Below, piece by piece: positions 1 to 41,996 of a stretch of DNA of 41,996 nt. Position 1 is the stretch's first letter. Each line of letters opens with the position of its first letter. A program made the position numbers and the translations under genes. This stretch comes from Ministeria vibrans ATCC 50519 (taxonomy: Eukaryota; Protista; Filasterea), in assembly GCA_943704425.1 (NCBI GenBank), contig CALSCP010002358.1, positions 42,797 through 84,792 on the forward strand. The letters run 5' to 3'. The notes under the pieces were generated by a model that saw only the letters and a program-made list of their open reading frames with translations, was not told the DNA's origin and did not search any database.

Positions 1-79
1 AACCTTTTTTTTTTTTTTTTTTTTTTTTTTACTTATGTGTTTTGCAATGTTTTTGTCGTCACACTCTTCTCGTTCGCAG

Positions 80-3000
80 ATTGTCTCGTTGCTGCACGGC
101 AAGCGAGCGCAGCTGCACACGGTTGATCGATCGGGCGCGACTCCGCTGCACTACGCGGCGTATCTCAATGAACTTGACTGTGCGCGCACCCTTCTCGATC
201 TGGTCGGCGCAAAGGCGTCTCTGGCGCGCGACCGCAAGGGGCGCACGCCGCTGCACTATGCCGCGCTTGGCGGCCACACGGAGATGATTGGGGTGCTGCA
301 CGCGAGCGGTGCGAACCTCATGGTCGCGGATCGCATGGGTCTGTTGCCCGTGCATGCTGCTGCCTGCTCAGGCCGCGCCGACGCCGTGCAGGTTCTCGAC
401 GAGTTGCTCACGACCACCCGAGGGCTCGATGCCCAAGAGGTTACCATGTTGCGCGACGGAAAGCAGCGCACCGTGTGCCATCTGGCCGCCACGCGTGGTT
501 TTTGGGAGATTGTGTCGGATCAGCTCAGACAAAGTGTTGATGTGGAGGCGCGCGATGCTCAGGGTCGCACCATGCTGCACAATGCGTGTAGTGCCGGCGA
601 TGAGGACAGTACCGAGTTGCTTCTTCAACGTGGTGCCAATGTGGACGCGCGCGATACGGCCGGAAACACGCCCCTCATGTGTGCGTGTGGACAGGGCCGA
701 GTGCGTGTTGTGGACATGTTACTCAAGGCAGGTGCGTCATGTCACTTGCGCAACGAGAGTGGCGACGCTGCACTCCACTTTGCTTGTTACACAGGCTGTG
801 TATCCTCGGTGGCGGCACTGTTGGCGGCGGGCGCAGACGCGCGAATGGCCAACGGTGACGGTAGACTACCGTTGCATGTGGTGGCGTCTGCAGGCAGTGT
901 CGGCGTGTGTCGTGTGCTGCTGGAGCACTTTGGCGACGACGAGACTGTTGGCGCCGTGGTGGATGCTCAAGGACGCACCGTGTTGCATGCGGGTGCGAGT
1001 GCAGGGCGTACACTCAGTGACCATCATTTGCATCATCATCACGATGCGAATGGTGGTGTCGGCGCTGAGCGTGACACTGCCGCCGGTATCCTCATGACTC
1101 TGTTGGGGGTCAAGGGCGCCAATCCGTTGCTGCGCGATGCTCTCGAGCGCACTCCATTGCACTATGCAGCGATGCGTGGCGATGCCAGTGCCTGCCACCT
1201 ACTCACCATGACGTGGCCGTCGCCGGCCGACATGGACGACAGCGCGGGGTGCTCGCCCCTCTTCTATGCGGCTGCCACTGACTCAACGGGCTCCTGCACT
1301 CGCTGTCTCTTGCATGCCGTGCGTCGGCACCAGGCCATTGAGCGCAAGCAAGCACGAACGGCAGCAAGGAAAGCGTTAAGTGTGGAGGAAATTCCAACGA
1401 GAAGGGCACAGGGGAACGACAACAGTGACAGCAGCGACTCGGACAGTGTCGACTCGGACGATTCGGACGACATTGGTGAGAACGCCGACGCTCCAGCGCC
1501 ACCGTTGAGTGTCGTCGCACGCACCGAACGCACCTCACAGCGCACTCCTATTCATGTGGCGGCGCTCCATGGACACTTAATGGCACTGCGTTTGCTGCTT
1601 GAGGCGGCGCCGACCGAGGCTCTCAACCTGCCAGACGCGCAGGGGCACACTGCATTGCACTTGGCCGCGGCTGGTGGACACACGACTGCCGTGGAGTGTC
1701 TTTTGCTGGCGGGCGCCGACTCGAACGTGTGCGCCGAGGGTGGGTTCACGGCACTCGCCATTGCATCGGCACTCGGTCATGTCGAGCCGTGTCGGTTGCT
1801 GGCGCAGACGTCGAGCAATTTGGACGAGCCGGCCACCGAGCACGAGTGGACGCCGTTGCATCTAGCGGCTATTGCGGGTCACTCGCGTGTGGTCGACCTG
1901 CTTGTGTGCGCTGGGAGCGACACGGATGCGCAGGACACGGAGGATTGCACGCCGTTGATGCTGGCGGCGGCGGGAGGTCACGACGCGTGTGTGGACAGTC
2001 TCGGAGATTGCGACATTGACTGTACTTCGGGGCAGGGGCAACGCACGGCACTCATGATTGCGGCTGCCGAGGGCCACAGCACGAGCGCGCGCTTGATTGT
2101 GGCACACGGTGGTGATGTGTCACGACGGGACGCACACGGACGCACTGCACTGCACATTGCGGCGGCCGCTGGGCACGCCGACGTGTGCTCGGTGCTCGCC
2201 GATGACGCTCTTCCTGAAGTGTTGACGGCTGCCGATTCTGGTGGATTCACAGCGTTGCATCTTGCCTGCTACGCGGGCCACGCAGACGCGGTACGTGCTC
2301 TCTTGACTGCAGCGAGTGACTTGGATGGCCAGATGGGCGAGGAGGGCGATGAAGTGCGCCGGACACTCAGTGCGCCGTCGCTCAACGAAGGACTCACGCC
2401 CTGGCATTGTGCGACGCTCAATGCACATGTGCCCGAGACGCTCATTGAGGTGCTGAGTGAAGTGTCGGCGCACGTGGAAGCGAACACAGGGCACGGTCTG
2501 GACCCGTTGACATGCGACCTACGTGGCCGTACGGCGCTTCATGCGGCCGCCATGATGAACAGTGCTGAGGCGTGCACTGCGCTTGCGGCGTATGTCCCTC
2601 AGATTCTCAATGTGCGCGACCGTGGACGAGAGTGGACGGCCGCCATGCTCGCGTGCCGCTGTGGCTCTGTCGAGGTGGTCGAGGCTCTTATTGCGAACAA
2701 CGCAGACATGTCTGTGCGCGACGCACATGGCAACACAGTACTTCATGCTGCTGCACTCATGTCGAGCGAGCCCGACTGTCTCTCACACATTCTTGGTGAA
2801 GCATGCCACGTCGATGAGCTGGTGAACACGGTCAACGCGGCCGGCGAGACACCCTTACACATTGCAGCGCGCGCGCGCGACGACGCAGCACTCACAATGG
2901 TCGAACAGCTGATTGAGTCGGGGGCCAGTGTGGACGTGTGCTCAGGGAGGGGCACTACGCCCGCGCAAGAGGCGCGTCAGGCGGGCCATGATGTCGTCGC

Positions 3001-3784
3001 GGACTACATCGCGTCCAAGCAGCAGCAACAACAACACGGTGCTGTGGATGATGGAGAGGGTGGTGATGACGATGATAATGGGACTGAGGTTGTACCGTCT
3101 GAAGGTGCGACTTTAAAACAATAAATTATTATTATTATTATTATTATTATTGAGAGAGTGAGCGAGTGTGAGTGAGAGAGAATGAACAATCTTATAATTT
3201 TTTTTCTCTTGTTCATCGGAACAGAATTTATCTCAGAACACCGGAATGTACTGCGGGATATGATGCGAACACGGGCGAATGTTGATGAGGAGTTGTTTGA
3301 AGGGGTTGCGACGGAGGACACAGAAGAAGAAGCAGAAACAGCAGCAGCAGCAGGAGCAGCAGCAGCAGTGGAAGAAGAAGAGGAGGAGTGTTTTGAGGGT
3401 GGAGAAGGGAGTGCGGATGAAGTAGTGGGGGGTGCTGAAGTGAAGGACGCTATGGCTGAAGCGAGTGGTGTAGAGGAAGAAGAAGAAGATGAAGATGATG
3501 ATGAAGAAGAGGAAGAAGAAGGAGAAGGAGAGAGGGATGGGAAAGAGGAGAGCACTGTGCGTTTGCGAAGGGGGATTGTTGAGACGGATGAAACGAAAGG
3601 GAGCAGGGGAAACGCACGAGATGGTGATGGTGATGAGAAAAAGAAAAAGAACGAGAATCGTCGCAGTAGCAGTGGGAATACGAATACGAACAATCGATCG
3701 TCTCGTGCGCTTATTGTGGTGATGGGACTCATTGCGACTGTAACGGCGCTTGTTGTGTTTCAGGGGCACCACCATCGCACTTGA
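80..3784 (+). CDS. Ankyrin-repeat protein (~20+ repeats, ANKRD28/44/52-like), 5'-partial, with acidic linker and C-terminal transmembrane anchor
   Basis: Repeated G-x-T-[PA]-L-H-x-A-A motifs throughout ORF 35..3124. Acceptor 'ttcgcag' ends at 79. Intron 3105..3224 (G|gtgcga...acag|AA) joins in frame to ORF 3182..3784, which ends ALIVVMGLIATVTALVVFQGHHHRT*. Confidence 0.85.
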
Positions 3785-4117
3785 ATGAGCGTGTTTAAGA
3801 CTGGGAGAGAGAGAAATAGAAATCAAAGTTATAGAGAGAGAAAGAGAAGAAATATAGAGATGGAGGAGGGAGAGCCATCGATCGAGAACAGTAAAGTTAT
3901 AGTAAGAAAATTATTTTTGTTTTTAGTCAAATTCATTGCATGGGAGATAGAAAGAGAAGAAGAGACGGAGGGAGGAAGAGAGCACATTGAAGAAACCAAT
4001 CGAGGTAGCCGAAAACTTTTGCATTGCATGTATAAATCAAAAGATCATTTATTAATTGTATGCGAGTGAATAAGGATTTTATGTAATTTTTGTATTGTGT
4101 ACTCTCTCTCATTCGTT

Positions 4118-8761
<4,644 letters not shown>

Positions 8762-9395
8762 GTGGAAAAAATGTGAATAGCCCAAAAGACACGATCAAAG
8801 ATGACTAGGAAACGACGATTCGATCTGTGCGCCACACACAGCAATATGACGATCAATTCACCAAGTGGCAGCAGGTGAGTAAAGTATGGAGTGCATCGAG
8901 ACCATTTGTCTCTCATTCTTCAGCCATGGTTGAGGAGAATGTTCTGTCTCCTCTCTCAGATCACTCACACTGATCCTTCACTCATCACTCGTCCCAATTC
9001 CCACCAGAAATTCAGGACATGGCGCGCGAGATATTGTCGACGCAAGCCCATCGTTGACTGTCCGTTGTATCGCCAATGGGCTTTCATGGCGCAATTATTA
9101 GTCACCCCTCAGGTTTAAGAATTGACAGGAGACCCAAATGTGAAATGCGAAGGAAATGGAAGGCGATGAGTTTATATAAACCAGTTTCTTGATCGGAATA
9201 ACGAATGTCGGTCAGCCTGATGAGTCTGTGGGTGCTTCCTACAAGGGATGGTGTCCCATTCTCGATAATATAAAGAAAAAGATATTGATTGGATATTTAT
9301 TGCAACAATTGAGACAAACGATCTCGCCAGATAACCCATAGACACACGCACACACACACACACGAGAGAGAGAGAGAGAGGCCAGATGGTGTGGT

Positions 9396-10356
<961 letters not shown>

Positions 10357-10813
10357 TTGAGTTGAAGGGACAAGAAAAGAGTGATCACTGATCAGTGATC
10401 GGTGAATGGGATCAAAAAAAAAAAAGTACCAATTTATTCCTATATCTGCTCCTTCTCGATGCTCCTGTAGCTTAAAAAGACAGTAAACAGTATAAAAAAA
10501 GTGGTTCTAACTAATACTTCTGAGTTCTGTCAGTTTGTGTTGTCACTTTTCATTGATAATAAAGTGGAAATTAGTGTCGATTAATTGTTGGTTCTTGATC
10601 CACCAGACCCGCTGACTGTGGCAACCAGGCAAAGGCTACTTGTGAATTTTGATGGTAGGCTGTGATCAATGCTATGATTGAGAAGAAATTCATACAATAT
10701 TAATTCTGTGGAAACAAACAGAAGTAAAAATAGGTTTGGCAATGAACGGCACACTTTTTTCTTTTCTACAGCACAACTCGTGTGTTTATTAAGGATCCTT
10801 ATTGGCAATAAAA

Positions 10814-10845
<32 letters not shown>

Positions 10846-10849
<4 letters not shown>

Positions 10850-11636
10850 ACCAATGACTCGGCGACAGATTGATTTGTGTCTCGCAAGGCACCCAGTGAG
10901 TGCTCGTGCAGCTTGGACTGGGCATACTCATCCGCCAGCAACTCATCTGTGGTCCTGGCTGCTCCGCTGAGCTCAGAGGACTCATCGTTTGGCTCGGGCG
11001 CATTGAGTAGGCCATAGCGCACAAGAAGAATCCCACATAGAATCAGAAAGAGCATTTGGCCCACAGAGTAAAATACAGTGCCCACAATGATTCGCGAACT
11101 GTCAATATTCGTAATCTAAAGGCAAACATAAAGGTAAACAAAAACGTGATCATAAATAATAAAAAATAATGCATTATTCATACTCTTGTGCAGGTCAGCG
11201 CCAAATCCCAACCACACAAAATGGTCCGAATGCCAAGAAAACTCAAATCAATGCAAATTCCACCCTGAACAAACGACGTCACATCACAAAATGCCTAAAC
11301 GCGAGCGAAAATAATACAAAGAGTCAGAGGGGGATAACACAATAATTTGACTTTGGAGACGTACATTGACTGCAAATTGAATTCCCAGAGCAATCAGACC
11401 CATTGCAAAGAAAAGCAGTGAGACAATGTTTGCCATACAAATCAGAATAGTCGCAAAGATTGTCAGACACTAAAATTAATAGAAATGAAAGAAAAAGAGA
11501 AAAATTAATGAGTTTTGATGAGATGTAAAAATATTAATAATTAGTGGAGAAAGGAGCGCAGTTTTAGCAAGCGAATTTATAAACAAAGTGAAGAGAGGGA
11601 GACAGAAAGGAAGTGATATAACGTGAGTGAGTGAGT

Positions 11637-11729
<93 letters not shown>

Positions 11730-12918
11730 TGTGTGTGTGTGTGTGTGTGAAAGGGGCCACAAGACAGGTTGTACTATTACGAAACCCTCTCAAACGAAAA
11801 AAAAATGGGGGATCATTTTCGGAATCGATTCAGTCTATCAAAATATTCTTGAGTGACGCATTCGTCTTACCCGCGCAATTTTCTTGAAAATTGTGCCGCT
11901 CTTGCGAAGTTTCTTGTCACGTGAGCGCACGCAGACAGCCATAAATAGGTCAACATCGCCAAATATAGCGAAAAGAAAGACAATAGCATCCATGAGAAGG
12001 GCACAGAAGGCAAAGGTGATCATCAGTTTTTGGAGTGTGTCGAGCAGCGCAATGTAACCCAAAACCATCTCAAGCGTGTCAAAGAGTTGTTGGAACCCGA
12101 CCAGAAGAGTGGCAAATCCGATGGCCGAGATTAAGAATGCGACTGTGCCTGTAATAGGCCAACTAAAGAGAGAATGCATAAGAAAGGTTGTTGCCGGTTG
12201 GAGTGACACGTACTGAGCAAGAAGAGCATAAGCCAATTGTGTCAGAAAAGGTTGATTATCGGGCGATTCCTTCCGTGACTCGCGACGTTTCTTCAGACGG
12301 ACGCAGTACACAATGACAAGCAGAGCCACAATCACACAAAAGACACACCCCAGAATCAGAGTGGTTCCCGCAATCATGTCGGGAGAAAATCCAGTGTAAG
12401 TGACAAAGTCAGGTTCGCCCGCCACTAGTTGACCGGGAGCAGGACAGTCATACACAAACGACGCATTCCAATTAGGGGTGCTGGGATCGAAGGGCGGAGC
12501 GGGTCGCGCACTCTCGCGAACGTTGAAGAAGTCTTTGCCGTTGGGTCCCGATGGGCCTTTATCGGGTCCCAGCGCCCTGCAAAAATGAAAGGAGGGAAAA
12601 GGTGAATAGCAATAATACAAGAGTATACATGTACAATCACACACACACAGTTCATTCATGGTTTCTTCTGACTCTTACTCTCCGACTGCGTCTTTGAGCT
12701 GATCCTCCAACTCCTTTGGGAGAACACTTACGCCAAGAATAAGCCCATTCCAAATGGTTTTGGTCGCGGTGTACCAATAGCTCTCAGAACAACCTTCATG
12801 TGAAAGGATTGTCTGATTGAAACTGAAAAACAAAAACATGAATGAGATGGGGTTTTTTTGGTGAGTTGGAAAAATTATTTATTATTATTATGACTGCCAT
12901 TATTGTTAAAATAATAAT

Positions 12919-12950
<32 letters not shown>

Positions 12951-14595
12951 ACAGCTTATTATTGTTATTATGTTATTATGTTATTGTTCTTAGTATTTTA
13001 GTATTATTATACGTATCGTATAATAACAACAAAACTATATTATTTGCATTACTTGTAACAGTCCCAACTGATTTGCTCGAGTTCAGGATAGAGAGGAATC
13101 TGCTGTTTGGCCAATCCCCAGTCACCTGAAAGCAAAATTAAATATTACAGTGAAAATTGACATTAGGGTTACAATTGTCGAAGAGAAGAATTAGAGAGTC
13201 GTACCTTGATAGTAGCCAAAAGTGGTGTTCTGGTACTGCTCAGTGGGCTCGTTTGGGTCTGAAAGAATCGCATCGACTTGTGCTTCGTATTCCCAGGGCG
13301 AAAGGAGCTCCAGGACATTCGAAGAAGTGGGTTGAAACTGACGAGAGTAGGAATAGAAGTCAGTCCGTCTCTCTTCTGTTTCCCTCTCACCCCCCTCTCT
13401 TCCTTACGACTAAAGTGGGGTCTGCAATTGTACGATCGAGAATATTGATATTATTGAGATTGGCAATAACGGCCAAATTCACTTGGGCGTAAATATGAGA
13501 TTGAGCACTCACAACATCTACAAAAAAAAGTAAAAAAAACAAAACAAAAACAACAGTAAAAACGAGTTGAAACGAGAGGTATAACACAAAGAAGTCAATC
13601 AATGCCATTCTTCTTACATGATCCGTGTGAGTCTAAACCCGCATAAGTCTACAGTGCCAGAGAAGAGTCACAAAGGGAATGAGAGTGAGTGAGTGAATTC
13701 AGAGAGAGAGAGTTTGTGATTTTTTTTTTAAAAAAAGTGATAGTCTTACGATTGGGTGAGTTCCGTTTCTGAGCATAAATTCACAATCCCCGACAAGGCA
13801 GTTAAAAACCTACAAGAAAAGAAAGAAGGAAATAAATAATAAATTCACTCATTCCCTTTCACACATACTGACTCAATCTGATTCTCATCCAGACAATCTA
13901 ACTCACTCTCATTGCAATTCAGGCCATCTGACTCACTCACATTCAAACATCCTCACTCTTATTATAAAATCAAACTTGCTCTCTCTCTCACCTGATTGAA
14001 TCCATGAGCATCAATCACAATCCGCACAATCGTCTTCAAGTCCCGACACACCTCCACTTGAATATGTTCCCAGTCTCCTTCATGTGTTCCCACATGACAC
14101 ATCACATACCTGGTTTTATATAAAAGAAACAGTTTTGGTTGTTTCCGTTGGCTTTTTAGCAGAATAATATAATTTTAATTTTTTTTGTTTTTTTCTGACT
14201 GGAAAATGTAACGGGTGTCTGGTTCAAAAGCGGAATAGTCCAGCGCCTGATTTGAACAGCCGTTGTATGAGTACCACATATGGTAATTGAAGACAAATGT
14301 GCGACTCGTTGAGTTTTCAGCCAGATGGAAATATATTGGCGCCTAAAAACACAATAAATATGATAGTTAGCTGAAAATTCTCTTGGGATTGCGTGGCGTT
14401 GTACTGTTGATCCGGTGGTTTCGTCAAAGGGCATTCCAGAATAGTCAAAGTCGGTGTCGTATGCTGAGAGATAAAGCACACTTGGAGTGGCATTGTACTT
14501 TCGTGTCATCTCCAACAGATTGCGCTCGGTCGCCTAAACCCAAACATCCATATTTATGAGTAATAATAATAATACTAATTATAATAATAATAATA

Positions 14596-14661
<66 letters not shown>

Positions 14662-15357
14662 TAATAATAATGATAATGATAGAATTATTATTATTATTAA
14701 ATTTTTCTGATTATCACCAAATTTTAATACGTCTTATTCGTCTTACTGCGCCCAAATTGGTCCCATTCTCGCGTTCGAATATGCTCGCAGCGGCAAGAAA
14801 CCGTTTTGGGTCGTCCAGACGGTACTTTTCAAGACGATGCATGAACACAATCCTGCAAAAACAAAACGTAAATGAAATGCGTAAACGGAGAGACTGTGCA
14901 TCTTCGAGCAGATCGTTTCAACGTCAAATTTCGTTGGAGGTCACACGCGCAACAAAACGGGCAATGTAAGACTGGAGGAAGCGCGGAGCAGCGTGCGACA
15001 CTGCCATGTGTGGCTGTGGGAGGCGCACGGGCAGGCAGCAGGGCCGGGTGGGCGGCAGAAGGAGCGAGAACGACACGAACGGTGCATACGGTGCGAATTC
15101 CCAGGCACGCGCAGACACGGTCGCGCGGGACACGGAGCAGTTGCAGTTGCATGCATTGGCAACATCTGCGTCGGTGACGTCGTTGGTGATCGGCTACAGG
15201 GCAAATGGTGAGGCGTGATCACAGAAACATCCTAAACAAGGTTAGTTTGTACCGCGATCGGTCCAGCACACTCGACGGGCGCGTCTGGTTCAACAAGGGC
15301 CGTTGAGTGCCGCGCCAGAGACACAACAATAGCGACGAACAGAAGAGGTGATCGCAT
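10846..15357 (-). CDS. Multi-exon membrane protein: signal peptide + Vps62-like domain + TM + myelin proteolipid (PLP/DM20/M6)-like 4-TM domain
   Basis: Signal MRSPLLFVAIVVSLA. Vps62-type motifs FAPIVFMH, APIYFH..FNYHMWYSYNG and HEGDWEH (~14065-14090). TM MIAGTTLILGCVFCVIVALLVIVY, then four more hydrophobic segments with the loop FC...ICIDLSFLG...LCGWDLALTC. The 3' end is approximate. Confidence 0.75.
14560..14670. repeat. (AAT)n microsatellite (intronic)
   Basis: Directly visible; a similar tract lies at ~22473-22535. Confidence 0.95.
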
Positions 15358-15734
15358 GATCGGAAGCAAAATAAAAATAAACAAAATTATTCCAGTTTAC
15401 AATCAATCAAAATACGCGACAACACAAAAGCTTAGAAGCACTTTCTAAGATAGAGGCTTAGAGGACTGTCAAAACTCGGAAGCATCGAAACTCGAGAGGG
15501 AACAAAAAGTAAAAACAGGTTGGCTGATGGCCATAGTGAGTCAGAACAAGGATATATATGCGGGGTTTACAGAAAAATACTATAATGATTAATGAGAAGT
15601 TAACTCGTCTGAGTGTGTGACAGTCGTCATAAATGTCAAATGACGTAATGTTAATCACTATAGTCTTGGCTGAGTTGCGGAATGGATGTCGCGGGTGTAA
15701 AAACTTCATTTATTTCACGTGTACCCACTGTCAC

Positions 15735-16225
15735 TCAGGCGATCACAGTGCTCTTGGAGGCCAGAAGAGTACAAGAGGTGCCGGCGAGGGTAGACACATC
15801 ACCCACGTTCATTGCCGAGCCGGCGTGGTTGGTGAACGTACAGGCGGCGCCATTTTGGGGCTGCTGCTTGATGATATCGTCGGCATCGTCGTTGTTTACC
15901 GCCAGTGTGACCGTGAAGATGGATTCAGTCATCGAATCAAGCGAGCAAAAGAAAAAGCCCGTCGACAGCTCGGTGCAACGGCCGCGCTGGTAGAGGCTGG
16001 AAAGAGCTTGGTTGGCGGGCAATTGAGCGAACGTGTAGAGAGAGTCTTGGGTCGCTATGCCGATAGTTCCAGAGCTACAAAGACCGGTATTTCGAAGATG
16101 ATAGTTATTATGTAACTTCCCAGGGCCAACACCACCATTATTGTACCAGTAAGCCTCGGTTTGACAACGAGAGAAGGCCGCGTTGGCAATAGAAGTTGCG
16201 AGCACAGCAAACAGAGCAATTTTTC
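15735..16225 (-). CDS. Small secreted protein of unknown family (paralog A); start codon unresolved
   Basis: Open frame KIALFAVLATSIANA|AFSRCQTEAY...CTLLASKSTVIA* with a signal-peptide-like start; aligns by eye with paralog B. Confidence 0.65.
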
Positions 16226-17510
16226 TATCGTGAGTGAGTGCGAGAGGCGTTCAAATTAAAGGAAGATCAGTTGGAGGAAGAAATTTAAAGAAGAAGAAAA
16301 GAGTTTTGTTAATGAGGCAGTGACCTTGTTTGTGATAATAAAATGCAAAAGTGGGCGGTTTGGGTTTGTTAAGAAGAGGCAGTATGTCTAGCCTGAAACG
16401 CGCGACTGCTTTAGCAAGCAGAAGCAAGCCGTCAAGAAGAACAAACACCAACAGAATAACAAAAAAATTGAGCAAACGTTCGCTGCACACGAGGTGAAAC
16501 CACAGGGCTAAAAGAACTGAGAAACGGATATTCTTTGCTGACATGCTTCCACACTATCGTCATCTGCGGTATAGCGGCGTTAGTGCCGATATAAGGGAGG
16601 GTCTCGCTCGGGAAGAGATCGGGAAGTTCTCGGGAAGATCTGTGTTTGATACACCCACACGGCTATTTTTGATACATTGGGTCCTCAGCCATGCCATCGC
16701 TCCCACAGAAAGATGGAGACTATCGAGTGACAGGTCGTCGAAAGCGAGCAGTGTTTATACACACAGATTGCGACCCACAGCGACAAAGAAATTGAGCGAA
16801 ATTTCAGCGAAATTGCTAAAGAACGTTCATTCCTTCCACTGTGGCCCTACCAGGCTCAAGATCGCGTTAACGTCAAGCGTATTAGCCATAAGCCATGTGT
16901 AGAGCAGATGCGCTTGAGATCCATCAGCAATACCGCCAGTCTCTCTTTTTTTTTTTTTTTTTTGGTTTTTTGCTTGGAATTTTTTTTCCTTGCGACTTGT
17001 TTGTGGAACTCTCTTACAGAGTAAACATGATTCAGATTGCAGGATTCTTCTTCTCGGTTTCGAAGCGGTAAACGGTGGCAAAACTCAGAAAGATATCAAA
17101 GAATAAGTGGTTAATAAACAAACCGTTAATTGGTGAAGGAGGAGGGTTCAAAAGAAGTTCAAAAACGACTCCTATTGGATTCCTATTCGCTTTTCCTTCA
17201 CTTTTTTCTCATTATTTTACTATCACGACAAAAACACACTAGCCGCCCTATAGCCGACCTGTTCCGCCTGTGTAACACGGGAGCGCCCCCGCCGCCCCGC
17301 AGCCACCTGGACTTGCCGCCGCCGACCTCCGATCCGATTGCTTCAACCACGACTTCACCACGACTTCGACTTTACACTCCTGACAGACACCTTCATGCAT
17401 GGTGGCAGAGCCCTAAGCCTCCACTGGAGGTATGGCGTACCATTGCGATTGCCTCACTGGATAGCGTCGACACAGTACTATGACCTGCCACTGTTTTCAT
17501 GTTACCTCCC

Positions 17511-17712
17511 CTTGAATCAATTCTCAACTTTATCTCTTTCTTTCTCCTCTCTTTCATTCACGTCTGACGGTCTGAGTGACGTCTCGCTCAGTTACTCAGT
17601 GCTCGCCAATACAGTTGTTAGTTTTTATGATTACATGCTGTACACCGACAGACTGTGTGTGCGTGCTGAGTGCTTAGTGTGTCTTTGTGGTGTCTTTGCG
17701 TTGTGTGTGTGT
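17511..17712. repeat. Dispersed direct repeat copy 1 (paired with 23817-23972), followed by a (GT)n/TGCTTAG compound satellite
   Basis: cttgaatcaattctca...ctgagtgacgtctcgctcagttactcagtgctcgccaatacagttgttagtttttatgattacatgct is near-identical at both sites. Confidence 0.92.
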
Positions 17713-18135
17713 GCTTAGTGTGTGTGTGTGTGTGTGTGTGCTTAGTGTGTGTGTGTGTGCTTAGTGTGTGTGTGTGTGTGTGTGCTTAGTGTGTGTGTGT
17801 GTGTGTGTGTGCTTAGTGCTTAGTGTGTGTGTGTGTGTGTGTCTTTGTGGTGTGTGTGTCTTTGCGTTGTGTGTGGTGTGGTGCTTGCGTTTTCGAAAAA
17901 TAATTGCATATTCATGCTTTGCTCTGATCATTAATTAAAATAAAACATATTGTAATAAGTAAACGACACCGAAAAGACACCTCCTACTTAGTACTTACCC
18001 AGCCAGACACTGAAAGCGCAGCCAGCTATACACTATCTAAGTTGAGTTTTCTTCCAGCTTTTACCCTCCCACAAAGAACATTTATTCGGAGTTCATTCAA
18101 CACTGGCTGGGGTGTACTCCATGGGCATGTTATGA

Positions 18136-18791
18136 TTAGAGCGTAACCAGCTTGGTACGCAGAAGCGTGCACCCTTCAGTAGTCGATCCCACAGCCAGTG
18201 AGCTTCCGCTGCCGTCATGCACCAAATGATTATTTTCCTGGACATTCATCCTAATGATATACTTGCCCGCACTTGTAATGTACGACTCACGTGACGACCC
18301 AGTTGTGTACGTATCAAGGTGACAAAAGTACGCGTTCGTGGCAAGCTACCAAGCAAGTAGTGCAGAAGGTGTTATAAAAGCTCATACGGAATCTGCCTGA
18401 ATACTATCTGATGAATCTGATCATGGGTACCTGGAGGCAAGCACCGCGCTCGTAGTGCGATTCGGCAGCATCAGGGAGACTGTTGTAGTCGGGCGGGCAA
18501 CAGTCTTCCGCTTCGAACACAGCTCCTACACAATACGCTTCGAGCTAAATTGTACAAGTCAAATAAAAAAGTAATTATTGGTGTTACAATATACGAAGAG
18601 TCAACCCGTACCTGCCGTCGAAAACCCGCAGCATTCACAAGGGCTGGCAGAATGCACAGAAAAAACACCAAAGCACCCTTCACTACAACAAACGACAACA
18701 GAACACGGTGAGAATTGTCAATTTGTCATCTCCGTAATCGTGTGCTGTTGGCCTATAAGGCAAATATGTGTGTGAAGTGGCGATATTCACT
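18136..18791 (-). CDS. Small secreted protein of unknown family (paralog B), ~131 aa, not in the ORF track as a unit
   Basis: Exons 18612-18682, 18431-18544 and 18136-18345 splice in frame through GT-AG introns: (M)KGALVFFLCILPALVNAAGFRRQ|LEAYCVG...YERGACLQ|LATNAYFCHLD...CTLLRTKLVTL*. The ATG is probably split A|TG by intron 18683-18790. Confidence 0.7.
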
Positions 18792-20106
18792 CTTCTTTCA
18801 CACGTTTCACTCAATAATTCAGTGAGTGATAACGGTTCAAACGAAGTTCAAACACAAATTTTCTCTGCTCCACAGCCATAAAGGAGTAATATCTTGCGGA
18901 ATATATCCGATCTGGCATTCTGCTGAAAGTGCTGATTACTATATGCAACACGGCATGTGATGGCGCGCAGAAGGCACGCACTAATGAAAGTGTCAAAAAG
19001 TAATAAAAAAAACCGCTAAAAAGGACCTGAAAATCACGAAAGCATGTGAACGATAACGTTCCGATAACGCCCGCCACGCAAAATCACCGCCCCCGGTCAC
19101 CGCGCCGTTTGCACCAGTGGCAATAAAGACATCAATAATGGCATCACACGCCACGTATACACCACTTTCGCACAATGGCACGAGGTGATGCGTTCATGAT
19201 GCGCTGAAGATGCGTCTGGATACATATTACAAATTCTCACAAAACGCCCCATTTCACAACCCAACACACGCGTAGTCGCGTACACAACCCCTGCATGCAC
19301 CCCGTAGCGGTGGAAAACTGGAAATAGTAACTTACTATAAAATGTAGAGAAAAAAAGTGAAGAAAAGAAAAGGTTTAAAGGAATTAGAAGATAAAAGACT
19401 AAGTATAAATTGACATCATAGTCCCAAGTGTCCAGGAACTCAGCCCCAAACTCACGGCCCAGCGCGAGACACGTCAAACTTCGCCACCAAGGCCAAATAT
19501 CGTCTTGTGCGCTGCATGTCACGTGGGACACCACCAGCTGCTATGTTTGGCCAGACTTGATAGCCTGGCATGAGATCGCAGTTGAGGTTATTTATTACTC
19601 CGTAATGATCCAGGGGTATTCTCATTTTGAACTGATTTACACTTGACTGGAGGAGTTCCTCGCTATCAAATCCAACATCACTTACACGAGGCGGTCACCA
19701 GGAAGTCACCAGCACCACTGCACAGTCTGTCTGCACCAGTATGGGCGCGGTATATCTGTGCCCCTCCCGCTGTGGTCGAGTCTGTGCTCACGTACGTCCG
19801 CCCCACTGACCGAGCACTGTACCCATGTGGTCTCCATGACTGTCCATGAGTGGTTGCGTCGTCTTCCCAAAGCGCATCGATCCGCGCGCTGTCGTTACTT
19901 GTACTGTGGTCTGTGGTCCCCGTGTCTTTGTACATTTCTATCTCGGTACCCCGTGGGTGTAACGTCTATTAGTGAGCAGATGGACTTTCTTTCATCTTCA
20001 TTCATCAGAATAAAAAATAAATTAATATAGGAATTTATCTTCATTTTTTTGGATGACTACCTAGCTAGCTAGGTAGGGGGGCTAAAGTAGGGCAAAAGTT
20101 TCATTT

Positions 20107-21291
20107 TTAAAGCACCAAATGTGCAACAACAACGCCAAGGGAACTGACCAATGCAGCGCCTCCAATGAGTTTCTCTCGCACGCTGTTTGCTTGCAGCCGC
20201 AGGAAACAGACGATGAGCACGATAAAGGTGACGAGCAACAGAACACCCACTGCGTCGGCGAGTTCAAACACATCTGCGAAGGCACACACCATCGAGGCAG
20301 CAACGGACATGAGAACGTAGATGATGCTGAGAAGCCGTTGACGCTCGACGGGTTTTGGATGCGGTCTGTTTGTAAGGCCAAGAAACATGCTCAGCGAGAT
20401 GCGGGATACGAATGCAAAGATGGTCAGACACGTGTTTGTCACGGACACAAACGACACGAATTGCAGAGTCGCTGCAGTACCAAAGGGGAATCCGACCAGT
20501 TCAAGTGCATGCCCGAGCGGGCTCACCGACTTGCTTGACATGGCAGCGACGCCCACCAGGCGAATCGCCGCCCAAGACACCGACGTGTAGAGAACCCCCG
20601 TGATGAATGCAGCCGCCGTAAAAACGCGCGGAAAGAGGTCATGGGCACCTGGCACGTCGTTTACCAAATCGAGTAGGCCCTGAACGCCGCCAAAGGCGAA
20701 GATAATTTCAGATATCGCCTTCATCCACACGTGCCCTGCCGCCGGCGGCGGGGGTGAATCGGAGCTGGAGGCGATGGGATAGCCGAGCACGGAATGGTAA
20801 CAAACACTCAGGCACACAATAAGGACGAGACCACCCACTTCAATGAGGGTGCCTATGTTGCCAAGGTCAATCATCCCGTCGAGACCTCTTGTCAACAATG
20901 CGGACACAAGCATTAGGGCGCAGAAAATAAGAACGGGAGACTCAGCGAATTCCCAGCCCGTCCAGCTCAGGAGGAACCGGACACTTAGACTTGCCGTGAC
21001 ACACAGGGCCATGCCACCTTCAACGAGGCGAAGGAGCTCAAATGCCACAGCGACGCGCTTGCCGCAAGCTCGTGTGACGTAACTCATTACGTTATCCCTC
21101 GGGCCCAAGGCAGATGCAATGCAGCCGAACACATAGGCGTTCAACACCATAAGAACTGATGCAAGTGCGAAGGCTGTCGTGGCGTGTTCCTGGAGCTTCC
21201 TCACAAGATCCCCAATGGTGGCGTAGATGCCGGCTCCGACCATAAGGCCAATGCCATTGATCAGGAATCGAATGAGAGGACCTACAGGCAT
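20107..21291 (-). CDS. APC-superfamily amino-acid permease, single long exon
   Basis: TM1 motif GIGLMVGAGIY, TM6 motif IFAFGG, ~11-12 hydrophobic segments. Confidence 0.85.
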   Translation of the reverse strand: MPVGPLIRFLINGIGLMVGAGIYATIGDLVRKLQEHATTAFALASVLMVLNAYVFGCIASALGPRDNVMSYVTRACGKRVAVAFELLRLVEGGMALCVTASLSVRFLLSWTGWEFAESPVLIFCALMLVSALLTRGLDGMIDLGNIGTLIEVGGLVLIVCLSVCYHSVLGYPIASSSDSPPPPAAGHVWMKAISEIIFAFGGVQGLLDLVNDVPGAHDLFPRVFTAAAFITGVLYTSVSWAAIRLVGVAAMSSKSVSPLGHALELVGFPFGTAATLQFVSFVSVTNTCLTIFAFVSRISLSMFLGLTNRPHPKPVERQRLLSIIYVLMSVAASMVCAFADVFELADAVGVLLLVTFIVLIVCFLRLQANSVREKLIGGAALVSSLGVVVAHLVL

Positions 21292-22470
21292 GATCTTCAA
21301 AGAACTGAATCACGAGTTAATTAATGTTAATCGAGGCGGGACAGAGTTTAAATAATCGACCAGTGTCACAAAAGGAAAACCCGGAACCCCATCAAAGTGG
21401 CAGAACCACATACACTATAGTCTCTGTATTTCAACGAAAACGTTGTGCTAACATCCATTAATTTTTCAATAATATTCGTACTAATAATTATTATTCTTAT
21501 TAAAAATAATAATAATAATAATAAAAAATTAATAATAACAATAATAATTAATAATATAAATTCGACCAGTGATAACTTAATAAATAGTTTCCGTCTTATA
21601 ATTATGAATCTGAAGATGCCTGGTCGACGTCGACCAAACAAACAACAGTCGCGATAATATTTTAAAACTCAAAGACGCAAAATACAAAAACATAACAATC
21701 ATACTAATAATATTATGTGTCTCCTAGATACACCCAAAGTTGCAGGCGCCGACTAATGGGACGAACATTAATAAAATATTTCGCGCGACAAAAATATCAC
21801 CCTCAAAACTTTAGGGCGCAACCAGCGCTGGTCGCAGCCACGCAGCGAACACCAATACAATAGCAATAGCACCAAACACCCCACACCAATCCTTACAAGC
21901 TAAAACTCGTACTATATTTCGTGAATTGCAGGCAGAGCGGGTCCCTTAGGTGATGAACCACAAAAAACAAAAAAATAACAACAACAAAAGCAATCGAATG
22001 ACTCTAACTTAAAATTACCGCCCTCCTTCACCATACATCCTTCGCCAACACACTGAACACTTATTCCTTCCATTTATCTTTTAAGGGAAATACAAGGCGA
22101 AACGCCCCGCATCGCTAGAATTCGATATAATATTATAATTATAATTATTCGTCTGAGTTTCGACCAGATTCTTCGCCCAGAAAAACATTATGTGGCGGAA
22201 ACGAAAAAAAAAAGCATAACTCCGCACAATCAAACGCTACGCTGTACATTGATAACATCCCATACAATTTACACGTAGTCACGTACTGTTTAGCTTTGTG
22301 ATTTTTCGAGAAGAGCGCACACTGAAGAAATATTGTGAATAAAATTTAAATCAGATATTTTTATAATAATAATAATTATTTTAATTATTAATAATTTTTA
22401 CGTCTTTTTTATTCTAAAATAGTAATAATATTTTTTTTTGGCTTTGCCGAATACTCTCTATTCTCCAATC

Positions 22471-22537
<67 letters not shown>

Positions 22538-22677
22538 TAATTTATATTAATTTTCTTAATAAAATAACATCACTAAATTGACTCGCTTTCATCTTGTTCT
22601 CCAATATAATATACCAACACACTTTTCAGTCAGCGATGTGGTGGGAATGCTTTGCTGATTGAGTTTAACAGCTTTCG

Positions 22678-23753
22678 TCATACACAGTCACAAAAGTGAT
22701 TGTACGCACAATGATCGGCACAACGCTTTCCTTTGGGGCAGCAGTGCATGGACGAGGGACAGGCAACGGCATCGGCAAAGGGGCAGCAGCCAACGCCTGT
22801 GTTGGAGTACGAGCATGGCGCGCAGCTGTAGCCTGAGGACGGGCAGGCGCCTACTTGAGCCCCTGTAGCATCCAGGCAGGGGATTGCACTGGAAGGGGCT
22901 GCATCGCGTTGGCGAACCGCCGTCGGGGTGGTGGGACTAATGCTTTTGAGGAAAGGCGCGACGTAGCTCGAGAGGTATTCGTATCCTTCAGGCGTGTAGT
23001 GTGGCGACGGCTTCTCTTTGGTGTTGAGCGAAATCGAGCAATTGTAGTAGGGTGGTGGACCGCACTTGGCAACCACTGCGGTGTACAGGTCCAGCACGGG
23101 GAGTGCAACAGTCTCGTTTTGCCACACATGTCGAGCGGCGTCGTTGTAGCGCACTAAGTGAGCGTTGGCCGTCATGTTGCCGGGCAGAGGAGTAGACAGA
23201 ACGAACCCAATGCCGTACGCGAGCGTGTCAAGAAGACGTTGTTTCAGGACACGCAGATTGGCCGTGTATTGGTCGAGGGGCACGTACTGCTCGGGTGCAA
23301 GTCCGTCGTAGTCGACGTCGTGGATACCCGAGTTGAGGGTGATCGAGTCGTAGTGCGTTGCCTGCTGCATGTTCGTGAGGGTGAGCCACAGCGGGGTGCA
23401 TTCCACTTGGTAGTTGGTGTCCTGTGCACCGCCGTCGCTGGAATAGGGACCGTGTTGGACCTGTGGGAATGTGAAATGTGACCCTCATAAACAGTTTGTG
23501 GTCTCTTTCGTTTCTTAATTGTTGGCATTTCGATGCGTACCTGAAACTGCGGGAGTCTCTTAACAACGTACGGGGTGTAGCCCAGCGATATGGAGTCGCC
23601 AATGATGAGGGAGTTGATCAGGCCTGCCTTGGGGCGGTTGGGCGGAGCCGGACGACACACTTTGACTGCACGCTCCGCCATCGCCATGGGCGCGACTGCC
23701 AGCAGGGCCATCCACAGCAGCAACAGCAGCAGTGTTGATGGTGCCTTTTTCAT
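22678..23753 (-). CDS. Secreted SGNH/GDSL hydrolase with C-terminal granulin-like Cys domain (intron 23461-23540)
   Basis: Signal peptide; block I IIGDSIS, block III LNSGIHD, block V SPHYTPEGY; C-terminal GCCPFADAVACPSSMHCCPKGKRC granulin pattern. Confidence 0.85.
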
Positions 23754-23816
23754 TCAATAAAGATAAAAATGGGAGTGACGTAGTGAGTTGTAACTCAGTT
23801 GTTTGTTGAGTTGAAA

Positions 23817-24100
23817 CTTGAATCAATTCTCAGCTTATCTCTTTCTTTCTCCTCTCTTTCATTCACGTCTGAGTGACGTCTCGCTCAGTTACTCAGTGCT
23901 CGCCAATACAGTTGTTAGTTTTTATGATTACATGCTTAGTGTGTCTTTGTGGTGTCTTTGCGTTGTGTGTGTGAGTGTGTGTGCGTGTGTGTGTGTGTCA
24001 TTGTGGTGTCATTGTGGTGTGTGTCATTGTGGTGTCATTGTGGTGTCATTGTGGTGTCAAGGGGGTTTCTTTGTGGTGTGATTGTGGTGTGATTGTGGTG
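23817..24100. repeat. Dispersed direct repeat copy 2 plus (GTCATTGTGGT)n satellite
   Basis: Matches 17511-17712; 11-mer tandem units at ~23997-24060. Confidence 0.9.
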
Positions 24101-24113
24101 TGTGTGTCGTGTG

Positions 24114-24569
24114 TCAACAATGCACACTAATGACACTCTCCTCAAAAACTCCAGCCGCTCGCACCTTCTCGGCATGCCGTGCGGCTTCCATCCTCTCAAT
24201 GTCGCCCTGAGACATGATCACCGAGTCGGAGCTGAGCGCAGCCGCAATGAATTCTTCCGCGTCTGGCACACCCTCCACAGACGCCACGACAGCCGCGACA
24301 AAGCGATCCTCCTCCTGCACTCTTCGTGCCGCAGCCGCCTCCCGCTGCCGCTCGTTCTCTTCCGCGGCGCGTGCGGCGATCGGATTGGCGTATTCGCGCG
24401 TGGCCTGACGTCCACCCGCCTGGAAATGCTGGAAGCGCTTCACTGAGTCGCTACGCAGCACAGCACGACAAAATGAGTCGATTTTCGGCAGAAGCGGAGA
24501 TGCAACAATGATAGAAGTGCAATGGAGAGCAAGCGAGGCTCGATGAAGGACGAACGGGAGACGGTTCAC
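24114..24569 (-). other. Unassigned open frame (Ala/Glu/Arg-rich, coiled-coil-like), possible gene or mobile-element remnant
   Basis: 151-codon GC-rich ORF with protein-like composition, abutting repeat copy 2; no recognisable motif. Confidence 0.3.
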
Positions 24570-24781
24570 ATCAACGACATTTCAGTAGTCTCACTATTTA
24601 CTTAGACTTCTCATGGGATTTTCGATTAAGGCACAGCGCAACCGCAAAGACAAGTGCAACACATGCACTCAAGGATGCAACTGTGGTCGTGGCAATTGTG
24701 ATCATGATGAAAAGAACTGTCAACCGTGAAAGATAAAAGTGAAATTCTTAAACAATAATATTTACACTCTCTCTTACTGTC

Positions 24782-25346
24782 ATGTCCGGCAAGCACGTCG
24801 CCTTTCCCACGCTGAGCGGCAGTGGCTTTAAGATTGCCATTATCCACACCCGTTGGAATGAACGGATCGTCGATGCGCTTGTTGCCGGGGCGAAACGAGC
24901 GCTTCAAGCGTGCAACGTTGCGGCGGTCGACTCGGTCGCGGTCCCCGGCGCGTACGAGCTGCCCTTTGCCGCGCAAAGGTATGCAGGCAGCGGCAAGTAC
25001 GCTGCTGTCATCTGTATTGGCGTTCTCATCAAGGTAGAGAGGGTCTGTCTCTGTGTGTGTGTGTGTGTGTGTGTGTGGAAGGGAGGAGAGCTGATGGGTC
25101 GTGTTATCGGTGTGTTCTCTCTAGGGTGAAACGATGCACTTTGAGTACATCGCACAGGCTGTGAGCGAAGGTCTCATGAGCACGGGTCTCAAGACCGGCA
25201 CGCCGGTGATCTTTGGGGTGCTTACATGCCTGAGCATTGAGCAGGCAGAGGCGCGAGCGGGGCTGACCGAGGGAGGACACAATCACGGCGAAGATTGGGG
25301 ACACACAGCGGTGGAGATGGGCTTGCTGAAGACACGCAAAGTATAG
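24782..25346 (+). CDS. RIB4: 6,7-dimethyl-8-ribityllumazine synthase (intron 25034-25124)
   Basis: [24 protein letters not shown]|[31 protein letters not shown]. Confidence 0.96.
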
Positions 25347-25418
25347 GTGTCGCAGGGACAAAGAGGGACTGTACTCACTGTAGAGAACATTGCAATTGTG
25401 TACATTTCAAAGGCGTTT

Positions 25419-26202
25419 TTACAGAAGAGGATGCGATTGGCACTTGTGTTGCTGTCGGCTGAGCCAGAGCAACTCGAGTCGTCGCGCATAAAGCGCGACA
25501 AGAGAGTCACCGCGTTCGGTAATGGGTTGGGTGAGCACAGTGAACATGCCAATGCGATGGCCCTGCACCACGTCCGTCAACACGCGATCGCCCACCATCA
25601 CCAATGTTGAGCCGTGTTTCTTTGCAAAGTGATCCAGAATTTCCTTGCCACACTCGGGTTTCTTGTGCGCGTGACGTAGGACCGGAATGCCCCAAAGAGT
25701 CGACAGTGCGTCGGCCTACGAGAAGAGCAAAGTATTAGTTCGACTGGTCGTGCTGATCTTTGTTTATACCTCTTTGCCCTGCAAGTCGTCTGCGGATCCC
25801 GCTGAGTTGGACACAACGAGCACACTTTCAGGGCCAAACACTTCAATGCAAGCCATCCAGCCGGCCTAAACAGACAATGTAGAACGTCTGAGGAGAATGA
25901 CTTAAGACTGAGACTGATTAATTCGTATTACTTTGGCCGACGAGTGAATTTGTGACGCGTATGGTTCGGAAAGACAGTTGTCTTTGTCGAAGCACACGCC
26001 TGTGGCTCCCTTGGCCTTGAGGGCAGCAAAGTCAATGGCGGAGACGTCTATGTTTCGAGTGGAGAGGAGAAAGTGCTGAGATATGATCTTCACATTTTGA
26101 TTGTGTACTTTTCACTCGCAAATGCGGAATGGCCAGGTGAGGTTGTCTCAAGGCAACGCTTAGCGCTGATCGTATACCAGGAAAGTTCCACCATTGAGGC
26201 AT
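25419..26202 (-). CDS. GEP4: Gep4/YqeG-like HAD phosphatidylglycerophosphatase, multi-exon
   Basis: HAD motif I CFDKDNCL, SNSAGS.DD, HKKP, MVGDRVLTDV; probable first exon MPQWWNFP from 26202. Confidence 0.8.
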
Positions 26203-26354
26203 GGCCTACAAAGAATTAAGAAAGAAAGTAAATGAAAAATTGGATGATCAGTCATCAGTTACTCTTTTCTTTGTCTTTTCGTTGTCTGACCGATTCCATT
26301 TAGTTGGAGCGTCTTTGAATACGACTATATAGTGTACACCGCGACGCATTGACC

Positions 26355-27157
26355 ATGGTACGCACCACACACAACATCCGCCACACCACCACCATCATCT
26401 CTCGCTCTGTGCCGCTCCCCGCCCGACACGCCCTCTCGTGTACCTCTCCCGCCTTCCCTGACACACACACCCGTCACACACCCGTGGTACTTGCAGGCAA
26501 AGACGCGAATGGACGTGGATTTGCCCGAGACGATTCCGCCGCTGCTCCTCGACCAGCACATCGACTATCTGGCCAACTACAACCAGAACAAGTACGAGTA
26601 CACCATGACCGAGCATCTGAGAATCAGTGGTAAGGCTGCGGGCGACGGGAAGAGCCCGTGCGGCAAACCTAACGTATTGTGTTTTGCGTAGGAATCTATT
26701 GGGGACTGACTGCCGTCGCACTGTGTCGCTCACTGGACCGGATGGACCGTGATTCGATAGTGACCCTGGTCAAGTCATGCCAGCGACCCAACGGAGGCTT
26801 CTCGGCGAGCACGGGCCACGACGCTCACATGCTGTACACACTGAGTGCCGTGCAAGTGTGTCTGTTGCTTGACTGTCTCGACGAAATTGATGTGGACGGA
26901 GTGGTCTCATTTGTGGCGGCTCAGCAGAAGGAAGACGGGTCGTTTACGGGTGATGAGTGGGGCGAAGTAGACAGTCGCTTTAGTTTCTGTGCACTCGCCT
27001 GTCTGTCTCTGTTGCACCGACTCAACGCAGTAAGAACAGCCGCGGAGAGAGAAAGAGTGTTTGAGAGTTTGAGAGAGAGAGAGAGTTTGAGAGAGAGAGA
27101 GAGTTTGATTGATTGAGAGAGAGAGAGAGAGTTTGAGAAAGTTTGAGAGAGAGAAAA

Positions 27158-27253
<96 letters not shown>

Positions 27254-30200
27254 NNNNNNNNNNGGCGGTACGAGAAGGAGTGCTGGTCAAGATGCTCTAG
27301 GGTGAATCCAAGTAGCGGCTGCGAGACAGGGCCTGGAGGCGGCGTATGAGTTTTACAGGGAGTGACAGCGGCGTCAGTAGAGTAGGTTGCTGCCTGCTCG
27401 TTTTTCCCATTTTACCTTTTTCTTTCTTTCTTTCCTTTCTTTCCCTTTCTTGAGCGTCCTTTACCGCCTCCTTCGTCGTCTTCTTCAGCCTCTTTCGCAG
27501 ACCCCTCGGGCACAGCTGTTGCGCAATATTTGTATATATTTTCGCCATATGTATATTTCACAACTTCCTAATATTATTTGTGTTTTTCGTCTAATATGTA
27601 TTCAGAATACTGTATTCTATCAGAATATTGAACATCACGCGAAATATTGCCTAAACACAATAAAATAAACAGCTTATTGTCACCTTTTTTGTCTCAATTT
27701 TTTCACGATTTTCCCAAAACATTCCTCCTAAATTTACTAAATAAACCCCAAAGTGTACACACCACAAACCAATTCTCTAAATAAAACTCAAATCCAAGAA
27801 AGAACAACATTTATTGCGGAACGTGTTGCTTCGTATACTCGTAAACACAGAGACTTGCCGTCACATGGACATTGAGAGACCGAACCAGACCATACTGAGG
27901 AATCTACATATTCGCGAAACATTAAACACAATATAACACAATAGTCACTGCTAACCTCCACACAGTCTTGACACTCTTGCAGCAACGGCGCAGGCAGCCC
28001 TCGACTTTCACTGCCCACGATAATCGCAGTCTTACGCGGAAACTGATACTCTACAAACCACAGCATCACATACACTTGCCCATCACCAACCACCACAAAC
28101 CATATTATACCTTGCAATGTCACCGAGTTGGCCGTCTGCTCCACGCCCAACACAGTGTATCCCTGTGCCCTACAAAACCAGTACAATCAATGATCAACGG
28201 TGCTACTCGCAATCACGTTTGTCAAAAAAACAAAAAAAAAAAAACAAGGGGTACCTGAGCTCCGCAAAGTAGGCGGGCAAGCGGGCCTCGGGCACAGAGG
28301 CAATGCGCAACCATCGCTCGCTACTCATGGACGTGGTGCGAAAGTCAGCGCTGTGGGCCACGCGCGCGTCTGACACGACCAGCGTGTGGACACCAAACAC
28401 TTCGCCCGTGCGTGACATCCCACCCAGGTTCACTGCCTTGTCGACAAGCGTAGCAATTACAATCAGATCGCTGTGTGTACGCTGTGTCAGTCGTTCGCTT
28501 TCTGCGGCCGCCCCCAGAACAGTGTCGGCGGCAGCAATGGCATCCCACGACAACAGCATGGGCTTCACCTGCACATCTCCCATCTCGTCTGACACAGTCA
28601 CCGCAACAGCGCTGCCCTCATCATCAATAGCATCATCAGCATCTTCATCCAACCTCTTCTCTTGCGATCGCTTCGCATTAAACGTCACCTGCAGCTCCGC
28701 TAGTGTCTGTCGCACACTCGGCCCTCCTGCTACTTCCAACGGATCCGGAACCGGCTCCCCATCCGCGGCGCCTGCCTCGACGTAGTACGGGCCGTGCTGG
28801 GCACGCATCTGCTCAAAGACACTCAACGGAATCGCATCCACCAGCCCGCCAGCGTCTTCCATTGAGTGCTCCACGACGCGCACCACATAGTCGAGCGTAA
28901 ACAGACCCGCGTCAAGTGCACCCACTGAGTAGACGCGCTCAAGGCGTTCCTGTGTACGTGCAAACTCACGGTCTGCATTGAGTCGTTCCACAATCACATT
29001 CACTGTGCGATCGTGCGATGGCACACCTAGCTCGGCCAGACGCGTATGAAATGCCGTCACAATCATCTGAGCAAAGACACGCACACCAAACTGGTTGGAC
29101 GACACGAGCATGTGAAAGAGGTCCAACATCTCACGACAAAAGTCCGCTTCCTCCTCAACACGCGACTCGCGTCGCAACGCACGCTGAACCGCACGCGCAA
29201 CCGTCACGGCAGACAGAAGAAACGACGGCGTTGCTTGCGCATCAAGCACCCGATCAAACACCAACGGACGCAGCTCGGCAAAGGCAAAGACGGCGCGCGC
29301 CAGAATCCACTGAGCCATGTACGAGACGGCATTATCATGGTCCCGCTCGTACACACCCAGAGCACTCGCCACAAGCGTCCGTGCAAATTCAAGCTCATCA
29401 GCACGCGTCTCGGTCGTCACACGACCCAGGCGCCCGCTGAGCATCACAATAGCCACCCACAGACGCGTCGCACTCATGTGCTGCGGTGCAAAACCTCGAA
29501 TGCCATGAAACATCATCTCACGTGCTTGTCGTGCAAACTCTTCCACAAGCACCGTCGCCACACTCACCGGCTGTGACACACGCAGCAGCAAATCATACAC
29601 AGGAACGCGCACCAGCGCATCGCCAAGCCGCACAGTGTCCAGTCCGCCCGTCACCTGAAACTCCACCACCGTTTGCCGTCGTGACGGTCCAAACGACGCG
29701 AGACGCGCCAACAAGTTACCATGACGGCTCACCACCTCTGCGTCCGTCTGGGGTGCTCTCAAATACGCACACACTCGCGTAGAGACCTTGAAAAATGCAA
29801 AGGAATAGAATAATAATTATTAATAATGATGACGTTATAATAATAATAATGACTGTACTAATAATAATAATAAAAATGTATTGCTTTACCTCGGACGAAA
29901 TCATGAGCTTGCGCTCACCTACATCGACAAGAAAAGTGGCTGTGTTGTAGATGGTTAAAGCCAGGTGAGCGCACCACTCGTTGCGAGTGTACACCGTGTC
30001 GTCCATGTGCTCAATGTCCTCAAAGAGCCGCTCCTCTTGACTGCACTCGACGGTGTCGTCAACATTGTTAGAGCGGTGCTTACGCCTGGGCTTTGCTAGA
30101 GCGGAAATCATGGCAAACGTCTCGACGGGTTTGCGCCGTTGAAGCGCTTGCGTCGCTCCCTCAGGCGATGCTCTGTTCACAAAGGCCAGCAGGCGTGCGT

Positions 30201-33200
30201 CAAAGACAAAAGTACACAGATCGGACACAAGTGGAACGTGTGCCTTGAGCTCTTGAACCTGTTCCACCAGTCGTCGCGCGCCCGCCACCGCATACGTAAG
30301 CACCTTGGCGGCCGACGCGACTGCGTAGCCATCACTCTCGTCTACCATGCTGGCAACAGTCACGCCAAGCGTGCGCAGCAGCGGACTCAGCATATCACGA
30401 CTGCAGCCCGTCATGAGACGCGTCGCCGCCTCAAACACCGCACGTTGCTCGCTCAGCGGTGCACCGCGCGCCACAGCCACGAGTGCTTGCCAGCGCACCG
30501 CCTCCATTTGCGACACGAGTCGCTTTTGTTGCACGCGAATGTTCCATGTGCCCGCCAGCTGTCCCTGCAGCGACGGCCAGCGCACCCCCAAAAGCCAGGC
30601 ACACGACACGGCCGACGACGCTATGCTCGGGCTCGACTCGGCACAGCGATGAATCAACTGCAGTGCCGTGTGTGCTCGCATCAACATATTCGTTTCCATT
30701 GCGGCCGTCTCGGTGACCACACCCTGCACGGCTGCCACGCAACGTTCAAGCAACGCACAACGACGACTCAGATCAATGACGCGCGAGAACATTGCACTGA
30801 GCGACCAGGCACACGTGTCAAAAAGCTCACCATAGCACTCTGCACTGTCATCGTCGTCACGCGCCGCAATGTTCAGTCCAAACACGGCCGCCTCGCAGGC
30901 ATCTACAAATTGCACAGGGGCAAACGTACGACCACAGAGTAGTGCCATCACTGCATCGACCACACCGGCACGCTCGGCCGTCGCCAAAAGATGACGCAGC
31001 AGCAACGCCACACGACCAACCAGGCCCTGTGGCATGTGCGGACGTGTCGCAATGCCAACGAGAGTCGACACACACGGCTCAAGAAGCATCGAGAGCTGTT
31101 CGGGCGAGTGTATGGCCTCAAGGTGCGCCACCACGACACTTGTGGCAAGACGGCGTGCCGCCACGCTCCATTGCGACCAACTAGCAAGTTCCAGCGTGTC
31201 GTCGCCGTCGACAGTCACAGGCGCAAGATACGCAGCAAGGGGAGCGTGCAACTGCTCACGACAAAGCATGGCAAGCCAGGCGAGCGTCTCGGAGTCGCGC
31301 CAGGTTGCTTCGGGCGCGTCAAAGAGAAGGGTCGCTTGAAAGTCGCCCAGGAGACGCCAGAGAACCTCTTGGTCGGTCGAGGCAGATGGAAGGACCGGAA
31401 CAAGATGTCGGAGACCCCCAAAGAGCATAGAGAGCATCTCGGTGCGAATCTGGGGCGACGCGGCGTACGTGGCGTGAACAACAAGATCGGGAAAGTGGCG
31501 CAGGGCAAGTGCAAGAGAGCCCGTCAGTGAATGAACTGTAGCAACGGTGGCAAAGACTTGACAGCGATTGAGCAGGGGAGAGAGTTCGCGTGACTCGTTG
31601 GGGGTTAACAAACACGCAATGAAGGCGTCAAAGTCACCGCGACGCGCATGGCATTGGGCCATAGCAGTGTGGTACTCAAGAAGCACCTCGTCGACGGTAA
31701 GCGTGTCGCCGTCCAGAACAAATGATGTGCGGAAAATGGCTGTGGTGCTCACGCGGGGGGTCACTGTTGCAACCACAAGGTCCTCTTCGCCGTCCCACAG
31801 GGGCGCTTTGCGCTCGCGTGACGCGGTCCGCAGATAGTGTGCGAGAATGAAGCAGCGTGCACGCACTTCGTCAACATAGACCACATTGTGAAGGACCACT
31901 CCAATGAAAGCTGGATGCATACAGAGCGTCGTGTCAGTCGTGTCATCATCGCCGCCCATGTGTGTGCCCCACGCCTCGGCGGCCGCATAGAGACGACGGA
32001 AGCGTGGCAGCAGGGGCTCGACCAGATGCAACATGGACTGTTCCAGTGTCTCCAGTACAATCAGGTAGTCATTCCACAGCTGTGCCAGCGCCGCCGAGTG
32101 GCGAGGATTCCACGCAAACACACTGCAATGGCGCGTCCACACGTCGTCCGTCGTCGTCCCGTTTGCCAGCGACTGAACCAGGGTGCTCAAAAGGAATCCG
32201 GCTCGGCGACGCACAAGTGGATCGGTATGCTTGAGCCCAGCCAGAACAAGTGTCACGAGTTCTTCGTCGTCAACTGCACACCACAGAGCCAAACTCGAAT
32301 GGACAGCACTCAGAACAGCATAAGCATCGTTAGCAATACTCTATATATGAAACAATAATAATAAAAACAATAGTACGTCTGAAATTAATATTGATCTCTT
32401 TTGTGACTTTCTACCTGATCGTCACCGGAACAGGGCACCATGGCACGCCGGACCCATTGCCAGACAAGCTGACCATGAGAAGCGGTGGGTGGCACGCGGG
32501 AAAGAGCCACAATGGCGCGGCTACGGACATGTCGGTTGGGATGCAGAGTGAGCGCAAGCGCACTGCGCAAACATCCCGGCACGTCCGAGCCAAGAGCCTG
32601 TACAAGCTGCGAGGCAACGGCATCGGTGAGGATCACCTCGCTGTCGTCGTGTCCGGTGCTGGCAGCGTCGGCGGGGTCGGTCAGGACGAGTTGGTCGAGA
32701 CATTCGCGAGCGGATGAGACGCGCGTGGACATAAAACGAGCGGTGGCGCGGGCGACAGGCGCGATCATACGCGGGTCCTTGACTTCCGAGACCACACTTG
32801 CAATGCAAGCAACAGCTGCGGCAACGAAGTCGCGCTGAGGAGGACGCTCGACGCTCGCCAGACGCGACAGAAGCTGCGCACACAGCTGAAACACCAGAAG
32901 GGGCTGTCTCGACGCCACACGCACCGCCACCTGCGAGCACAGCGGCAATGTCTCGACATCTGCCGAGAGTGAGGTCAAAACGCCCCCGAGGTCGGCACTC
33001 TCCGCCAAGAGATCGACGAGAGTGGACATGAGTAATAATAATAATAATAGTCAGTCAAGATCTAATAAAATTAATGAATAATAATAATAATTATTAATTA
33101 AAATATTTCGGTTGTGCTCATTTTCTGCGAATGGAAACACAGGCAACGTCGCCAGTGCGAGCAGCAGAGATAGGAGTAAGTGTGACAAGACTGTGCTCAA

Positions 33201-36038
33201 TGGAAGTGACAGGAACCAGGTTGGGAGAGCACGAGACGGTTGCAAGAGAGTTGTAACGCGAGCGAAAAGGCACAAAGATCTCAGTGGGCAGTAAAATGGA
33301 CGTGTCAAGAGTGTAACAGAAGGAAAAGTCGGCGGTGGCATTGACAAAGGTCATGTTAAGTGCAGTGCCGGCAATGGCACGGGCGTAGGTGCGCGAGAGA
33401 GCGGTGATGTACTGTGCCGAGGGAAACGCTCCGCCCTGACCAAACCCATCGTACTCGGTCCAACTCAGGAGGTTCTTGTCGGCCTTGTCCATCACCTTGA
33501 CACACTCGGGCAGCCACTGTGCTCCATCGCAGCCACCCCACTCGGTTAGAAACGCACCACCGCCAATGCGCGCAATGTCAGTCTTAATGGCATCCTGCAC
33601 CAAATCAGCCGTCGCCGCACACACGTCAGGTTTGGGCTCGGGGCCACTAAAGGACTTGCAGTAGTAGTGAAACGACAACACACTTCGATTCGCATAGGCA
33701 GGCCCACCGGGCACTTCAGTAAATCCACAGCCTACTGAGCCACCGAGGAGCATTCCCCACGTCACCGGCTCAAAAAAGATGAGCTTTTCTGTGTCCTCTG
33801 TGCGAATTCCCTCAGCGAGTGCCGCATAGAGCGGCTGCAAATTGCGCTTGGCGGCCACGCCGGGCACAAACAGCTCAGGATCGCGATAGACGTTGCCAGC
33901 AAAGGGCTCGTTGATGAGCTCGTAGCCGAGAATGGCGTCGACGGAGCGCCAGATGGATGCTGACTTGGTCCAGAACTTGACAAATGAATCGCGAATGTTA
34001 TGCTTGTTGGAGTAGATGGCTTGGTAGCAAGCACCCTCGGCTTCCTAAAGGAAAGAGGTTGAGAGAGTTTGAAAGAGAGAGAGAGAGATTGAGAGAGAGA
34101 GAGAGTTTGAGAGGGTCAGAGAGTTTGAGAGAGAGAGAGAGAGAGAGAGAGGCGCCATGAGGCAAGCGCTGTCGTGTGTACGTACGGTGAGTTCGTTGGC
34201 GCCCCACGACCGCGACGAACAGTTTCCCGTGTAGGGCCAGGGAAAGGGGAAGAGTGCGTCGTCTTTGCACTTGTTGATGTTCCACAAGGGAATGCCGTCG
34301 TAGTTGCAGAATTCGCTGGAGAGGGCGTCCTGATGCGTGTCCTACACACACACACACACACACGGCAAGAGAGGTGAACACGCATGTGTCTGCGTCGGTC
34401 GCTTACAAGAAGAGTGTAAATGCCGCGCGAGGCGAGCTTGTCGACGACGGAGCGGGTCATGGAGGCGTACGTGGCGTTGAAGACGCCCTCGCGCGGCTCA
34501 TACCCGCTCCACATCCACCCGACGCGGACGGCAGTGACGCCCCAGGCGGCAACTAGAACGACAAGCAACGATGAGGGGCGCAGTGGGCGGCAGAGGGAGA
34601 GCAGGCGACGCACTTTCATCGACAAGCGTGTCGTTGAGCAGCCAGGCGGGGTACCAGGGAACGCCCTTCTGGACGCCGTTGATGCCGTGGAAGATGCGTT
34701 CGCGGCCCGTCGACACTTCCCGGAAGCGTCCCGTCGCGTCTACGTTGATGGGCGCCAGGGCATCGCCGACGGGAATGAGCGCGAGTACGGCCGAGAGCAC
34801 ACTGATCAGCAGCAGGAAGAAAAGGTTCATTGCAAAATTAATAATAATAATAAAATAATAATAATTATTATTATTATTATTATCATTGTAATGAATATTA
34901 AACAATAAGAAAATTAATAATAATAAAGACGTCATCTTCTTCTTCAGAAGTCAAAAATAGGGATAAAAACGATTATGGAAAAATGAACGAAAACGGTTTG
35001 AACGTATACATAAACAGGGTTTTTAGATGTTTCAAAGAGCCTGGTTCTACAGTAGGTTCAGCGCGTCATACTTCCCTGGCGGCATAAATGAAATGAGCGT
35101 TCATCAATCATCGTTCGTTAATTAGATGAAGTTGCACAAACCGAGTGTGTTTCTTTGGGGAGAGAATATAATTATATTATTATGTATAGAAGGGGGGGTG
35201 CTGGTGGGAGGTCGGTGGAAATGCTATGTGTTCAGAGATTGTTGTTGTTGTTGTTATTGTTGTTGAGGGGAATAATGGCGACGGAGATGCGGTCGGCAAA
35301 GGTCGTTTCGCCATTTTCAAAGACGACTGCGATGGACGTGCGTTCGTGTGTGAGTGTTGCGACGTCCGCATAGCCAGCGGGTCCGCCCCACAAAACAAAT
35401 TCAGAGTGCCATGAGCAACCTTCATCGTCGCTGAGGCGCACCGTTATGTTTGCACGCGCAGTGGGGTCGCTGGCACACACGTAGACAACGTTCGAGGTGG
35501 AAAACACACGCTCAATGCCACACACAATGCCCGTCCATGAGTGTGTCACGGGTGTCACGAGTGCAGGGTCTTCAGCAAAGTCTGTGAGTGTCGTTCCGCC
35601 GTCGGGTGAGTGTGCTGTCATGCGATGACCCGGTTTCGGCGACATGTTTCGCGCGTTCATGTACAGCTGTGCGTGAGAGGTGCTCGAGCGCACCTGTGCG
35701 AATTGCGACTCACGTGTGTACTCCTGTGCAATACCGGCAAAGCTCCACGACGCACCAAGGTCATCGCTCACAAGTGCACAAGCGTACGGCTTGGATGCAT
35801 TACTGCACACAAATGGCATCACAAGACGACCGTGCTCGACACACGGACTGACGTCGCACAGCGATCCGACCACTTGCAGTCCATGTCCCACCGCTGGCTT
35901 GACAACATGCGAGAAGGGTGCTGGGGGAGGAGGCATCATTAACGGCACAGGCTTAGTCCAGGTGACAGCCTCGTCGCGCGACTGCATGACAATGACATCG
36001 TTGCCCGTCTGAGAGAAAGGAGGGGGAAAGAAACAAAG

Positions 36039-36113
<75 letters not shown>

Positions 36114-37346
36114 AAGGGGTAGAGGGAGAGAACCAAAGTGATAGAGAGAGAGATGTGTGTGACTGTGATTGTTGTTGTAGGTGAATGTGGACAAGGCAGT
36201 TGAGTTTGTCGTTTCATGTGGGAATTTTGACGGAGGATTTGGGTGTGTACCAGGCAGTGAGAGTCACGCGGGACAAGTAAGAACGAATGAAAGAGAGAAA
36301 GAGCGGAGGAGAGGAGAGGAGGGGAGAGGATAGAGTGAGTGAGTGATAAGTGAGGGACATGCTAAGGTTGAGGTTGATTGAGTGTCTATTGTGTTTGTTT
36401 TTGTGTTGGTTAGGTGTTTTGCTGTGTGGGTGCGCTTGCGATTGGCGGCGGACTGCATCATGTGGATGCGGATCAGTTGGGGTGGTGGCTGTGCGAGCGA
36501 CAGTTACCCAGTGGGGGACTCAACGGACGGCCAGGTTAGAATTTTGCTTGACTCATTGTATGTATGTGTGTGTCTGTCAAGTTTCTCTCTGTGTGGGGGA
36601 ATAAAATTGTGATTGTGGGGAATTTTTTTTGTCTCTTATGGGACTGGTTGTGAGTTGTGATTGTTTGCCTTGTCTGAGTGTGAGTGCATTTTGATGGAAT
36701 TAGACTTGACTGGCTTGTGTAAACCAATTGACACACATGCAAAACAGAGAAACTTCCCGACGTGTGTTATTCGTGGTGGGTTCTCTCATCCTTAGCTGTC
36801 ATCAAGGTACAGTACACTATCTCAAAATCCGTATTAAATGTTTTTTTTTGTTATTCATTTGATGTGATTTGATGATTTTGCGTTTTTGGTTCTCTTACGA
36901 AGTCTTTTTTATTTGTATGTCACCTTTTGTGGTTTTTAGCGATTACATTGGATCAATGGACCGGCTCTACGAAAGTTTATTTTAGCCGCACAGGTACATT
37001 ACAACGACAAGCGTAATCTAAACTTGAACCCCAACATTGTTAGCCCGAACTCTAACCCTAGCCGAAACATGAACTATACGATTGTATTCAGACGTTTAAC
37101 ACATACTCAAGCAGCTTATGAGACCTAACCCGAACCCTTATGATCAGCTTAACTAGAGCCCTAACCCTGAATGTGTAGGACGATGAGAGTGGAGGCATAG
37201 CAGACCGTCCGGGCGACATGAGCGATCCCTACCATACACTTTTTGGTCTTGCGGGTCTCTCACTTTTGGGCAACGAGCCCTCTCTTGAGCCAGTCGACCC
37301 CGTTTACTGTCTTCCTAAGTCTCTCATTGACGAACTCAATTTGTAA
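26355..37346 (+). CDS. RABGGTB: Rab geranylgeranyltransferase (GGTase-II) beta subunit; exons 26355-26357, 26497-26629, 26692-27029, 36181-36276, 36414-36534, 36748-36806, 36940-36993, 37179-37346
   Basis: [34 protein letters not shown] | [78 protein letters not shown]. All junctions are in phase and together give one complete protein. Confidence 0.93.
27254..27263. other. Assembly gap (10 N) directly after a (GA)n tract
   Basis: Run of n. Confidence 1.
27811..33029 (-). CDS. TARBP1: tRNA (guanosine-18 2'-O)-methyltransferase Trm3/TARBP1: long helical N-terminal region + C-terminal SpoU domain; exons 32415-33029, 29890-32340, 28255-29786, 28111-28169, 27956-28050, 27811-27903
   Basis: [74 protein letters not shown]; in-phase introns. 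Confidence 0.9.
33118..34830 (-). CDS. Secreted GH5 endoglycoceramidase-like glycosidase, 4 exons
   Basis: Signal peptide; [58 protein letters not shown] (acid/base), FLTEWG (nucleophile), [11 protein letters not shown]-terminal domain. Confidence 0.9.
35232..36008 (-). CDS. GH33 sialidase/neuraminidase, last exon only (5' exons not found upstream)
   Basis: Asp boxes [32 protein letters not shown]; GRLVMP, YMNAR, R.NI, AGYADV (catalytic Tyr), VFENG. Acceptor 'ctctcag' at 36009-36015. Confidence 0.82.
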   Translation of the reverse strand, partial: TGNDVIVMQSRDEAVTWTKPVPLMMPPPPAPFSHVVKPAVGHGLQVVGSLCDVSPCVEHGRLVMPFVCSNASKPYACALVSDDLGASWSFAGIAQEYTRESQFAQVRSSTSHAQLYMNARNMSPKPGHRMTAHSPDGGTTLTDFAEDPALVTPVTHSWTGIVCGIERVFSTSNVVYVCASDPTARANITVRLSDDEGCSWHSEFVLWGGPAGYADVATLTHERTSIAVVFENGETTFADRISVAIIPLNNNNNNNNNL

Positions 37347-37374
37347 TACAACAAATAAATACAATTTCAATTAC

Positions 37375-38661
37375 TTATAATTCGACCCACTGTTCAATTA
37401 AAGAGTGTTCTTGCCAGAGTTTCAGAGCCAAATGAGCCACTGAGTGGCGGGCAATACGCACAATGTCCCAATGATTGTGCCAATGAAATGCGTAGGCGCC
37501 GGGAAAGAAGATTTGTGATGTGTGATTGACACGAGACCATTGGTGGAGAGACTCGTCTGAGACGCTCTTAGTAAAAAGAGACGGTGTGAGCTTGACTTGA
37601 GAGTTGTATGGGTCTGCGTAGTGGAGGAAACCGGAGTCGGAAAGTAGCCAGATGGGATCGAAGAAGGCGGAAGGAAGACGCAGGAAGGAGGGAGCGGCTC
37701 GGATGCGACGCGGATTGACGAGTTTCGCGTACTGTGTGAGCAACGCTGCGCGTGCAATGGCCTCTGCGGCAATGCGCAGGGCGGTGGGACTGCCTGGGGC
37801 AAAGTAAATGATGGCTGTGTTGAACCTTGAGCGGAAGGACCAGCGATAGGCAAAGTCGGTGTGGAGAAGTGAGTGGAACGGACGCAGAAGCATCATGTCA
37901 AGGTCAACGTAGACACCACCGTAGACTGCAAGAACTGTGTGGCGCACGATGTTGCTGTACGCTGTGCGCGTAATCCCCGTGGTGTTTTCCCAGTCCTTGT
38001 TGGCCAGGCGCGTTGTGATTGTGTATCGCAGACGGCTGTCGGTGAGACGCACTAGGATGCGTGAGGCAAGGTCGCGCCAGTGAAGGGTGTGCACCGTGAC
38101 AGAGCGTCTCCAGGGCTTCAGCACCTCCATGAAGGCATCCCGTGTTGCATTACTGTCCGTCCAGAGCCATACGCGGACACAATTGGGGCCGTGCGAGTGA
38201 ATGATGCTCAAGAGTGAAAAGTGCGGCAGAGGTGGGAAGGTCGGACCGGCCCAGTAGACATGGAAGAGGGCTGGCTGCCCTCGGCATGCATTGAAGTCCT
38301 CATCCTCCAGCTCTCGTGCTAAAGCGTCCATGCAATTCGAGTAGACTGAGACGGGTAGGGAAACCATGTTTGGGCGCGCGACATTGTCAAACCGATCACA
38401 CGCTCGAAATGATTCGCTTTGCAACAGGTCGTCCGAATGGTTGCGAGGAGTGGCTCCATCCGCGTGCGAGTGTACCTTCAACTGTGCTTGAGCAGGTGCA
38501 CGGGACATGGGAGCCGTTGCGGAGACAGTGAGTGAGTGGCTTGTCCTCACAATCCCAACTCGGTCGTCCGTCGCGTCGCTCAGGTGCATTTCCATCCTCA
38601 GCCACACCAACGCAAAGACAAGAAGTATCGCTACAACGGTTGTCCGAAGTCTCAAAATCAT
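37375..38661 (-). CDS. GT32 (DXD, alpha-1,4-glycosyltransferase-like) type II membrane glycosyltransferase, intronless
   Basis: N-terminal TM VVAILLVFALVWL; FHVYW, SNIVR..VL.VYGGVYVDLD, FDP.W, AFHWHN. Confidence 0.85.
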   Translation of the reverse strand: MILRLRTTVVAILLVFALVWLRMEMHLSDATDDRVGIVRTSHSLTVSATAPMSRAPAQAQLKVHSHADGATPRNHSDDLLQSESFRACDRFDNVARPNMVSLPVSVYSNCMDALARELEDEDFNACRGQPALFHVYWAGPTFPPLPHFSLLSIIHSHGPNCVRVWLWTDSNATRDAFMEVLKPWRRSVTVHTLHWRDLASRILVRLTDSRLRYTITTRLANKDWENTTGITRTAYSNIVRHTVLAVYGGVYVDLDMMLLRPFHSLLHTDFAYRWSFRSRFNTAIIYFAPGSPTALRIAAEAIARAALLTQYAKLVNPRRIRAAPSFLRLPSAFFDPIWLLSDSGFLHYADPYNSQVKLTPSLFTKSVSDESLHQWSRVNHTSQIFFPGAYAFHWHNHWDIVRIARHSVAHLALKLWQEHSLIEQWVEL

Positions 38662-38911
38662 GAAAGTTGTGAAAGTGAAGTGAAGTCCAAAAAAAAGTAA
38701 CTCTGTCACTCTTTCTCTCTCAGGGATCAGTCACCTTTTACAGCTAATATGTAATTATAATAATTTCTTCTTCTTTTTCTAATATGTAGTATTTATTGTA
38801 GTTAGAGAGACTATCCTTTTTCAAAGTGATCACTTGAGTGACTTGGCGGACCTAACCACTCAGGGGTGTGCATGAATAATAATAATTTGATATTACATAT
38901 GTACACAGTCA

Positions 38912-40324
38912 TCAGTGTTCTTCCTCAAGCAGCTTGGTCTCCCCCCACATTTTGAGCACACCATCCGCCACCGAATCCCGTTCGATGGGCAAACTCCAGC
39001 CATTGTGCCAGTGAAATGCAAAGACACCGTTGAAAAAGACGTCGGCGGGACGCACCGCAGTGCTCAAGCGAGAGCGCCACTCGGGTGTCATGCGCTGTGT
39101 GAAGAGCAGCGGCGCACGGCGCACACCCAAGCTGAGCGCATTCACTCTATCTCTACCATGACTAGTGCCTGATAATACACTACTGGTGGAGTCCGCGAGT
39201 GCCCAAAGGGGATCGAAGAATGCGGACGGGAAACGCACGAGGGTCTGTGAAAGGACCGCAACCAGGTTGGACGGGTGAAGACGCGCCGAGAGCTGCGCGA
39301 GATCCACCGAGTCAAGAAGGGCATTTTCAAGGGCAGTGTGAAGGGGCGAGTGGGTGGTGCTGTTGCGAATGTGCACAAAGGCAGCGCTGACGTGCTCAGT
39401 GAAGGGTCGTCGGTAGGCAAAGTCGTGTGTGAGCAGGGGGTAGAGCGGTCGCAGGAGGAACACGTCCAGGTCGGTGTAGACACCGCCGTAGACAGCAAGC
39501 ACAACAAAGCGAATGGCATTGTCAGCCTCCTGGATCGTCTTGGCTTGGTCCGATGCGAAAAAGCGCATTTGCATGATGTGTGACAAGAGCAGTTGCGGTT
39601 CGCCGGATTGAGAGCGCATTGCAATGTGTTGAAGTAGAGCACGCCAGTCAAGGGTCGTAACAGTAACCCAGGGATGCCAGAGTTGCAGTTGTGCAGCAAG
39701 GGCATCTCGCATGGTGTCAGTGTCGGTCCAGAGCATGAATTGTACGCATCCACGACCGTGCGCGTGAAGGACACTCGCCAGTCCGAAAAGAGATGTTTTC
39801 GCAAGACGTGTACCGCGCCAGTACGAATGAAAGAGCACACGTGCATGAGTACAAGGCACCACGTCGTCCTTGAAGTGCTCCAGGGTGTCTTGAAGGCCCT
39901 GGAGGCACTTGTCAAAGAGCGGCTGAATGCGAGTTCGGTTCTTGTGCGCTGCTGTGGCACTGTCGAGGGCATCGCACATACCAAAGACCTCTTTGAAGTA
40001 CACGTCATTGTGGGTGTTTGCGCCGAGGGGCCTGCGAATCGAAAGAGATCAGAGAGATGAAACATTGATCCTACTAATCGTACTCTTTTGCATATCCTGC
40101 TGTTAATGTTGCTGCTGCTGAAGCTACCGGCCTACATCAACAGAAGCAGAGTGTGCATACCTACGATGGGTGGGTTGTGTGCTCTTGTTTAGGTACGGTT
40201 TGTGTGGTGTCAGCAACGAAGTTTCAACGGAATCCACATCCGAATTACGGCCGAGTGCCGCGAAGAGAAAGAGTGCCCCGCCACACACTAACAGTATAGG
40301 GAGGTGGGGTTTCCTCAGAAGCAT
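38912..40324 (-). CDS. Second GT32 glycosyltransferase (tandem paralog); intron 40032-40160
   Basis: Exon 1 MLLRKPHLPILLVCGGALFLFAALG splices in frame to ORF 38912..40003; FHSYW, YGGVYTDLD, SAFFDPLW, AFHWHN. Confidence 0.85.
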
Positions 40325-40589
40325 CTAATTTAAATTATTAAAATACAAAATGAATTATGATTTATTCCATCCCAGACTGTTATTGATCGAAAATGATTTT
40401 AAAGACGTTTCCAATTAATAATTATCAATGACAGACGAAAAGCGACAACGTAATTACATAAGCTGCTCAGAACCACTTTGTAAGCTACAAGACATGACAA
40501 TTGAAAAATAAAAAGTGAACTCAATATGCCTCAAAGATAAGATTCAAAATACAAGGGTACAAAAACAAACTTGGAAAATGAATACAAGA

Positions 40590-41984
40590 TTAGAAATTAA
40601 AGCGATCGGCAGCAGACTTAACGGCAATGACAGCCGCTGCAGCCGCCACACTGGCACGGAGCTCTTCGTCTTCGTCAGCAGTCGCGGCTTTGGTTGGAAA
40701 GTTGCTATTGCTGCCGGTTGAGGTTGAGGAGGAGGAGGAGGACGAGGTTGGCATGGTAGTCGACAAAGAAGAAGAGGGGGAGGAAGTGGCGGTGTTGCGT
40801 GTGAGGCGGCGTTGGAGCAGATCAGAGGGCGCACGGTGCTTCTGTTGCTGCTGTTGTTGGAGATTAGGCAGTGGCACTGAGAAGAGCGATTCGTTGAGAA
40901 AAAGAGATGGAGAGGACGACAAGAGAGTGCTGCTTAGTGCCTCGACGGCAGGATCCTCTCCGTCTTCCTCCAGCTTCTTCTTGTTGTTGTTCCGAATCGC
41001 AATGGCGCCCGAGTATTGAGCGTCGTTGCCATCTGACAAAAGCTCCCCCGACTCCCGCTGGCGTCTGCGCTGCTCGTGTCGTCTCCGTTTGCGTCGCTCG
41101 CGTCGCAACTGCACCTCAAACTCGGCACTCATTGAACTTCGGTTGGGTGACGCCATCTCACTGACAGAACTGGACGAAGACGAATTGCCACCGGACGAGA
41201 GCATATCGTCATCAGACTGATCGGCACTCACAGGTGCACTAGTGCGATACCGTCGCAACGCACGCGCAGCGGCACTCGACACGTTACCCTGTGCCTCATC
41301 CTCATCACTGCTCCCACCACCACCACTACCACCACCACCACCACCACCACCAAAACCACCGCCACCGCCGCCACCACCACCACCACCGCCGCCACCAGCA
41401 ATATCTCCACCACTAACAGAGGGATGGCGTCCATTTGTAGTCGCTGTGTTGCCGCATAGGTCCATCTGCGTCTCACTGACACTCCAGCGCTGTAGTGCTG
41501 CGACTGTACTCGTGTAGTCATCAAACTCAGAAGACGGATGTGATGCGGTACTGCTCTCCTGCTGCTGTTGAGGCAACCGTTGCTGTTGCGTGTGTGGTGT
41601 GTCCGTGGTGAGAGTCGGTTGCTCAGTCGTCTCCACGCTCTGTAATTTGGTCCGAAACAACGCAGGAGTGACCAAAGGGGTTGAGGGGCCCGCCTCGGTC
41701 ACCCAGGGATGCATAAGGGCCTCACCAGCAGTGATGCGCGCATGCACATTGCGATCCAACAGCCGCAACACCAAATCTTTCGCCGTCGCACTGACCTTGT
41801 CCCATCCACCTCCTTCCACACACACATCCTCCGTCTCAATGGCCTCCAACAGCAGCTCAGTACACTCCCCACATCCCTCATCGCTTTCCCATCCGCAGTT
41901 GGGCCGATTGCATCGCGCCACAAAAGGCTTTACGCCACTCAGCATAATGTACAAAATCACTCCCAGTGACCACATATCGACAGA
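40590..41984 (-). CDS. MKNK: MAPK-interacting kinase (MNK-like), last exon: subdomains IX-XI plus long low-complexity tail; 5' part outside the window
   Basis: DMWSLGVILYIMLSG..PFV.RC...CGWE..E.C..C..LL.E.I is the MNK-specific 4-Cys insertion; RLL.R....RITA.EAL.HPWV, then TPL.TP. Acceptor at 41985-41986. Confidence 0.85.
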   Translation of the reverse strand, partial: SVDMWSLGVILYIMLSGVKPFVARCNRPNCGWESDEGCGECTELLLEAIETEDVCVEGGGWDKVSATAKDLVLRLLDRNVHARITAGEALMHPWVTEAGPSTPLVTPALFRTKLQSVETTEQPTLTTDTPHTQQQRLPQQQQESSTASHPSSEFDDYTSTVAALQRWSVSETQMDLCGNTATTNGRHPSVSGGDIAGGGGGGGGGGGGGGFGGGGGGGGSGGGGSSDEDEAQGNVSSAAARALRRYRTSAPVSADQSDDDMLSSGGNSSSSSSVSEMASPNRSSMSAEFEVQLRRERRKRRRHEQRRRQRESGELLSDGNDAQYSGAIAIRNNNKKKLEEDGEDPAVEALSSTLLSSSPSLFLNESLFSVPLPNLQQQQQQKHRAPSDLLQRRLTRNTATSSPSSSLSTTMPTSSSSSSSTSTGSNSNFPTKAATADEDEELRASVAAAAAVIAVKSAADRFNF

Positions 41985-41996
41985 CTACACAACCAA

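Follow-up and report, generated by a model that had tools for sequence, protein, structure and literature searches.

The minus strand of the 41,996-nucleotide window (the whole stretch of DNA analysed here, to which all coordinates refer) contains between positions 15357 and 10846 a series of 16 exons, which join into a single open frame of 818 codons. It probably encodes one surface glycoprotein of 818 residues, in which a Vps62-type ectodomain is carried on a five-helix anchor and the tetraspan part is of a lineage-restricted orphan type, although the function of this protein is read from its architecture. The presence of the Vps62-like ectodomain and the tetraspan in one gene is well supported, and this reading as a chimera rests on the gene model, which was built from genomic sequence. 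The link of the tetraspan to the animal PLP/M6 family, which is suggested by sequence likeness, is a tentative lead.

One gene for the ectodomain and the membrane anchor

The gene model consists of the following exons.

15253..15357, minus strand: exon 1, with the first ATG of the open frame and the signal peptide (MRSPLLFVAIVVSLARHSTA / LVEP...); donor GTACAA
15081..15193, minus strand: exon 2, ending ...EFAPYAP; acceptor CTGTAG, donor GTTCGT (weak)
12679..14852, minus strand: exons 3-12, the Vps62-like ectodomain, all GT-AG and frame-consistent
14852-14747, minus strand: exon 3, beginning IVFMH
14533-14405, minus strand: exon 4
14342-14200, minus strand: exon 5
14109-13992, minus strand: exon 6, 39 residues, carrying HEGDWEH
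14064..14084, minus strand: the H-E-G-D-W-E-H motif of exon 6 (THEGDWEH at 14087-14064)
13809-13750, minus strand: exon 7
13648-13618, minus strand: exon 8, 10 residues
13517-13408, minus strand: exon 9
13337-13205, minus strand: exon 10
13125-13053, minus strand: exon 11
12822-12679, minus strand: exon 12
11871..12576, minus strand: exon 13, with the Pro/Gly-rich stalk, TM0, a basic stop-transfer, TM1, a short outer loop, TM2 and a basic inner loop, 235 uninterrupted codons
11365..11469, minus strand: exon 14, TM3, hydrophobic throughout (2.54), phase 0-0
11184..11294, minus strand: exon 15, outer loop 2, its four Cys being residues 3, 14, 27 and 35 of the exon
11115-10846, minus strand: exon 16, TM4 and the cytoplasmic tail

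All 15 introns of this model have GT...AG borders. The GC content of the exons is 0.49, while it is between 0.12 and 0.44 in 13 of the 15 introns. Intron 2 is GC-rich and has the weak donor GTTCGT; exon 2 was placed in the model because without it exon 3 does not continue the frame of exon 1. All strings quoted in the first-pass annotation were located on the minus strand of the window (HEGDWEH at 14084-14064, WPITGTVAF from 12161), and the loop AFC-DVTSFVQGG-ICIDLSFLG-IRTIL-CGWDLALTC-TR constitutes one complete exon (11294-11184). The exon outline of that annotation held in its one-gene layout, but it missed the exon at 15193-15081, which the frame needs. Its proposal that a signal-peptide-led ectodomain is joined to five transmembrane helices in one gene is borne out by the single frame of the 16-exon model. 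The frame encodes, in this order, a signal peptide, an ectodomain rich in Cys and sequons that carries HEGDWEH, a stalk, TM0 and four more transmembrane helices, with the signal peptide and the helices predicted from hydropathy. The hydrophobic core of the signal peptide in exon 1 has a hydropathy of 1.74; a Pfam match to Neurokinin_B on this segment was dismissed as meaningless. AATAAA signals are located no more than 60 nt past the stop codon TAA. The gene is present in one copy in the 29.7 Mb assembly, as a paralogue search with exons 6, 13, 15 and 16 returned only the exons themselves.

The stalk, TM0, TM1 and TM2 share exon 13, and therefore the fusion of the anchor helix to the tetraspan is independent of any splice. 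It is very improbable that the locus consists of two genes, with exons 1-12 encoding a secreted protein of the Vps62-like type and a separate gene encoding a five-helix protein that starts from an ATG at 12659. Such an in-frame ATG is indeed present inside intron 12, 83 nt upstream of exon 13 (ORF 11838-12659), but the peptide read from it (MNELCVCDCTCILLYY...) translates the polypyrimidine tract. Moreover, exon 12 reaches a good donor (GTAAGA) without a prior stop, and it continues in frame to exon 13 over an intron with a pyrimidine tract and a CAG acceptor. With only 102 nt, this intron is too short to house a terminator and a promoter. Hence, these data argue for a single gene.

The predicted ectodomain and the five-helix anchor

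The exons were scanned against Pfam at E<=10, with 15 of the 16 covered and exon 8 (10 residues) being too short. Exon 6 matched model positions 362-394 of 541 of Vps62 (PF06101) with an E-value of 0.02 and 13.7 bits, which is below the Pfam cut-off of 22.1 bits, while none of the nine further ectodomain exons in the scan (20-47 residues) had a match. The H-x-G-D-W-E-H core motif of Vps62 is present. Thus, the earlier suggestion of a Vps62-like domain is tentatively kept, as this core and the one PF06101 match point to it, but the match is sub-threshold and comes from a single exon. By eye, the neighbouring exons contain YAP-x-[IV]-x2-H-x2-E-x-Y, W-Y-S-Y-N-G and D-S-H-G-S-Y, in what we take to be the order of the Vps62 family. 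There are eight N-x-S/T sequons in the ectodomain (exons 2-12 and the stalk of exon 13), and 12 Cys when the mature part of exon 1 is also counted. Among all sequons of the protein, a single one falls elsewhere than in the predicted outer parts, and the Cys in these parts are even in number. In yeast, Vps62 acts like an early secretory pathway protein (PMC4298680), which would place it on the same topological side as the ectodomain predicted here.

The elements of the anchor outside exons 14 and 15 are as follows.

12300..12374, minus strand: TM0 (IAGTTLILGCVFCVIVALLVIVYCV), followed by RLKKRRESRK; hydropathy 3.18
12093..12161, minus strand: TM1 (WPITGTVAFLISAIGFATLLVGF); hydropathy 2.14, with P-x5-A as in PLP peptide 1-20
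11958..12026, minus strand: TM2 (LMITFAFCALLMDAIVFLFAIFG); hydropathy 2.51, with the IFGD end at 11966-11955 and a Cys 8 residues on
11020..11091, minus strand: TM4 (IIVGTVFYSVGQMLFLILCGILLV), in exon 16; hydropathy 2.33
10846..11019, minus strand: acidic cytoplasmic tail with the end -E-S-L-V and the stop TAA (10848-10846)

The hydropathy profile places the four-Cys loop between TM3 and TM4. The counts of Lys and Arg are 7 and 9 in the predicted inner segments, and 1 and 3 in the outer ones. Together with hydropathy, these counts predict four transmembrane helices with cytoplasmic N- and C-termini. The idea that the extra helix would leave the ectodomain outside and the tetraspan termini inside fits this positive-inside distribution. 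The weak Pfam matches over TM0 (Glycophorin_A, EphA2_TM, Orf78, PRIMA1, DUF6479 and DUF4064) were read as generic matches to single-pass anchors. A terminal S-x-V-COOH, as in this tail, fits a class I PDZ ligand.

Resemblance of the tetraspan to PLP/M6 proteins

The tetraspan was compared with the PLP/M6 family by eye, using hand alignment to published PLP and M6a peptides. According to a possible but somewhat doubtful reading, the four helices at the C-terminus belong truly, though very distantly, to the PLP/DM20/M6 (lipophilin) family and are fused here to an extra helix and an ectodomain, which would make the family pre-animal. This reading is favored by several short features that share order and topological position. 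The first-helix Pro noted earlier (WPITGTVAF) is followed by Ala six residues on, as in PLP, and L-L-x-[DE] occurs within TM2, where the PLP region reads LLLAEGF...RQIFGDYKTTIC. At its inner end TM2 reads IFGDVDLFMAVC, which compares with IFGDYKTTIC of PLP and LYGDFK of M6a (DLYGDFK in the longer peptide), so that [IL]-[FY]-G-D is followed by a Cys 6-8 residues on; in PLP, Cys108 is palmitoylated. The length of the inner loop, about 29 residues, is DM20/M6-like and not tetraspanin-like. The PLP loop strings given in the first-pass annotation agree with the published ones (TWTTC..SLCADARMYG..VCGSNLLSIC), and the C-x-D-x4-G and C-G-x2-L-x3-C spacings do match them, the former within a longer T-S-x3-G-x-[LI]-C-x-D-x4-G-[VI]. 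Outer loop 2 of PLP contains four Cys in two nested disulfides (C183-C227 and C200-C219), and the Cys at residues 3, 14, 27 and 35 here have the same C3-C4 spacing of 8 as PLP 219-227. The loop also contains G-I-x-T-I as in M6a, and TM4 begins about 10 residues after the last Cys.

On the other hand, PF01275 (Myelin_PLP, Pfam cut-off 23.8 bits) gave no match at E<=10 to exons 13, 14, 15 or 16, not even to the 235-residue exon 13, whose TM1 and TM2 would correspond to the most strongly conserved region of the family. This negative result counts as weak, because the exons were searched singly and HMMER filters hide matches below ~15-17 bits. The six-frame search of the whole assembly also returned none for PF01275, but this search is judged insensitive because the same search with PF06101 returned none and failed to recover even exon 6. 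Three hallmarks of the family have no counterpart. One is the cluster of juxtamembrane Cys ahead of TM1, which flies and mammals have in common, which carries palmitate in fly M6 and in GPM6a of the mouse, and which reads GLLECCARC in PLP. Here, the 47-residue stretch that separates TM0 from TM1 contains no Cys, and the sole Cys nearby belongs to the inner end of TM0 (VYCVRLKK). Where TM1 ends, TLLVGFQQLF stands in place of LFCGCGHEAL (PLP peptide 30-51). Between the last Cys and TM4, C-T-R-I-T-N-I-D-S-S-R-I-I-V is found instead of C-K-T-A-E-F-Q-M-T-F-H-L-F-I, and agrees with PLP only in length and in the basic residue before the helix. The latter two PLP sequences are presumably the PROSITE signatures of the family. 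Each variable loop segment is also 6 residues shorter than in PLP, and a survey described PF01275 as a metazoan novelty (PMC5620054). With three hallmarks missing, no exon-wise Pfam match and no relatives from which to build a profile, the proposed PLP/DM20/M6 kinship is not established.

We give about an even chance to the explanation that this four-helix module is unrelated and specific to its lineage, and that its PLP-like motifs are coincidental, aided by the four Cys and by helix composition. In the Cys-anchored hand alignment of the loop with PLP, 7 of 27 non-Cys positions are identical, which corresponds to a P of ~1e-3 to 8e-3 before gap freedom, but only to roughly 0.02-0.1 after allowing for the two 6-residue gaps. 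Out of a raw BLOSUM score of about 36 for this alignment, 27 points come from Cys pairs. An identical 4-mer in register has a chance expectation of 0.06-0.19, and about two identical 4-mers would be expected at arbitrary positions when two sequences this rich in helices are compared. The exon-wise searches that were run, all negative, are consistent with coincidence. However, the echoes of PLP/M6 keep their order and topological place in three separate parts of the module, which is not predicted by chance.

No relatives were found for the exons searched, so that conservation or selection lends the gene reading no support. Exon 13 had no matches in a phmmer search of 1.84 billion representative proteins, and exon 16 had none in a word-index search. 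Metagenome scans gave no matches to exon 13 peptides, nor to an exact 30-mer of exon 15, which was aimed at a spliced transcript contig. ORF 7751-8743 of the window, used as a protein query to place the organism, likewise had no match, and it proved not to be a conserved exon. The ESM Atlas contained no usable match to exons 13 and 15, PDB sequence searches with exons 6, 13 and 15 returned nothing relevant, and exon 15 had no match in Pfam either. We know of no solved PLP/M6 structure, and the PDB sequence searches found none. Claudin/PMP22, CD20, MARVEL, Tweety, prominin and tetraspanin were rejected from layout and had no Pfam match; their loops and Cys patterns, as we take them to be, do not fit the module. 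The possibility raised earlier, that Tweety or prominin would fit better, gained no exon-wise Pfam match to either family, but PLP/M6 did not have one either.

Proposed role and comparison with known systems

The topology, disulfides, glycosylation, PDZ binding and function of the protein are what we infer from this arrangement. A cleaved signal peptide would direct the first ~450 residues to the cell exterior or the lumen. This outer region, with its 12 Cys, eight putative glycosylation sequons and a core of the Vps62 type that includes H-x-G-D-W-E-H, would be followed by the Pro/Gly-rich stalk, and then by TM0 and RLKKRRESRK, which would return the chain to the cytoplasm. The four further helices may form a tetraspan bundle with a short first outer loop, a basic inner loop of about 29 residues, and an outer loop 2 of about 46 residues, which is probably held by two disulfides. 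The acidic cytoplasmic tail, ending in the PDZ-type S-L-V, might bind PDZ domains. Similarly to tetraspan scaffolds such as PLP/M6 proteins and tetraspanins, the module could anchor the protein, organise it laterally within a membrane domain and link it to scaffolds in the cytoplasm, while the ectodomain would do binding or enzymatic work outside. The tetraspan and its ectodomain partner would then be synthesised as one chain.

The molecular function of PLP/M6 proteins is still debated, and the family underlies myelin disease and epithelial tricellular junctions. If the homology were true, an ectodomain-fused protist version would provide a simple unicellular system for asking what the tetraspan core does, the ancestral job of the family could have been to anchor or partner a large ectodomain, and its origin would move before animals, contrary to the view that animals invented it (PMC5620054). 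Should the resemblance be due to chance, this would be the only case found of a Vps62-type domain on a multi-pass anchor, and an orphan of limited general interest.

Compared with the Vps62 / Tda6 / plant DUF946 family (PF06101), the protein shares the H-x-G-D-W-E-H exon in the C-terminal half of the model, and its domain is likewise predicted to face the lumen or the outside. The beta-tripod region at the N-terminus of the Pfam model is absent here, and instead of being soluble or single-pass, the domain is carried by a five-helix anchor.

The likeness to PLP1/DM20, GPM6A, GPM6B and Drosophila M6 (PF01275) consists of a four-helix layout with both termini predicted on the inner side, a first outer loop that is short and free of Cys, a basic, DM20/M6-sized inner loop with a Cys shortly after [IL]-[FY]-G-D, four Cys in the second outer loop, where both spaced motifs occur, and a cytoplasmic tail. 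The differences are the missing N-terminal Cys cluster, LFCGCGHEAL and E-x3-T-F-H-L-F-I at TM4, an outer loop 2 shorter by about 15-20 residues, a host that is apparently not an animal, as its small genome suggests, and the extra helix and ~450-residue ectodomain before the module, which are unlike any described member. Because the tetraspan is PLP/M6-like in layout and motifs, but not demonstrably a member, it is treated as a lineage-restricted orphan.

Tetraspanins (PF00335) also have a disulfide-stapled second outer loop, which in their case binds partner ectodomains laterally. They differ from this module, which has no Pfam match to them, in the C-C-G motif, in place of which the loop here has L-C-G-W-D with a single Cys, in an inner loop of about 4 residues versus about 29, and in a much longer outer loop 2. 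Another parallel is provided by Drosophila M6 and Anakonda at tricellular junctions. Anakonda is unrelated to Vps62, and the binding of M6 needs palmitoylated N-terminal Cys residues, which are absent here. The parallel is a functional analogy only, in which a proteolipid tetraspan works with a large ectodomain protein, as the two parts of the protein described here might do within one chain.

Gene model and predicted protein

The window is of eukaryotic origin; its introns are short and rich in AT, and it contains microsatellites. On its minus strand a gene of 16 exons was predicted, which runs from an ATG at 15357 to a TAA at 10848–10846, with GT...AG borders in all 15 introns (59–401 nt). 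The joined exons form a single frame of 818 codons, in which the only stop is terminal. The GC content of the exons is 0.49, as compared to 0.12–0.44 in 13 of the 15 introns; the exceptions are the GC-rich introns 2 (0.56) and 9 (0.51). The exon outline of the first-pass annotation was short of one small exon (15193–15081), without which exon 1 and the exon encoding IVFMH are out of frame. The model is least secure at the GTTCGT donor of intron 2 (14853–15080), an intron of 228 nt, which is a multiple of three. Since this intron has long open reading in all three frames, a different exon arrangement at the 5′ end may be conceivable. Introns 3 and 11 are nearly pure (ATT)n/(AAT)n (GC 0.12 and 0.19), and intron 13 (401 nt, between TM2 and TM3) contains a (CA)n run and then about 90 nt of (CT)n (11640–11750). 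The TAA stop also serves as the first unit of a (TAA)n microsatellite (10816–10848), which has about 11 units and is unbroken; the stop is not removable by slippage, but the 3′ UTR starts as pure repeat.

Predicted parts of the protein, analyzed exon by exon (minus strand; residue numbers of the 818-codon model; TM, transmembrane segment)
Exon 1: signal peptide
Exons 2–12 and first ~65 residues of exon 13: ectodomain, 12 Cys, 8 N-x-S/T sequons
Exon 13: 235 codons, unsplit; Pro/Gly-rich stalk, TM0, TM1, TM2, basic inner loop
Residues 490–514 (exon 13): TM0, then RLKKRRESRK
TM0–TM1 segment: 47 residues, Cys-free
Residues 561–583 (exon 13): TM1
Outer loop between TM1 and TM2: 22 residues
Residues 606–628 (exon 13): TM2, then the basic inner loop
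Exon 14: TM3
Exon 15: outer loop 2, with four Cys (695, 706, 719, 727)
Exon 16: TM4 and an acidic 55-residue tail, ending in E-S-L-V

The predicted inner segments carry 7 and 9 Lys and Arg residues, versus 1 and 3 on the outer ones, and all sequons except one are in predicted outer parts. The terminal E-S-L-V (10849–10860) fits the class I PDZ-ligand pattern. Because TM0 is encoded in the same exon as TM1 and TM2, and intron 12 has only 102 nt, the predicted chimera of a Vps62-like part and a tetraspan is read as one gene, unless splicing shows otherwise. It is very improbable that there are two genes, the second starting at the in-frame ATG at 12659, as this ATG sits inside a polypyrimidine tract.

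Other ORFs in the window, including a carbohydrate-related run (33118–40003, minus strand)
7751–8746, plus: 331-codon ORF; YfhO-like match (E=1.3e-5, 24.3 bits, below the cut-off of 28.5), no database relative at E≤1e-20
28203–32292, minus: two adjoining long ORFs, TARBP1-like N-terminal domain and SpoU methylase C-terminus, probably a single TARBP1-type tRNA methyltransferase gene
33118–34625, minus: GH5 cellulase with its C-terminal domain
35232–36194, minus: BNR/sialidase-like repeat protein
37375–38709 and 38912–40003, minus: two DXD glycosyltransferase ORFs

Resemblance of the tetraspan to PLP/M6 proteins

The window was compared by eye with PLP and M6 peptides printed in papers, which were PLP residues 1–20, 30–51, 84–116, and 175–245 (PMC3344688), and 36–58 and 179–238 (PMC7081236), and the M6a peptides QFGIVTIGEEK and DLYGDFK (PMC8629785). 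The common echoes have identical order and topological places. As in PLP, TM1 opens with Pro and has Ala six positions later, and TM2 contains L-L-x-[DE] and has IFGD at its inner end, where the next Cys is at +8 in the window versus +6 in PLP (the palmitoylated Cys108). Outer loop 2 shares T-S-x3-G-x-[LI]-C-x-D-x4-G-[VI] with PLP, next G-I-x-T-I with M6a, and last C-G-x2-L-x3-C with PLP, and the distance from the last Cys to TM4, about ten residues, is also PLP-like. The Pro at the TM1 start and the spacings C-x-D-x4-G and C-G-x2-L-x3-C, which had been quoted earlier for PLP, were thus recovered in the published peptides. On the other hand, the predicted protein lacks the juxtamembrane cluster of Cys that fly M6 and the mammalian proteins have in common, LFCGCGHEAL at the TM1 end, and C-K-T-A-E-F-Q-M-T-F-H-L-F-I at TM4, and both variable loop segments are six residues shorter than in PLP.

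Myelin_PLP was absent among Pfam matches at E≤10 when exons 13, 14, 15, and 16 were each scanned alone, and its six-frame scan of the 29.7-Mb assembly found nothing. Queried with exon 13, phmmer gave zero matches at E≤0.001 among 1.84 billion representative proteins. Nothing was found with exon 16 in a word-index search, with the gene's exons in two metagenome scans, or with single exons in the ESM Atlas and PDB, and no paralogue was seen in the same genome. These negatives argue only weakly against a distant relative, because each exon was used alone and the HMMER filters hide scores below roughly 15–17 bits. We know of no solved PLP or M6 structure.

When outer loop 2 was anchored on its cysteines, 7 of 27 non-Cys positions were the same as in PLP (binomial tail 1e-3 to 8e-3), while the fair chance figure is perhaps 0.02–0.1, because the gap placements were chosen by the analyst. 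By chance, 0.06–0.19 identical 4-mers are expected in register, and about two if any position in a pair of helix-rich sequences of this kind is allowed; the TM1 pattern is worth about 0.06–0.15. Coincidence, which we give an even chance, could explain the resemblance, as PLP/M6 hallmarks are missing and the Myelin_PLP profile is silent, but the echoes are colinear, and for this reason they are, taken together, suggestive of kinship. That the tetraspan would be a true PLP/M6 homologue is held tentatively, and errors of the model make up the remainder. Hence, the lipophilin relative proposed in the first-pass annotation retains the colinear echoes in its favor, but neither the hallmarks nor an exon-by-exon Myelin_PLP match.

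Putative Vps62-like ectodomain and domain arrangement

Exon 6 (YVMCHVGTHEGDWEHIQVEV...) matched Pfam Vps62 at positions 362–394 of 541 (E=0.02, 13.7 bits, cut-off 22.1), while the remaining scanned ectodomain exons, of 20–47 residues and taken singly, gave no Pfam match. The earlier assignment of a Vps62-like ectodomain is weakly supported, by one exon with a score below the cut-off. Neighboring exons contain, by eye and in the expected order, YAP-IVFMH-x2-E-x-Y, MWYSYNG, and LDSHGSY, which we take to be Vps62-typical strings.

Full-text literature searches brought up neither a Vps62 domain carried by a multi-pass anchor nor a choanoflagellate proteolipid. In a curated survey, PF01275 (Myelin_PLP) is listed among metazoan novelties and is lacking in two unicellular holozoans (PMC5620054). 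The host of the gene is probably not an animal; its small assembly and short introns are in keeping with a protist. The gene is an orphan with a new arrangement of known kinds of parts, and its putative link to the lipophilin family is unproven but testable. According to the literature, the N-terminal half of the Pfam Vps62 model is really a beta-tripod; the match of exon 6 falls in the other half. In yeast, the behavior of Vps62 is that of an early-secretory-pathway protein (PMC4298680), which places it on the same topological side as the predicted ectodomain.
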